Part shown: positions 1 through 64,000 of the stretch, piece after piece
How the letters are laid out: every line of letters starts with the position of its first letter
Position numbering within the stretch: the stretch's first letter is position 1
DNA from: Gemmatimonadota bacterium
GTDB taxonomy: Bacteria > Gemmatimonadota > Gemmatimonadetes > Gemmatimonadales > GWC2-71-9
Assembly: GCA_039588295.1 (NCBI GenBank)
Contig: JBDHAB010000006.1
Span: 96,001-160,000, forward strand
Length of the DNA: 64,000 nucleotides
Direction of reading: 5' to 3'
The notes under the pieces: model-generated
Seen by the model: only the letters and a program-made list of their open reading frames with translations
What the model was told of the DNA's origin: nothing
Database searches by the model: none
Made by a program: the position numbers and the translations under genes

Positions 1-691
1 CCCGCACCTTCCGATACGAGCTCCGCATTCCGTCACCGGGCCTCGGAAGCACGATCTCGGTAACGATTTCGTCGGGCGCGACGACGGTTTCGCGATGGAG
101 GTCCGTATCCGGCAGGACGAAGAATTCGTCCATCGGCACCCTCCGGGTTCCCCGACTGCTGGCGAGGTGAACGGTCGCCCCGAGGGCCAGGAGCGCCGGC
201 GCCGTGTCGGACGGATGTACGATGTAGCACCTCGAACCGCCGAGGATGCAATGGAACTCGTTCTCACCTGCGAGTGCGTAGCAGGTCGTCCCACCTTTGC
301 GAAGGCAGTGGAACTCCCCGCGGAAGTACCAGCAGCGGGGTCGCTGGCAGATGTTCCCCCCCAACGTCCCCTGGTTACGCAACTGGGGGCTCGCAACTTC
401 CGCCGCCGCTTGCGCCAGGGCAGGGTAGCGCTCTTGAACCACCTCGTGAGCGGCGACCTCGGCGACCGCGGTGAGCGCTCCAATCCTGAGGCCACCGTCC
501 CGGAGCGACTCCACACCCCGGAGCTCGGCGAGCGCCGAGATGCTCACCACCTTCTGTGTGGCGAACACGCCGTCACGCATGCACCCAATGAGGTCGGTGC
601 CACCAGCGTAGACCCTCGCCCCGTCCGCCGCGACGTGCTGCACCGCTTCATCGAGGGACTGGGCTCGGAGGTACGAGAATGTCGGCAACAT
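1..691 (-). CDS. FAD-binding subunit of xanthine-dehydrogenase-family oxidoreductase (PaoB/YagS-like), runs off left edge
   Basis: Not in ORF track. Manual translation MLPTFSYLRAQSLDEAV..AGGTDLIG..ASPQLRNQGTLGGNICQRPRCWYFR..CLRKGGTTC..HPSDTAPAL; Cys cluster typical of the [4Fe-4S] insert. Confidence 0.92.
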   Translation of the reverse strand, partial: MLPTFSYLRAQSLDEAVQHVAADGARVYAGGTDLIGCMRDGVFATQKVVSISALAELRGVESLRDGGLRIGALTAVAEVAAHEVVQERYPALAQAAAEVASPQLRNQGTLGGNICQRPRCWYFRGEFHCLRKGGTTCYALAGENEFHCILGGSRCYIVHPSDTAPALLALGATVHLASSRGTRRVPMDEFFVLPDTDLHRETVVAPDEIVTEIVLPRPGDGMRSSYRKVR

Positions 692-694
692 GGC

Positions 695-3022
695 TCAGCC
701 CCCCCTCTCGGTCTCGGTGAGTGCTTGGACGAGGCGTGCCGGAGTCATGGGCGTTCCGGTCACACGCACTCCCGTGGCGTGATACACCGCGTTCGCGATC
801 GCAGCCGCCGTCGGTATGGTCGCCGGCTCGCCGATACCCTTGGCACCCGCAATGTTCGCCTCGGGATCAGGCCTGTCGATCGGGACGCACGTCATGTCGG
901 TCGGGACATCCATGGCCGTCGGGATCTTGTAGTCGTGCCAGTTCTTGTTGGCGAGTTTCCCGGTCTGATCCCGATCCAGCACCCGCGCCTCCGTCATGGC
1001 GAAGCCGATGCCCATCGTGATTCCCCCAAACACCTGGTTCTGGTACGTGAGACGGTTCATGACGCGTCCACTGTCGTGAGCGCCGAGGAAGCGGAGCACC
1101 CGCGTTTCACCGGTGCGGGTGTTCACTTCGACCTCGCAGAACTGGGCGGCAAAGGGAATTACCGCCTTCCCCGACGGATTGGGACCGCGGTAGCCGACAC
1201 CCGTAATCGAGCGGCGACGTCTGAGGCTCTGCAACCGTGAGATCTCGGTGGTCTTCGCGGAATCCGTCGTACACACGACCTTGCCGCGATCCAATTCGAG
1301 AGAGGACTGATCGACTTCCAGCTCTTGCGCCGCCATCTCGAGGAGTTGCTGCTTCACCTCGATCGCGGCCGCGCGTACGGTCGGCGCCTCCGTGGGCACC
1401 GTCTTGCTGCCGCCGCTCGCCGTCGCAAACTGCGTACTGCTGGTATCGGCATGCTCGACCTGGATGTCGGCTGGATCCACGCCGAGTTCTTCGGCCGCCG
1501 CCATCGCCATCACCGTCTTCGTACCGGTTCCGATGTCGCTCGCCCCCATGTTGAGATTGACGCTGCCGTCCGCAAAGAGCTTGACGATCACGGTGGACGG
1601 CGGTCCACCGCCACCCGCGACCCACAGGGCGGCCGCCATCCCAACGCCGCGACGGACATGGCCCGAATCCTGGGCGTTGTGTGAGCGGCGGCGTGCCTCC
1701 GCCCATCCGAAGGCTTCTGCGCCCTTCGTGAGGCACTCTGCGAGCCCAGTCGTCGTGTACGGAGGGGCGCCGTCCCGGGCCTGGCTGACCGTCGGAACGT
1801 TCTTGAGGCGCAATTCCACCGGGTCCATGCCGATGGCGTCGGCCAGGGCATCCATCATCTGCTCGAGTGCCCAGGCGCACTGTGGATGACCGGGAGCTCG
1901 AAACGGCCGGGCCGGTCCGGCGTGGATGTAGAGATCCGTCAGTTCTGTGCGGACGTTTGGGCACGTGTAGAGATCCTTCACCAGCCAGTCGAGGGCAGAG
2001 GTGCCACCGGCTCGGAACGCACCCCCCGTGCCAGTCGCGTGGTACTCGAGGGCCGTGAGCGTGCCGTCCCGTCTGACCCCGGCCTTGAGCCTCATGTTGG
2101 CCGGCGGTCGGTTCCCGACCGTCAGGTACGTTTCCTCCCGGGTCAGGAACAGCTTGACTGGCCGGGCCGTCCGCTTGGCGAGCAGCGCTGCAATCAGCGT
2201 GTACTTGCCGGCGCCGAGCTTGCTCCCGAAGCCGCCGCCCATGTAGTGGCCGACGACACGAACCTTGGAAAGCGGTAGGTCCAGGGCCGCCGCGACCTGC
2301 GCTTGCACGTTGTACACGCCCTGTGTCGACTCCCACACGGTGAGACTGTCACCATCCCATTTGGCCACACAACCGTGCAGCTCCATTGGCGTGTGGATTT
2401 CACACTCGGTGCGGTATTCCTGCTGGAGGACGACATCGGCTTCCGCGAACCCACGCTCGGCATCGCCGCGCTCGTACACCTGCGTCGGTGATACCTGGTT
2501 CCCGGAATCGTGCACCTTGGGTGCGTCCGCCTCGAGTGCCCTCCGTTCATCGGCGAGGAACGGCTGGACGTCGTACGCGACGTGAACGGCGCGGATGGCG
2601 TCCCATGCCTGGTACGGTGTGTCGGCGGCGACGGCGGCGACGGGCTCTCCCTCGTAGCGGCAGTGATGCGGCATGAGCCGGTCGCGGATGAGATCGGCGT
2701 ACGCCTGTGTTGCTCGGTCACCTTGAAAGGCGCTGAGCACCGCACGAACACCCGGCAGCTTCTCGGCCTGTGCGGTGTCCACGTTGGTGACGACGGCATG
2801 TGGATGGGGGCACCGCAGAATGGCCCCGAACACCATGCGGGGGAGCGAGACGTCCGAAGGGTAGACGGCGGACCCGCTCACGCGCTCGTAGCCGTCGATG
2901 CGCGGCAATGGCTTGCCGACGACTTTGGTTTCCCCCCAGGGTTCCGGGTCCGAGGCGGGTGGTGGGGTCTCTGGTACGTCGACGCCCTCGGTGTAGTAGC
3001 GGAGATCGTGTTGGTCGCTCAT
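695..3022 (-). CDS. Molybdopterin-binding large subunit, xanthine dehydrogenase family (PaoC/YagR-like)
   Basis: GGGFGSK, FRAPGHPQ, DIGTGTKT, SGGS, KGIGEP motifs; ATG overlaps stop of the 2Fe-2S gene. Confidence 0.95.
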   Translation of the reverse strand: MSDQHDLRYYTEGVDVPETPPPASDPEPWGETKVVGKPLPRIDGYERVSGSAVYPSDVSLPRMVFGAILRCPHPHAVVTNVDTAQAEKLPGVRAVLSAFQGDRATQAYADLIRDRLMPHHCRYEGEPVAAVAADTPYQAWDAIRAVHVAYDVQPFLADERRALEADAPKVHDSGNQVSPTQVYERGDAERGFAEADVVLQQEYRTECEIHTPMELHGCVAKWDGDSLTVWESTQGVYNVQAQVAAALDLPLSKVRVVGHYMGGGFGSKLGAGKYTLIAALLAKRTARPVKLFLTREETYLTVGNRPPANMRLKAGVRRDGTLTALEYHATGTGGAFRAGGTSALDWLVKDLYTCPNVRTELTDLYIHAGPARPFRAPGHPQCAWALEQMMDALADAIGMDPVELRLKNVPTVSQARDGAPPYTTTGLAECLTKGAEAFGWAEARRRSHNAQDSGHVRRGVGMAAALWVAGGGGPPSTVIVKLFADGSVNLNMGASDIGTGTKTVMAMAAAEELGVDPADIQVEHADTSSTQFATASGGSKTVPTEAPTVRAAAIEVKQQLLEMAAQELEVDQSSLELDRGKVVCTTDSAKTTEISRLQSLRRRRSITGVGYRGPNPSGKAVIPFAAQFCEVEVNTRTGETRVLRFLGAHDSGRVMNRLTYQNQVFGGITMGIGFAMTEARVLDRDQTGKLANKNWHDYKIPTAMDVPTDMTCVPIDRPDPEANIAGAKGIGEPATIPTAAAIANAVYHATGVRVTGTPMTPARLVQALTETERGG

Positions 3023-3666
3023 GAGGCACCTCCCACGTCCCGCTTGAGTTCGGACGCGCGTCGTGCCGCGGCGAAGATGTGCGCGTAGGCACCACACCGG
3101 CACAGGTTGCCGCTCATGGCGCGTCGGATTTCGTCGAGCGGTGGATCGCTGCTGGCCCGCACCAGACCCTCAGTTGCCATGATCTGGCCTGGAGTGCAGT
3201 AGCCGCACTGGTAGGCGTCCTTTTCGAGGAACGCCTGCTGGGTCGGGCCGAGCTCCTCGCCGTCCATGAGGCCTTCGAGCGTCGTGATCGTCGTGCCTTC
3301 GGCTTCGACGGCGAGGGTCATGCAGGCGTAGCGTGGTGTGTCGTTCATGAGCACCGTGCACGCGCCACATTCCCCTCGTTCGCAGCCGACCTTCGTACCG
3401 GTGAGGCCAAGTCGCTCCCGCAGGACGTACGTGAGCGACCACCGCGGCTCGACGAGGAGCTGATGACGTCGTCCATTGACGTGCAGCGAGACCTTGGTGA
3501 GTTCTGTGGCCTCAACTACCGCGTTCGGGGGTGTCTGGGCAGCAACGCGAGTTGCCGCAGCAACTGAGAGCGCGCCGGTTCCCACGGAGGTGAGAAACCC
3601 GCGGCGCGACACGGCTCCGCGTCCCTCCTGCGCTTGCTCGGTACGGTCGGACGGCGCTTCGGCCAT
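3019..3666 (-). CDS. 2x[2Fe-2S] small subunit with Tat signal (PaoA/YagT-like)
   Basis: SRRGFL twin-arginine motif; GCERGECGAC, QCGYC, LCRC. Confidence 0.95.
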   Translation of the reverse strand: MAEAPSDRTEQAQEGRGAVSRRGFLTSVGTGALSVAAATRVAAQTPPNAVVEATELTKVSLHVNGRRHQLLVEPRWSLTYVLRERLGLTGTKVGCERGECGACTVLMNDTPRYACMTLAVEAEGTTITTLEGLMDGEELGPTQQAFLEKDAYQCGYCTPGQIMATEGLVRASSDPPLDEIRRAMSGNLCRCGAYAHIFAAARRASELKRDVGGAS

Positions 3667-3807
3667 GAGGATGCCTCCTTGCACCGGTATGGTGACGGGC
3701 GTGCCACAGCGCCGATTGGGGAAAGCAGCTCACGGAGGTTTCGGCGCTCCACGCCACCGGTGCGCCGGGTGGTGCCGCACCGGGTGCTGTCTAGTGCAGC
3801 GGATGGC

Positions 3808-3836
3808 ATGAAGGGCTCATGAAGGAGGGATGAAGG
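3808..3836 (-). promoter_or_regulatory. Three direct repeats CCTTCAT at 11-bp spacing upstream of the Mo-enzyme operon
   Basis: ATGAAGG on + strand at 3808, 3819, 3830. Confidence 0.55.
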
Positions 3837-3865
3837 CCGCCCCAGGGCCCTGTCTCCGTTCGACG

Positions 3866-4639
3866 TCAGCGGCCGCGGACGAGGGCAAGCACCTCGGGCA
3901 GAAGCACTTGCGTGGTCGCCATCGCTTCTCGTGCGTGGATCGTCTCATTCCCGTCCCAGTCCCCGAAGAAGCCGCCGGCCTCGCGGAGTATGGCGGGGAA
4001 CGGTGCGCAGTCCCACGTGCTCATGATCGGATCCAACGCCACCTCGGCACGGCCGGTGGCTACGAGCAGATAGGCGTACGCGTCGGCCCAACCTGCGCAG
4101 AATCCGGCGGTGCGGGAGAGCCGCTGCCAGGCCGGATGGCGCCCGGATCGTTCCATTGCCGCCACATTCCCGTGCGTGAGGATACCATCTCGGAGAGTCG
4201 CGACACCGGAAACGCGTGTCGGACGTCCATTCCAGGTGCATCCCTGGCCGGTTGCGGCAGCGAGCATCTCCTCGAGCGCCGGGAAGTACGCCACGCCGAC
4301 CTCACATCGACCGTCGATCTCCAGACCGAGCAGCACCGCGTACAGTGGAACGCCGCGGACGAACGCGCGCGTACCGTCGATGGGATCGATGAACCATCGG
4401 TGGCTCGCGTCGTCGGAGTCTGCTCCGCCGAATTCCTCGCCGACGATGGCGTGGCCGGGGTAGGCCGCTTCGATGCGGGCGCGGATCAGCTCCTCCGCCT
4501 GCCGGTCAGCGACCGTGACGGGGGACTCGTCGTCCTTGAGCTCCGGACGGAGTCCTGTTTGGAAGTATCCCATCGTGAGCCGGCCGGCCTGCCAGGCCGT
4601 GTCGGTCGCGAAGTCGAGCAAGGATCGGAGAGACGGCAC
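3866..4639 (-). CDS. hisN: Inositol monophosphatase family, probable histidinol-phosphatase
   Basis: SPVTVAD, GEE, WFIDPIDGT, WD motifs; GGAGGA RBS before GTG at 4639. Confidence 0.75.
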   Translation of the reverse strand: MPSLRSLLDFATDTAWQAGRLTMGYFQTGLRPELKDDESPVTVADRQAEELIRARIEAAYPGHAIVGEEFGGADSDDASHRWFIDPIDGTRAFVRGVPLYAVLLGLEIDGRCEVGVAYFPALEEMLAAATGQGCTWNGRPTRVSGVATLRDGILTHGNVAAMERSGRHPAWQRLSRTAGFCAGWADAYAYLLVATGRAEVALDPIMSTWDCAPFPAILREAGGFFGDWDGNETIHAREAMATTQVLLPEVLALVRGR

Positions 4640-4757
4640 GAGTATCCTCCCTGGGATGGCGCGGCGTGGTTTCGCGGCGCAACGTAACATTCCGGACATC
4701 GCTGAGCAGGATGGTGCCGTTGGGGGTGGGATCCCGTCGGACGACCGGTTAGCCGCG

Positions 4758-7394
4758 TCAGAAGTCGATTGCGACGCTATCCGAGGGTTGCGGTGTGGAC
4801 TCAAGACCCTCCAGGCTCTTCCAGTGCTCGGTACCCGGTTCACCCACATACACGGTGTAGATCCCCGGTGAAAACGCCCAGGGTCGAAACCGATTCCCGG
4901 TGATCCGAATGGTGTAGACCGTCTCGCCCGACTGCTCGTCCACGACCCGAACGACCGGATCGTGCACACCGCGCACGTCAATCGTCGGCAGGTGTTGTGT
5001 GCGTTCCCTCCCGTAGTTCATCTGCTGCTCGAAGGTCACGGGCCACCCCGCGTACGGTCCGTCTCCCGCGGACGGATCGGCCCAACGCGGCCACGCCTCG
5101 AGGCTGATCTGCCGCGTCGCTCGGGTGAACCGAGCTATGCCGTAGCCAGGAGCGCGATCGTGTAGCCGGGCGGGCTTGCGGCCCGAGATTCTTGGGTTCG
5201 ACACTGCATGCACGGTGATCTTGTTGCCAAACCCGTCTTCGTAGTCACCCGTATAGCGCGGCGTCACTGGACCGCTGTTCTGGCCGCGCAGAGGGGGGTA
5301 CCAGCGCCGCGGCCAGAAGTTGGCGATCGAGGGCACGCAGAGCGCAAAGCCAGCGTCGCGCCATGTGTCCACGCCGTACTGAATGGTGCTCCCCAGGTGT
5401 TGATCGCCGGCCAAGTGCACCGCGAATCCCTTCCGTATCACGCGCAGTGCTCGGCTGCGGCCCGACTGCGGCCATCCGTTGGAGTCCAAGTCGCTCACAA
5501 CTCGCTCTCCCGTCGCGTACTCGCCCGCTTCGAGAATCGGCAGTGACGGAATGACTGAGCCAGTCGTGGCCGTGTCCGGCAGGGTTGCCACATTGGCGAA
5601 GATCGTTTGGGACAGGACGACCTTCATCCACGTGCCATGAGCCCAGTCCGCAGCCCAGTCTTCGAGGAACGCCAGTTGCCCCTCGCCGAGAAGCACCGCG
5701 CCCGACACATCGGCCTCCTGTTGTGCGTCGAACCTCGGATTGAGCGGCCACCCGTTCCACACGTTGGCCTCTGGCAGCAACCCCTTCGGCGCCGACTTGA
5801 ACTTCCGGTCTTCCAAGACGGCAAAGCTCACGCCACCGTACAGGATGTCGGTGTAATACACACCGATCTCATGTTGATCCGGTGTTGGGTTGTACGGATC
5901 GGGCAGATGACTGGTCTGCGTGCGCTGGACCATGTTCACCCAGTCCGCCGGTAGCTTGTAGCCACCGGCATCCTGCGCGGCGGCTCCGCTCGTCCCTGGC
6001 GGCGTCGCCTTACCGCCCGCCCCCCAGACGTTCCCGTGAAAGACGTCGTGATCGTCGGGAATCGTGACCGATGGGATCTCCGCGGTCAGCTCGCCGAACG
6101 CCCAGTACCACAGATACCACTTGTAGAGGTAATCCTCGTACGGCCGTTCAAAGTCAGCCCTGGTGGGACTGGCGCCTTCATAGACCTGGTCTCCACTGAA
6201 GAAGAGGAAATCGGGATCGTGCAACTGCACATGGCGCACGATATCGGTGTGTGGGAACCAGACCCCGCTGTCCCATGGGAACCAGTTGCGATCGACCCCG
6301 ACCGCAACATTGTGATTGCCAGTGAATGCAGCGACGATGATGTCGTCAGCGTCCCGTGGATCACGGCGGATCGTACCGTTGGCATAGTGGGGCGTGGAGG
6401 GCCCGTCAGTTCCGACTAGCTCGTAGACAACGCGAAACGGTGCATCCCGGGTGTCGTCCCAGTCGTCGACCGTGAACGTGGCGGTGTAACTCGGGACGAC
6501 GACCTCGGTACTGGCGACCGTCCTCCAGACGCCACCGTCTTCTGCCTGGAGTTCTACCATTGGGTTGTCATCCGGACCGATGGGCATGAACTGCGCGGTG
6601 AGCCGTAACCGACCCCGACTCAGAGTGTGTTGGGTGCCGAGGATGGGACCGACCGCACGGTCCTCGTGGTGTTCGAGTTTCATGCCTCGCGCCGTGAAGT
6701 CGGAAAACCAGAAACGAGTCCGTCCTCCGTCGCGCGCGTCAGCCACCAGGGCCACGTTGCCGGTGAGGCGTTCGCGGGGCATGCCAGCCGTCGTGACCTG
6801 AATGGTGTCAGTGGCCGCATTCCACAGTGCAGCTCGGAGCGTAATCTCGTAGGCTCCGGCCCGCGGACGTGCCGTCAGCACGAGGGAGACGGAATCGACC
6901 GGACCGCGTGGCGTCTCCGTCTGGATGATGACCAGATCCTCGTGTTCGAGGTCCCGCAGGAACGCGCGTCCCTCCGTATCCACGCCGGCGTACAGGCCCG
7001 CTGAGGGCCCACGACTGTGATGGATCAACGCAGCCGCGCGATAGTCTAGGCCGCGACCCGCGCCGATCAGGAATCCAGCCGAGCTGCGACCGCTGTCATG
7101 AGGCGACGGCTCCAGGAGACCAACGGTCATGGAGAGCTCGACATCACCGCCTCGGTCGCCGAGCTGTCGCGTGAGCAGGTGGGCCGTGCGCATCGGTAAT
7201 GGTGTGACCGACTCCAGGCGACCATTGGCAACGCGCCAGTCCTGTAGCCGGTTCGCCCAGAACGCGGGACCGACCCAGCGTCGGTCGGGGCTCGAGTCCC
7301 AGCTACTGCGGAATGACCCGCCATTGTCCAGATCGCAACCCGCTGCGAGCGAAGTCGCGAGCACGAGCAGGCGTAAGATTCGCCGGGACATCAT
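4758..7394 (-). CDS. PhoD-like metallophosphatase lipoprotein
   Basis: Lipobox-like LAAGC; FSGDQVYE, PDDHDV, DLDSNGW, AGDQH. Confidence 0.8.
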   Translation of the reverse strand: MMSRRILRLLVLATSLAAGCDLDNGGSFRSSWDSSPDRRWVGPAFWANRLQDWRVANGRLESVTPLPMRTAHLLTRQLGDRGGDVELSMTVGLLEPSPHDSGRSSAGFLIGAGRGLDYRAAALIHHSRGPSAGLYAGVDTEGRAFLRDLEHEDLVIIQTETPRGPVDSVSLVLTARPRAGAYEITLRAALWNAATDTIQVTTAGMPRERLTGNVALVADARDGGRTRFWFSDFTARGMKLEHHEDRAVGPILGTQHTLSRGRLRLTAQFMPIGPDDNPMVELQAEDGGVWRTVASTEVVVPSYTATFTVDDWDDTRDAPFRVVYELVGTDGPSTPHYANGTIRRDPRDADDIIVAAFTGNHNVAVGVDRNWFPWDSGVWFPHTDIVRHVQLHDPDFLFFSGDQVYEGASPTRADFERPYEDYLYKWYLWYWAFGELTAEIPSVTIPDDHDVFHGNVWGAGGKATPPGTSGAAAQDAGGYKLPADWVNMVQRTQTSHLPDPYNPTPDQHEIGVYYTDILYGGVSFAVLEDRKFKSAPKGLLPEANVWNGWPLNPRFDAQQEADVSGAVLLGEGQLAFLEDWAADWAHGTWMKVVLSQTIFANVATLPDTATTGSVIPSLPILEAGEYATGERVVSDLDSNGWPQSGRSRALRVIRKGFAVHLAGDQHLGSTIQYGVDTWRDAGFALCVPSIANFWPRRWYPPLRGQNSGPVTPRYTGDYEDGFGNKITVHAVSNPRISGRKPARLHDRAPGYGIARFTRATRQISLEAWPRWADPSAGDGPYAGWPVTFEQQMNYGRERTQHLPTIDVRGVHDPVVRVVDEQSGETVYTIRITGNRFRPWAFSPGIYTVYVGEPGTEHWKSLEGLESTPQPSDSVAIDF

Positions 7395-7617
7395 TTCTGT
7401 CTCCTCTCGACCTGGTGGCAGGTGCGGGCGTCCACTGGCGAGGCCTGGGAAGGCCAGGGGATGGCCCACAACGTCAGAGCCGCGATTTCGTCCCCTAGCC
7501 CGGCACTCGGCCCCCTCGTATTCTACAGGTCAATTCCGCTGGGGGTGACTGCTACCCGGTCACCCGCCGCAGCCGGGTACACGAGACTCCAAGGTTCAAC
7601 CTCGAGAGGATGCACTG

Positions 7618-8058
7618 ATGCCCGATCCCACACCTCAGACTTACGCAAACCACCGAAAGATCGTGCCGCTGTATCACATCGTGACCTCCCTATTGCTACT
7701 CGTGAACGCCGGCTACGCCATCTGGATGACAGTGACTCGCTTCTCCTTCTCGAGCCTCGTGTATCTCGGGACGGCGGTAGCGCTCGTTCTCATGTTCTGG
7801 TACTTGCGGGTGTTCGCGACCGGCGTGCAGGACCGGGTGATTCGGGTGGAGGAGCGGCTCCGTTTCCAGAAGATCCTGCCGGAGTCCCTGAAGCCCCGGA
7901 TCAATGAGCTCACGACGGGGCAGTGCGTCGGTCTCCGCTTTGCCAGTGATGCTGAGTTGCCCTCCCTGGCGCAGCGGGTGCTCGACGAGAACATCCAGGA
8001 CAAGGAAGCGATCAAGAAACTGATCAAGGAATGGCGTCCGGACGACGCACGAATCTGA
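7618..8058 (+). CDS. Small membrane protein, DUF6526-like
   Basis: QTYANH, two TM segments, QDRVIRVEERLR, LRFASDAEL. Confidence 0.75.
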   Translation: MPDPTPQTYANHRKIVPLYHIVTSLLLLVNAGYAIWMTVTRFSFSSLVYLGTAVALVLMFWYLRVFATGVQDRVIRVEERLRFQKILPESLKPRINELTTGQCVGLRFASDAELPSLAQRVLDENIQDKEAIKKLIKEWRPDDARI

Positions 8059-8071
8059 GACGGCGAGTGTG

Positions 8072-8134
8072 TAAGAGATAAGAGATAAGGGATAAGGGAT
8101 AAGGGGTAAGGGAGAAGGGAACGGGAAAGGGGGG
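8072..8134 (+). repeat. Degenerate 7-bp tandem repeat (TAAGGGA-like, ~9 units), purine/G-tract rich
   Basis: TAAGAGA TAAGAGA TAAGGGA TAAGGGA TAAGGGG TAAGGGA GAAGGGA ACGGGAA AGGGGGG. Confidence 0.9.
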
Positions 8135-8141
8135 AACGTCT

Positions 8142-11042
8142 ATGCGGTTGGTGAATCTACTGGCGGTTGCGACGGTCGTTCTCCGTGCGGGGGCCGTGCT
8201 CGCCGTGTTTGCGGCGCCTGCTGCGGCGCAGGTTTCCGACGACGCCGTGCTGCAGGGGTTTCGCTGGAGAAACATCGGTCCGGCCAACATGGGCGGCCGC
8301 ATCGTGGATATTGAGGCGGTGGAGGGCGACTTCAAGCGGGTGTTCGTCGCGTCAGCCTCGGGGGGCGTGTGGAAGTCGGTGAATGCAGGCACGACCTGGG
8401 AGCCGATCTTCAACGACTACGGATCGGCGTCCATTGGAGACATCGGCCTGTTTCAGTCCAACCCCGACATCGTGTGGGTGGGTACCGGCGAGGCCAACAA
8501 TCGCAACAGCGTCGCGTGGGGGGACGGGATCTACAAGTCCACGGATGGTGGCAAGACGTTCGTCAACAAGGGTCTTGCGTCGACCCACCAGATCGCCCGG
8601 GTTGTCACGCATCCCGTGGATCCCACGATCGTCTTCGCGTGCGCCATCGGACATCTGTGGGGCGTCTCCGGCGACCGAGGACTGTTCCTGACCACCGATG
8701 GAGGTGAGAGCTGGCGGAAGCTCGGCGGTGGCCTGCCGGACGACAGCGGGACCGGATGTATCGATCTGGTGATGCACCCGTCCGATCCCAACGTGCTCTA
8801 TGCGGCGTTCTACTACCGCCTGCGTCAGCCGTGGACGTTCCACAGCGGCGGGCCTGCCGGGGGGATCTTCAAGTCCGTCGACGGGGGTGCCACCTGGCGG
8901 AAAGTCACGAATGGACTCCCGCGTGGAGAGACCGGTCGCATTGGCCTCGCGATCTACCGTGGGGACCCGCGCATCGTGATGGCCTTTGTGGAAGCCGAGC
9001 GTACGGACGATCTGACCCAGCCCGGATCGGGCGTGTATCGCTCCGAGGATGACGGAGAGACGTGGACGTACGTCAACACCTATAACAATCGACCGTTCTA
9101 CTACAGCCAGATCCGCATCAATCCCTTGGACGACCAGCGCGTGTACCTCCTCACCACGCGGTTCATGGTCTCCGAGGACGGGGGCAAGAGTCTGCGGAAC
9201 GGCAGTGAAGACCAAGAGATCCACGGCGACTTTCACGCGATGTGGCTCGATCCGAACGACGCCGACCGCTATTACATCGGTGACGACAAGGGGTTGCATT
9301 TCACCCATGACCACGGCGAGCACTTCGTCTTTCTGGACAACCTTCCGATTGCCCAGTACTACCGCATCGGCGTCGACATGCGGGATCCGTATTTCGTGTA
9401 CGGTGGCTTGCAGGACAACGGGACCTACGGCGGTCCCAGCTTTGCGCGTGACGTACGCGGGATCCTGAACGACTACAACTGGAAGCTCCACTGGGGCGAC
9501 GGTATGGATATCCAGGTGGATCCTACGAACTGGCGCGTGTTGTACACTGAGGCGGAGAACGGGAGCTTCAGACGGTACGATGTGCTGACCCACCGGTTTT
9601 CCGGTGCGCGGCCCAATCCGGTGACCGTCACCAATTACGCGGAGGCTGTAGCGGAATCGGAACGGGATGGTGGAGGCGAGTTCCGATACAACTGGTCTGC
9701 CCCTCTCGTCATGTCACCGCACGATCCCCAGACGCTCTTCCTGGGAGCGCAGTACGTCTTCAAGACCACGGACGGCGGCGACTCCTGGACCATCATCAGT
9801 CCGGATCTCACGACGAACGACCCACAGAAGCGAGTCCGAGGACAGAGCGGTGGAATCACGCCCGACAACACGGGTGCAGAATACCATTGCAGTATCACGT
9901 CGATCTCTCCGTCTCAGATCTCGCCTGACGTGATCTGGGTAGCGACCGACGACGGCAACGTTCAGTTGACCCGAAACGGAGGAACGACGTGGACGAACGT
10001 GCGAGCGCACATTCCGGACGTTCCCCAAGGCATCTGGGCTGGCCGTATCGAGGCCTCCCACCACGATCCGGCGACAGCCTACGTGACCTTTGACGGCCAT
10101 CGGAGCGACCTGTTCACCCCGTGGGTGTTCCGGACCACGGACTACGGCCGTAGCTGGACGAACATTGCGAGTAACATTCCGGACGGACAGGTCGTGCACC
10201 TCCTCCGAGAGGATCTCGAGAATCCGGAGTTGCTCTTCGTGGGAACGGAGTTTGGAATATTCGTGTCGCTGAACGGCGGAGCGTCGTGGACACGGTTCCG
10301 CAACGGGTTCCCGACGGTGGCGGTGCAGGACATGGTCATTCACCCGCGCGACCACGATCTGGTAGCGGGTACCCATGGTCGGAGCATCTGGATCCTGGAC
10401 GACATTACGCCCCTGCAGCAATTCACCCCCGAGGTCCGGGCGGCTACAGCCCACTTGTTCGAGCAACGTGTGGCGACCCTGTGGGAGAACACGAGCCGTG
10501 GCGGCCAACGCGGCCACTTTTGGTACGCGGGTGAGAACCCGGCAACGATCGAACCCGCCAGCAGCCTGCCACGCGCTGGATTCCGCAACGCGGCCATGAT
10601 CGCGTACTACGTTGGTGAAGCCGCCCCATCAGCCCCCAGGCTGGAGATCATCGATGTCGAAGGAGGACATACGAAGGCTGTCACGCTCGAACCTGAGGCG
10701 GGAATCCACCGGTATCGCTGGGACCTGGAGTTCGACCCGGTACCCTTCACGGAGGAGGAGCGGCTCCGGGTGAGCGAGACATTCGAGCGCGTGATTGCGG
10801 AGTTCCCGGCGAGACGACGGCAGCTCACGACGGCATACGAGCGATTCAAGAGCGCGCAGACGCCCCGGGCGGAGCGGTCTGCCGTGCAGGCCCTCCTGAG
10901 CCCGTCGGTTCGGAGCGGTCTGGGGAGCGAATACGGGTTGGTGACGGCCGGCCCGGGGACATACGTGCTGACGCTCTCGCTGGACGGGCAAGAGGTAGCC
11001 GGCACACTCCGGATCCGCGAAGACCCGTTGCTGGGACAGTAG
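8142..11042 (+). CDS. Secreted VPS10/BNR (Asp-box) beta-propeller protein
   Basis: Signal peptide; WRNIGPANMGGR; many (S/T)xDGGx(T/S)W repeats. Confidence 0.9.
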   Translation: MRLVNLLAVATVVLRAGAVLAVFAAPAAAQVSDDAVLQGFRWRNIGPANMGGRIVDIEAVEGDFKRVFVASASGGVWKSVNAGTTWEPIFNDYGSASIGDIGLFQSNPDIVWVGTGEANNRNSVAWGDGIYKSTDGGKTFVNKGLASTHQIARVVTHPVDPTIVFACAIGHLWGVSGDRGLFLTTDGGESWRKLGGGLPDDSGTGCIDLVMHPSDPNVLYAAFYYRLRQPWTFHSGGPAGGIFKSVDGGATWRKVTNGLPRGETGRIGLAIYRGDPRIVMAFVEAERTDDLTQPGSGVYRSEDDGETWTYVNTYNNRPFYYSQIRINPLDDQRVYLLTTRFMVSEDGGKSLRNGSEDQEIHGDFHAMWLDPNDADRYYIGDDKGLHFTHDHGEHFVFLDNLPIAQYYRIGVDMRDPYFVYGGLQDNGTYGGPSFARDVRGILNDYNWKLHWGDGMDIQVDPTNWRVLYTEAENGSFRRYDVLTHRFSGARPNPVTVTNYAEAVAESERDGGGEFRYNWSAPLVMSPHDPQTLFLGAQYVFKTTDGGDSWTIISPDLTTNDPQKRVRGQSGGITPDNTGAEYHCSITSISPSQISPDVIWVATDDGNVQLTRNGGTTWTNVRAHIPDVPQGIWAGRIEASHHDPATAYVTFDGHRSDLFTPWVFRTTDYGRSWTNIASNIPDGQVVHLLREDLENPELLFVGTEFGIFVSLNGGASWTRFRNGFPTVAVQDMVIHPRDHDLVAGTHGRSIWILDDITPLQQFTPEVRAATAHLFEQRVATLWENTSRGGQRGHFWYAGENPATIEPASSLPRAGFRNAAMIAYYVGEAAPSAPRLEIIDVEGGHTKAVTLEPEAGIHRYRWDLEFDPVPFTEEERLRVSETFERVIAEFPARRRQLTTAYERFKSAQTPRAERSAVQALLSPSVRSGLGSEYGLVTAGPGTYVLTLSLDGQEVAGTLRIREDPLLGQ

Positions 11043-11178
11043 CCACTCAGCGTGGCAGCTACTGCAGCACACAAATCCCTTGGGTTCACGGCGTTTTGAG
11101 GTCTTCCCGGGAGGGGAGCGGGCTGCCATTTTTCCGAGTGTCTTCTTCTAGCCGTACCTGGGTGGAAGTGAGTGCAGC

Positions 11179-13641
11179 ATGGGTGACGTACCGGACGGAC
11201 TGAGAACGGCGCTCGCCGGTCGCTACGACCTCGATAAGGAGATCGGCCGGGGAGGCATGGCGACCGTCTATCTCGCCCGTGATCGGAAGCACCGCCGAAA
11301 AGTCGCCGTCAAAGTCTTCCGGTCGGAGCTGTCCGCCTCGGTCGGTACGGAGCGGTTCCTTCGCGAGATCGAGATCGCCGCTCAACTGAGCCACCCGCAC
11401 ATCCTCCCGTTGTACGATTCGGGACACGCCGACGGGTTTCTCTACTATGTGATGCCGTATGTTGAGGGAGAGTCGCTGCGCGAGCGCCTTCGGCTCGAGC
11501 AGCAACTCCCGGTCGAGGAAGCGTTGGAGATCGGTGTGGAGGTCGCCGATGCGCTCGCGCACGCCCACAGCAGCGGCGTGGTCCACCGTGACATCAAGCC
11601 CGAGAACATCCTGTTCGCTGCGGGGCAACCGGTCATCGCCGACTTCGGGATGGCGCGTGCGGTCACGATGCTCGATGGGAAAGAGTTGACGGATGTCGGG
11701 ATTGCCGTCGGCACCCCCACCTACATGAGCCCCGAGCAAGCGACGGGGGCAGAGCGGCAGGATCATCGCAGTGACGTCTACGCGCTGGGGTGCGTCGTCT
11801 ACGAGATGCTGGCCGGCATTCCGCCGTTCGTCGGGCCCAGCGCCCAAGCGGTCATGGCACGACATTCCACGGATCCGGTTCCGCCGCTCCGCACCGTGCG
11901 CGAGAGCATACCCGAATCCGTCGAACGGGTGGTGCTTCGCGCGCTCGCCAAGACGCCGGCCGACCGGTACACCACGGCGGCACAGTTTGCCGACGCTCTC
12001 CGCAAGGCGCAAACTGAATGGATCTCCTACTCATCCGGTGCGACGGTGGTCACACAAGCGAGCGGTCACGGTAGTAGCGCCACATGGCTCAAACGGAGTC
12101 TGGTGCCCGTTGTGGTCGTTGCGGCTGCGCTATTGATCTGGCGTCCATGGTCGGGCGGCCAGAGTCCTGCCGTCGCAACCGCGCCTGCGTATGGTGATTC
12201 CATCGCGGTGAAGCCGGTGGTCAATCTCACCGGTCGGGGCATACTGGATCACGTGGCAGAGGTGGTGACCCACGATCTCATCGGATATCTGACCCAGTTC
12301 CCGCAGATCAAGGTGACGTCGCTCCACTCGGTACGGGCGCTTGCCGACGCGCGCCTTACGTCGCGCCAGCTTGCGGAGTCGCTCGGGGTACGGCTCGTGC
12401 TCGAGGCGCGCTTCTTGTCTCGTGGAGATGGGTTCCTCGTACAGGCGTCGTTGATCGACGCGATGCGCGACGCCAGTCTGTGGAACGATGCGTGGGGTTC
12501 CGACCTCTCGGACCCCGGGGCTGCCGAAGTGGAGATGGTGCGCCGCATCGGAGAGGCAATCGCGCAGCGCGTCGAAGGGACCGCAGTTGCGGAGGCCCGG
12601 CTTCCCCCGGAACACGCCCAACGGGAGGCAGCTGAGGCGTATCAGATCGGACGCCACTGGTTGCCGCGTCGCACCCCTGAGGGTATCCGGCGCGCCATAG
12701 CGGCATTCCGCGAGGCGGTCGCCCGTGACTCGACCTACGCACCGGCCTATGCAGGTCTCTCATCGGCCTACTCGCTGGCGCTCGCGTACCGCTATGACAT
12801 CGGCCTGGATGGCTACGGGACGGCCGGGCGGTCGTTAGCCCTGGCCGATCGGGCGGTCGCGCTGGACTCAACCCTCGCCAGTGCCTTTGCCGCACGCGGA
12901 TACCTCGAAAGTCGCTCGTTTGCACCCACGCCGACTGTCGCCACTGACTGCGAGCGGGTGCTCGCGCTGCAACCCAGTGGGGCAGATGGACCCAGTTGGT
13001 GCGCTCGCGTGCTCGCGCAGCAGGGAGACATCGATGCCGCGTTTGCCGAGGCGGAGCGGGCGGTTGCCCTGGATCCGCTCTCGGCGGGTCGGCGGCTCGC
13101 GCTCGCCTACGAGGCGTTGGGCAGCCGGCGGTACAACCTCGCCATCCAGCAGGCACAGATGGCGTCGGCCCTGGAGCCAGAGCTCGTACTCCCTCTGGCG
13201 ATCGAAGCGCGCGCGCGCCTGCTCGCGGGGGATGCTGCGGGTTGTGTGGGAATGGAGCTCGGCCCCCATGCGGTGCTGCGGGCCATGTGTGTCCGTGAGC
13301 TCGGCCGCATCGACGAGGCGAGCGCGATCGTCGACTCCGTCCTCAGTCTGGTCGAACCGGGCGCTCTGGTCGACACCGTCTTCACCGAAGTGATCCGTGC
13401 GGAAGACCTCGCCACGTACTACGGGTGGATCGGTGATGCCGGTGCCGCTTTGAGGTGGCTCGTTCGGGCATACGACCTGTCGCCAAGCGGCGTCGAGGTC
13501 CGGGTGCTCGAATCCGAGCTGTTCCGCCGCGTCCGGAGCGATGCAGCGTTCGCCGAGGGGGTAGCTCGGGTTCGAGGCTCCATTTGGCCGCGGGTCGAAG
13601 CCGCGAGCCGCGGCTTCGCGTCCCCCGCGCCAACCCCGTAG
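11179..13641 (+). CDS. Hanks-type Ser/Thr kinase with TM, TolB-like and TPR regions
   Basis: GRGGMATV, VAVK, HRDIKPEN, DFG, GTPTYMSPE; TM near aa 310; helical repeats. Confidence 0.93.
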   Translation: MGDVPDGLRTALAGRYDLDKEIGRGGMATVYLARDRKHRRKVAVKVFRSELSASVGTERFLREIEIAAQLSHPHILPLYDSGHADGFLYYVMPYVEGESLRERLRLEQQLPVEEALEIGVEVADALAHAHSSGVVHRDIKPENILFAAGQPVIADFGMARAVTMLDGKELTDVGIAVGTPTYMSPEQATGAERQDHRSDVYALGCVVYEMLAGIPPFVGPSAQAVMARHSTDPVPPLRTVRESIPESVERVVLRALAKTPADRYTTAAQFADALRKAQTEWISYSSGATVVTQASGHGSSATWLKRSLVPVVVVAAALLIWRPWSGGQSPAVATAPAYGDSIAVKPVVNLTGRGILDHVAEVVTHDLIGYLTQFPQIKVTSLHSVRALADARLTSRQLAESLGVRLVLEARFLSRGDGFLVQASLIDAMRDASLWNDAWGSDLSDPGAAEVEMVRRIGEAIAQRVEGTAVAEARLPPEHAQREAAEAYQIGRHWLPRRTPEGIRRAIAAFREAVARDSTYAPAYAGLSSAYSLALAYRYDIGLDGYGTAGRSLALADRAVALDSTLASAFAARGYLESRSFAPTPTVATDCERVLALQPSGADGPSWCARVLAQQGDIDAAFAEAERAVALDPLSAGRRLALAYEALGSRRYNLAIQQAQMASALEPELVLPLAIEARARLLAGDAAGCVGMELGPHAVLRAMCVRELGRIDEASAIVDSVLSLVEPGALVDTVFTEVIRAEDLATYYGWIGDAGAALRWLVRAYDLSPSGVEVRVLESELFRRVRSDAAFAEGVARVRGSIWPRVEAASRGFASPAPTP

Positions 13642-13665
13642 CAATCGAGGCGGAGGAGCCGTCAC

Positions 13666-15310
13666 ATGTGGCTGACGCCCCGCACCATGCGTTTGCTGCT
13701 GGCTGGAGCCTGCGCACTCGCCTGTGCTGAGACCGACTGGCGGGCGCAGATACCGGCAGACTGGCCATTCTCCTTGGACGGTCCGTCCACCTACGCGCAA
13801 CACGGCATGGTTGTCTCCACCGACCGCTATGCGAGCGAGGTTGGCGTCGAGATTCTGAAGGCGGGGGGTAACGCCGTCGATGCCGCTGTAGCGACATCAC
13901 TTGCCCTGGCCGTTGTCAGTCCCGAGGCCGGCAACATCGGTGGTGGTGGCTTCATGGTGATCCGGCTCGCCGACGGTGAGACAGCCGCAATCGACTATCG
14001 TGAGCGCGCGCCGGCGTCCGCATCCCGGGATATGTACCTCGACTCTGCGGGGAATCTCACCGACGCGTCCGTGCTCGGACACCTGGCAGTTGGGGTGCCA
14101 GGCACCGTGGCGGGCCTGTGGGACGCCCATCAACGCTTCGGATTCCTGCCATGGAGTGATCGCCATATTCCTTCCCAACGGTCGCGCTCCGGAAGTCGGC
14201 GACACACTCATCCAGTCCGACCTTGCGGCGACACTGCGACGTATCCAGGTGGACGGCCGCGACGGGTTCTATCGTGGTACAACGGCCAGTCTCATTGTGC
14301 AGGAGATGGAGCGCGGTGGCGGGCTGATCACCCATCGAGATCTCGCGACCTACGAGGCTGCCTGGCGTGACCCGATCGAGTTCACCTACCGCGGGCACAC
14401 CCTCCTCTCGATGCCGCCGGTCTCCTCTGGTGGGGCGACTCTCGGGGCGATGATGAAGATCCTCGAAGGGTACGACCTCCCGTCGATGACGTGGCACTCG
14501 CCTGAGATGATCCATTATCTGGCAGAAGCGTGGAAGCGGGCGTACGCAGATCGGAATGCCTATCTCGCCGATCCGGATTATGTGGAGATGCCGATCGCGC
14601 GCATGATCTCGGAGGAGTACGCGGCGGAGCGCCGCGCGAGCATCGCTCGGGACCGCGCAACACCGTCATTGGAGATTGGCCCCGGTCTGGGGCGACCGGC
14701 CCGCGAGTTGAACACCACACATCTCTCAGTCGTGGACAGGCAGGGACACGCAGTCTCCCTCACGACCACGATCAACTCGTTCTATGGCAGCAAGGTGACC
14801 GTGGCCGGTGCCGGGTTTCTTCTCAACAACGAGATGGACGACTTCGCCGCCCAGCCGGGGTCACCGAACCAGTACGGACTCGTCCAGGGCGAGAACAACG
14901 CGATCGAGCCAGGCAAGCGCATGCTGTCGGCGATGACGCCCACGATCGTGCTGGATCCGGAGCGCCGGCTGTTGATGGTGCTCGGTACGCCCGGCGGCGC
15001 CACGATCATCACCAACGTGTTTCAGAACATCTCCAACGTGATCGACTATGGAATGGGAATCCGCGAAGCCGTGAACGCGCCGCGGTTGCATCACCAACAC
15101 TTGCCCGACCGCATTCAGTGGGAACCCGGCTCGCTCTCGGACGAAACGGTGGAAGCGCTTCAGGCAATGGGGCACACGCTGGAGGAGCGCATCCGCACCG
15201 GTGCCGTGTACCCCTATATCGGTGACATCCAGGCGATCCTCGTACGGCCCGACGGACGCCTCGAGGGGGCGTCCGATCCACGGAGGGGAGGGACTGCCGT
15301 CGGTTATTGA
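13666..15310 (+). pseudogene. ggt: Gamma-glutamyltransferase disrupted by an internal deletion/frameshift at ~14161
   Basis: N-half (GGNAVDAA, GGGGF, IDYRE, VPGTVAG) and C-half (TTH, LLNNEMDDF, GTPGG, SDPR) lie in different frames; the segment between PWSD and AIFLPNG is missing. Confidence 0.85.
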
Positions 15311-16458
15311 GCCTCGGGTGCTTGTTTCGGCTGTGGATCGCGGTCGGCGTCTCGACCCCTCTCATCGACCACGAAAGTCAGCGTCCTGCGCTTGGCCACG
15401 GCGGCGCCCAGGGTTTCAACCACAGTTGGATCCAGCGCCTTACCCGCCAGCGTGCCAAGGTATTCGGCGGCCTCATCCTGGGACATCTCCTTTTGGTGCG
15501 GTCGTGACGACGTGATGGCGTCGAACACGTCCGCCGCGGCAATGATCCGCGCTCCCAGAGGGATCTCGTCTCCTGCAAGGCCACTCGGATACCCGGACCC
15601 GTCCCACCGTTCGTGGTGGTGACGAACCAGCGCCACCACCGGTGCAAGGTGCCTGAAAGGCTCGAGGATCTGTGACCCTACGGCGATGTGCCCTTTGACG
15701 TGTGCGAACTCTTGCTCCGTAAGCTGGCCCGCCTTGTTCAACACCTCGTCGCGCACCCCAATCATGCCGATGTCGTGGAGCATTCCGGCCGTGCGCACCT
15801 GTTCCACTGTCTCGTCGTCGAGATCGAGGTGTCCAGCGATCGTGGCCGAAAGAGAGGCAACGCGGGCGGAGTGGCCACCGAAATAGTCGCTCTTTGCCTC
15901 GAGCGCGTTGATGAGCGCGGTAAGCGTTGCGACCGTGAGCTCTTCCTGACGCTGGCGATGGACCTCGACCTCCTCGCCACGACGTTGCACCTCGCGACGC
16001 AGCCAGTCGGTGATACCCTGGTCCTGCTTGTGGGTGTCGCGACGGCGGAGGGCCCGGTGGATGGCGTCGTCCAACTCCACGAACTGGATCGGTTTCGTGA
16101 GATAGTCCATGGCCCCACGCTGCATACATTCGGCGGCGATCTGCGCCTCATTCACCCCGCTCAACATGACCACGGCGAGGTCCGAATCGATCTCCAACGC
16201 CGCCGGCAGCACCTCAATGCCGGTCATTCCGGGCATCCGGATGTCCAGAATCATGAGCGCCGCCGGCTCCTGCCGGAGGGAATCCAGCGCTGCCGATCCG
16301 GTGCTTGCGGTGCCAACCGAGCACCCCTTGCCCTCGAGATAGCGCTTCAACGGACGGCGAATGGCCTCCTCGTCATCCACGATCAGGATCCTCACGCCGG
16401 CGGTGGCCGGCGCTTCGGCGGACTGTTGCTCCTCGTTCGGAGTGTCTTGTGAAGCCAT
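15304..16458 (-). CDS. Response regulator with HD-GYP c-di-GMP phosphodiesterase domain
   Basis: REC (VDDE, LDIRMPG, KP) plus HDIG, HHERWDGSGYP. Confidence 0.93.
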   Translation of the reverse strand: MASQDTPNEEQQSAEAPATAGVRILIVDDEEAIRRPLKRYLEGKGCSVGTASTGSAALDSLRQEPAALMILDIRMPGMTGIEVLPAALEIDSDLAVVMLSGVNEAQIAAECMQRGAMDYLTKPIQFVELDDAIHRALRRRDTHKQDQGITDWLRREVQRRGEEVEVHRQRQEELTVATLTALINALEAKSDYFGGHSARVASLSATIAGHLDLDDETVEQVRTAGMLHDIGMIGVRDEVLNKAGQLTEQEFAHVKGHIAVGSQILEPFRHLAPVVALVRHHHERWDGSGYPSGLAGDEIPLGARIIAAADVFDAITSSRPHQKEMSQDEAAEYLGTLAGKALDPTVVETLGAAVAKRRTLTFVVDERGRDADRDPQPKQAPEAQ

Positions 16459-16721
16459 ACGCAGTCTCCAAGGGACGCCACGAATCGGCCTGCCGTCTTA
16501 CTCCGTGCCTCATCGCCTACGGACCGGTCGCAGACGGCACAATATCGACGTAACGTAGGATGGCGTAGACGTGGACGCCAGCCCGAGCACCGGGCCGGAG
16601 GTGTCCGTCTGAGGCTGACACCAAGAGTGTTATTGTTCGTACGTCTGCGGGTCGCCGACACTGATAGGTGATTGGGCGGCGAGCGCGTAGCTTGTGATGC
16701 GGACCACCTGAGGAGTCTTCA

Positions 16722-17096
16722 ATGAAGCGGATTCTGGTGGTGGACGACGAGGAAGGAATCCGATCCCTCGCCCAACGTATCCTGGAACGCTTCGGGTACG
16801 CGGTCGAGACGGCCTCCAATGGTCAGGAAGCCCTCAGCCTCTATCGCGAGGACGCACCCGATCTCGTCCTGCTGGACATGTTCATGCCGGACAGCGATGG
16901 GTTTGAGGCTATTCGTGAACTCAAGAAGGAGTTCCCCGAGGCGCGGATCATCGCGACATCGGGAGGTGGGACGTTGATGAAGAAGGATGTGCTCGAAATG
17001 GCGAAGGTAGTCGGCGCTGCCGCGACCCTCCCTAAACCGTTTTCCCTTGCGGAGCTCCAGTCGACGGTTGAGCGGGTGCTGGCGTCACCCTCGTAG
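16722..17096 (+). CDS. Single-domain response regulator
   Basis: VVDDE, LLDMFMP, ATSGG, KPF; GAGGAG RBS. Confidence 0.92.
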   Translation: MKRILVVDDEEGIRSLAQRILERFGYAVETASNGQEALSLYREDAPDLVLLDMFMPDSDGFEAIRELKKEFPEARIIATSGGGTLMKKDVLEMAKVVGAAATLPKPFSLAELQSTVERVLASPS

Positions 17097-17129
17097 AAAC
17101 TTCAGAAGCGGGGGCCCGCCGCCGGACTC

Positions 17130-18407
17130 TCAAAGCTCTCGGATGGCCTCGATGGGGTCGAGCTTGGCCGCGCGGCTCGCGGGATACCAGCCGAACAGCA
17201 ATCCGACAAACAGGGCGAAAACGATCGCCATCCAGACCCCTGGAACGTAAAGGGGGATGCCGAGGTCGCGCCCAAAGCTCTGTGCGATCGACTCGGTGAT
17301 CAGGATCAGGCCGGTGCCGCCACCAACGCCCAGCGTTGCACCGAGCAACGCGAGCACCAGCGACTCCGCCAAGAACAGCTGACGGATGTGGCGATCATCG
17401 GCCCCCAATGCCTTCCGGATGCCGATTTCCCGGACCCGCTCGCGAACGGAGATGAGCAGCACGCTGAACAGGCCGATCCCCCCCACGACGAGGGTTACCC
17501 CCGCGATCGTAAACAGCACGACGTCCCAGCCGCGTGCGATGCCGCCGGCCATCACGAGATCGGCCTCGAGGTTGGCGTTTTCGTTGTCGACATCGAAGTC
17601 GTCCGCGCCCAGGTGCCGCTGGCTGAGCAGGGTCCGACCGGCCTGTACGGTGGATGGGAAATCCGCGTCGTCCGCGACTTTGAGCAGCAGGTTGTCGACA
17701 CGTCCTAATCCCTTGTGATACAGGGTGAGGTAGGTGAACGGCACGTAGACACGTCGAGCGAGAAAGGAGAAATCTGCCGGGATCAGCTCCAGCTCGATCG
17801 GAGCCACGACGCCCACAACCTGGAACCTGATCCCCTCGATGAGAATCGTGCGCCCGACGGGGTCCGCAGATCCAAAGAAGTCTTCTACCAGCTCCTGCCC
17901 GACTACCGCAACCCTGGCGGCGTTCATCACGTCCAGGGGAACGAACTCTCGGCCGCGCACGATCCGCCAGTTTCGGAATCGGAGGTAGCCGGCGTCGACC
18001 CCGTCCACTTGAACGACCCGCTGATCCAACGGTGTGCTCACGAGGCGAGACCCGGCGAAGTTGCGGGCATAGGTTCCCTCGACCCCGCGGAGGGAGCGGA
18101 GCGCCTCCACGTCTGTCAGGCGGATCCCTCGGTGCCGAAGCTCACTTGCGTAGCGCGCGTCCGATCGAGGTCCGCGATCGTAGAGCTCGAAGGTGCGCGG
18201 CATTCCCATGCGGCTCAGCTCGTCGAAGGCCACCGTCTTGATCGCGGCGGAGAGCGACGTCATGGAGACGACGGATGCTGTGCCGAACACGATTCCCGTC
18301 AGCGTGAGCAACGAGCGCAGTGGATGCGCTCGGATCTCACGCATCGCATCGAGCGACAGCTCGCCAGCGCTGCCGAGGGCCGCCCGCCATCGGCCGTGGC
18401 TAGCCAT
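17130..18407 (-). CDS. MacB/FtsX-type ABC permease
   Basis: RSLLTL, periplasmic domain, SVRERVREIGIRKALGA, PASRAAKLDPIEAIR. Confidence 0.92.
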   Translation of the reverse strand: MASHGRWRAALGSAGELSLDAMREIRAHPLRSLLTLTGIVFGTASVVSMTSLSAAIKTVAFDELSRMGMPRTFELYDRGPRSDARYASELRHRGIRLTDVEALRSLRGVEGTYARNFAGSRLVSTPLDQRVVQVDGVDAGYLRFRNWRIVRGREFVPLDVMNAARVAVVGQELVEDFFGSADPVGRTILIEGIRFQVVGVVAPIELELIPADFSFLARRVYVPFTYLTLYHKGLGRVDNLLLKVADDADFPSTVQAGRTLLSQRHLGADDFDVDNENANLEADLVMAGGIARGWDVVLFTIAGVTLVVGGIGLFSVLLISVRERVREIGIRKALGADDRHIRQLFLAESLVLALLGATLGVGGGTGLILITESIAQSFGRDLGIPLYVPGVWMAIVFALFVGLLFGWYPASRAAKLDPIEAIREL

Positions 18408-19626
18408 AGCGCAGTGCCTCGACCGGTGACAACCGGGCGGCCCGAAACGCTGGGTAGATGCCGGCCACCACGCCGACGCTCAGCGACGTCCCGAGTGCAA
18501 CGGTTGCCATGGTTCCGGTGACGACCGCCGGCATCTTCATGAAATGGGCGACCGCGCCGGTGAGCGCGGATCCGAGTCCCAAGCCCGCCAGCCCACCGAT
18601 CCCCGCGATGACCACAACCTGGGCGACGACCTGGGCAAAGATCTGGATACCCGAGGCACCCAGGGCCATCCTCGTGCCGAACTCGCGCACCCGCTCGACC
18701 ACGGACGCTAACAAGATGTTAGCAATCACGACTCCGCCCGCGAACAGCGAGACGACGCCGACGACCAAGAAGATGAAGTTGAACATGAGAAAGAACGCCG
18801 CATCCTCACCATCTCTGGATCCGGAGGGCGTGATGTCGAAGTCTTCCACTCCGTGCCGCAGTCTGAGCATGGTCGCGACCTGCGACTCGGCCGCGCGGGC
18901 ACCGGTCGGCGTTCGCGCCCGGAGGGTGAGAAAACTCAAGCGATCGTCGTCCCCGGTGTACTGGGTGAACGCGGTCGTGATCGGAACGTATGCTCGCTCG
19001 TTGCGATACTCGAGTTCGTTTCCGCTCCATACGGCGAAGTAGAACTCCTCACGCTCCAGCACGCCGACGACCGTGTAATTCTTTCCTCCCAGGTTGACCA
19101 GCCGACCAAGGGCGCGGTCGGGTTGTCCGAACAGGGAGTCCGCGTACTTCCAGCCGAGTACCATGACACGAGACTTACGGCGGATGTCCAGATCGCTCAG
19201 GTAGCGTCCCACCAGGGGTCGAATGTCATTGATCCGAGCGTAGTCGGGTGTGGTGCCGATGACCGGACCCGTGAAGTGCGCATCCCCGACCACGTACTCG
19301 AGTTGATCGAACCATCCCGGCGCGACGTTGGCCAACGTCGTCGCGTGATCTTTGAGGTATGCGGCGTCCCGGTAGGTGAGGCGATCGGACGCAAGCTCCC
19401 GTGCCGTGGGCTGCTGAGACTGTTCCCGGTCGCGAACGATCACGGACCCGAAACCACCCACCTCGGCGATGAACTCCTGCGTGTGCTTCGACTGCCCCCC
19501 AAACAGGGCAAGCACGGTCACGATGCTCGCCGTGCCGAGCACGAGACCTCCGAGTGACAGCAGGGTCTGTCCAAGATGGCGCCGGGCTTCATCCAACCCG
19601 ACCAGCAAGGACTCCAACAAGCTCAC
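18400..19626 (-). CDS. MacB/FtsX-type ABC permease
   Basis: ERVREFGTRMALGA, YPAFRAARLSPVEALRY. Confidence 0.92.
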   Translation of the reverse strand: MSLLESLLVGLDEARRHLGQTLLSLGGLVLGTASIVTVLALFGGQSKHTQEFIAEVGGFGSVIVRDREQSQQPTARELASDRLTYRDAAYLKDHATTLANVAPGWFDQLEYVVGDAHFTGPVIGTTPDYARINDIRPLVGRYLSDLDIRRKSRVMVLGWKYADSLFGQPDRALGRLVNLGGKNYTVVGVLEREEFYFAVWSGNELEYRNERAYVPITTAFTQYTGDDDRLSFLTLRARTPTGARAAESQVATMLRLRHGVEDFDITPSGSRDGEDAAFFLMFNFIFLVVGVVSLFAGGVVIANILLASVVERVREFGTRMALGASGIQIFAQVVAQVVVIAGIGGLAGLGLGSALTGAVAHFMKMPAVVTGTMATVALGTSLSVGVVAGIYPAFRAARLSPVEALRYG

Positions 19627-20294
19627 GCCGCGACCTTCCCGTCCGCGATGTGGATAATGCGATCGGCCTCGGCAGCGACGTTCGGGTCGTGGGTCACGAG
19701 CACAATCGTGTTGCCGGAATCATGCACTTCGCGAAACGTCTTGAGCACCTCGGCTCCCGCCTTGGAGTCGAGGTTTCCCGTCGGCTCGTCGATCAACAAG
19801 ATCGCGGGATCGCCGACCAGCGCTCGCGCGACCGCGACACGCTGCCGCTCTCCTCCCGACAGCTCATCCGGCCGGTGCCTCGTGCGATCGCCGAGCCCGA
19901 ATCGCTCGAGAAGTTGGCGCGCGCGGTGGCGCCGCTCGCGGCGGGAGAAGCCGCCGCGATACTGAAGCGGGAGAGCCACGTTCTCTTCGACCGGGAGGCG
20001 AGGCATCAAGTTGAAGGTCTGAAACACGAATCCGACCTTCTGATTGCGCACTCGCGCAAGCGGCCGCCCACGCAACGTGCTCACGTCCGTGCCGTCCAGG
20101 TGATAGACTCCTGCGCTCGCGGTGTCGAGGCAGCCGAGGATGTGCATCAGCGTGCTCTTACCCGAACCCGATGGGCCCATGATGGCCACGTACTCGCCCG
20201 CCTCCACGGCGAGGTCGATGCCGCGAAGTGCCGGTACGTCGACGCGGCCAAGGCGATAGGTCTTGGTGATGCCGTGCGCTTCCAGGAGGGCCAT
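19623..20294 (-). CDS. ABC ATP-binding protein (LolD/MacB type)
   Basis: GPSGSGKST, LSGGE, DEPTGNLD, VTHD. Confidence 0.95.
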   Translation of the reverse strand: MALLEAHGITKTYRLGRVDVPALRGIDLAVEAGEYVAIMGPSGSGKSTLMHILGCLDTASAGVYHLDGTDVSTLRGRPLARVRNQKVGFVFQTFNLMPRLPVEENVALPLQYRGGFSRRERRHRARQLLERFGLGDRTRHRPDELSGGERQRVAVARALVGDPAILLIDEPTGNLDSKAGAEVLKTFREVHDSGNTIVLVTHDPNVAAEADRIIHIADGKVAA

Positions 20295-20296
20295 GG

Positions 20297-21421
20297 TCAG
20301 CCTCCCCCGCGGATGGCGGCGCGTCGGGTCGCCTCAACCGGATCGTCCAGCGCCACGGAGTCCCCGGCGGCGAGCCCCTCGGTGATCTCCACGTGGGTGA
20401 GGTCACTGAGTCCGAGCGTGACCGGAGTCTCCTGGGTCTCGCCCGCCGTCAGCTTGTGCACGATGGGGCGGCCACCGACGAAGAACACTGCCTCGACCGG
20501 AACGCGGACCACATCGTCCCGCGTCGGTCCGGCAATCCGCACGTTGGCGGTCATCCCCGGTCGCAGGATCCGCACGCCCTCTCGAACCTCGATTTCCACG
20601 TCGAAGACTCGGATCCGATCCTGTTGCCGGGCCGCGGGAGGCACCAGGCGAACCACGCCGAGCGCCGTATCCCCTGGGAAGGCGTCGACCGTGATCGTGA
20701 CGATGTCTCCGCGCGTCACCTTCCCGATATCCACTTCGTTGATGGCCGCCCGAATGAGCAGTGTGGAGAGATCTGCGATCGTGAACAGCTCGGTTCCCCC
20801 GCCGAAGGCGCTGGTCCCGCCGACCACGGTCTCGCCCTCTTCGACGCCGCGCAGAATGACCACGCCTGCCGATGGTGCCGCAATCCGAGCCGACTGCTCC
20901 TCGTCGGTCGCCTGGACGCCGCTCTCCTCCATCAGCCGGAGTTGTTCGCGGACGGCGCGAAGCTGGTTCTCCGCCTGCTCGTAGGCCACGCGACTCGTCT
21001 CGACATCGGCCTCCGAGATGAGGGAGCGGGTTTCGAGCTCCTGGGCGCGCTCGTACTCTCGCGCGAGATTCGTGACGGAGATCTCGGCAGCGCTGATCTC
21101 ACTGCGCAGTTGGGCGAGTGAGTTCGCCTGAGCGATATCCGGGACGATGGTCGCGAGGCGCTGCCCGGCTCGCACGGAGTCACCTTCCCGTACGTGGAGT
21201 CGACGGACGACGCCGGAAATAGGCGACTTGACGACGATCTGCCGTTCCGGCTCGACTACGCCGGTCTCCTCGATCGTGACGCGGATGGCGCCTCGGTCGG
21301 CGATCCCAACCTTGAACGGGTAAGCCTGGGATCGCTCGCCGCCGTTCGCTGACGAACAGGCAGCGACAGCGGCTGTGAGCGCGGCGGAGAAGCCCGGGAG
21401 TCGGACGAGTCGGAGAACCAT
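20297..21421 (-). CDS. Periplasmic adaptor / membrane fusion protein (MacA-like)
   Basis: Lipobox-like VAAC; VKSPISGVV, coiled coil, LRPGMTANV. Confidence 0.9.
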   Translation of the reverse strand: MVLRLVRLPGFSAALTAAVAACSSANGGERSQAYPFKVGIADRGAIRVTIEETGVVEPERQIVVKSPISGVVRRLHVREGDSVRAGQRLATIVPDIAQANSLAQLRSEISAAEISVTNLAREYERAQELETRSLISEADVETSRVAYEQAENQLRAVREQLRLMEESGVQATDEEQSARIAAPSAGVVILRGVEEGETVVGGTSAFGGGTELFTIADLSTLLIRAAINEVDIGKVTRGDIVTITVDAFPGDTALGVVRLVPPAARQQDRIRVFDVEIEVREGVRILRPGMTANVRIAGPTRDDVVRVPVEAVFFVGGRPIVHKLTAGETQETPVTLGLSDLTHVEITEGLAAGDSVALDDPVEATRRAAIRGGG

Positions 21422-21571
21422 ATCGTGAACCTTGGCTCGAGGGATCGAGGATGCCGCCTTCACATTCCTGTATACGTCGTGGATGCTGTCTCGGTTTCGC
21501 ACTGAGCCTTTGCGCCCGACGACGGGGTGGGATATCCTCCGGAAAGTGTAGCCTGCTGGAGAGCATCTGCA

Positions 21572-22060
21572 ATGCGCGTTGCCAAGACCATCACGGCCGT
21601 CGACGCCCACGCGGCCGGAGAGCCGGGACGTGTGATCACGGAAGGTGTGGCGGATGTCCCCGGCGGAACCATGTTCGAAAAGCGCCTCTACCTCGAGCAA
21701 CAGGGCGATTGGATCCGGAAGCTCATGTTGCGGGAGCCCCGCGGCTACCCGGCCCTGTGCTGCAACGTGATCCTGCCGCCGACGGATCCCCGGGCTGACG
21801 CGGGCTTCGTCATCATGGAGCAGACGGAATACCCGGCGATGTCCGGAAGCAACACTATCTGCGTGACGACGGTGCTGATCGAAACGGGGATGGTCCCTGC
21901 CGTGGAGCCAGTCACGGAGCTCACGCTCGAGACCCCGGCCGGGCTGATTGACGTGCGGGCCGATGTAGAGAAGGGCAAGGTCCTGGGCGTCACCTTCGAA
22001 AATGTGCCGGCGTTTGCCGTACATCTCGATGCCGAGCTCGACGTGCCGCAGCGCCGGTGA
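21572..22060 (+). pseudogene. Proline racemase/hydroxyproline epimerase family, N-terminal ~160 aa
   Basis: DAHAAGEPGR, EPRG, MSGSNTIC, ETPAG, ENVPAF; homology stops at LDVPQ. Confidence 0.9.
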
Positions 22061-22152
22061 CGGGCCCTCCGTCACATCATGATAATCACTCCGCCGCCAC
22101 CGATCCTCCGTAGCTGTACCAACGGCGTGGCGCCTTGACCCTACGGGGCGTG

Positions 22153-22851
22153 ATGAACGTAGAGAAGCTCATCAAGCAATCCACGTGGTGGCGCGAAGCG
22201 GAGCGGACACCGGATCGGCACTACGATGCGTCGTCGGGCGTGACGCTCGCCGATCATCTCCTGCGGGTGCGCGGGAACGTGCATCTGCTGCTGAGTCCGG
22301 AAGGACTCGACGGGTACTTCGCCGAGCTTCGCGAGGCTCTGGCAGCAGCGGGGTGCGATCTTGAGGCGACATTGGAGATCCTGAGCACCGTCGCGCTTCT
22401 CCACGACATCGGCAAGACGAGCGAGCACAGGGACGCCGAGTGCGAGCATCCGCTCACGCATAAGCGTGTCAAGATGCGCCATCCGGTTGTCAGCCTCCTC
22501 GCGGCGCTGGAAACGCTACCGGACGATCAGCCGAGCAGAGAAGCGGTGCTCGCCTTGGTGGAAGAGCACGACACACCGTACTCCTGGTACATGCAGTTTC
22601 AGCGATCCGGGCAGATTCCGAGACGCAAGGCGTGGGCGCGACTCGATCGAGCAATTGACCCACGAGAAGACGGGACGGGACTAATCCTTCTCTGCGTCTT
22701 CAAACTGGCCGATATCGACGGTCACGACGATGTGGCGGACGTTCCGTGGTTCATCGAAGACGCGAACGCCAGCCTACTTCGGGAGAAGGGCAAATGGGTG
22801 CCGGTGCCGGATCGCGAGTCCCTCCGCCGCCTGGCCCAACAGGTCAGCTGA
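22153..22851 (+). CDS. HD-domain protein
   Basis: TLADH..LLHDIGK..HP..EEHD..LAD. Confidence 0.8.
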   Translation: MNVEKLIKQSTWWREAERTPDRHYDASSGVTLADHLLRVRGNVHLLLSPEGLDGYFAELREALAAAGCDLEATLEILSTVALLHDIGKTSEHRDAECEHPLTHKRVKMRHPVVSLLAALETLPDDQPSREAVLALVEEHDTPYSWYMQFQRSGQIPRRKAWARLDRAIDPREDGTGLILLCVFKLADIDGHDDVADVPWFIEDANASLLREKGKWVPVPDRESLRRLAQQVS

Positions 22852-22886
22852 CAGCGGCATGGCCTGTCAGGGCACGCCGATGAGAG

Positions 22887-24368
22887 TCAATGCGGCCGCC
22901 ACCACGGAACCGACCGCTCAAACGACCTGTGCATGAGGTCGCGCTCGCGCTGATCCCGGGCAGCCACCTTCCCCGACCGCAGCAGCGCCGCCAGGTCCTC
23001 TTCGGCCGCGTCATCACCCTGTGCCAGCGCTTTGCGAAACCAGTCTGCCGCTACGGCCGCGTCCGGCGGTACGCCGTACCCGTTGGCATACATGTCGCCA
23101 AGGGCATACTGGGCGCCCGCATCTCCCTGCTCCGCGGCCTTGCGATACCAGTGGACGGCTTCCGTGAAGTCGCCGACGTCAAAGTACCGCACCCCGAGGA
23201 AGTACTGTGCCTCAGCATATCCCTGCTTGGCTGCCTCGCTGCACCAGTGGAACGCCTCGGCGCCGTCGGTGAGTACACTCAGGCGGAATTGAGCCGCGGC
23301 GATGCCGTGTTCGGCGGCCGCCTGAAGCCAGCGACGCGCCTCCGCTTCGTCCTCCGGAACCCCTTCCCCCAGGTAATAGCACTCGCCGAGCCTGTACCGC
23401 GCCTCCGGAAACCCCAGCGTCGCCGATCGGTGATACCAGGCCGCCGCCAACTCAGCACTGCGATGCACACCCTTTCCCTCTCGATACAGGGTACCCACTC
23501 GGCACTGCGCCTCCGCGTCTCCCCCCTTCGCGCGCTCGAGCAGCGCCATGGCCTCGTCGAATGCTCGGCGGCCCGCGTGCGCCGTCCGCACGATCTCCTC
23601 CAACAACGCTCGCACCGGGCCATCACTGCCCGCACGCGCGTCTTCGCACGCCTCCAGCACCGCTGGATGGCGGTTCGCATTGCTGGCTAGGCTCCACTGC
23701 GCCGTGGCCTTGGCACCGATCAGCTCCACCTCGCGGCGGGTGAGCCGAAACGGCAATGCGTCACGAATAGCCGCGAATTGCCAGGGCGACCGCAGGTGCA
23801 CGCCTTCCAGCATGCACAGGCAGTCGAGGTCACCGGGTGTCTCGATCGTCCGACCGTCAGGATCGCAGCCGATGCCGGCCACGGTGTGAAGCTGCGCACA
23901 CGCTTCCGCGCGATCCCCGAACACGCTTTCGAACCATGAGCAGAGCCACAGCTCGAGCTTCTCCCGAACGATGTCAGGGCGCTGCAGCTGGCCGATGAGG
24001 GCGGCAATCGGCGCGTGACTCCCGGTCAGCATGAACTCGGCCCACAGCAGGTCGTTTTCGGTAGCCGTCACGAGCGGTCGGTCGACGGCGTTCGTCAGAC
24101 CAGACGGCCCTCCCGCGAGCTGCCGGAGGATTCCCGCCACGAAGTCTCGTCCCGCCGCCGGTGCGTCGCGCGCGACACGGTCGTACTCCGAGACGAGATC
24201 CGGGTGGCGTTGCGCCAGCCGTGCGAAGAAGTATCCGGTGGGGGCCGACGATCGCGGGTCCGCAACATGCTCGCTGGCCGCGCACCAGGCGAGGACCGCG
24301 GCAGCGCGCTCCGGTGTCGGGTCCCGGTAGTAGTACGTCAGGAACTCATCGACGTCGATCAGGTCCAT
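22887..24368 (-). CDS. SEL1-repeat protein with uncharacterised N-terminal domain
   Basis: Repeats like AQYALGDMYANGYGV..A..WFRKA; N-terminal DLLWAEFMLTG, AQWSLASNA. Confidence 0.88.
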   Translation of the reverse strand: MDLIDVDEFLTYYYRDPTPERAAAVLAWCAASEHVADPRSSAPTGYFFARLAQRHPDLVSEYDRVARDAPAAGRDFVAGILRQLAGGPSGLTNAVDRPLVTATENDLLWAEFMLTGSHAPIAALIGQLQRPDIVREKLELWLCSWFESVFGDRAEACAQLHTVAGIGCDPDGRTIETPGDLDCLCMLEGVHLRSPWQFAAIRDALPFRLTRREVELIGAKATAQWSLASNANRHPAVLEACEDARAGSDGPVRALLEEIVRTAHAGRRAFDEAMALLERAKGGDAEAQCRVGTLYREGKGVHRSAELAAAWYHRSATLGFPEARYRLGECYYLGEGVPEDEAEARRWLQAAAEHGIAAAQFRLSVLTDGAEAFHWCSEAAKQGYAEAQYFLGVRYFDVGDFTEAVHWYRKAAEQGDAGAQYALGDMYANGYGVPPDAAVAADWFRKALAQGDDAAEEDLAALLRSGKVAARDQRERDLMHRSFERSVPWWRPH

Positions 24369-24574
24369 GCGCGCCGCTCAGCCCTCAAGTCGCCATTCCC
24401 CCCGGCCTGAAACACGGACAGGCCTCGTGCTACATTCCCAGGCCGCCACGACGCCGGGATCGCAGGTCTCCGATCCCGCGCCGACCGTTCCGTTCTTGTG
24501 TCGATCATGGCTCCCCCTCAGGCCCATGCTGCTGATGTCCGTTTCGTGACCGGTGAAGTTCGGTGGCCGTGCGT

Positions 24575-25816
24575 CTATTCCGTGCCATCACCGCCCGTAC
24601 CCAGCCACGCCAATGCCTCGTGCGCGATTCGGCGCCCCGCCGACCAGACCCGTTGCTCCCACACCGGGTCGTCCGGATGGAACGCGCGCAGCAGGCGGCG
24701 TTTGATCTCGGCGGCCCGCGGATGGTCCGGACCACCGTGATGGTAGAGCCAGTTCTCGACGCGGAGTGCCTTGAACACCTCCATCGGCGGGAGTGTTCCG
24801 AACTCGAGGCTGGCGGCGGTGACCCGGGCATGCGGCAGCATGTCGGCGAACGCGAGCTTCAGCGACGCGTCGAGGTGCGTCGATACCGACTGGCCCCCGA
24901 TGGTCGAACGCACCGCGTCGCTTCCCCACATGGAGACGGCCCTGCCGTAGGCGGCATCGGTGTCCGGGACGTTCATGATGAGTTCGGCGCGGCCGTATGC
25001 ACCGAGGCCGGTGTGCACATCGATCACGACCACGTTCGTGGCGGTCGCGAGGAAGCGTTGGACGGTCCTGCGCACGGCCCCGTTCGCCCACGCCTCCGAG
25101 TGGCCGCCAAAGAAAAGACCGGTCGGATGCGAGTACTGTCCCGCCTGAAGCGCCTGTTGGGCTGCGGCCGCTCCTACGGTGACTCGGAACCTCAGCAGTC
25201 GCGCCCACGCCGACACTTCCGACCAGAACCCCAACGCGTCCGGAGCAATGGCCGTCGCCAGGCGCTCGTAGCCGGGATTGGACCGCGGCGGCACGCGATG
25301 GTCACGGAAGTTCCGGTTGAGGTCGACGTTCTCCTCGGTGAAGCGCCGCAGATGCGCCATCCCGTACGGGTTGATCGCGTGGATCATCACGAGCCGGACA
25401 CCGGAGGGCAGGCGCGACGCGATTCCTTCTTGGAGCAGACCCGTCTGAATCCCCGAACCCGCGAAGCCCTCTACCCCGTGGGTGCCGGAGCTCACGACGA
25501 GAACCGCCTGCGCGTCGTCAGGACCGATCAGCGCGACGTCGCTGAAGAGCGGCGCACCATCGGGGCCCGGGTGCGGATTCCTCAGACTCTCCACCGTGGC
25601 GCCCGCCGCTCGCGCGACGTCGAGAAACCGCTCCCGCGCCGTTCGATAGTCCGGTGAGAAGTGTGCACGTGGCTCCACGTCGCTGACCTCGCCCGCCGAC
25701 AAAGATGGACGTGGAAGCTCCCTCCATCCATAGGTCCCGAGCAATCGGACGCCGGCTCCCAGGGCGGCCGTCGTCACGCCCACGAAGCTCAGTACGAGGA
25801 TCGTTCTCGTCTTCAT
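24575..25816 (-). CDS. M14-like metallopeptidase (DUF2817-like) with N-terminal anchor
   Basis: SSGTHGVEG, INPYG, NVDLNRNF, DVHTGLG, LEFGT; ATGA overlap with upstream gene. Confidence 0.85.
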   Translation of the reverse strand: MKTRTILVLSFVGVTTAALGAGVRLLGTYGWRELPRPSLSAGEVSDVEPRAHFSPDYRTARERFLDVARAAGATVESLRNPHPGPDGAPLFSDVALIGPDDAQAVLVVSSGTHGVEGFAGSGIQTGLLQEGIASRLPSGVRLVMIHAINPYGMAHLRRFTEENVDLNRNFRDHRVPPRSNPGYERLATAIAPDALGFWSEVSAWARLLRFRVTVGAAAAQQALQAGQYSHPTGLFFGGHSEAWANGAVRRTVQRFLATATNVVVIDVHTGLGAYGRAELIMNVPDTDAAYGRAVSMWGSDAVRSTIGGQSVSTHLDASLKLAFADMLPHARVTAASLEFGTLPPMEVFKALRVENWLYHHGGPDHPRAAEIKRRLLRAFHPDDPVWEQRVWSAGRRIAHEALAWLGTGGDGTE

Positions 25817-26406
25817 GCGGCACCGTCCTTCAGCTCCGCGGACCCACCTCGCTCGTGGCGAGAGCGTTCCGGTCGGGCGCCGGCACCATCCTCGGTCCAC
25901 CGCTCGAGACGCTGCGGCGATTCGGCATCGTGCGAGTCCGGTTCCCGGAAGACGAAGTGCAACCCGCCCGTCACCACGACCGCGAATACCGCCGGCTGGA
26001 ACCGAGCGAGCCCGCCCTCCATGACTATGTACAGCAACCCCACGCCAAGCACGGACAGGTAGAGCATGAACGACAGCGCCTGCCTGGATCCCGACACGTG
26101 CTGTGACGCTTCGAGCGTGACAATGGCCAGCAACGCCCCCAGCGGAAGTTGAAACTCCCACCTGACGACCCCAAGCGACCACGGGATCGCTTCCGGCAGG
26201 CTGCCAACCACCACGAACGTCAGCACCGCCACGGGGAGTAGCCCGGCGACCGCCAACCGCCATTGCATCAGCCGGTCTCCTTCGTACTCGGCGAACAGCG
26301 CCCGCATTCTCAGGACGATGACCCAGAACGCGGCGATGATGACCGCCGGGTATCCGATGTAGATGAAGACCTTCCGTAACACGTCCAGCACTCCGCTCTC
26401 CGCCAT
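25813..26406 (-). CDS. Hypothetical membrane protein (~5 TM)
   Basis: Hydrophobic segments; GAGGAGG RBS; first gene after the sigma54 promoter. Confidence 0.7.
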   Translation of the reverse strand: MAESGVLDVLRKVFIYIGYPAVIIAAFWVIVLRMRALFAEYEGDRLMQWRLAVAGLLPVAVLTFVVVGSLPEAIPWSLGVVRWEFQLPLGALLAIVTLEASQHVSGSRQALSFMLYLSVLGVGLLYIVMEGGLARFQPAVFAVVVTGGLHFVFREPDSHDAESPQRLERWTEDGAGARPERSRHERGGSAELKDGAA

Positions 26407-26445
26407 GATGCCCTCCTCGTTGACGTTTCACGTCACTGCGTGGGA

Positions 26446-26462
26446 AGCAATGGGTGTACCAG
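26446..26462 (-). promoter_or_regulatory. Sigma54 (-24/-12) promoter
   Basis: Minus strand CTGGTACACCCATTGCT matches YTGGCACGRNNNTTGCW with correct GG-N10-GC spacing; divergent from a GAFTGA activator. Confidence 0.8.
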
Positions 26463-26552
26463 AGGGCGGGCGATACGCCAAATAATTACAGGGCAGTTAC
26501 TTACGAGGCCAGCGAGCAGACACTGGGACAGCCTCAATGACGTGGGTGATTG

Positions 26553-26587
26553 ACATTTCATGTTCATGGGCGTACACAAAATGTACG
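26553..26587. promoter_or_regulatory. Candidate paired upstream activator sites ACA-N5-TGT
   Basis: ACATTTCATGT (26553) and ACACAAAATGT (26574, within CGTACA-N5-TGTACG), 21 bp apart. Confidence 0.55.
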
Positions 26588-26630
26588 TATCGCAGCGTGC
26601 ACGGACCCAACCGTTTCCCGAGGACCGCCC

Positions 26631-28175
26631 ATGTCGGTGCTGCCTCAACGCGAGCGAGCGTTCCTGCAGGCGATCTCCACTTTGGCGTACGCCAACCCGT
26701 TTCTGACCGAGCGGATCGACGCGGAGCGCCAGGTGCTGGGACGCGACTTCCAGGACGTCGGCGCCATCCGGAGCCTCTCCGTTACGGATCCGACGCACAC
26801 GGATCCGAACCGTGTCCGCACGGACGAGAAGCTCGAAGCCATGGTCCCGGCCGTCCGGCGCCGGCTCTCCCGGAGCGAGGAGGCATCGGAGGACGACCTG
26901 CGTCTGTACCAGGACGCCGTGTTCCTGCTGCTGTACCGCCGGCACCTCGACGCCTTCCGCGAACTTGCCGCGCCGGTGGCCGAGCCGCGCCGCAGATCCG
27001 GGCGGGTGCGGATGTATGCAGCCTTCCTTCGCGACTGGCACGACCTGTTCGAGATCCCAGGGCTGCGGTGGCGACCCCCGCTCGACCCGGCGCACGTGTT
27101 CGCGTGCCTGTACCAGATCCAGCGTGCCTTCCACCATACGTTCGCGACCATCGTGGGGCGTTCCGAGGTCGCCGCCCGGCTGCGGGCCTCAGTGTGGGAG
27201 TCGATCTTCACCCGCGACATGCGCCGCTACCGGGACGGGCTGTACGATCGGATGGTCGATGTGACGACGCTCGTCACGGGCCCGTCGGGCACCGGAAAGG
27301 AGTTGGTGGCGCGAGCGGTCGGAATGTCGCGGTACATTCCCTTCAATGCCGAGGCCGCCACGTTCGCCGCCGACCCGAACGTGGGATTCCACGCGCTCAA
27401 TCTCTCGGCGATGCCGAGCACGCTCATCGAATCGGAACTCTTCGGCCACAAGCGAGGGGCGTTCACCGGCGCGGTGGGAGACCGCATGGGCTGGCTTGAG
27501 GTCTGCTCCCCGTACGGAACGGTGTTTCTCGACGAAGTCGGCGAGCTCGATCCAGCCATCCAGGTCAAGCTGCTGCGGGTCCTGCAGACACGGACGTTCC
27601 AGTCAGTCGGCGACACCGCGGAGAAGCGGTTTGCGGGTAAGATCGTGGCCGCCACGAACCGCGACCTGGCCGGAGCGATGCACAGCGGGGCGCTGCGAGA
27701 GGACTTCTACTACCGCCTGTGTTCGGACGTCATCGTCACACCGTCGCTGCAGGAGCAGCTCCAGGAGAACCCCGACGTCTTGCACGAGCTGCTGGTGTTC
27801 ATTGCCGATCGCGTCGCGGGTGTGGATGCGGCTCCCATCGTTTCCGAGACCGAAGCGTGGATTGTCGCACACCTTGGGCGTGACTATCCATGGCCGGGAA
27901 ACATTCGTGAGCTGGAGCAGTGTGTCCGCAGCGTCATGATTCGCGGATCGTACCGCCGTCTTTCCCGTGCCCGCCCGACGTCACCCATGGAGGACATGCT
28001 GCGGGACATCGAGCAGGGGGCGCTCACCGCCGACGAACTCTTGAGCCGGTACTGCACCTTGGTCTTCGCACAAACGGGCAGCTTGCAGGAGTGTGCACGG
28101 CGCCTGGAGTTGGATCGGCGCACGGTGAAGCGTCGTGTCGACGAAAGGTGGCTCACCCGGTTCGCGAAGGCGTAG
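26631..28175 (+). CDS. Sigma54-dependent enhancer-binding protein with unrecognised N-terminal sensor
   Basis: GPSGTGKE, ESELFGH, GAFTGA, FLDEVGE, REDFYYRL, WPGNIRELE, C-terminal HTH. Confidence 0.93.
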   Translation: MSVLPQRERAFLQAISTLAYANPFLTERIDAERQVLGRDFQDVGAIRSLSVTDPTHTDPNRVRTDEKLEAMVPAVRRRLSRSEEASEDDLRLYQDAVFLLLYRRHLDAFRELAAPVAEPRRRSGRVRMYAAFLRDWHDLFEIPGLRWRPPLDPAHVFACLYQIQRAFHHTFATIVGRSEVAARLRASVWESIFTRDMRRYRDGLYDRMVDVTTLVTGPSGTGKELVARAVGMSRYIPFNAEAATFAADPNVGFHALNLSAMPSTLIESELFGHKRGAFTGAVGDRMGWLEVCSPYGTVFLDEVGELDPAIQVKLLRVLQTRTFQSVGDTAEKRFAGKIVAATNRDLAGAMHSGALREDFYYRLCSDVIVTPSLQEQLQENPDVLHELLVFIADRVAGVDAAPIVSETEAWIVAHLGRDYPWPGNIRELEQCVRSVMIRGSYRRLSRARPTSPMEDMLRDIEQGALTADELLSRYCTLVFAQTGSLQECARRLELDRRTVKRRVDERWLTRFAKA

Positions 28176-28218
28176 GAGTCGCACGTCATCGCGGCCGATC
28201 GACCCGCTCCGACCGTCG

Positions 28219-28395
28219 TTATGCATCCTTCAGGGCCTTCATTTCGTGGAGCACGCCAGGATCCCGCATCGGATCGTAGTCCGACCAATGTTCCACGCCC
28301 TTGAGCGCGCACGCGATCGACCAGATACGATCGCCATCGTCGAGACCATCTGCGAACCGACTGTACAGCGGCGCGATCGTGAAATCCGCAGGCAT
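28219..28395 (-). pseudogene. 58-aa ORF, probable gene remnant or small protein
   Basis: MPADFTIAPLYSRFADGLDDGDRIWSIACALKGVEHWSDYDPMRDPGVLHEMKALKDA; protein-like composition, no clear RBS. Confidence 0.4.
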
Positions 28396-28645
28396 GGGAT
28401 ACTGATGGGTGCCTGATTGGTGATCGCGCCGCTGGCGGGATCAGCTTGCCTATGGGGTGTCATTGGGGTCATGAAATGAGCGTTTCGACCTCCCTCGGAC
28501 GGCTGGAGCGCCCTGCAAGACGAGTGCGCGGTGCCGCGACCGGTGGCGTCGACGGTTTGCGGGCAGAGCGCTGGCGCACCTGCACACCAATGAGCCCCGA
28601 GCGGTGATCGTCGAGGCATGTCAGCATGGTCCTAGGCAGAGGCGA

Positions 28646-29695
28646 TCAGAACTGCTCCGGCAGAACTCCCGTCTGCTCGTACTGGTAGGCCATCGCCTTG
28701 AGCCGCGCGACGCGCACGGCCATCGGTGGGTGAGTGGCGAAGGCGCTGGCGAAGAATCCCTCCTTGCTCGTGAGCCGCCGGCCGAGGGGATCGGCGATGC
28801 AGAGATGGGCGGTCCCCCGTTTGATCGCCTTGGTGGGCTCGGCGGCGTTCTCGATCTTGCGCAGAGCCGAGGCGAGGGCGCCGGGGTTGCGCGTGAACTG
28901 TGCGGCCGTGGCGTCGGCCAGGAACTCGCGCTTCCGGCTCACGCCGAGCGCGAGCAGCCGCGAAATCAGCGGTGCGAGGATGAGCGTGATGAGCCAGAGC
29001 ACGAGCACGATCACGGCCAGCGCGCCCGCGCCGCCCCCCTTCTTACCGCCACTACCACCACCGCCGCGCGGGCCCCCACGGCGCCCGGAGAACGAACCCC
29101 ACCGCATCATCCGGATCGCACCGTCCGACATGAGTGCAATCACGCCAACCAGCGCGGCCAGCAACGTCATCAGCTTCATGTCGTGGTTCCGGATGTGGGA
29201 CATCTCGTGGGCGACGACCGCCTGAAGCTCATCACGGTTCAGGCTCTTCATCAGGCCTTCCGTGACGGCGACGTGAGCGTCACCCTCCTTAATGCCGGTC
29301 GCGAAGGCATTGGGATCCAGGTCGGGCACCACCCACACCTTGGGCTTCGGCAGCCCGGACGCAATCGCCATTTCTTCGACCACGTTGATGAGCTGCTTTT
29401 CTTCGTCGGTGTTCGCGTCCACGAGCTGCCAGGCACCGGTGGCCCACAAGACTTGCTTCGGGCCCCGCTGGAACGCGAACCAGGCCATGCCGAGCCCGAT
29501 GGTGGTCGTCAGCAGTCCGATCCAGGGCACGGTGTGGCGGTAGGCGCCCGGCTGCGCATCGATGGTGAAGAGGTAATAGGCGAGGTCCCCACCAAACCCC
29601 ACCCAGGCGAAAAAGGCGACGAAGATCGCTACCAGGACGGCGGATCGCCGCCTGTTCGCCCGCTGCTGCGCGAAGAGATTGCTCTCGGCGCTCAC
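28646..29695 (-). CDS. htpX: HtpX-like M48 zinc metalloprotease
   Basis: PNAFATG, AHEMSH, SRKREFLADA, THPP. Confidence 0.9.
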   Translation of the reverse strand: MSAESNLFAQQRANRRRSAVLVAIFVAFFAWVGFGGDLAYYLFTIDAQPGAYRHTVPWIGLLTTTIGLGMAWFAFQRGPKQVLWATGAWQLVDANTDEEKQLINVVEEMAIASGLPKPKVWVVPDLDPNAFATGIKEGDAHVAVTEGLMKSLNRDELQAVVAHEMSHIRNHDMKLMTLLAALVGVIALMSDGAIRMMRWGSFSGRRGGPRGGGGSGGKKGGGAGALAVIVLVLWLITLILAPLISRLLALGVSRKREFLADATAAQFTRNPGALASALRKIENAAEPTKAIKRGTAHLCIADPLGRRLTSKEGFFASAFATHPPMAVRVARLKAMAYQYEQTGVLPEQF

Positions 29696-30287
29696 TCGCC
29701 CTTCGGCTCTTCATCGAGAGATCGACCTGCGGTACCGCGCGCTCCGCCTCGTCCGTGATCTCCCACAGCTCCACCTGCTCCGCCCGGGCGAAGCCGGCGG
29801 TCAGATTCCACGGGAACTGTTGCTGCTTCACGTTGTAGGTCGTCGCCGTGTCGTTATAGAGCTGTCGGGCGAAGGCCACGCGATTCTCCGTGGAGGTCAG
29901 CTCTTCCTGCAGCTGGCCGACGTTGCTCGTCGCCTTGAGGTCGGGATACCGCTCAACCACCACGTTCAGACGCGACAGTGCGGCCCCCAGCGCGGATTCC
30001 GCTGCGGCGAGTGCCAGTACGCCCTGCGTGGGAGAGGCATCCGCCTGGATCTTCACCGCCTGGTTCCGCGCCAGGATGACGGCTTCCAACGTGTCTTTCT
30101 CGAACTCCATCGCTCCTCGGACCGCCTCGACCAGGTTGGGAATGAGGTCGTGACGGCGCTTGAGCTGCACGTCGATCTGCTTCCAGGCGTTCTGCGTCTC
30201 GCCCTTCATACGGATGAGCGTGTTGTATGCCGAGATCGCCCAGACGACGATCGCGGCGACGACGAACAGGAAGATCCATGTGCTCAT
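29692..30287 (-). CDS. lemA: LemA family protein; probable 1-nt deletion near 3' end (as written, reads on to 29289)
   Basis: IDVQLKRRHDLIPNLV, ERYPDLKA, ENRVAFARQLYND; a TGA overlapping the htpX GTG is one base out of frame. Confidence 0.85.
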
Positions 30288-30335
30288 GTCAGCACTCCCG
30301 GGGTTACGAATGCGGGAAACGGGGGCACGACGGGC

Positions 30336-30545
30336 CTACGCGTGGCGATCGGCATCGTCGTCCGGACTCGGTTGCACGCCCGCGTCGGGGCGCGACAGTG
30401 AGATACGGCTGAGGGCGAGGCGTACGGCTTCCGCCACGGGTCCCGCCAGTGTGCCATTTGCTGCCACGGGGTGGTCCCCCCGCACGTGCAGCTCGACGCC
30501 ATCGGTCACCCGCAGCCGGTGCCAGGTGGTGGTCGATTCGCCTTG
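30336..30545 (-). pseudogene. C-terminal fragment of a truncated gene (resembles the C-terminal part of some MerR-type HTH proteins)
   Basis: GESTTTWHRLRVTDGVELHVRGDHPVAANG..RHA*; no start; cut where the racemase C-half begins. Confidence 0.5.
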
Positions 30546-31075
30546 CGTCTGTCGGGCTCGTGCTTACCCCCGACAACGGGCGGGAGCTGGCGCGCATCGG
30601 CGAGATGCTTCGCGCGGCTGCGAACGAGCAGTTACCGGTTTCCCATCCCGAGAATCCGCAGATGGCCGGTGTGTCGATCTCGCAGCTCTCCGCGCGCCCC
30701 GACCATCCGAACGCGCATCGCAGAAACGTGGTGGTCGTGTCAACCGGAACGCTGGACTGGAACCGCCCCGAGACTTGGACGGGTGCCATCGACCGGTCGC
30801 CGTGCGGCACGGGCACCTGCGCCAAGATGGCGGCCCTGCATGCGAGAGGGGAGCTCGGATTGCACGAGGAATTCCGCCATGAGGGCATCCTGGGAACGAT
30901 CTTCACTGGACGGCTGATTCGTGAGACCCGAGTTGGACCGTACCAGGCGGTGGTCCCAACACTGACCGGGGCCGCGTGGATCACCGGAACTTGCGACTAC
31001 GTCGTGGATCCGGCAGACCCGTTTCCGGAGGGATTCCGGGTCGGAGACATCTGGGGCGCGATAGGGCAGGACTGA
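30545..31075 (+). pseudogene. Proline racemase family, C-terminal ~176 aa
   Basis: ASVGLVLTPDNGRELARIG..HPENP..IDRSPCGTGT..DPFPEGF. Confidence 0.9.
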
Positions 31076-31107
31076 AACGTCCCGCACGGGCGCATCGAGG
31101 TTGGGTC

Positions 31108-34100
31108 CTAGGTCGGGGCGCGCACGGCGAACTGGTGGCGGACGAAATCCTCCCGGAAGATCCCTTCCAGGGTGGCCACCAGGCGATCTGCATCGCCTGC
31201 TGAGAACGGAAGTGGCGGTTTGATCTTGAGCACGTTGCGGTCGGGGCCGTCCGTGCTCAACAAGATGCCGTGGTCCTTGGCCCGCTCAACGACGTAGGCG
31301 GCTTCCTCCGTGGCCGGAGTCCTTGTGACCCGATCCAGCACGAGTTCCACACCCAGGAACAAGCCTCGTCCCCGCACATCGCCGACGATGGCATGGACGT
31401 CCATGAGCGACTCCAGTCCTCGTCTGAGCCGACCCCCAACGTGTCGCGCGTGCGCTTGGAGCCCTTCCCCTTCGATCGCGTCCAATACCGCCATGCCGAC
31501 TGCACAGGAGACCGGATTCCCCCCGAAGGTGTTGAAGTACTCCATGCCGGTGTGGAATGACTCGGCGATGTCGCGGGTGGTGACGACCGCCGCCAGTGGG
31601 TGCCCGTTGCCGATCGGCTTTCCCATCGTCACGATGTCGGGAACGACATCCTGCGTTTCGAATCCCCAGAAGTGCGTGCCGACCCGACCGAACCCCACCT
31701 GGACTTCGTCCGCGATACAGACTGCGCCGTGCGTGCGCGCGTAGCGATAGGCGTCGCGCAAGTAGCCCGGCGGGAGCTCGATCTGCCCTCCGCATCCGAG
31801 CAACGTCTCGCTGAGGAACGCCGCGACCCTCCGACCGGTCCGGTGAACTGCTGCAATCGTGTCGCGGACGAACGCGGCATACTTGGCACCGCAGGCCGGG
31901 TCGTCCCGCCGGTACGGTCCGCGGTAGTCGTCCGGCATGACGACCTTGTGGACATGCGGCGGTGCGCCCCGACCGCCCGGTCCGTCGAACTTGTAGGGGC
32001 TCGCATCGACCAGCGCGGCGGTATTCCCGTGGTAGCCGCCCTGCAGCACGATCAGATCCTCGGCGCCCGTGTGGGTTCGCGCCATGCGAAGTGCGAGCTC
32101 GTTCGCTTCACTTCCCGAGCAGACGAAGTAGCAAATGCTCAGGGGATCGGGAAGCGTGGCGCACAATCGTTCCGCATAGCGAACGAGATGCTGGTGGAGG
32201 TAACGCGTGTTCGTGTTCAGGACGGCAATCTGCCGCTGCGCGGCCATCACCACCCGTGGATGGCAGTGCCCAACGTGGCACACGTTGTTCACGCAATCGA
32301 GATACGCATGACCGACCTCGTCGTAGAGGTACTGGGCGCGACCCCGGACGATGTGGAGGGGTGCCTCGTAGGCGATGCTGAGCGAGGGTCCCAAGCGCTC
32401 ATTACGCGCCTGGAGAATGGTGTCGCGGCTCATGGCGGCGTCGGCCCGCACGCCCCCCGGCAGGCCCACAACCAGATTCGGGTCGGGAGACAGGCTGAGC
32501 CAGACAGCACGCTGGCTCGGTGCGGCAACGCCCGGGAACTCTCCGTCCCGATCGAGCAGATCGGTGATGAGTTGGAAGTGAAGATGGGGTGGCCAGTTTC
32601 CGTTCACCGCGAACTCGCCCACTGAGGCGAGACGCTCACCTTGGCGCACGTTGTCGCCCGGCGACAGCGACCGAAGGCAGTCGGGGCCGAGGTGTCCGTA
32701 CAGTGTGTAGAACCGCGGACCATCGGACGGCTCGTGCTCCAGGATGACGGTCGGACCGTAGTCCAGGGCCGCCGCGTTGTCTTTCACGCTGTGCACCCGA
32801 GCATCGAGCGGAGCCAGCACGGGTGTCCCGGGCTCAGAGAACAGATCCACGCCGAGGTGGATCGTCCGACGCTCGGGGAGCTCTCCTTGGGGTCCCTCGA
32901 ACGCCTCCGTCAGGTAGATGTACCGCGCCTCGTCATAGCGACCCACGCCGAATCGAGCACCGCGCTCAGTCATCGCGGACAACACTACGTCAGCGAGGAC
33001 CTCGGTTCCGGTGATCTCTTCCGGGTCCGTGAGAAGCGGGCTCTCGATGCTGAGGTCGAGCGTGGTCGCAGGTGCGCGACGAGGATCCGGGTCCATGACC
33101 GGCCCGATGGCGTTGGCGTGTCGCTGCAGCCAGTGGACGACTGCCTGACTGTGTGGGCAGGGGGTGAGCCCGCACGCGGCACGAAGAACGTCCCGTGCAA
33201 AGCGTGGATGAATGGTGGTCAGCTGCTCGAGGGCATCCCACGCAGGTTGCTCGCTGACGGCGAGGTAGTCGTTTTCCGGCTCTTCGAGGCGACGCTGCGC
33301 AGAGATGCAGACGCTCAGCGCCAAGCGGCCGCAAGCCAGCGCGAATAGCGCCTCTAACTCGGGTTCTGTAAGGGGCAGCGCGTCGTGGTACCCCCCCACG
33401 ATCTGCGCGGCGGCGGCGAGCGGGTCCGGCTTGCCCAAAACCGCGTATGCGACGGCGATCGCCGGATCACAGACCGTGGCGCATTCGACCAGGTCCCCGA
33501 AGTCGACGAAACCCGTGATTCGCCGTGGCTCTCGTCCAGTTGCTTCCACCAGCACGTTGTAGTCGTTTGCGTCGTTGTAGATGACGCTGGTCCGGAGGGA
33601 AGGGAGAACCGGCGTAACCATTGCTGTCCATTGCTCGAGCACGCGGTCGATGATCCGCTGGCGCCGGCTACCGGTGACCGCCGACCGATACTCCGTGACA
33701 GTCTCGGGTGCTCGGCCAAGGTTCCACGGAAAATCTCGGCGCGCCGCGGGGTGCGTGAACTGCAGCAGCGAACGATCCATCGTTGCAAGGGTTCGACCGA
33801 GATCTTGCAAGAGCGCGGCCGAGTGCGGTCGGGCTCGGGCCAGCACCTCACCAGACAGATAACTGAGGAGCCGTACGCTGTGGCGCTGGCCGTCGCGCCC
33901 CACGATCACGGATGCCACCTCGCCCGTCTCCGCAGGGCGAAGACGTGGGACTGGGAGCCCCGGCGTTTGTTCGGCGAGCCACGTGAGCGCCGCGTTCTGC
34001 AGTTCGAGATGGGCGTCCGGCTCGCCGGAGCCCGAGATCTTCAGGACGAACCGATCGCCCGAGACGGCGGTCAGAACGAAGTTCTGATCACGCTCGCTTG

Positions 34101-34197
34101 GGAGCGACTGAACCGAGCCGGAGAGGCCATAGAGCCTGTTGGCCAGGTTCAGCGCCTCGTCTGGAGAGAAGGTTGGTCGTTGAAGCTCGAGGGTCAT
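31108..34197 (-). CDS. Fusion of APH-like kinase, M23-like domain and class-III PLP enzyme (hydroxylysine kinase/phospholyase-like)
   Basis: SERDQNF, NDANDYN, DFGD; HLGVD, YGHL, HLHF; DEVQVGFGR, TMGKPIGNG. Confidence 0.88.
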   Translation of the reverse strand: MTLELQRPTFSPDEALNLANRLYGLSGSVQSLPSERDQNFVLTAVSGDRFVLKISGSGEPDAHLELQNAALTWLAEQTPGLPVPRLRPAETGEVASVIVGRDGQRHSVRLLSYLSGEVLARARPHSAALLQDLGRTLATMDRSLLQFTHPAARRDFPWNLGRAPETVTEYRSAVTGSRRQRIIDRVLEQWTAMVTPVLPSLRTSVIYNDANDYNVLVEATGREPRRITGFVDFGDLVECATVCDPAIAVAYAVLGKPDPLAAAAQIVGGYHDALPLTEPELEALFALACGRLALSVCISAQRRLEEPENDYLAVSEQPAWDALEQLTTIHPRFARDVLRAACGLTPCPHSQAVVHWLQRHANAIGPVMDPDPRRAPATTLDLSIESPLLTDPEEITGTEVLADVVLSAMTERGARFGVGRYDEARYIYLTEAFEGPQGELPERRTIHLGVDLFSEPGTPVLAPLDARVHSVKDNAAALDYGPTVILEHEPSDGPRFYTLYGHLGPDCLRSLSPGDNVRQGERLASVGEFAVNGNWPPHLHFQLITDLLDRDGEFPGVAAPSQRAVWLSLSPDPNLVVGLPGGVRADAAMSRDTILQARNERLGPSLSIAYEAPLHIVRGRAQYLYDEVGHAYLDCVNNVCHVGHCHPRVVMAAQRQIAVLNTNTRYLHQHLVRYAERLCATLPDPLSICYFVCSGSEANELALRMARTHTGAEDLIVLQGGYHGNTAALVDASPYKFDGPGGRGAPPHVHKVVMPDDYRGPYRRDDPACGAKYAAFVRDTIAAVHRTGRRVAAFLSETLLGCGGQIELPPGYLRDAYRYARTHGAVCIADEVQVGFGRVGTHFWGFETQDVVPDIVTMGKPIGNGHPLAAVVTTRDIAESFHTGMEYFNTFGGNPVSCAVGMAVLDAIEGEGLQAHARHVGGRLRRGLESLMDVHAIVGDVRGRGLFLGVELVLDRVTRTPATEEAAYVVERAKDHGILLSTDGPDRNVLKIKPPLPFSAGDADRLVATLEGIFREDFVRHQFAVRAPT

Positions 34198-34341
34198 ACC
34201 CTGCTCTCGGTCCCCACTCCTTCGAGGTCAGGCTGCATCCCGGTCTCCGTGTCGTCGAGTACGCCGTTGCGGGCCGTCGCACAGTCAATATTGTTCAGCC
34301 ACCCGAGAATCGGAATTCTGCCTCGACCACGGAGATTCGGA

Positions 34342-35031
34342 ATGCCACAGAATGCTCATTTTGCTCCGACGCTATTCTCGTTTCTCAGGCAACTCGACCG
34401 CAACAACAACCGGGAGTGGTTTCGAGCGAACAAAGAGCGATATGAGCGAGAAGTGCGCGATCCGGTGCTGCGGTTCATCGTGGATTTCGGGCCGCGGTTG
34501 CGGCGTATCAGCCCGCACTTCGTCGCCGATCCCCGCCCCGTGGGCGGCTCGATGTTCCGCATCTATCGAGATACGCGGTTCTCCCGTGACAAGCGTCCCT
34601 ACAAGACGGTCGCCGCGGCCCAGTTCCGTCACGAGAAGGGTGGGGACGTCCACGCCCCCGGCTTCTACTTGCATTTGGAGCCTGGGAACGTGTTCGCGGG
34701 CGTAGGCCTGTGGCACCCCGATGGCGACACGCTGCGGAAGGTCCGAGACACGATCGTGGAGAACCCCGGGAAGTGGAAGCGAATAAGCGGGAGTAAGTCG
34801 TTTCTGAACCGGTTCACTCTGAGCGGTGAATCCCTCAAGCGCCCGCCGCGTGGGTACGCAGCCGATCACCCGGCGATGGAAGATCTCAAGAGGAAAGACT
34901 TCGTCGCCGTGGCGCCATTCGAAGACCAGGAACTGTTCGATCCCAGCTTCCTGTCCAATTTCACCGCGACGGTGCGGACGGCGAAACCGTTCATGGAGTT
35001 TCTGACTCGGGCGGTTGGACTCGCGTGGTGA
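34342..35031 (+). CDS. DUF2461 family protein
   Basis: NNNREWF, FRIYRDTRFSRDKRPYK, GFYLH, LKRPPRGY. Confidence 0.88.
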   Translation: MPQNAHFAPTLFSFLRQLDRNNNREWFRANKERYEREVRDPVLRFIVDFGPRLRRISPHFVADPRPVGGSMFRIYRDTRFSRDKRPYKTVAAAQFRHEKGGDVHAPGFYLHLEPGNVFAGVGLWHPDGDTLRKVRDTIVENPGKWKRISGSKSFLNRFTLSGESLKRPPRGYAADHPAMEDLKRKDFVAVAPFEDQELFDPSFLSNFTATVRTAKPFMEFLTRAVGLAW

Positions 35032-35042
35032 CGCTGCACCCG

Positions 35043-36365
35043 TCAGCGCTGGCCAGTCCGGATGCGCTCCCACGCCCGCAGTCCAGACCCTGCGCACAGC
35101 CAAAGGAGCAAGGTGATGATCGCCGCCGACGTGAGGCACCACGCGCAGGTAGCGCCGATCACGAACGGCTCGAGGTAGGTGAGATAGATGGAAAAGAACG
35201 TGCCGACGTACGTCATGAGCAGGAGGCCGAAGGACGCCCAATCCGCTGTTGGGCGCCGTCCTGTACGTCTCACGAGCCACGCGGCGATGATCCCGACATA
35301 CCCCACCAGACCGACGATTCCCACCGGAAGGACGCCAAACAGTCTCGCGTATGAACTCTGTTGGACGGCATTGCAGTCCCCTACGGGCCCGCACACCGCG
35401 GCCGCCCCAGTCAGTTCCACGTAGGTGAGGTAACCCGCCACGCCGATCCCAATCAGTGCCACGATCGGGATCGCGGATTCGAGCGTGCGTCCTATGGGTC
35501 GCGGTGTCCGGACGATCACCGCAATGACACTCACGATCATGACGACAAGCATTGCGATCGCGAGGCCATTCGCCAGCGGGTCCCGTTGCAGGCGATCGAG
35601 CACGGAGTCACCATCGACCGGGACGGATTCCAGGGTCGCCGGTGGCGGCGGCTCGCCCACTGGTGGTACGCTGGGTAGGACGGGGACGGCGGCTGTATCG
35701 GTGCGCGGCGAGTCCGCAGGGCTCGGCGCAAGTTCCGAGCGCAGCCTGGCGCGCACGGGCTGGGAGTCGGGCGCGACTTGTGGTGTCACGGGTGTCGCCG
35801 TGTCGGGTGCAGCAGGCGGCGCTGCTTCTCGAGCAGCGATTGGCGGTACCGGGAGTTCCGGTAGATGGTCGAGGAGGCCCTCGATGTCCGGCCACTCGAG
35901 CCCGTCGGTTGCCAGCGCATCCTCAATGATCACCGGAAGGTGGTTGGGAATCTCGAAAGACCCCACGAGGACGGAATCGGCGATGACAAGCCTCGGCACG
36001 CCACTTCGCTCCCGTGGGATCTGAAACCGCTCAGTGGACGTCTGGTAGAGCTCGTAGCCGAGGGGTCGGGATGCATCAACCAGGAGGATCTCGAGCTGGC
36101 CGTTGGTGGCGTAGTACAGGGACCGCTCCCGTTCCGGCACATCTTGATTGACGATGACCTGTGGCTCCCCCCCGTACGCGGCGAAGATGCGGGGGAGATC
36201 CTCGCTGATGACCTCGTGACAGTGGGGGCACGTCGGCGAGTAGAAAAGCACGGCACGAACGACCTGTTCCTGCGCGCTCGCCGGTTCGATGGTGGCCGAG
36301 AGCGTGACTGCGGCCGATGCGAGGATGGCCGCCGTTCGTCGTACGAGAGTGCGAATGCCGCGCAA
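35043..36365 (-). CDS. Thioredoxin-like domain, Pro-rich linker and VKOR domain
   Basis: FYSPTCPHC; VCGPVGDCNAVQQS; ATCAWC; TTG start after GGAGG. Confidence 0.88.
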   Translation of the reverse strand: MRGIRTLVRRTAAILASAAVTLSATIEPASAQEQVVRAVLFYSPTCPHCHEVISEDLPRIFAAYGGEPQVIVNQDVPERERSLYYATNGQLEILLVDASRPLGYELYQTSTERFQIPRERSGVPRLVIADSVLVGSFEIPNHLPVIIEDALATDGLEWPDIEGLLDHLPELPVPPIAAREAAPPAAPDTATPVTPQVAPDSQPVRARLRSELAPSPADSPRTDTAAVPVLPSVPPVGEPPPPATLESVPVDGDSVLDRLQRDPLANGLAIAMLVVMIVSVIAVIVRTPRPIGRTLESAIPIVALIGIGVAGYLTYVELTGAAAVCGPVGDCNAVQQSSYARLFGVLPVGIVGLVGYVGIIAAWLVRRTGRRPTADWASFGLLLMTYVGTFFSIYLTYLEPFVIGATCAWCLTSAAIITLLLWLCAGSGLRAWERIRTGQR

Positions 36366-36502
36366 TGTGCAAGCCTCCGTCTCGGTGAAACTACTCCGAC
36401 GGAAACCCGTGTCACAAGCCACGATGCTGGACTCGCGTGGAGAGGACCCTGCAGGCATCTTTCCCGGCGGATGAGATCCGCACCTGACTCCCGGGAGCAA
36501 CC

Positions 36503-39409
36503 ATGCGTAAGACGTCCTTCGTGTTTGCCATCGCGTGCTGCGTCGCGAGCATCGCCCATGCCCAGAGCAGCGCAAAGCGCCCGCTGGATCATGAGGTGTA
36601 CGACAGCTGGAACCAAATCCGCGACCAGCAATTGTCGGACGACGGTCGATGGGTGCTGTACGCGCTCGTGCCGCAGGACGGAGATGCAGAGCTTCACGTG
36701 CGTAGCGTGGCGTCGACTACCACCCATGTCGTGGCTCGTGGACGCTCCGCACAATTCTCGGCGGAGGGCGGGTTCGTCGTATTCCTGATCAAGCCGGAGC
36801 TCACTGCGCAGCGTGAGGCCAAGAAGGAGAAGAAGAAGCCCGACGACCAACCGAAGGACTCGCTTGGCATCCTCAATCTCGGCACAGGGGAGATTACGCG
36901 GGTCGAGCGGGTCAAGTCATTCGCGGTGCCCGACGATGCCGGAGCCTGGGTGGCGTATCTCCTCGAGAAGGCCGTGAAGGAAGGGGAGGAGGACGATACG
37001 ACTGAGGCCGAGGAGCAGGAACCGGCGGAGCCGAAAGAGCCCGAGCCGGAGGAGGAAGCGCAGGAGGAAGAGGAGGACAAGAAGAAGGACAAGAAGGATG
37101 GCACCACCTTGGTGCTGCGGAACCTCAACTCGGGAGAGGAGCAGCAGTTCGACCTCGTGATGGAATACGCGTTTGCCGCGGATGGGGAGTTCCTGGCGTA
37201 CGCGACCTCCAGTAAAGACGGCTCATTGGACGGAGCGTACGCAGTGGAGACCGCCACCGGGACCGTTTTGTCCTTGTTGGAAGGTGAGGGCAACTACAAG
37301 GCGCTGACCGTTGACGAGTCGAGTGAGCAACTGGCGTTTCTCGCTGATCGCGACGACTACGAGGCCGACCAGCCGGCATTCGCGCTGTATCACTGGCGTA
37401 ATGGTGCGCGGGACGCCCGCATGCTGGCCGGGGAGGGAACAGCGGGAATCCCCGAGGGTTGGTGGGTCGGCGAACACGGCGAGCTCTCGTTCTCCGAGAA
37501 TGGACAACGCCTGTTCTTCGGCACGGCACCGCGGCCCGCGCCGGAGCCGGAGGAGGAAACGCCCGAGTGGGAGGAGGTCAAGGTGGACATCTGGAACTGG
37601 AAGGACCTCCTACTCCAGCCAATGCAGTTGGTCCAGCGCGACGAGGAGCTGAAGCGCACGTACAGAGCCGTGGTGCATTTGGGGGATGCGCGTGTCGTGC
37701 AGCTTGCGGATGAGGCGGTGCCCGAGGTCGAGGTGATCCAAGACGGCGATGGCGATGTCGCGTTAGGATTCACCAACGTCCCCTACCGACAGCTCATCTC
37801 CTGGGATACCCCCGGGTATCTGGACATCTACCTCGTCGACATCAATTCTGGTAGTCGCCGCCTGATTCGTGAACGCCTGCAGGGTTCCCGGTTTCGCGTC
37901 TCGCTCTCGCCGGAAGGTAAGTATGTCAGTTGGTGGGACGGCCATGAACGCGCCTGGTTCGTCGCCTCCGCGAGTGGTGGGGAGCCGGTGAACGTCACGG
38001 CTGCACTCCCTCATCCGATCTACAACGAATTACATGACTGGCCGATGATCCCATCGTCCTACGGCACCGCAGGGTGGACGGAAGGTGACGGGTGGTACTT
38101 GGTGTACGACCGATATGACATCTGGGCCGTCGATCCGTCGGGTCGGCGGGCACCGATGAACATCACTGAAGGCATGGGTCGCGAGCGCAACGTCCAGTTC
38201 CGGTACGTGCGGCTCGATCCGGAGCAAGAGGCAATTCCCGAGCGAGATCCTATACTGCTCAGCGCGTTCGATCGTACCACCAAGACGAGTGGGTTCTACC
38301 GCGACAGGATCAGAGGCTCCGATCGGCCCCGGCAGCTGGTCATGCAGGATCGACGGTTGGGTCCGCCGAGGAAGGCGGAAGACGGTGACGTACTCCTGTT
38401 CACACGACAGAGCTTCCAGGAGTTCCCGGATCTTTGGGTGAGCGACCTCTCGCTCGGCGACATGCGGAAGATGAGCGATGCCAATCCACAACAGGCGGAG
38501 TATCGCTGGGGGACTGCTGAACTGGTTCACTGGCGCTCGACGGACGGAAAACCGCTGCAGGGCATCCTGTACAAGCCTGAAGACTTCGATCCGTCGAGGC
38601 AGTACCCGATGATGGTGTATTTCTACGAGAAGATGTCGGACGGCTTGCATTCCTATCGTAGCCCTGGGCCCGGCAGCTCGAGCATCAGTGTGAGCTTCTA
38701 TGTGAGTCGCGGATACGTGGTGTTCATTCCGGACATCCATTATCGGGTGGGGTATCCGGGGGAGAGCGCCATGGATTGCGTTGTGTCGGGCGTGTTGAGT
38801 GTGCTCGAAAACGGCTTCGTGGATCCGGATCGTGTCGGCGTGCAGGGTCATAGTTGGGGTGGCTATCAGATCGCCTACCTGGTTACCCAGACGAACATCT
38901 TCCGCGCTGCGGAGGCGGGCGCGCCCGTGTCCAACATGACGAGCGCGTACGGCGGCATTCGTTGGGGTAGTGGCATGAGCCGCATGTTCCAGTACGAGCG
39001 ATCGCAGAGTCGTATCGGCGGCACCTTGTGGGATGCACGGCCCCGATACCTCGCCAACTCACCGCTGTTCTGGGCGGACAAGATCGAAACGCCGGTCCTC
39101 ATGCTGCACAATGACGAGGACGGCGCCGTGCCGTGGTATCAGGGCATCGAGTTCTTCGTGGCCCTGCGGCGGCTGGGGAAGCCGGCGTGGATGTTGAACT
39201 ACAACGGCGAGCCGCATGGCCTGCGGAAGTACCCGAACAAGAAGGACTGGGCGATCCGTATGCAGCAGTTCTTCGACCACTATCTGCAGGACGCACCGCC
39301 GCCGGTCTGGCTGGCCGAGGGTGTGCCCGCGGTGGAGAAGGGACGCACACGCGGCTTGGAGCTGGTCGAGCCGGAGCCGACAACGGGCGGAGGGTCGGGC
39401 AGCCGCTAG
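36503..39409 (+). CDS. Secreted S9 (prolyl oligopeptidase family) peptidase
   Basis: Signal peptide; GHSWGG, DGAV, EPHG triad. Confidence 0.93.
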   Translation: MRKTSFVFAIACCVASIAHAQSSAKRPLDHEVYDSWNQIRDQQLSDDGRWVLYALVPQDGDAELHVRSVASTTTHVVARGRSAQFSAEGGFVVFLIKPELTAQREAKKEKKKPDDQPKDSLGILNLGTGEITRVERVKSFAVPDDAGAWVAYLLEKAVKEGEEDDTTEAEEQEPAEPKEPEPEEEAQEEEEDKKKDKKDGTTLVLRNLNSGEEQQFDLVMEYAFAADGEFLAYATSSKDGSLDGAYAVETATGTVLSLLEGEGNYKALTVDESSEQLAFLADRDDYEADQPAFALYHWRNGARDARMLAGEGTAGIPEGWWVGEHGELSFSENGQRLFFGTAPRPAPEPEEETPEWEEVKVDIWNWKDLLLQPMQLVQRDEELKRTYRAVVHLGDARVVQLADEAVPEVEVIQDGDGDVALGFTNVPYRQLISWDTPGYLDIYLVDINSGSRRLIRERLQGSRFRVSLSPEGKYVSWWDGHERAWFVASASGGEPVNVTAALPHPIYNELHDWPMIPSSYGTAGWTEGDGWYLVYDRYDIWAVDPSGRRAPMNITEGMGRERNVQFRYVRLDPEQEAIPERDPILLSAFDRTTKTSGFYRDRIRGSDRPRQLVMQDRRLGPPRKAEDGDVLLFTRQSFQEFPDLWVSDLSLGDMRKMSDANPQQAEYRWGTAELVHWRSTDGKPLQGILYKPEDFDPSRQYPMMVYFYEKMSDGLHSYRSPGPGSSSISVSFYVSRGYVVFIPDIHYRVGYPGESAMDCVVSGVLSVLENGFVDPDRVGVQGHSWGGYQIAYLVTQTNIFRAAEAGAPVSNMTSAYGGIRWGSGMSRMFQYERSQSRIGGTLWDARPRYLANSPLFWADKIETPVLMLHNDEDGAVPWYQGIEFFVALRRLGKPAWMLNYNGEPHGLRKYPNKKDWAIRMQQFFDHYLQDAPPPVWLAEGVPAVEKGRTRGLELVEPEPTTGGGSGSR

Positions 39410-39556
39410 GGGGTCAACGGGGAATCGGCTCCGCCGCGGCAACCGGATCAGGACGTCACCGCCGGGGACCTCTTGCTCCTGCCCCCTCCCGCTCCGCGTG
39501 CTGCTGCCTATCTTCTATCTCCTGGCGGCCATCTAGAACTCGAGTGGTAGGAGCAC

Positions 39557-39658
39557 ATGGGGTATCCGAAGAAACATCGAGGTAGGCGGAAAATTGGGAG
39601 CAAACGCCGTCGAATGCGGCGGAAGCGGCGGAAGGGCCAGCGCTTGCGCAAGAAGTAG
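39557..39658 (+). CDS. 33-aa highly basic small protein
   Basis: AGGAG RBS; MGYPKKHRGRRKIGSKRRRMRRKRRKGQRLRKK; sits alone in the intergenic gap with a downstream hairpin. Confidence 0.7.
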   Translation: MGYPKKHRGRRKIGSKRRRMRRKRRKGQRLRKK

Positions 39659-39752
39659 CCCGGTGTAGCATCGGGGATGGCCTGGTGGAAGCACGCCAGA
39701 CGGCATCCGCGACGACATCACATAGATCGTGTCATTGTCGGTCCTACGACAA

Positions 39753-39783
39753 GCGGCCCTCCCAGTCCGATTGGGAGGGCCGC
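39753..39783. terminator. Perfect 12-bp stem-loop between convergent genes
   Basis: GCGGCCCTCCCA-GTCCGAT-TGGGAGGGCCGC; no U-tract. Confidence 0.7.
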
Positions 39784-39808
39784 GTATCCACCGATCGGTG
39801 CTCGACCG

Positions 39809-40705
39809 CTACAGCACGGTCGCGACGATCAACGCCCCCGCCAGCACTACGTTGGTGGAGAGATTCCAGACCACGTTGGAGCCCATCGCCGGGACTGGCA
39901 CGGCATCCGCTGCGTGTTGGAACGCCCAACCGAGGGGCTTGGCCAGGAGCAGCAGCGACGGAAGCACCGCGACGAGGGCCAGGAGCGGCAGCTTCCCGAG
40001 CGTCACGGCAAGGATGATCGATGCAGGTGTGAGCAACGCGGCGATGGCATAGACGAGAGCCGCCGCGGGTCGACCTAACATCAGCACGATGTTCTGACGT
40101 CCCCCTTCGCGATCGGCTGCTTCGTCGGGGAATTCATTGAGCAGCAGCAGGTTGAAGGTGGTGAGCGTGGCCGGGATGCCAGCCCAAACCGCCGCCTCGG
40201 GGATGACGCCGCTTTGCACGAGCGCAACGCCCACGACCGGCAGCCCGCCCAGGCCGAGACCGGCCGCAAGCTCACCCACGCCAATTCGGGCGAGCCCATC
40301 GGTGTACCCGACCACGAAGATCGCGCCGATGATCATGAAGGGGATAATGGGCCAGCCGATCTTGCTGTAGAACCAGATGCCCGCCGCTAGGCCAATGGCA
40401 GCGGTTACCACGCCGAACCAGAATGCCGCGCGGGTCGACATCTCGCCCGCGGGGAGCGTTCCGCTTCCCCCCGAGAACGGTGTGCGCTGGGTCTTGAGGT
40501 CGATCCCGGTCTTCATGTCGCTCCACTCGTTGAACGCGTCGACCGCGATATGCAGTGCGATCAGTCCGACCAATGCCACGACAGTGCGTAACCAGCTGAA
40601 TGACCCAGTGTAGGCGGCAGCGGCCGCCCCCGCGGCAACCAGCGTGACCGGGAGGAGCAGGAACGGCGCGCGCGCTACGCCAGCAAACGCTTTGATGCTT
40701 GGCAT
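39809..40705 (-). CDS. menA: UbiA/MenA family prenyltransferase
   Basis: NEWSDMKTGID, RTPFSGGSG, NEFPDEAADREGGR; multiple TM. Confidence 0.75.
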   Translation of the reverse strand: MPSIKAFAGVARAPFLLLPVTLVAAGAAAAAYTGSFSWLRTVVALVGLIALHIAVDAFNEWSDMKTGIDLKTQRTPFSGGSGTLPAGEMSTRAAFWFGVVTAAIGLAAGIWFYSKIGWPIIPFMIIGAIFVVGYTDGLARIGVGELAAGLGLGGLPVVGVALVQSGVIPEAAVWAGIPATLTTFNLLLLNEFPDEAADREGGRQNIVLMLGRPAAALVYAIAALLTPASIILAVTLGKLPLLALVAVLPSLLLLAKPLGWAFQHAADAVPVPAMGSNVVWNLSTNVVLAGALIVATVL

Positions 40706-40764
40706 ATTCCCTCGAGTTGCGTGATGTCCGTGACCCGCAAGGCGGAAAACCTAGTGGACCGGTT

Positions 40765-42513
40765 CTAGTAACGCCAACTCGTGAGATCGGCTCCGGCCGG
40801 GGCCGTCTGCTCCATGCGCGCGAGGATCTTGGGTAGGTACATGGAGTTGTACCGCAGTCGAGAAACATGGTTGGGGTTGTCGTGGTCACCGTTCCAGCAG
40901 TGCTCGGCGCGGTCTCCATAGTCGACCTCTCCGGCATAGTACGGATCGGTGGTATTCCCGAGGAACTCCTCCATGAGGTAGACGGCGTTGTTCAGATAGT
41001 AGTTGTCCATGTCACCCACGTAGATGTGAATCTTCCCGACGAGCTTCGCACCAAGAAGGTGCCAGTCACGCTCGAGGATATGGCGCAAGTCGAAATGCTG
41101 ACGCCAGTACTCTGCCACCTCGCGGTCGATCTCCCCGGTTCGTTTGTTCCACAGACGCTTGGGATAGCCGTCCTCACCCATTGGTGAATAGACGGCCTCC
41201 CAGATGTCGAACTGGTCCCCGGAGCGGCTTTTCGTTCCCAGGACCAGCTCGAGATGGTTGTAGTCGGCCAGCGTGCGATCGACCTGGCCCAGCCAGTCAC
41301 GATGTCCCGGGAGATCGACGCGCTTGAGTGCTCCTTGTCGATGGTACGCGTTGTCATCTTCGTAGATGTTGACGAGCGTGTACGCCCGGAAATCGATGGG
41401 GTCAGGGCACGCGGCAAACGTGCCGTTGTACTCGTCCGGATAAAAGACCTGTGCCGCAAGGGCTTCCCATCCGCCGGTGGAGCCGCCGTACAGGAATCGT
41501 GCCCACCCCTCCCCGAGCCCGCGAAATCGATTCTCGATGTATGGGAGGAGCTCGTAGGTGATGGCGTCGCCGTACGGGCCGAGATTCGCGGAGTTCACGG
41601 CATAGGAATCGTCGTAGTACGGATTGGCGTGTTGGACTTGGACGATCAGCATCCGCGGGTAGTCGGGGCCAATCCACTTCCGGTAGAAGTCGTACGCTTC
41701 CTGTTGTACGATGCGGTTGTAGCCGTCAACGCCGAAGCGCGCGCTATACGTGGGCTCCAGATTGGGATCCGGTGGTTCGGTGCGAAAGCCACCGAAGTCG
41801 GCGGGAAAGTGACCGTGGAAGATCGCAATGGGGTACCGGGCTTCGGGATGCTCGTCAAACCCTTCGGGCAACAACACGTGCGCGCCGAGATACATCGGGC
41901 GACCCCAGAACTCACTCAGGAGCTTGCTCTGGATTCTGATGTGCTTGACGAACTCCGTGTCGTGCGGCTCCTCGATGGGTGGCATCATGTTGTCGAGCGA
42001 GAGAGAGAGCCGTATCTCCGCTGCGGGATCGACATGCATCCAGGCGGGTTGACTGAACAGATTGCCTGGCGCGCGCTGCCATCGTTGTCCCTCACCACGA
42101 TCCATGGGGAGCTGCACAGTCTTTCCGTTCGACAAGTGGAACGTTTCGTACTTGTGCAGGACTGCCTGGATGTAGTAATCGCCGGGGGGCAGCTTGCTGA
42201 GATCGTCGAGCGGAAAACCGAACACGCCACTGCTGATCACCGCTTCGGTCCCCGGCGTCAGGCCGTGGACGTCGATTCCGAGAATCTGGGGTGCGTCGAG
42301 GCTCGACGTGACCTGAAACCGCGGCTCGGTCCGGTCGCTGGTCGACAGGATGAGAAGGACGCGTCCGTCCAGTGGTTCGCTCCCGACTGTTGGGGGGAAG
42401 GAGATGCCGAACTCGAGCCCGGTAGCAACGCGGGAGAGTGTGCTCGGCACCCAGCCGGCGAGCGCGAGAACGCCGGCCGCTGCCAAAGTCGCGAGCAGTG
42501 AACGTGAGACCAT
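40765..42513 (-). CDS. Secreted alpha/beta-hydrolase (putative esterase)
   Basis: Signal peptide; DDSYAVNSAN, GGSTGGW, GDMD, EHCW. Confidence 0.8.
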   Translation of the reverse strand: MVSRSLLATLAAAGVLALAGWVPSTLSRVATGLEFGISFPPTVGSEPLDGRVLLILSTSDRTEPRFQVTSSLDAPQILGIDVHGLTPGTEAVISSGVFGFPLDDLSKLPPGDYYIQAVLHKYETFHLSNGKTVQLPMDRGEGQRWQRAPGNLFSQPAWMHVDPAAEIRLSLSLDNMMPPIEEPHDTEFVKHIRIQSKLLSEFWGRPMYLGAHVLLPEGFDEHPEARYPIAIFHGHFPADFGGFRTEPPDPNLEPTYSARFGVDGYNRIVQQEAYDFYRKWIGPDYPRMLIVQVQHANPYYDDSYAVNSANLGPYGDAITYELLPYIENRFRGLGEGWARFLYGGSTGGWEALAAQVFYPDEYNGTFAACPDPIDFRAYTLVNIYEDDNAYHRQGALKRVDLPGHRDWLGQVDRTLADYNHLELVLGTKSRSGDQFDIWEAVYSPMGEDGYPKRLWNKRTGEIDREVAEYWRQHFDLRHILERDWHLLGAKLVGKIHIYVGDMDNYYLNNAVYLMEEFLGNTTDPYYAGEVDYGDRAEHCWNGDHDNPNHVSRLRYNSMYLPKILARMEQTAPAGADLTSWRY

Positions 42514-42682
42514 GGTCATTACCTCTACGAGACGTCCGTTGCAGGAGGCCGCGCGTGGCGGGGCATGCACCTGGTGGTGGGCAGCGTCACCGGCGAAGGT
42601 AGCGCTCGCGAACCGGTGCAGCTAGGCGGATCGGGGCGATGCGTGGAGACCTTCCCTTCGACGGCGCCTCGGCCCTAATTTC

Positions 42683-42784
42683 GTGACCCCACTGGATCGA
42701 ACCTTCGAGGCATTGCGGTTGCTCACGAGGGATGCCGAGCACAACGACGACTTCACGCTGCTGACAGTGCGCCGGGACGGCTGA
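42683..42784 (+). pseudogene. 33-codon remnant resembling the C-terminus of a PP2C/SpoIIE phosphatase
   Basis: ..FEALRLLTRDAEHNDDFTLLTVRRDG*; matches the DDxTLLxV terminal strand. Confidence 0.45.
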
Positions 42785-42809
42785 CGCAGCAGCTGACGCT
42801 GAGGCCCAC

Positions 42810-44330
42810 ATGACACTCGTTCTCAACGGCGACAGCCTCACGGTCGACAACCTGGTGGATGTTGCCCGCGGCAATCGCGGGGTCGAACTCCACCCCGAGG
42901 CGGAACGGCGCATTCGTGATTGCCGAGCCATGCTGAACCGTAAGCTTGCCGCAGGTGAGATCGTGTACGGCATCAACACGGGGATCGGAGAATTCTCGGA
43001 GACGTTGCTCAGTGATGACGAGGTCAAGGAGTTTCAGCGCTTTCTGATCTACAATCATGCTGCGGGGATCGGCGATCCAGCCCCCCGGGAGTACGTGCGG
43101 GCCGCGATGGTGTCCCGCATCAACGTGCTCGCGAAGGGGCGCTCCGGCCTGCGATTAGAGGCAGTACGCATCCTTGCCGAGATGCTGAACCGCAGTGTGA
43201 CACCCTATGTCTGCCAGAAGGGGTCCGTAGGGGCGAGCGGGGATTTGGCCCCGATGTCTCAGATCGCCCTGGCCGCGATTGGCGAGGGGCAAGCGTGGCT
43301 CGGAGGCGAGCTGCTTCCCGCGTCCAATGCCCTCGCTCGCGCCGGCATCGAGCCCATCGTGCTTCATGCTCGTGACGGGTTAGCGCTGATCAACGGCTCC
43401 AACTTCCTGAACGGCATGAACGCACTTCACCTGCACGACATCGATCGTTGGCTCAAGCACGCGGAGATCGCAGCGGCGATGACCCTGGAGGCGTTACATG
43501 CCAATCTCAAGCCGTACGACCGTCGGCTGCACGAGGCCCGGGGCTACCGAGGAGCAGTCCGGAGCGCCGACGCCATCATGAAGTGCATTCGGGGGAGTGC
43601 GATCCAAGCCGGTGGGAAGAAGAGGCTTCAAGATGCGTACTCGATGCGGAGCACTCCGCAGGTAGTCGGCGCTGCGCACGACGCCGTGGCTTACGCGCGC
43701 GACCAAGTAGAGATCGAGCTAAACGGGGTCGGGGACAACCCCGTCTTCTTTGTGGAGGACGATCTCGTGCTGACCGGAGCCAACTTCCAGGGGACTCCGG
43801 TATCGCTCCCGATGGAAATGGTGGGTACGGCGGTGACCATGGTATCCGTCTTGTCGGAGCGTCGACTCAACCGCCTGCTCAACCCGGCACTCTCCGTCGG
43901 TCTTCCGGCGTTTCTCACCAAGCGACCCGGCTTCCACAGCGGCATGATGCTGAGTCAGTACACTGCCGGTACCCTCATCGTGGAACAGCGTCTGCTCTCA
44001 GCACCGGCTGCGTGCGCGTCGATTCCGGCGGCGGCGGACCAAGAGGACTTCGTCAGCATGGGCATGAACACGGCAATCAAGAACGGCCAGATCCTCGCCA
44101 ATGCTCACGCTGTGCTGGGGATCGAGTTGATGGCGGCGGCGCAGGCGCTCGACTTGCGTGGCCACGGTATGGGCAGAGGCGTCGGTGCCGCCCATCGCGT
44201 GATTCGAGCACACGTCGGGCGTCTCGATGAAGACCGGCCGCTGTATCCCGATCACACGTGCATGGCGAAACTCGTCGAGTCAGGGGAGATCCTCGATGCC
44301 GTTGAAACCGAGGTCGGGCCGCTCCACTGA
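42810..44330 (+). CDS. hutH: Histidine (aromatic amino acid) ammonia-lyase
   Basis: YGINTG, GASGDLAP (MIO), GLALING, QDAYSMR, DNP, QEDFVSMG. Confidence 0.88.
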   Translation: MTLVLNGDSLTVDNLVDVARGNRGVELHPEAERRIRDCRAMLNRKLAAGEIVYGINTGIGEFSETLLSDDEVKEFQRFLIYNHAAGIGDPAPREYVRAAMVSRINVLAKGRSGLRLEAVRILAEMLNRSVTPYVCQKGSVGASGDLAPMSQIALAAIGEGQAWLGGELLPASNALARAGIEPIVLHARDGLALINGSNFLNGMNALHLHDIDRWLKHAEIAAAMTLEALHANLKPYDRRLHEARGYRGAVRSADAIMKCIRGSAIQAGGKKRLQDAYSMRSTPQVVGAAHDAVAYARDQVEIELNGVGDNPVFFVEDDLVLTGANFQGTPVSLPMEMVGTAVTMVSVLSERRLNRLLNPALSVGLPAFLTKRPGFHSGMMLSQYTAGTLIVEQRLLSAPAACASIPAAADQEDFVSMGMNTAIKNGQILANAHAVLGIELMAAAQALDLRGHGMGRGVGAAHRVIRAHVGRLDEDRPLYPDHTCMAKLVESGEILDAVETEVGPLH

Positions 44331-44363
44331 GCCCGCACGGTGTTGTGAGGAGGAGGTGGCAGC

Positions 44364-45551
44364 ATGAACGGTGACATCCGCGCGCTCGGCCGTGCGCTCG
44401 CGCTCGGGACGCTCCTGGTTCCTTGGGCCCCGGCCGTCTGGTGTCAGACGGAGATTCCCCGTGTCACGACCGAGCCCGGCGTTCTGGGCGCACCGTTTCC
44501 CTACGCCGTACCCGAAGCCGTCGGCCTCGACGGATCGGTGATCGCTGACCTTGCAGATGAGGTGTACGGCTTCGTGCGGGACGGGAAGATCGTGGGTGGC
44601 GAGATCATGATCGTGAAAGACCGGCGAATCGTGTTGCACGAAGCAATCGGATGGAGCGATCGCGAGCGTCGCCTCCCGATGCAGCGCAACTCCATCTACC
44701 GCATTCGCTCGATGACCAAACCGTTTATCGGAACATCGATACTGTTGTTGATGGAGGAAGACCGCCTAGGGCTCGACGACCGCGTCGCGCAGCACCTCCC
44801 GTCGTTCGACAATGAGCGCTCCGGGTCGATCACGGTGCGGCAACTGCTCACGCATACGTCGGGGTTCGAGCAGGATGTGTACCCGCCAGACTACTGGGCG
44901 AGCGGCTCCCTGCAGCGTGCGGTGGACCGGGCGGGTCGCGCGGGTCCGCCCAACCCTCCGGGCGAACGATATCGATACGCCGACCTCAACTCCGGTACGC
45001 TGGGAGCGATCGTTGCCAGGCTGTCGGGCGAACTGGTTGAGGAGTTTCTCCGCAGGCGTGTCCTTGGTCCGCTGGATCTCGAGGACACACATGCGCTGTT
45101 CACCCCGGAGGTACCCTGGGCGGATCGGATGAACAGCACCTATCGGCAGCGCGGAGAGACCTGGGTCAAGTACTGGGACAACTCCATGCCGCAGCGCGCG
45201 CCCTTCTTTCGGGCGAGCGGCGGGCTGTACACCACGGTGTTCGACTACGCACGCTTCCTGGCGATGTGGATGGATCGCGGGCGTGTGGGGGATGATCGCC
45301 TGCTCTCCGAAGCCACGGTGCTGGAGGCGTTGCAGCGCGGGTCGGACGCCGATTACGGCTTGCACTGGCAGATCATGGGCGACGCTGAGGCCCCTGGGGC
45401 GCTTCCGCTCTTCGGCCACGGTGGCTCCGACGGCACCCTCGCCGTCGCGATCCCCGAACGCGACGTCATGGTGCTCTATTTCACCCAGTCTCGTGGGACG
45501 ACGACCCGTCGGGAGATCCGGGAGCCGCTCGTGGAGTTGTTCCGGCCCTAG
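44364..45551 (+). CDS. Secreted serine hydrolase, beta-lactamase class C-like
   Basis: SMTK, LLTHTSG, YRY, HGG. Confidence 0.88.
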   Translation: MNGDIRALGRALALGTLLVPWAPAVWCQTEIPRVTTEPGVLGAPFPYAVPEAVGLDGSVIADLADEVYGFVRDGKIVGGEIMIVKDRRIVLHEAIGWSDRERRLPMQRNSIYRIRSMTKPFIGTSILLLMEEDRLGLDDRVAQHLPSFDNERSGSITVRQLLTHTSGFEQDVYPPDYWASGSLQRAVDRAGRAGPPNPPGERYRYADLNSGTLGAIVARLSGELVEEFLRRRVLGPLDLEDTHALFTPEVPWADRMNSTYRQRGETWVKYWDNSMPQRAPFFRASGGLYTTVFDYARFLAMWMDRGRVGDDRLLSEATVLEALQRGSDADYGLHWQIMGDAEAPGALPLFGHGGSDGTLAVAIPERDVMVLYFTQSRGTTTRREIREPLVELFRP

Positions 45552-45607
45552 CACGAAGCCCGCCACTGGAGAGCGCAGCGGGCGTCCGGCCGAGGCACGG
45601 CTGCGGT

Positions 45608-47062
45608 CTACGGTGAGCCACCCCGACGCTCGCCGATCCACGCCGTCACGGCCTCGAGGAACGCCGGAGCGAACTCCTTCTTCATTGTCGCATACTCGGA
45701 GGGATTGCCGGTCTCCGAGGGCAGAAAGAGGTGGTTGACGCCTGGGATGATTCGGAGGGTCACATCCGAATTCCCGGCACGCCGCAAGGCCTCGCGCATC
45801 GGGGTTTCGTTGACCGACGGCGGTACCTGCAGGTCCCGCTCACCGAAGAGCGCCAGCACCGGCACTTGGACCTGCTCGAGGGCCGACGACGGATCGTACT
45901 CGATGAAGAACCGGAACCACGGTGAGCGCGCGCTGACGATCTGTTGCTGCACCGCCATCGCCACGTACTGGTCCACGTCGCTGATGTTTCGACGTTGGTC
46001 CGGAGGCAGTCTGTCGAAGCTGGCACGGATTTGCGCGTCCAGTCGCCGTTCCACCTCATCCCAGCCCGCATCGGTTCTGATTGCGGTGAAGATGTGCTCC
46101 TGCATGGCCCGCTGGTCGGCGATCTCCTGCTCCGTTGCTCCGTTGGCCCGCAGAATGAGCTCCCCCTGGGCGTAGAGGATTTCCTCGCCTGTCACTGCGG
46201 TTCCCGCGAGCATCACGATGAAGCGAACGTCGGAGGATCGTGCCGCGGCCATAGCGGCCACGATTGCGCCCTCGCTGTGACCGATGAGACCGATCGCGCT
46301 CTCGTCGATGTCGGCACGCTCCCTGAGGAGGCCGACCCCGGCCAGCGCATCGCGGGCGAAGTCATCGGACGTGGCGGTGCCGACGTTGCCGCTCGAACCG
46401 CCCACCCCTCGGTCGTCGTATCGCAACACCGCGATTCCGTGCCGGGTCAAGTGGTCAGCGATGATGCGGAACGGTTTGAAGCCGAACAGCTCCTCGTCGC
46501 GGTTCTGTGGCCCGCTGCCAGTGATCATCACGACCGCGGGGTGCGGTCCACCGCCCTCGGGGAGGCTGAGCGTCCCGGCAAGCGTGACCTCCCCATTGGC
46601 GAATCGCACCTCTTCCTCGAGATACGGCAGCGGCTCTCCGGCGGGAGTCGCCTCCGAAGGTGCCGGTTCCGCTCCGGCGCGGCCGAGCCAGAAGGTCCCA
46701 CTGACGCCGGCCTGGGTGAACGAGCCGTCGATCCGCTCGCCATCCTGCCGGCCGTCGAACACCGCGAGCCCCGGACCCGCCGGAAGCTCGAAATGCACCA
46801 CCGGCGGATCGACCCGTACGGCGGTCAGCGGCAGCCCGAACGCGTTCTGCTGTGGGATGTCGATCTTCGCCGATACCGCGGTGTCGACCCGGTCAAAGGC
46901 CACGATAATGTCCAGCGTCTGACCGAGAATCTCAATTGCACCTTCCCACTTGCCGGCGATCGGCTCTTGCGCCTGCGCGCCGCCGGCGAGTGCGTGGGCC
47001 ATGACTACGAGGAGCGTCGGCCAGGTACGCTGTCGTCTGCGAGACTGGGTCGTGCGGTCCAT
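45608..47062 (-). CDS. Secreted alpha/beta hydrolase
   Basis: TGSGPQNRD, DDRGVG, GHSEG, DLQV, NHLF. Confidence 0.88.
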   Translation of the reverse strand: MDRTTQSRRRQRTWPTLLVVMAHALAGGAQAQEPIAGKWEGAIEILGQTLDIIVAFDRVDTAVSAKIDIPQQNAFGLPLTAVRVDPPVVHFELPAGPGLAVFDGRQDGERIDGSFTQAGVSGTFWLGRAGAEPAPSEATPAGEPLPYLEEEVRFANGEVTLAGTLSLPEGGGPHPAVVMITGSGPQNRDEELFGFKPFRIIADHLTRHGIAVLRYDDRGVGGSSGNVGTATSDDFARDALAGVGLLRERADIDESAIGLIGHSEGAIVAAMAAARSSDVRFIVMLAGTAVTGEEILYAQGELILRANGATEQEIADQRAMQEHIFTAIRTDAGWDEVERRLDAQIRASFDRLPPDQRRNISDVDQYVAMAVQQQIVSARSPWFRFFIEYDPSSALEQVQVPVLALFGERDLQVPPSVNETPMREALRRAGNSDVTLRIIPGVNHLFLPSETGNPSEYATMKKEFAPAFLEAVTAWIGERRGGSP

Positions 47063-47066
47063 GGTA

Positions 47067-47387
47067 TCACTCCGGTTCGATCTGGACGGCGCCGCCGTAG
47101 GCGAGGATCTCTGATGCCGCTCCCATGATATACGAGGTGGCGAAACGCACGCTGACGATGGCGTTTGCACCGAGGCTTTCCGCTTCCTTCACCATCCGGT
47201 CGATGGCTTGCTCCCGTGCCTCGCCCATCATCTTCGTGTATTCCTCGATCTCCCCACCCACGATGTTCTTGAGACCTGCCAAAATGTCGCGGCCGAGATG
47301 CCGCGCTCGGATCGTATTGCCGCGCACGAGCCCGACAGTCTTGACGATTCGATGGCCGGCAATAGTCGGAGAAGGTGTGACGATCAT
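47067..47387 (-). CDS. YbjQ/UPF0145 family protein
   Basis: GRDILAGLKNIVGGE, LGANAIV, AYGGAV. Confidence 0.92.
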   Translation of the reverse strand: MIVTPSPTIAGHRIVKTVGLVRGNTIRARHLGRDILAGLKNIVGGEIEEYTKMMGEAREQAIDRMVKEAESLGANAIVSVRFATSYIMGAASEILAYGGAVQIEPE

Positions 47388-47848
47388 CGTACCACGTCCT
47401 TGTAGGGATCAGCTTGCCTAGTAAAGAGCTTCTCGCGGATCACTGATATTAGCAGGATGACCACCCCGACGATCACGGCAAGGATGGCGACCTTGATGAA
47501 CATCGGGAGTTCCGGATCGCCGAACATGCTCTTGATTCCCGTCCACAAGCCATAGGATATCAAGACCACTGCTCCCAGCGATGCGAGAATCCACCCGACG
47601 CCGCGCTCGAGGCGCCGGTAGACCCCACCCCAATATCGGTCCCAGACCTCCTCTGAGGGTCGTCGCAAAGCCATGTCGCTCGTCACCTCCTTTAACCGCG
47701 CGAGTTGCAGCCACTCGGTCTCGAGCGCAGCATCGGCCTGGAGCAGGCGGTCCAGCTCCGTGCGATCCTGCGCCGTGATCTCTCCATCCAGCGCCGCCAT
47801 CATGAGACGGCGAGTCCTCTCGTCGCGTGGCGGTTCGCCCTGATTCAT
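47384..47848 (-). CDS. Putative membrane anti-sigma factor
   Basis: Coupled to the ECF gene; ALDGEI N-terminal motif; two TM. Confidence 0.75.
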   Translation of the reverse strand: MNQGEPPRDERTRRLMMAALDGEITAQDRTELDRLLQADAALETEWLQLARLKEVTSDMALRRPSEEVWDRYWGGVYRRLERGVGWILASLGAVVLISYGLWTGIKSMFGDPELPMFIKVAILAVIVGVVILLISVIREKLFTRQADPYKDVVR

Positions 47849-48456
47849 CGGTCCTCCCCGAGAGCCGCCGCCAGGGACTTCCTGGCACTGTACAGCCGCG
47901 ACATCACCGTGCCGATCGGAATTCCCAGGAGTTCGGCGATCTCGCGGTACCGCAGCTCCTCGAACTCCCGCAGTACCAGCACCTCACGTTCCCGTTCCGG
48001 TAGTACGTCGATGGCCCGTTCCAGGCGGCCCCGCAGGTCGGCGCGCTCGGCCAGGCGCGCCGGATCGCCGGCTCGCGCGCGATCCCTGATGTCCTCCACG
48101 AGCCATGGTGTCGCGGCCTCGAGCCTGGTGCGCCGGGTCCTGCGATCGCGCAGAAAATTGAAACACAGGCGTCGCAAGATCTGGTACAGCCACGGATAGA
48201 AGGGCCGCTCCGGATCGAGCCGCTGCCGGGCGTTGAAGGCGCGTGCGAATGCCTCCTGCGAGAGGTCCAGCGCGTCGTCGTGGGAGCCCACGAGCCCGAG
48301 GGCGGCGAAGTAGGCCCTGCGCATGTACCGTGCGACGAGCTCGCCGAACGCGTGCGCGTCACCGCGCTGCGCCGACTGCACGAGCTGGTGCTCTCCGGTG
48401 AACTGGTCAGCTGCCAGAGCGACCTCCAACACGACCCTCCGTCCGCCATGTGGCAA
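47845..48456 (-). CDS. ECF sigma factor (start uncertain)
   Basis: AFGELV, DLSQEAF, WLYQI, YREIAELLGIPIGTVMSRLYSAR. Confidence 0.92.
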   Translation of the reverse strand: MPHGGRRVVLEVALAADQFTGEHQLVQSAQRGDAHAFGELVARYMRRAYFAALGLVGSHDDALDLSQEAFARAFNARQRLDPERPFYPWLYQILRRLCFNFLRDRRTRRTRLEAATPWLVEDIRDRARAGDPARLAERADLRGRLERAIDVLPEREREVLVLREFEELRYREIAELLGIPIGTVMSRLYSARKSLAAALGEDR

Positions 48457-48468
48457 CGCTCATAAGGA

Positions 48469-48495
48469 GATACACGGCGCCGGTCGAGTTATTCA
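48469..48495 (-). promoter_or_regulatory. Candidate ECF autoregulatory promoter
   Basis: TGAATA-N16-GTATC just upstream of the ECF gene. Confidence 0.4.
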
Positions 48496-48623
48496 TGGGC
48501 CCAAGGGTGACGCTGGTGAAACCACCAATGGTACCTGGCGTAAGGTGGGGTCAAGTTCCCAAAACCGGTACCGGCGCACCCCGGTGTGTCGCCCTGAGGA
48601 GGCTGCGTGAGCTACAGGTCCCT

Positions 48624-48653
48624 TGGGGAGCGACCCGGGTCGATCGCTCCCCA
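48624..48653 (-). terminator. Stem-loop after the NTF2-like gene
   Basis: TGGGGAGCGA..TCGCTCCCCA, 10-bp stem. Confidence 0.6.
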
Positions 48654-48660
48654 CAACAGC

Positions 48661-49143
48661 CTACTGGCCCCGCCGCTGCGCGGCCATCCGTTCCTTGGCT
48701 TCCGGCGTCAGCTCCCACAACACATTGATGATCACCCAGTGGTCATCGACCTTACCGATGTGGAGGTAGTCGATCCAATCGGATGCGATGATCTTCACGC
48801 TCGACGTGTTGCCGTAGATGTCGAGGATCGTCACTTCGCTGCGTCGCCGATCTTCCGGGATCGACTGGCCGCCCCCCGCCGCGGTGCCCTGGACGAGCTG
48901 GGTGGCCGTCATGTTGTGGACCGCTGTCTTGCCATCGGGGCCGACGGCAACGATGCGCTTGGCCAGATTGGGGTGCAGCGCGCGTTTCATCCGCTCGGCG
49001 TTACCCGCGTAGTATCCATCGATATAGTCGAGCGCCGTTTGCCGAATCGCCGTGGAATCGGCCGCCGTCTGCGCCATCAGGTTAGCAGGGGCCAGCATGG
49101 CCACCGCAAGCGACACGACTGCGATCCGAGACTTGACTGACAT
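48661..49143 (-). CDS. Secreted NTF2-like (lumazine-binding-like) protein
   Basis: LDYIDGYY, ALHPNLAKR, WIDYLH, WVIINVLW. Confidence 0.85.
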   Translation of the reverse strand: MSVKSRIAVVSLAVAMLAPANLMAQTAADSTAIRQTALDYIDGYYAGNAERMKRALHPNLAKRIVAVGPDGKTAVHNMTATQLVQGTAAGGGQSIPEDRRRSEVTILDIYGNTSSVKIIASDWIDYLHIGKVDDHWVIINVLWELTPEAKERMAAQRRGQ

Positions 49144-49200
49144 GCACGCACCTTCCTTTCCGTTCCCTGTTGGCAGGCTCTCGACCGAAGTGAGGACGCG

Positions 49201-50385
49201 CTAGAAGTAGACCCGACCTCGGAGAAAGCCACCTTGGTTGTCGGTGCCGAATTCAGTTCCCTCCCCGCCGATGGTGAGCACGCCATTGAACACGACGTCG
49301 ACGTTCTCGGCAAAGGCGTATGCTACTGAGGGGATGAGTACCAGACTTCCGTCCCCGGCGTTCCCAAGGACGGACATCCCCACGTGCCACAGCTGGCCCA
49401 GGGGCCGGCTCCCCGAGGCGTAGAACATGGCCGTTCCGAGTGAGCGACTCGAACCGGCGAGACGACTGAGCCACGACTCAACGGGATACGGATTCTGCGA
49501 CTGCCCCCTCCCGTTGTAGTACCCTTCGACGAGCACCAGCGTCCCGTCCGTAAAGGAATAGTTCCCGCCGAGCGTGATCTCGGCCCACCGCCGGTTCGCG
49601 TGATCGGACCAGATGCCCTCGGCCCAGATGCCCAGACCGAGGAGCTCGCCGGAGACATCGCCCCCAACCGTGACGCGTTGCTCCAGCGGATCGGGATCGA
49701 TGCCGAGACCGGCTGGCACCAGTGCCTCGTGGGTCACCGCCGCCAGCGCTGAGAGATCGAAGCCAGCGACGTGATGCCGCGCTCGGATGAGCTTCCCGCT
49801 CGTGTCGAACGCGCCGTCGGGGACGAAGGCCACCATCACATCGCTCAGGGATCCGAGCGATAGCGTCGTGGAGAGGGCACCTACGCCCTCGCGTTCGTAG
49901 GTCGGCTCGAAGAGGTCCTTGGGCCGGAAGAGTTCCGTGGGGTTGAACGCCCAGGCAGCGCCCCATGTTAGGTATTGCTTTCCGACGGTGAGCTGGACGG
50001 GTCCGGGTTGGAACCGGACGTATGCGTGGTTGAGGAAGTGCTGATGGTCGAGCGTGATCACGGCCGAGTCGATATCCGAGGCCAAGTTCGCCGGGAGCAG
50101 GTCGCGCACGTCGATCTCGGTGTCACCGCGGTACAGTTGGAAGACGACGGCGGCCGTGCCGAACGTGCCCCTACCGGCCCGCGCGTCCAGGTCCACGCGA
50201 AACCGGTCGTAGTCGAGCTGACGCCAAGCGTCGGCGGTGTGGTTGACGGCGAACTGGTGCTCGAAGTAGCCCCGAGCGCGGAATTCCTGTTGCGCCTGCA
50301 GCTGTGACGACGTGACCACGGCAGCGAGCGCGACCGGCCAAATACCGTGCCGGCCCACCCGGCAGCCCTGGAGCCATCCGGTCAC
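49201..50385 (-). CDS. Probable outer-membrane beta-barrel protein
   Basis: Signal peptide, GKQYLTWG..FNPT, amphipathic strands, terminal VYF; GTGA overlap. Confidence 0.7.
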   Translation of the reverse strand: MTGWLQGCRVGRHGIWPVALAAVVTSSQLQAQQEFRARGYFEHQFAVNHTADAWRQLDYDRFRVDLDARAGRGTFGTAAVVFQLYRGDTEIDVRDLLPANLASDIDSAVITLDHQHFLNHAYVRFQPGPVQLTVGKQYLTWGAAWAFNPTELFRPKDLFEPTYEREGVGALSTTLSLGSLSDVMVAFVPDGAFDTSGKLIRARHHVAGFDLSALAAVTHEALVPAGLGIDPDPLEQRVTVGGDVSGELLGLGIWAEGIWSDHANRRWAEITLGGNYSFTDGTLVLVEGYYNGRGQSQNPYPVESWLSRLAGSSRSLGTAMFYASGSRPLGQLWHVGMSVLGNAGDGSLVLIPSVAYAFAENVDVVFNGVLTIGGEGTEFGTDNQGGFLRGRVYF

Positions 50386-51146
50386 GACCCACTCTCGAGG
50401 TGGCGAAGACTGAAGATCTCGTCCGCTATGGCCACGTTGAAGCGGATGTCCAGCACTTGGAGTGTGGTGCGTGTGTCGGCCTGCAGTGCATTGTCGAGCT
50501 CGATCCGGAACGGATACCACCGATCTCCGACGCGGCGTACGTCGCCGAACTCCGCTGTCTTGAGCAGCTTGCCGCTCCGGGCAAACCACTCCTCCTTGAG
50601 GGGTACCAGGCGCTCCATGTCCACCCACACACGCCGCCCGGGATACGAGAGATCCGCGCGTCGCGCGGTGAGATACAGGACGTACGCCTGGCGGCCTTCC
50701 AGCGTGTCACGACGTTCGATCGTGGCATCGTAGTCCTCTGCCATGCTGGGGTTCTCGCTGGCGTCACCGTACGAGAAATCGCTGCCCATCAAGCCCTGCC
50801 GCAGCATGTGTCCCTGGATCCGCACGCTCTTGCCGACTCGTGGGAGGAAGATCCACATCGCGTTGCCACGACGGAGGAACCGGCTGCCGGCGTCCCGTGC
50901 CGGAGCGGTGAACTCCATGAACGCCTGGTCCGTACCCAGCGACCACGATTCGAATGTGAGGTCGCGAACGTCCCCTTCGCGGTAGGTGATCGACATCCGG
51001 GCGGTCAGCCTGGCCGTCGTGACCGTCATGTTGGCGTCGACCCGGTCCAGGACTTCCCGTGCCGTGAGTTGGGCGTGGGACGGTGTCGCAGTGCTCACCC
51101 AAAGAGCGAGCGCCGCGACCGTGGCGTGGCGAAGCTCGGTCGGCAT
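50382..51146 (-). CDS. Outer-membrane lipoprotein-sorting (LolA-like) protein
   Basis: PARDAGSRFL, MWIFLP, MGSDFSYGD, SGKLLK. Confidence 0.85.
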   Translation of the reverse strand: MPTELRHATVAALALWVSTATPSHAQLTAREVLDRVDANMTVTTARLTARMSITYREGDVRDLTFESWSLGTDQAFMEFTAPARDAGSRFLRRGNAMWIFLPRVGKSVRIQGHMLRQGLMGSDFSYGDASENPSMAEDYDATIERRDTLEGRQAYVLYLTARRADLSYPGRRVWVDMERLVPLKEEWFARSGKLLKTAEFGDVRRVGDRWYPFRIELDNALQADTRTTLQVLDIRFNVAIADEIFSLRHLESGS

Positions 51147-51156
51147 GCTACCTCCC

Positions 51157-52404
51157 CTATGCTCTGAGGGACTCTGCGGGCGACCTCCGAACGGCCCGCC
51201 AAGCCGGGTACAACGTGGCCAGCGCTGCGGCAAGGACACCTGAGGCTATGGTCACGAGTGCGAACGTCGGCCTCCAGTCGGGGTAAAGCCGTCCCTGGAA
51301 TGGCATGTCGACTGCACGCGCAGCCCCAGCTACGCTGATGCCCGTCTGCTCGAGCCATACCGCGAACAGCGTACCAATCACCCCACCAACGACGGCTCCG
51401 AGGAGGCCGATCAGACTTCCTTCGGCCAAGATCAGTTTCACGATGTCCCTGCGTCGCATGCCGAGTGCCGCGTACATCCCGTACTCACGCATCCGCTCCA
51501 TGACGGTCATGAGCATGGTGTTCACGATGACGAGACACGCCATCGTGAGCAGGATCAGGAAGAACACCGCCAAAATCGGCTGCATCATATCGAGCATCCG
51601 CACCAACTGGCCCTGGTCATGCCATGACAGAACCTCGATCTCTTTGAACTCGGGAGACAGCGCCTTGCGAAGCTCCTCCGCCAGGCCCTGTGCATGTGTG
51701 TGATCGTCGGCGAACACCACGATCTCTGTGGTAGCGTCTTGCAGATCCACCATTGATTGCGCCTGGTCCAGTGGTGCGATGAGGAACGTGTTGTCCAAGT
51801 ACGGGATTCCCGAGGAGGCGAGGCCGGTCACCACGAGGCGTGCCCCTCCCAACGAGCGGTACGCAGTCTGGCTCAACAAGGTCAATGTGTCGCCGATCCC
51901 AACACCGAGCTTCTCCGCGAACTCGGCGCCGACCAAGACCTCCGGACTCCCAGCGCGGGGCAACCGGCCACTCGCGGTCATGGCCTGGGGGCCGAGATAT
52001 CGCTCCTCTCTCGAGAGATCCACGCCGAGCAGTAATCCGGGGCGGTTGACGCTCGCGCCGTCCACCAGGGCAGCCAGCCTGATGCGTGGGAGCGCCTCGG
52101 TCACGCCGGGGTGACCGCGAACGATCTCCAACATCTCGGAGAGGCGTCGCATGTTCAGGTGCACGGGCAGGAACCGCTCGCGCTCAGTGTATCCCTCGTG
52201 CCGGATCCGCACGTGGCCCGACTCCAGCCGAGCGTAGCTGTCGAGCAAGTTGCCGATGATGCCGGTCAGGTGGGCGAGGCCGTAGGTGAGTGCGGCCACC
52301 GCCACCATGATGGCGGATAGGGTGAGGAGGGTGCGCCGGGTGTTGCGTCGCGCGTTCCGCAACGCGAGGCGGACAAGTGGGATACGGCGCTTCCGATCAG
52401 ACAT
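51157..52404 (-). CDS. LolE/FtsX-type ABC permease
   Basis: RNTRRT, NTMLMTVMERMREYG, YPAWRA. Confidence 0.9.
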   Translation of the reverse strand: MSDRKRRIPLVRLALRNARRNTRRTLLTLSAIMVAVAALTYGLAHLTGIIGNLLDSYARLESGHVRIRHEGYTERERFLPVHLNMRRLSEMLEIVRGHPGVTEALPRIRLAALVDGASVNRPGLLLGVDLSREERYLGPQAMTASGRLPRAGSPEVLVGAEFAEKLGVGIGDTLTLLSQTAYRSLGGARLVVTGLASSGIPYLDNTFLIAPLDQAQSMVDLQDATTEIVVFADDHTHAQGLAEELRKALSPEFKEIEVLSWHDQGQLVRMLDMMQPILAVFFLILLTMACLVIVNTMLMTVMERMREYGMYAALGMRRRDIVKLILAEGSLIGLLGAVVGGVIGTLFAVWLEQTGISVAGAARAVDMPFQGRLYPDWRPTFALVTIASGVLAAALATLYPAWRAVRRSPAESLRA

Positions 52405-53668
52405 GGCGAAGCGCCTCCACGGGGTCCTGGCGACTCGCCCGCACCGCTGGGTACAGTGATGCGATGGCCGCGAGGGCGCCCGTCCCCAACCAGCACCCGA
52501 GTACGAGACCCGCACTGATCGCGGGATAGAGGACGTCCTTTACGGGGTAGCCGAGGTCCATGTCACCGTAGAGGGCGTTGAGGTCGATGCCCACGGACGC
52601 GAAGTACCCGATGATGGCGAGCGCCACGGCCGAGCCAAGAGCGCCACCCAGGAGGCCTGTCAGTCCGCCCTCGAGCAGGAAGAGTCGCTGCACGCCGGTA
52701 CCGCGCAGTCCCATGGCCATCATCATTCCGATCTCGCGAGTGCGCTCGAACGCGGCCATCAGCACGGTGTTGGTGACTCCCACCAGTGCGATGACGATGA
52801 AGATGCCGAGCATGACGCCCTGGCCCGTGCGCTTCACTTTCACGAGGGCCATGAAGTCCTGCTCCATCTCCTCCCAACTCTTAACGGTCAGCCCCTCGGC
52901 CTCCATCGCGTCACGCAGTCGACGCAGCGTCGCCGACTCCCTCGCTCGAGCGGCGAAGCGGACTGCGACTTCCGTGGCCGCCGTCTCCATTCCGAGCAGG
53001 TACTGCGCCGTGCGCAGTGGCAGGAGGAAGCTGTTGCGATCGATCAGCGGATTCCCCGTACCCACGAGGCCGACGACGGGGAGGTCGAGCGCTTCATAGG
53101 CACCTGCCTGGGTCTTGGCGAGCACCGTGAGCCAATCGCCCGCCGACACCCCGAACAGCTCGGCGAGGCCGCTCCCGAGGAGCAGACCGTCCTCATCTTC
53201 GGTGAGGTATGTCCCGGCCACGACGGCCTGCGGGATGCGGAACACGTCGGCGTCGCTTCCGGTCACCTGGATCCCGACGCCGAGGCAGGCGATCTGGTCG
53301 ATGCCATCCGACAATCGTGCCGAGAAGGTGAGACGTGGGGTCGTGGCAGCCACTCCATCCACCGATCGCGCCTTTTCCTGGATGCGCTCGAGTTGGCTCA
53401 ACGGGTAATCCAACGGGAATTCGTCTCGCAGTTCGAAGTGCCCGGCGGCATAGAGCTTGGCGTGAGCGGTTTGATACCGGATCAGGTTGTCGAACGACTG
53501 TTGCTCGACGGCGGTGAGGAGCGCCAGGAAACACTGGAACAGGAGCACCGCGATGGCGACCGTCGTCGCCGTGATCCACGTACGGCGCCGGTTGCGTCGG
53601 AGATTGCGCCAAGCCACGCGGACCGTGTGGGCTGTGCTCAGCCTGCCCGGAATGGTCTCACGCGCCAC
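52397..53668 (-). CDS. LolE/FtsX-type ABC permease
   Basis: RNRRRT, FERTREIGMMMAMG, DPVEALRHV. Confidence 0.9.
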   Translation of the reverse strand: MARETIPGRLSTAHTVRVAWRNLRRNRRRTWITATTVAIAVLLFQCFLALLTAVEQQSFDNLIRYQTAHAKLYAAGHFELRDEFPLDYPLSQLERIQEKARSVDGVAATTPRLTFSARLSDGIDQIACLGVGIQVTGSDADVFRIPQAVVAGTYLTEDEDGLLLGSGLAELFGVSAGDWLTVLAKTQAGAYEALDLPVVGLVGTGNPLIDRNSFLLPLRTAQYLLGMETAATEVAVRFAARARESATLRRLRDAMEAEGLTVKSWEEMEQDFMALVKVKRTGQGVMLGIFIVIALVGVTNTVLMAAFERTREIGMMMAMGLRGTGVQRLFLLEGGLTGLLGGALGSAVALAIIGYFASVGIDLNALYGDMDLGYPVKDVLYPAISAGLVLGCWLGTGALAAIASLYPAVRASRQDPVEALRHV

Positions 53669-54368
53669 GACGGCCTCCGTTGCGCCGCTTGTCCGACTCG
53701 ATGCGACCGTCACGCAGCCGTACGAGGCGGTTAGCCCGCTCCATCACCATAGGATCATGGGTCGAGAACACGAACGTGGTCTCATGGCGTTCGTTCATGG
53801 CCTGCATGAGGTCCATGATCTCCCCGGCGGTTGTGCTGTCGAGGTTTGCCGTGGGCTCGTCAGCGAGCACCAGGGTCGGCCCCTTGACCAAGGCGCGCGC
53901 GATGCCGACCCGCTGTTGCTGTCCCCCGCTGAGTTCGGTTGGCCGCCGGTCGGCCAGGTCGCCCAGGCCGACTTCCTCGAGCATGCGCTGCACGCGGGTT
54001 TTGCGCTCCGCTGGGTCTGCGATCCCGTGAAGCTGCAGCGGTAGCTCCACGTTCTCCTCCACGGTGAGGACGGGTACGAGGTTGAACGTCTGAAACACGA
54101 ACCCGAGGTGGGTATTACGGAAATCGGCCAGGGTCTTAGCGGAGAGGCCCTCCGTCGACTGCTCGCCGATCCAGATTGACCCGCCTGTGGGCGTGTCGAG
54201 TGCGCCGAGGAGGTTGAGAATCGTGGTCTTGCCGGATCCCGATGGCCCGGCAATGGAGAGAAACGCGCCGGCCTCGATGTCGAGGCTCACCCCCCGGACG
54301 GCCTGAACGTCGATGTCGCCCACCCGGTAGACCTTCTTGACGTCGACCAATCGCGCTGCGAGTGCCAT
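53658..54368 (-). CDS. ABC ATP-binding protein (LolD-like)
   Basis: GPSGSGKTT, LSGGQQQR, DEPTANLD, STHD. Confidence 0.95.
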   Translation of the reverse strand: MALAARLVDVKKVYRVGDIDVQAVRGVSLDIEAGAFLSIAGPSGSGKTTILNLLGALDTPTGGSIWIGEQSTEGLSAKTLADFRNTHLGFVFQTFNLVPVLTVEENVELPLQLHGIADPAERKTRVQRMLEEVGLGDLADRRPTELSGGQQQRVGIARALVKGPTLVLADEPTANLDSTTAGEIMDLMQAMNERHETTFVFSTHDPMVMERANRLVRLRDGRIESDKRRNGGRRGA

Positions 54369-54372
54369 CGGT

Positions 54373-54861
54373 TCACTCCTTGAGCACCTTCCGCGGCTGT
54401 CGCCGACGCTCACCACGTTTCCACTGCGTGAGCATGTCGTTCATCTTGTAGGCCGCGAAGTCGTAGAACTCGCGCATCTCTTCGAGTCGGGTCTGCGCGC
54501 TGACGTTGTCTGGATCAACTGCTTCCAGCCCCTCTTGGGCGAGCCGGACCATCTCGTGGACGGTGGAGAGCCGGGCCGCGAGCACGCGCTCGAACGATCC
54601 GGGCAGCATCTCGTAGTAGTCTCGTCGGTCGCCGGGGATGCTCACCTGATGAGTGAGGCCGACCTGCTCACACAGCCGAGCGTTCGTGCTGGCAGACGCC
54701 TTGCTCACCCGAAGGACTTGCACCACGTCATCGAGTGAGACCGGCCGGTCCGCCACCAGGAGCAGACCGAACAACCGTCCGAAGGTACGGGTCAGGTTGA
54801 GCCGCTCCATCGCCAGTCCAGTGCGTTCGATGAAGGCCCGGGTTTCCTGATTCAGCTGCAT
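54373..54861 (-). CDS. GbsR/MarR family regulator
   Basis: GRLFGLL, SLDD, VSKASASTNAR, PGDRRDYY. Confidence 0.85.
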   Translation of the reverse strand: MQLNQETRAFIERTGLAMERLNLTRTFGRLFGLLLVADRPVSLDDVVQVLRVSKASASTNARLCEQVGLTHQVSIPGDRRDYYEMLPGSFERVLAARLSTVHEMVRLAQEGLEAVDPDNVSAQTRLEEMREFYDFAAYKMNDMLTQWKRGERRRQPRKVLKE

Positions 54862-54894
54862 GGCATCCTGTCTGACGGCTCGTTTGAGCAAAGG

Positions 54895-54945
54895 TAAGTA
54901 CGTTCAGAATGTTTTGAAAGTTTCAAATAAAAGAAAAGTTCTGAG
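54895..54945. promoter_or_regulatory. AT-rich operator region with overlapping palindromes
   Basis: TTCAGAATGTTTTGAA (54903) and perfect TTTGAAA-G-TTTCAAA (54913) upstream of the regulator. Confidence 0.65.
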
Positions 54946-54978
54946 ATCGGAATTGCCGGCGCGGGCTGGGAGGTTACC

Positions 54979-56271
54979 TCAGCTGTCTCCGTTGAGTTGG
55001 GAGACGTGGCTCACACGATTGCGGCCCTGGTCCTTTGAATGGTAGAGCGCGCGATCGGCCTCCGTCAGCACCTGCGAGATCCACTCCGAGTCCGGCCGGT
55101 CTTGCGGTCGGGCGAACACCGCGGTTGTGGCACCCACGCTGATCGTGATGCTGCGCTGCGGCCAGGAGGCATCCTCGGTGGCGCGTCGGAACCGCTCGCC
55201 GAGCCGGATCGATCCCGCGGGGTCGGTCTCCGGGAGAACGATTCCGAATTCCTCGCCGCCCAACCGCGCGACGTAGTCGCTGCGGCGCGCGGTATCGCGC
55301 AGGATGCGGGCGAGTTGCCTCATGACTTCGTCGCCCGCGAGATGGCCGTACTGATCGTTGTACGCCTTGAAATAATCGATGTCGAGGATGAGCAGTGACA
55401 GCGGTCGTGAGGTCCGCAGCGCGAATTCCTTCTGGAATCCCAGATGATCGAGAAAAGCGCGGCGATTCCACAACGCGGTCAGGGCATCCGTCGCGGCCAA
55501 TTCCTTCAGTTGGCTGTTCACGGCCTCAATTTCGCGGGACTGCTCGGCAACAAGCTGCTCCGCCAGTTTCCGCTCGGTGAGATCCACGATGGCACTGACC
55601 ACCAGGTTGCCTTCGGACGCGGCTACCGGGTTGAGGCCAATCTCCACCGGCATGGTGGTTCCATCGCGGCGCTGTGCGATGAGATCTCGATGCCGGCCCA
55701 TGGGCCGGACCTGGGGCGCATCCCAGTAGCGCTCGCGGTCCCGCCGATGTTGGGTGCGTGCAGCGTCTGGCACGAGGATCTCGATGGACTGACCGACGAG
55801 CTCCCCGCTGTCGTACCCGAACAGCCGCTCAGTCTCGCGGTTGGCCATCACGATGGTGCCAGTCTCGTTCGCGACCACCATGGCACAGGGCGATGACTGG
55901 ATCGCAAGTCGGAACCGCTCGTGTTGCCGCATGCGATCCGTCAGATCACGAGCAAGCACACACAGGGTTCGGTGGGCAGGATCCGGGTGCAGCGTCCACT
56001 CGAGGTGGCGGAACGTACCATCGGGAGAGCGTAGGCGGCCCTCGAACCTGGTTGCCTCCGCGCCGGCCGCGAGTTTGTCGAATTCCACCGTGATGGTGGG
56101 GACGTCGTCGGGATGCAGGAGGGCGAGCAACCCGTTCCCGATGACCTGATCCGCGCGCCAGCCCGACGTGCGCTCGAACGCCGCATTGACCTGGAGCACC
56201 TCGCGCTCGGCGCCGAGAAGGCAGAGCACGTCGGGTGAGGCGTCAAAGAGCCTGGCGAAGTCGAACTGCAT
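54979..56271 (-). CDS. PAS-PAS-GGDEF diguanylate cyclase
   Basis: Two PAS domains; TDALT, DIDYFK, RxxD I-site, GGEEF. Confidence 0.93.
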   Translation of the reverse strand: MQFDFARLFDASPDVLCLLGAEREVLQVNAAFERTSGWRADQVIGNGLLALLHPDDVPTITVEFDKLAAGAEATRFEGRLRSPDGTFRHLEWTLHPDPAHRTLCVLARDLTDRMRQHERFRLAIQSSPCAMVVANETGTIVMANRETERLFGYDSGELVGQSIEILVPDAARTQHRRDRERYWDAPQVRPMGRHRDLIAQRRDGTTMPVEIGLNPVAASEGNLVVSAIVDLTERKLAEQLVAEQSREIEAVNSQLKELAATDALTALWNRRAFLDHLGFQKEFALRTSRPLSLLILDIDYFKAYNDQYGHLAGDEVMRQLARILRDTARRSDYVARLGGEEFGIVLPETDPAGSIRLGERFRRATEDASWPQRSITISVGATTAVFARPQDRPDSEWISQVLTEADRALYHSKDQGRNRVSHVSQLNGDS

Positions 56272-56530
56272 GCGTCGTTCCTCCAGACTGCCCCCCGGAA
56301 GCCTGACGGCCGTTCTCTTCATTAGATAGGACATGCCGCGGATTGGCGCCAGTCCCCATTGGAGTCGGCCGATCGTCGCTCCAGGCTCCGGTCCGTCGTC
56401 CACCCTGCGTCGTGGTGGTCGAGAATGGGTCCGATTGGCTATCCTTCAACACAATTGACAGGACCTCCTGTGCCTCCGGGCTGTTGGGGACGAAGGACGT
56501 GACGCGTCGAGGAAGCGAGGACACACCACC

Positions 56531-57883
56531 ATGCCAGCGTTTGAGCACGTAAAGGTTCCCCAGGGGGACCTGATCACAATTGAGGGCGGTCGCCCGGTCG
56601 TCGGGGACCATCCGATCATCGGTTCGCTGCGCGGCGACGGGATCGGACTGGATATCACGCCAACGATGCAGAATGTGGTGGGGGCAGCGGTCGACCGTGC
56701 GTACGGCGGCAAGCGCGCCATCATCTGGTGCCCGCTCTTCGCCGGGCTCGAGGGGTTGCGCACGTATGGCAAGGTGCTTCCCGAGGAGACCATCGAGGCG
56801 ATCAAGTATCTCAAAGTCGCGATCAAAGGTCCCTTTACCACCCCAATCGGTGAAGAGACCCACGTGTGCCTGAACTGCGCGCACCAACAGTATCACGCCG
56901 GCACATGCGATAATTGCGGCAAGACGGATACGGTCACCGAGCGGTATCGCTCGATCAACGTCGGGCTTCGCCAAGCGATGGATCTGTTCGCGTGTGTGAG
57001 ACCCGTCCGGTACTTCGATGGTGTACCGGCACCGAACAAGTACGCCGACCGTGTGGACTTCGTGATCTTTCGAGAGAACACGGAGGACGTCTACGCCGGC
57101 CACGATTTCGAACGGGGCTCGGCGGTGGCCCGGGCGATCATCGACCTGATCAAGGAACGCACGGGCCGGCAGATCCGGGCGGACAGCGGCATCGGGGTGA
57201 AGCCGATTTCGGTCACCGGCACGAAGCGCCTCGTTCGCATGGCGTGCCAGTGGGCGATCACGCAAGACCTCCCCTCGGTGACGTTGGTGCATAAGGGCAA
57301 CATCATGAAGTTCACCGAGGGGTCGTTTGCGAAGTGGGGTTACGAGGTCGCGGCGGAGGAATTCGGCGACAGATTCGTGACCGAGAAACGCCTTTGGGAG
57401 GAGCTGGATGGCAAGCTGCCCGACGGCAAGATTCTCCTCAAAGACCGGATCGCCGACTCCATTTTCCAGCAGATTCAAACGCGTCCCGATGAGTACAGTG
57501 TGTTCGCGCTGCCCAATCTGAATGGCGATTACCTCTCCGATGCGGCGATCGCGTTGGTTGGCGGACTGGGGCTCGGGCCCGGTGCCAACATTGGAACCGA
57601 GGTCGCACTCTTCGAAGCGACGCATGGCACGGCGCCGAAATACACTGGTATGGACAAGGTGAATCCCGGCTCACTGATCCTGTCTGCGGTGATGATGCTG
57701 CATCACATGGGATGGAACGAGGCGGCGGACCTCATCGTGCACGGGATGCAACAGGCCATCAAGGACAGACACGTGACCTACGACTTGGCCCGTCTCATGA
57801 AGGGCGAGGGCCGAACCGATGTGACCGAAGTATCCTGTTCCGGCTTCGGAGAGGCGATCATCGCAAGGATGGAATCGGCGTAG
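56531..57883 (+). CDS. icd: NADP-dependent isocitrate dehydrogenase (E. coli type) with Cys-rich insert
   Basis: GDGIG, KGPFTTP, RSIN, FRENTED, VHKGNIMK, NLNGDYLSD, HGTAPKY, TYDLAR. Confidence 0.95.
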   Translation: MPAFEHVKVPQGDLITIEGGRPVVGDHPIIGSLRGDGIGLDITPTMQNVVGAAVDRAYGGKRAIIWCPLFAGLEGLRTYGKVLPEETIEAIKYLKVAIKGPFTTPIGEETHVCLNCAHQQYHAGTCDNCGKTDTVTERYRSINVGLRQAMDLFACVRPVRYFDGVPAPNKYADRVDFVIFRENTEDVYAGHDFERGSAVARAIIDLIKERTGRQIRADSGIGVKPISVTGTKRLVRMACQWAITQDLPSVTLVHKGNIMKFTEGSFAKWGYEVAAEEFGDRFVTEKRLWEELDGKLPDGKILLKDRIADSIFQQIQTRPDEYSVFALPNLNGDYLSDAAIALVGGLGLGPGANIGTEVALFEATHGTAPKYTGMDKVNPGSLILSAVMMLHHMGWNEAADLIVHGMQQAIKDRHVTYDLARLMKGEGRTDVTEVSCSGFGEAIIARMESA

Positions 57884-57914
57884 CGACCCGCCCCCATCGA
57901 CGGGGGTAAAGGGG

Positions 57915-57961
57915 GAGCCCCGGAGCCCCGGAGCCGCGGAGGTCGGTGGCTGCGGGGCTTC
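57915..57961 (+). terminator. GC-rich stem-loop after icd
   Basis: AGCCCCGGAGCCGC..GTGGCTGCGGGGCT followed by T-containing tail. Confidence 0.5.
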
Positions 57962-57999
57962 GTGTCTCTAGCCGGCGGGACACGAGACCCGGAATGACC

Positions 58000-58027
58000 G
58001 GAACCCAGAGAGGCCCACCCGGTATTC
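58000..58027 (+). promoter_or_regulatory. Candidate ECF-type promoter for the DUF4159 operon
   Basis: GGAACC-N16-GTATTC. Confidence 0.45.
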
Positions 58028-58038
58028 ACAGTATTCGC

Positions 58039-58857
58039 GTGTTGGACCCTTTGACCACTGAGGACCTCCTGTCCCGAGCCGCCGCCCTGTCCGTTCTTGG
58101 CCTCGTGAGTGCCGCGGTGCTCTTCGCGGACCGTCCCGGACGGGCACCAGGGTCCGGAGGGCACCTGACGGCTGGGCAGGACACGGCCGTCGCACCACTA
58201 GGACGGTCATTCTACTTCACGAGGGTCGCGTACGGTGACTTGCTGCGTGGCCGGCGCGGGAGTTGGGCGACCGATTATCCCAAAGCCGACCGGCAGTTTC
58301 TCATCGGACTGCGACACCTCACCACCATCGACGCCTACGAGTTCGAGAACCCGATTCGCCTTGAGGACCCGCACCTGCGGCGGTTTCCCATCGTGTATGC
58401 GCTCGAAGTCGGGTACATGTCCCTCACGGATCCGGAAATCGTGGGCTTGCGGGAGTATCTTCTCGCCGGCGGACTCCTCGTAATCGACGATTTCTGGGGA
58501 ACCCGAGAGTGGGCCAACTTCGAATCGCAAATTCGGCGGGTATTGCCGGAGTACGTCATCGTCGACATTCCTCTGGATCATCCGTTGCTCCGCTCCTTCT
58601 ATCAGATCGACTCGATCCTCCAGGTGCCGGGACGCGGCGGTGGCATTGGCACTCGGCCGACGTGGCAGTACGACGGCTATGAGCCGGCGCTTCGCGGTAT
58701 CTTCGATGATCAAGGCCGGCTACTGGTCGCCATCAACTGGAACACCGATTTGGGGGATGCCTGGGAGTGGGCGGAGGATCCATGGTATCCCCTGCAATTC
58801 TCCAATTTCGCGTACCAACTGGGCGTGAACATGATTGTCTATGGCATGAGCCACTAG
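58039..58857 (+). CDS. DUF4159 domain protein (start uncertain)
   Basis: WATDYPKAD, LREYLLAGG, DDFWG, NTDLGDAWE, LGVN. Confidence 0.88.
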   Translation: MLDPLTTEDLLSRAAALSVLGLVSAAVLFADRPGRAPGSGGHLTAGQDTAVAPLGRSFYFTRVAYGDLLRGRRGSWATDYPKADRQFLIGLRHLTTIDAYEFENPIRLEDPHLRRFPIVYALEVGYMSLTDPEIVGLREYLLAGGLLVIDDFWGTREWANFESQIRRVLPEYVIVDIPLDHPLLRSFYQIDSILQVPGRGGGIGTRPTWQYDGYEPALRGIFDDQGRLLVAINWNTDLGDAWEWAEDPWYPLQFSNFAYQLGVNMIVYGMSH

Positions 58858-58861
58858 CACA

Positions 58862-61150
58862 ATGGTCGACTGGCTGTTTGTTGCGTTGTTCAAGTATCGT
58901 CTCGTCGTGTTCGAGCGGGGCGATCTGGTGTTCGACGCTCCGTGGCCGCTCGCCGTGGTGCTTCTCGCGGGTGCGGCCGTTGCGGTGCCCGCGACCGTCA
59001 TCTATGCGCGGACACACGGGCGGCTCGAGCGGCGGGACCGCGTGATACTCGCCGGGCTTCGTCTCGGGGCGATCGCGGTGCTCGTGTTCTGCTTGGCCCG
59101 ACCCATGCTGGTGATTGCCACCGTCGTCCCGCAACAGAACTTCCTCGGCATTCTCGTCGACGACTCCCGTAGCATGCGGATCCCGGATCAGTCCGGTGCA
59201 CCGCGCGGCAACTACGTCGGCGCCCAGTTCAGCCCGGACGGAAGCGAACTGTTGTCCGGTCTTTCGGAGCGCTTCAAGCTTCGGTTCTTTCGGTTTGCCG
59301 AGCACATTGAGCGGGTGGACGATGTGGGCGCGTTGGGCTACGCGGGCCGGCGAACGGATCTCGGACAGGCGCTTCATTCTGCACGGCGTGAGCTGGCGGG
59401 GGTGCCGCTCGCGGGTCTCGTCGTGCTCACCGACGGCGCCGACAACTCGGGGACGCCCCTCACCGAAACCCTACTGCAACTCAAGGCTGCCGGCGTACCC
59501 GTTCACACTGTGGGCCTGGGGTCGGAACGGTTCGAGAAGGACATCGCGCTACGGCGCGTTGCCCCGCCGCGAGCGGTACTGCGGGGCTCCTCCGTGTCGG
59601 TCGACGTGACCGTGACGCAGAGTGGATTCGGACGGGAAACCGTCCGACTGACGGTTGAGGATGCCGGTCGGATCCTCAGCTCCCAGGATGTGCGGCTCCC
59701 CGCCGGTGACGAGCCGGTGACGGTGCCGGTCCACTTCACGGCAGAGGAGTCCGGACCTCGAGTGTTCCGCTTCCGCATCGAACCGCACGAAGACGAGATC
59801 GTGACGGAGAACAACACGTTGGAGGCTCTCATCGTCGTGGAGGATGACCGCAGGAAGATCCTCTACTTTGAGGGAGAACCCCGGTTCGAGGTCAAGTTCC
59901 TGCGACGTGCCATCGCGGAAGACGAGAACCTCCACGTGGTTGTATTACAGCGCACCGCGGAGAACAAGTTCTACCGTCTCGACGTCGACGATCCGGATGA
60001 GCTGGAGGGCGGGTTCCCGGACACTCGTGAGGAGCTGTTCGCGTACGATGGCCTGATCCTCGGCAGCGTTGAGGCGAGCTTCTTCACGCTGGACCAGCTT
60101 CGGATGATCGGGGAGTTCGCGAGCCAGCGTGGGGGCGCGCTCCTCACGCTGGGTGGACGGCACGCGTTCGTGGAAGGCGGGTACGCCGGTACCCCCCTCG
60201 CGGAGGCGCTTCCCGTCGTGCTTCAGCAAGACGCGGCGAACGAACACCGGTTCTTTGCGGAGGTGAAGGTCGAGCTCACTCCGTTTGGGCGCTCCCACCC
60301 AGTCACCCAACTGGCAGCTTCGGCGGACGAGTCGGAAGCGAGGTGGAAGGAGCTGCCGCCGCTGTCGACTCTCAACCCATTGGGCGAGGTCAAGCCGGGT
60401 GCCAGTACACTGCTCTTGGGTCGTACAGAGGATGCCACCGATTCGTATGTCGTGCTCGCGTATCAGCGCTACGGCCGTGGAAAGGTGGTGGCGTTCCCGG
60501 TGCAGGACTCGTGGCAGTGGCAGATGCATGCAGACGTACCGCTCGACGATCTGACGCACGAGACGTTCTGGCGGCAGTTGCTGCGGTGGCTCGTGAGCGA
60601 CGTGACGGACCACGTGCGCGCGCTGACCTCCGCGGACCGGACGGAGCGTGGGATTCCGGTAACGGTGACAGCCGAGGTGACGGATTCCGGTTACGTCCGC
60701 GTGAACGGTGCCGAAGTATTTGCGACGGTCACGGCCCCCAGTGGAGACGTGCGGCGGGTTCCAATGGAGTGGACGGTGGAGCGAGACGGTGAGTATCGAA
60801 CCGAGTTCGCACCTGAGGAAGACGGACTCTACGAGATCAGCGTGCAAGCGGAGCAGGAGGGAACGTCATTCGGCCAGGCTCGATCGTTTGTGCAGGTGGG
60901 GGACATGCACGCCGAGTTCTTCGACGCGGAGATGCAAGCGGGACTGCTCCAGCGGGTTGCCGAGGAGACCGGTGGACACTTCTATACGCCGGCTACCGTG
61001 GGATCCTTGCCGGAGGATGTGAGTTTTACGGAGAGTGGCACGACGGTGCACGAAGAGCGGGATCTCTGGGATATGCCGGTGCTTCTGATTCTGCTGCTCG
61101 GTCTGTTCGGGGCGGAATGGGGTTATCGCCGCACCAGAGGGCTGGCATGA
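58862..61150 (+). CDS. Membrane protein with VWA (MIDAS), Ig-like and GATase-like domains
   Basis: N-terminal TMs, DDSRS/TD/LTDG MIDAS, EGEPRFE, YGRG, C-terminal TM..EWGYRR. Confidence 0.85.
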   Translation: MVDWLFVALFKYRLVVFERGDLVFDAPWPLAVVLLAGAAVAVPATVIYARTHGRLERRDRVILAGLRLGAIAVLVFCLARPMLVIATVVPQQNFLGILVDDSRSMRIPDQSGAPRGNYVGAQFSPDGSELLSGLSERFKLRFFRFAEHIERVDDVGALGYAGRRTDLGQALHSARRELAGVPLAGLVVLTDGADNSGTPLTETLLQLKAAGVPVHTVGLGSERFEKDIALRRVAPPRAVLRGSSVSVDVTVTQSGFGRETVRLTVEDAGRILSSQDVRLPAGDEPVTVPVHFTAEESGPRVFRFRIEPHEDEIVTENNTLEALIVVEDDRRKILYFEGEPRFEVKFLRRAIAEDENLHVVVLQRTAENKFYRLDVDDPDELEGGFPDTREELFAYDGLILGSVEASFFTLDQLRMIGEFASQRGGALLTLGGRHAFVEGGYAGTPLAEALPVVLQQDAANEHRFFAEVKVELTPFGRSHPVTQLAASADESEARWKELPPLSTLNPLGEVKPGASTLLLGRTEDATDSYVVLAYQRYGRGKVVAFPVQDSWQWQMHADVPLDDLTHETFWRQLLRWLVSDVTDHVRALTSADRTERGIPVTVTAEVTDSGYVRVNGAEVFATVTAPSGDVRRVPMEWTVERDGEYRTEFAPEEDGLYEISVQAEQEGTSFGQARSFVQVGDMHAEFFDAEMQAGLLQRVAEETGGHFYTPATVGSLPEDVSFTESGTTVHEERDLWDMPVLLILLLGLFGAEWGYRRTRGLA

Positions 61151-62145
61151 CCCGGTCTCTCGGGATCGCGGCGCTCCTCCTGATCGCCCTGGTGCTGGTA
61201 CCACGCGCTGTGGCGCAGACCTATCTGGTCGTTGTTGGAGGAATCGGCGGCGAGCCACGCTACTCCCGTGCGTTTGACGAGTGGTGCACGACCCTCGTCG
61301 CAGCAGCCGGCGAGCGGCTGGGCGTACCGCAGGGGCAGATCGTCTATCTAGCAGCGGCGCCTGCCGGACCGCCGGCCACCGATACGTCGACCAAGGCGAA
61401 TGTGGAATCCGTGCTGACTGCCCTCGCGGGGCGGGCGGAAGCGGATGCGAGCGTGTTCATCGTGCTCGTCGGTCACGGAAGCGCAGTGGGTGGGGCCTCG
61501 CGCTTTCATCTTCCGGGTCCCGACATCACCGCGCAGAACTTCGCTGCGTTGCTCGACGGGTTTCCCACGCAGCAAGTCGTCTTCGTGGCGCTGTCGAGTG
61601 CGAGCGGCGGCTTCGTTCAAGCGCTTTCAGGTGAACGGCGCACCATCATTACGGCGACGAGGTCCGGCTTCGAGCGCAATGAGACCGTGTTTCCCGAGTA
61701 CTTCGTCGAAGCGTTCGCCGCAACGGGGGCGGACACGGACAAGGACGAGCGGGTCTCGGTGCTCGAAGCATTCAACTATGCTCGTCGTGAGGTGCGTCGA
61801 TCGTACGAGAGCAACGGGCAGCTCCTGACCGAACATGCGTTGCTGGACGACAACGGCGACCGCGAAGGGAGTACGGAGCCGGACGCACAGGCGGGCGACG
61901 GGGCAGTGGCGAGTCAACTGTTCTTGCTCGGGACCCCTCGTGTGGCTGCGGCCACCGTTCCCGGGGACTCGGCATTGGTTCCGCTCTATGAAGAGCGAAC
62001 ACGGCTCGAACGGGCAGTCGCCGAATTGCGAACACGGAAGGAGCGAATGACGTCGGAGGCATACGAACGGGAACTCGAACGGCTGCTGCTCGCGCTGGCC
62101 CGAGTAAGCCGTGCCATCCGCGAGCGCGAGGGAGGGCCACGGTGA
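61147..62145 (+). CDS. Secreted caspase/C13-like-fold protein, probably lacking catalytic Cys, with C-terminal coiled coil
   Basis: VLVGHGS, SSASGGF, ITAT, DTDKDERVSVLEAF. Confidence 0.65.
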   Translation: MTRSLGIAALLLIALVLVPRAVAQTYLVVVGGIGGEPRYSRAFDEWCTTLVAAAGERLGVPQGQIVYLAAAPAGPPATDTSTKANVESVLTALAGRAEADASVFIVLVGHGSAVGGASRFHLPGPDITAQNFAALLDGFPTQQVVFVALSSASGGFVQALSGERRTIITATRSGFERNETVFPEYFVEAFAATGADTDKDERVSVLEAFNYARREVRRSYESNGQLLTEHALLDDNGDREGSTEPDAQAGDGAVASQLFLLGTPRVAAATVPGDSALVPLYEERTRLERAVAELRTRKERMTSEAYERELERLLLALARVSRAIREREGGPR

Positions 62146-64000
62146 AGACCACCCGGGCACGCTCGACACTCGCCCTGGCTTGCATCGCGGCGCTCACGGC
62201 AATGGTGGCCCAGCCGGCGGGAGCGCAAAACGACCTTGCGGCGGCCCGCGCTGCGTATCTCGCCGGTCGCTACGACGACGCAATCGCGCGATTCTCACGG
62301 CTTGCGGAACGCCAACCCGAGGCTGCGGTCTCGGTGCGCGGACTCGTTCAGACGCTGACGGAAGTCGGGCGATACGACCGGGCTACGAGGGTGGCGCGCC
62401 GCTTCGTCGAGCAAAACCCGACCTCGTCGGAGCTGTGGAACGCGCTAGGTGAAACGCTGGTGCTGCAAGGACGCCGCGAGGACGCCGAAGCAGCGTTTGC
62501 CAAGGCCGTTGCGGGTGGTGCCTCCGACAGCCTGACGGCGCGCCTCAACCTCGCGGTGCTACGATACCGGCAAGGGGATGTCGCTCGGGCCCTTCGGCAG
62601 TTCGACTCCTTCATCGACGTCTACAATCGCAGCACCGAGCTCACCTCGACACAACTGACCGCCGTGGCCACGGCGGTTCGGTACCTCGGTGTTGCCGATT
62701 GGCAGCTCTACGAGGATGCCTTGCGCGCGTACGACGAGGCGAGTGCCGCCGACCGCGACAACTTCGACGCGCAGCTATTGGTTGGCGACCTGTTCCTCGA
62801 GAAGTACGAGGGCACCGAGGCGCGACAGACGTTCGACGCGATCCTCGCGAGGAACCCGCAGCACCCGCGGGCCCTGCTTGGCCTGGCACGTACGCGTCGC
62901 TTTGCGGGCGGATCCGAGGCGATGGCGCTGGTCGAACGAAGTCTCGAGGTCAACCCGAGCCTCGTGCCGGCCCGGGTATTTCGTGCGTCCCTGCTGATCG
63001 AGGTCGATGCGTATGACGAGGCAGCGCAGGAGATCGATCGTGCGCTCGCGGTCGATCCCACATCACTCGAGGCCCTAGCGGTCCTCGGCGCCATCGAGTT
63101 TCTGCGCGGCGACGCCGAAGGGTTCTGGGAGACCCGTCGTCGGGCACTGGCGCTCAACCCGCGCTTTGCGGAGTTCTACAATACCTTGGCGGAGCTGAGT
63201 GCCCGGAACCGGTTGTACCACGAGGCAGTGCGACTCGCGTCGCAGGCCGTCGGAATGGACTCAACGTCGTGGCGCGGATTCGGCCTGCTCGGAATTAATC
63301 AGCTCCGTATCGGCTCGATGCGGGACGGTCGCGCCAACCTCGAGACGGCGTTTCGGGGAAACCCGTACGACGCATGGACGAAGAATACCCTCGACCTTCT
63401 CGACACGCTCGAGCAGTACGAGGAGCGCGCCACTCGCCGGTTTCGACTCGTCATCGACGCGAAGGAGGCGGATCTGCTCTCGTTGTACGCCGGGGAGCTC
63501 GCGGAGGATGCCTACGAGCGGCTGGCAGCCCGCTACGACTATTCACCGCCGGCCCCGGTTCGCATCGAGATCTATCCGCACCATGCGGACTTCTCGGTAC
63601 GCACGGTCGGGCTCGTGGGACTCGGGGCCCTGGGGGTGAGCTTCGGCCCCGTGGTAGCCATGGACTCACCGTCGGCGCGGCCTGCCGGGTCGTTTCACTG
63701 GGGATCCACGCTGTGGCATGAAATCGCGCACACGTTTCACCTGGGGATGAGCAATCACAAAGTCCCCCGGTGGTTCACGGAAGGGCTTGCCGTGTTCGAG
63801 GAGCGGCGCGCCAGAACGGGGTGGGGTGACAATGTCACCCCCGGCTTTCTCGTGGCGTACCGGGACGGGCGCCTGTTGCCGGTGAGCGAGCTGAACAACG
63901 GCTTCATGCGTCCGGCCTATCCGGAGCAGCTCGGGTTCTCGTACTACGAGGCGTCCCTGGTCTGTGAGTTGATTGAGCGGGACCACGGCCCGGACGCACT
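62142..64000 (+). CDS. Secreted TPR protein with gluzincin-like metallopeptidase domain, runs off right edge
   Basis: Not in ORF track. GTGA overlap; MKTTRARSTLALACIAAL..; TPRs; LWHEIAHTFH..VPRWFTEGLA. Confidence 0.88.
   Translation, partial: MKTTRARSTLALACIAALTAMVAQPAGAQNDLAAARAAYLAGRYDDAIARFSRLAERQPEAAVSVRGLVQTLTEVGRYDRATRVARRFVEQNPTSSELWNALGETLVLQGRREDAEAAFAKAVAGGASDSLTARLNLAVLRYRQGDVARALRQFDSFIDVYNRSTELTSTQLTAVATAVRYLGVADWQLYEDALRAYDEASAADRDNFDAQLLVGDLFLEKYEGTEARQTFDAILARNPQHPRALLGLARTRRFAGGSEAMALVERSLEVNPSLVPARVFRASLLIEVDAYDEAAQEIDRALAVDPTSLEALAVLGAIEFLRGDAEGFWETRRRALALNPRFAEFYNTLAELSARNRLYHEAVRLASQAVGMDSTSWRGFGLLGINQLRIGSMRDGRANLETAFRGNPYDAWTKNTLDLLDTLEQYEERATRRFRLVIDAKEADLLSLYAGELAEDAYERLAARYDYSPPAPVRIEIYPHHADFSVRTVGLVGLGALGVSFGPVVAMDSPSARPAGSFHWGSTLWHEIAHTFHLGMSNHKVPRWFTEGLAVFEERRARTGWGDNVTPGFLVAYRDGRLLPVSELNNGFMRPAYPEQLGFSYYEASLVCELIERDHGPDA

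Follow-up and report, generated by a model that had tools for sequence, protein, structure and literature searches.

Few metabolic enzymes have been studied as closely as isocitrate dehydrogenase (IDH), whose phosphorylation loop is a textbook site of regulation; what, then, is a four-cysteine module doing inside that loop? The question is raised by an icd gene from a Gemmatimonadota bacterium, which lies in the 64,000-nucleotide stretch of DNA analysed here (the window). In E. coli the serine of this loop, Ser113, binds isocitrate and is the target of AceK, as described in PMC3521221. The features that bear on the question are listed here, with the basis of each assignment in brackets.

56531–57883, plus strand: icd, homodimeric subfamily-I NADP-type IDH, 450 aa, stand-alone gene (TIGR00183, PRK07006, Foldseek match to 2iv0)
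56747–56749, plus strand: Leu73, in place of E. coli Glu72; putative surface on which the ribbon docks (accompanies the insert in both clades)
56852–56947, plus strand: 32-residue insert E108–Y139 in the phosphorylation loop, in place of GGI; predicted to form a small beta-ribbon (alignments, AF2 models)
56867–56878, plus strand: first knuckle, Cys113-x2-Cys116 (invariant in 107/107 aligned carriers from both clades)
56906–56917, plus strand: second knuckle, Cys126-x2-Cys129 (invariant in the same 107/107)
56951–56953, plus strand: Ser141, equivalent of E. coli Ser113 (alignment; role as described in PMC3521221)
57362–57439, plus strand: equivalent of the AceK-recognition segment, A. fulgidus-like and not E. 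coli-like (alignments)
57638–57643, plus strand: Lys370-Tyr371, NADP-specificity pair, E. coli K344 and Y345 (alignment; PMC3521221)

Outside the loop, the protein is a familiar one. Judged by its sequence, the open reading frame is an intact subfamily-I NADP-IDH, scoring above the curated cut-offs of both TIGR00183 (568.6 bits vs. 567.3) and PRK07006 (524 vs. 490), and its closest named relatives are from Gemmatimonadales. Twenty E. coli positions were mapped onto it, and 19 of these—catalytic, metal, and NADP residues, with Ser113 as Ser141—are identical. The isocitrate, metal, and catalytic residues T105, S113, N115, R119, R129, R153, Y160, K230, D283, D307, and D311 all match at aligned positions, and the NADP determinants K344, Y345, Y391, and R395 are found as K370, Y371, Y417, and R421; the claim of the first-pass annotation that these motifs are intact is borne out. 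The single exception is Glu72, a subfamily-I residue that is replaced by Leu73. The full AF2 model has a mean pLDDT of 83.8 and matches A. fulgidus IDH (2iv0) in Foldseek with TM 0.84/0.92; the fold is shared, at TM 0.80–0.85, with E. coli Icd (1ai2, 3icd) and with the A. fulgidus (2iv0), A. pernix (1tyo), and S. tokodaii (2dht) enzymes.

The loop itself is another matter. The insert, EETHVCLNCAHQQYHAGTCDNCGKTDTVTERY, is 32 residues long and sits between TTPIG and RSIN, where E. coli Icd has TTPVG-GGI-RSLN; the net gain is 29 amino acids, in frame, with positions 56852–56953 encoding E108–S141. Alignment confirmed this description, first made from the letters of the sequence. The loop thereby grows to 38 residues with its Cys4 module, compared with the nine (T105–S113) that PMC3521221 describes for subfamily I. 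Cys113, Cys116, Cys126, and Cys129 form a CxxC-x9-CxxC pattern, and His111, His118, and His122 are also present. In all 20 close solved sequences the best aligned stretch begins only at residue 139 or 140, and the two such alignments that we inspected are both interrupted at the insert; no IDH among the close matches of solved structure spans it. A literature search, with subscription journals and supplements outside its scope, found no description of the insert, which agrees with the earlier statement that no described IDH carries one. Enlargement of this loop is in itself already known from subfamily-II IDHs (PMC3521221).

Two trivial origins were examined and rejected. A frameshift or assembly artefact is ruled out by the eight related genomes with an 81–87% identical IDH, all of which carry the insert, and by the insert-bearing majority (117/120) among the best matches to residues 150–450. 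An intein was likewise rejected: at 32 aa, the insert starts with Glu and ends with Tyr, and no Hint or intein family appears among the Pfam and NCBIfam domain matches, just as the first reading of the sequence had noted an absence of intein hallmarks.

Conservation of the cysteines was assessed in two ways. A search with residues 100–148 returned 407 proteins at 90% clustering, and all four cysteines are present in 120/120 of the best 120 of these 407, which were aligned. Such a search selects for the insert, so it was repeated with residues 150–450 only; 117 of the best 120 matches have CxxC-x9-CxxC and the other three are fragments that start after the loop, meaning that every relative covering the loop (117/117) keeps all four cysteines. 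Across 74 genes, pooled pairwise dN/dS comes to 0.085 for the insert vs. 0.142 elsewhere, with synonymous Cys codons in use—values that are indicative only, with loci picked by insert patterns (a bias) and synonymous sites near saturation. The insert is apparently under purifying selection.

The module extends beyond this group of proteins. When a profile of the insert was run against 1.84 billion representatives it gave eight matches, six of them IDHs or IDH fragments and two of them unrelated CxxC-repeat proteins, and through one match a second clade came to light, whose 58 proteins are mostly 54–60% identical to the window IDH, with named members from Elusimicrobia, KSB1, Cloacimonetes, and Armatimonadota. 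The spacer between the knuckles was parsed in 57 of these (one partial protein was left unparsed) and is x14 in 55, x12 in one, and x9 in one. A joint alignment of 107 carriers from both clades shows the four cysteines, V112, L114, and R138 to be invariant (107/107), Q120 to be present in 106/107, and position 139 to be always F or Y. The spacer therefore varies in length and sequence while the strands joining ribbon to enzyme (V112, L114, Q120, R138, and F/Y139) stay constant, the pattern that a docked structural unit should show. None of H111, H118, and H122 is conserved in the second clade, nor are they invariant in the x9 clade; the cysteine half of the pattern first annotated thus holds and the histidine half does not, leaving a Cys4 site. 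Histidines as metal ligands were considered and set aside as not needed. Within the x9 clade several polar residues are as constant as the cysteines or nearly so—E108, E109, T110, Q119, and Q120 in 117/117 and D133 in 116/117. At the position of E. coli Glu72, Leu is found in 54/56 and 49/51 carriers of the two clades, and in 0/21 plus a further 0/6 non-carriers.

Of 156 stretches in GTDB genomes that encode the x9 insert, 80 loci were kept, and these belong to Gemmatimonadota, Acidobacteriota, Krumholzibacteriota, Eisenbacteria, Planctomycetota, Myxococcota, Fermentibacteria, Aminicenantes, Hydrogenedentota, and others. The distribution is patchy in the window's own phylum (11/401 genomes, 4/146 genera), and in the phylum of genome G049 the insert is carried by 10/61 genomes, four of them carriers already known, with plain IDH in six. 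A tree built with the insert removed separates 19 carriers from 17 non-carriers by a 99/99 branch, and phyla are intermingled inside the x9 clade; the tree is unrooted (LG+G4) and holds no archaeal or Bacillus-type rows, so that a single origin is consistent with it but not proven. The insert-bearing protein is the sole E. coli-type IDH found in 49 of 50 carrier genomes, which represent 50 of the 80 loci and include three that are the same genomes as same-genus relatives. On these sequence comparisons, the variant probably arose once and was then passed on horizontally, in most cases replacing the E. coli-type icd already present. The one exception, genome G067, has in addition an E. coli-type IDH that lacks the insert (60% identity). 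At another locus (L058, G057:C11) the carrier icd is split into two frames near residue 350–360, by a frameshift or an assembly error. The window's genome holds four more Iso_dh-family genes (L031–L034, on C31, C1, C1, and C7): a shorter one like NAD-type IDH but below the cut-off (PRK08997, 444 vs. 510), a 3-isopropylmalate dehydrogenase above its cut-off, and two further decarboxylating dehydrogenases. Monomeric IDH was not found in this genome, which is 96% complete.

The gene appears to have no fixed company. When 3,502 ORFs from the 80 x9 loci were clustered, only icd and its shadow frames were common, and real neighbours recur in at most about 11/80 loci; there was no conserved neighbour in cis. 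In the window, icd lies between a divergent PAS-PAS-GGDEF gene (54979–56403, minus strand) and a DUF4159 gene, which is followed by large membrane or TPR-like genes (57946–64000, plus strand), and the neighbours of icd are not conserved around other carriers. A promoter scan gave no promoter-like site and one terminator-like site, on the minus strand and at chance level.

What kind of module is this? The window insert matches Pfam zinc-ribbon families (DUF7129, DZR_2, Zn_ribbon_LapB, PF23470) with a best E of 0.0015 and 18.4 bits, vs. a gathering cut-off of 27, and 6/15 second-clade proteins match PF23470, a rubredoxin-like zinc ribbon, at E 0.08–0.3; all of these are short queries. In the full AF2 model the insert has a pLDDT of 57–83 by block, with residues 101–110 at only 57, and when modelled alone it reaches 71.7 with short strands. 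Its fold matches all fall below significance (best Z 3.8 among 48,161 chains, no Foldseek E ≤ 0.001), and the lists are headed by eL40, MCM, LapB, adenylate kinase, rubrerythrin, and nigerythrin chains, which we take to be Cys4 metal domains. No donor family for the ribbon reached significance in the sequence or fold scans. The zinc-ribbon-like identity first proposed is upheld by the conserved Cys4 and by the company of zinc ribbons and rubredoxin knuckles among the matches, though every match is below its cut-off; similarly, structure prediction gives a small beta-ribbon with short strands, but at modest confidence and with weak fold matches. The insert is likely a Cys4 module that binds zinc, although the metal could be Fe instead.

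The ribbon may also have a seat on the enzyme. When the insert was cut out and docked, with Zn, on the remainder of the enzyme, the score was 0.60, vs. 0.00 for the best control, with contacts agreeing in at least 93% between runs and a partner pLDDT of at least 90. The docking mark is reached by 116/157 solved and 2/215 mismatched pairs, and of these only 18 solved pairs, but both mismatches, score no higher than 0.60; because the two pieces come from one chain with abutting ends, and their alignments from the same rows, the placement is partly expected and the evidence is modest. It lends weak support to the insert packing on the enzyme body. From the Rossmann-like topology, Leu73 would follow the strand adjacent to the one leading into the insert, a position that suggests a hydrophobic patch near Leu73/Leu76 as the seat for V112, L114, and F139.

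The explanation that we favour, with about even confidence, is a structural one. The four cysteines would bind one zinc ion and so form a small ribbon; the ribbon, predicted to pack on the large domain against its hydrophobic seat, would brace a normally floppy active-site loop bearing Thr104 and Ser141; and stability, domain closure, or isocitrate affinity would be tuned as a result, in place of an on/off switch. PMC6313988 describes the equivalent loop as disordered in S. tokodaii IDH and as touching both isocitrate and NADP in A. pernix IDH. A structural role fits the cysteines kept in both clades, the change of Glu72 to Leu that accompanies the insert in each, the lack of a conserved neighbour gene as a candidate partner, and the analogy with the optional zinc site of Gram-positive adenylate kinases. 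Against it, the co-change at Leu73 could be shared ancestry only, and the near-invariant E108, E109, Q119, and D133 of the x9 clade are more than a plain ribbon needs and could mark a partner or ligand site.

That last point is where other explanations enter. A docking module, whose ribbon surface binds a nucleotide effector or a protein (a regulator, a second IDH dimer, or a neighbouring enzyme of the TCA cycle, for instance aconitase), would account for the constant polar residues, and small zinc ribbons often mediate protein contacts; however, most of these residues differ in the second clade, and a gene that moves alone between phyla is hard to square with a dedicated partner. We regard this explanation as unlikely, and we would say much the same of a redox or metal switch, in which the Thr104/Ser141 loop moves when the Cys4 site is oxidised or when its metal, whether Zn or rubredoxin-type Fe, is lost or exchanged; IDH activity would rise or fall accordingly, and the supply of NADPH or the flux through the TCA cycle would follow oxygen or metal status. 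A structural role is the rule for Cys4 ribbons, which counts against a switch, as do the lack of a linked redox partner gene and the want of a shared niche: some carriers belong to lineages described as strictly anaerobic (a Cloacimonetes protein) and others bear oxidases, so that no single oxygen niche emerges. In favour of a switch, the Cys4 site is part of the very loop that binds substrate, a PF00115 match is present in 41/51 carrier genomes, so many may meet oxygen or NO, the weak matches include PF23470 and the rubredoxin-type domains of LapB, rubrerythrin, and nigerythrin, and bioRxiv 2021.05.25.445643 reports that a LOV2 insert engineered at other loops can switch yeast IDH. The larger claim that might be built on this—a widespread, horizontally spreading class of IDH whose catalytic loop has a Cys4 metal centre (Zn, or rubredoxin-type Fe) that senses redox state or metal, so that bacteria lacking AceK control isocitrate flux and NADPH supply directly and with no kinase—is in our judgement improbable.

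The first-pass annotation had proposed control of TCA flux in place of AceK or by blocking it, and this part is not supported as the main explanation; that the insert shields Ser141 from AceK or replaces AceK control at the glyoxylate branch point now seems very unlikely. Neither aceK (PF06315) nor isocitrate lyase was found in the window's 96% complete genome, and aceK was found in 0/50 carrier genomes. Seven of 40 relatives have aceK, none of them among the eight carriers, and the phylum as a whole has it in 78/401 genomes (78/390 non-carriers vs. 0/11 carriers). The correlation is complete in these counts but not significant by genus, where 24/146 overall vs. 0/4 carrier genera would be expected about half the time by chance, and most non-carriers are also without aceK. 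Isocitrate lyase matches occur, without aceK, in 11/50 carrier genomes, which could suit a substitute for AceK; the other 39/50 show no match, so that a glyoxylate branch in need of regulation is often missing, and an insert has nothing to block in a cell that lacks AceK. A longer loop is said in PMC3521221 to hinder phosphorylation of subfamily-II IDHs, a point in favour of shielding; however, the segment recognised by AceK in E. coli IDH (PMC3521221, PMC12707098) already resembles A. fulgidus in the window protein, which weakens any idea of blocking or replacing AceK. PMC6313988 describes archaeal IDHs as lacking elements needed by AceK, and the one aceK-adjacent icd that we inspected (G033, locus L029) has an E. 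coli-like segment. A neutral passenger, whether a tolerated insert or the remnant of an intein or other homing element, is extremely unlikely. The loop does tolerate changes of length across IDH subfamilies (PMC3521221), but there is no loss or decay in 117/117 relatives, the insert has the lower dN/dS (on loci chosen with the bias noted above), six of its eight profile matches are IDHs or IDH fragments, and no intein family was matched.

Known systems offer partial parallels. Subfamily-II IDHs such as human IDH1 and the T. maritima enzyme have the same loop enlarged, but with an alpha-helical addition of about 18 residues and no Cys4 (PMC3521221), whereas the body of the window IDH is subfamily I. 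An optional Cys4 module on a moving part over an active site is also seen in Gram-positive adenylate kinases, whose LID carries a CxxC-x16-CxxC/D zinc site (bioRxiv 840603) and which the insert matches weakly in fold (1zin, 4qbi). The LID exists with or without zinc, whereas in the window IDH a whole module is added, and the enzymes differ. The zinc site of the adenylate kinase LID has a stabilising role. At the level of the ribbon, eL40, the MCM zinc motif, the LapB rubredoxin domain, the rubrerythrin C-terminal domain, and the x9 ribbons of Cas12f1 (9i8y) share the arrangement of two CxxC knuckles on a short beta-ribbon; sequence and fold matches of the insert to such small domains are weak, none at a curated cut-off or a significant Z.

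This is, then, a real, selected, and apparently undescribed variant of a known enzyme—a conserved loop architecture found in hundreds of protein clusters and many uncultured phyla. If structural, it would illustrate how an active-site loop can take up a metal ribbon; if a switch, it would control the TCA cycle in a new way and give the design of sensor-controlled enzymes a natural model.

Several smaller observations concern AceK and the glyoxylate branch. AceK is usually regarded as proteobacterial; in the window's family 63/166 genomes have aceK, and at G015:C233, G020:C4, G022:C181, G014:C154, and G033:C3 (loci L116–L118) aceK and a plain icd stand on opposite strands, no more than about 2 kb apart. 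The isocitrate lyase matches in carrier genomes G049, G051, G056, G066, G069, G077, and G084 fall in unusually long open frames (about 760–870 aa, one of 1449 aa), matched in two pieces, which suggests a long ICL2-like or fused form. The x9 clade also has a short EGR insertion of its own near the C-terminus (57806–57814, residues 426–428), with E426 and R428 in 21/21, that is absent from second-clade and plain IDHs; together with further x9-clade-specific changes at R34, K268, and Q316/T317, it may provide partners for the invariant acidic residues of the insert.
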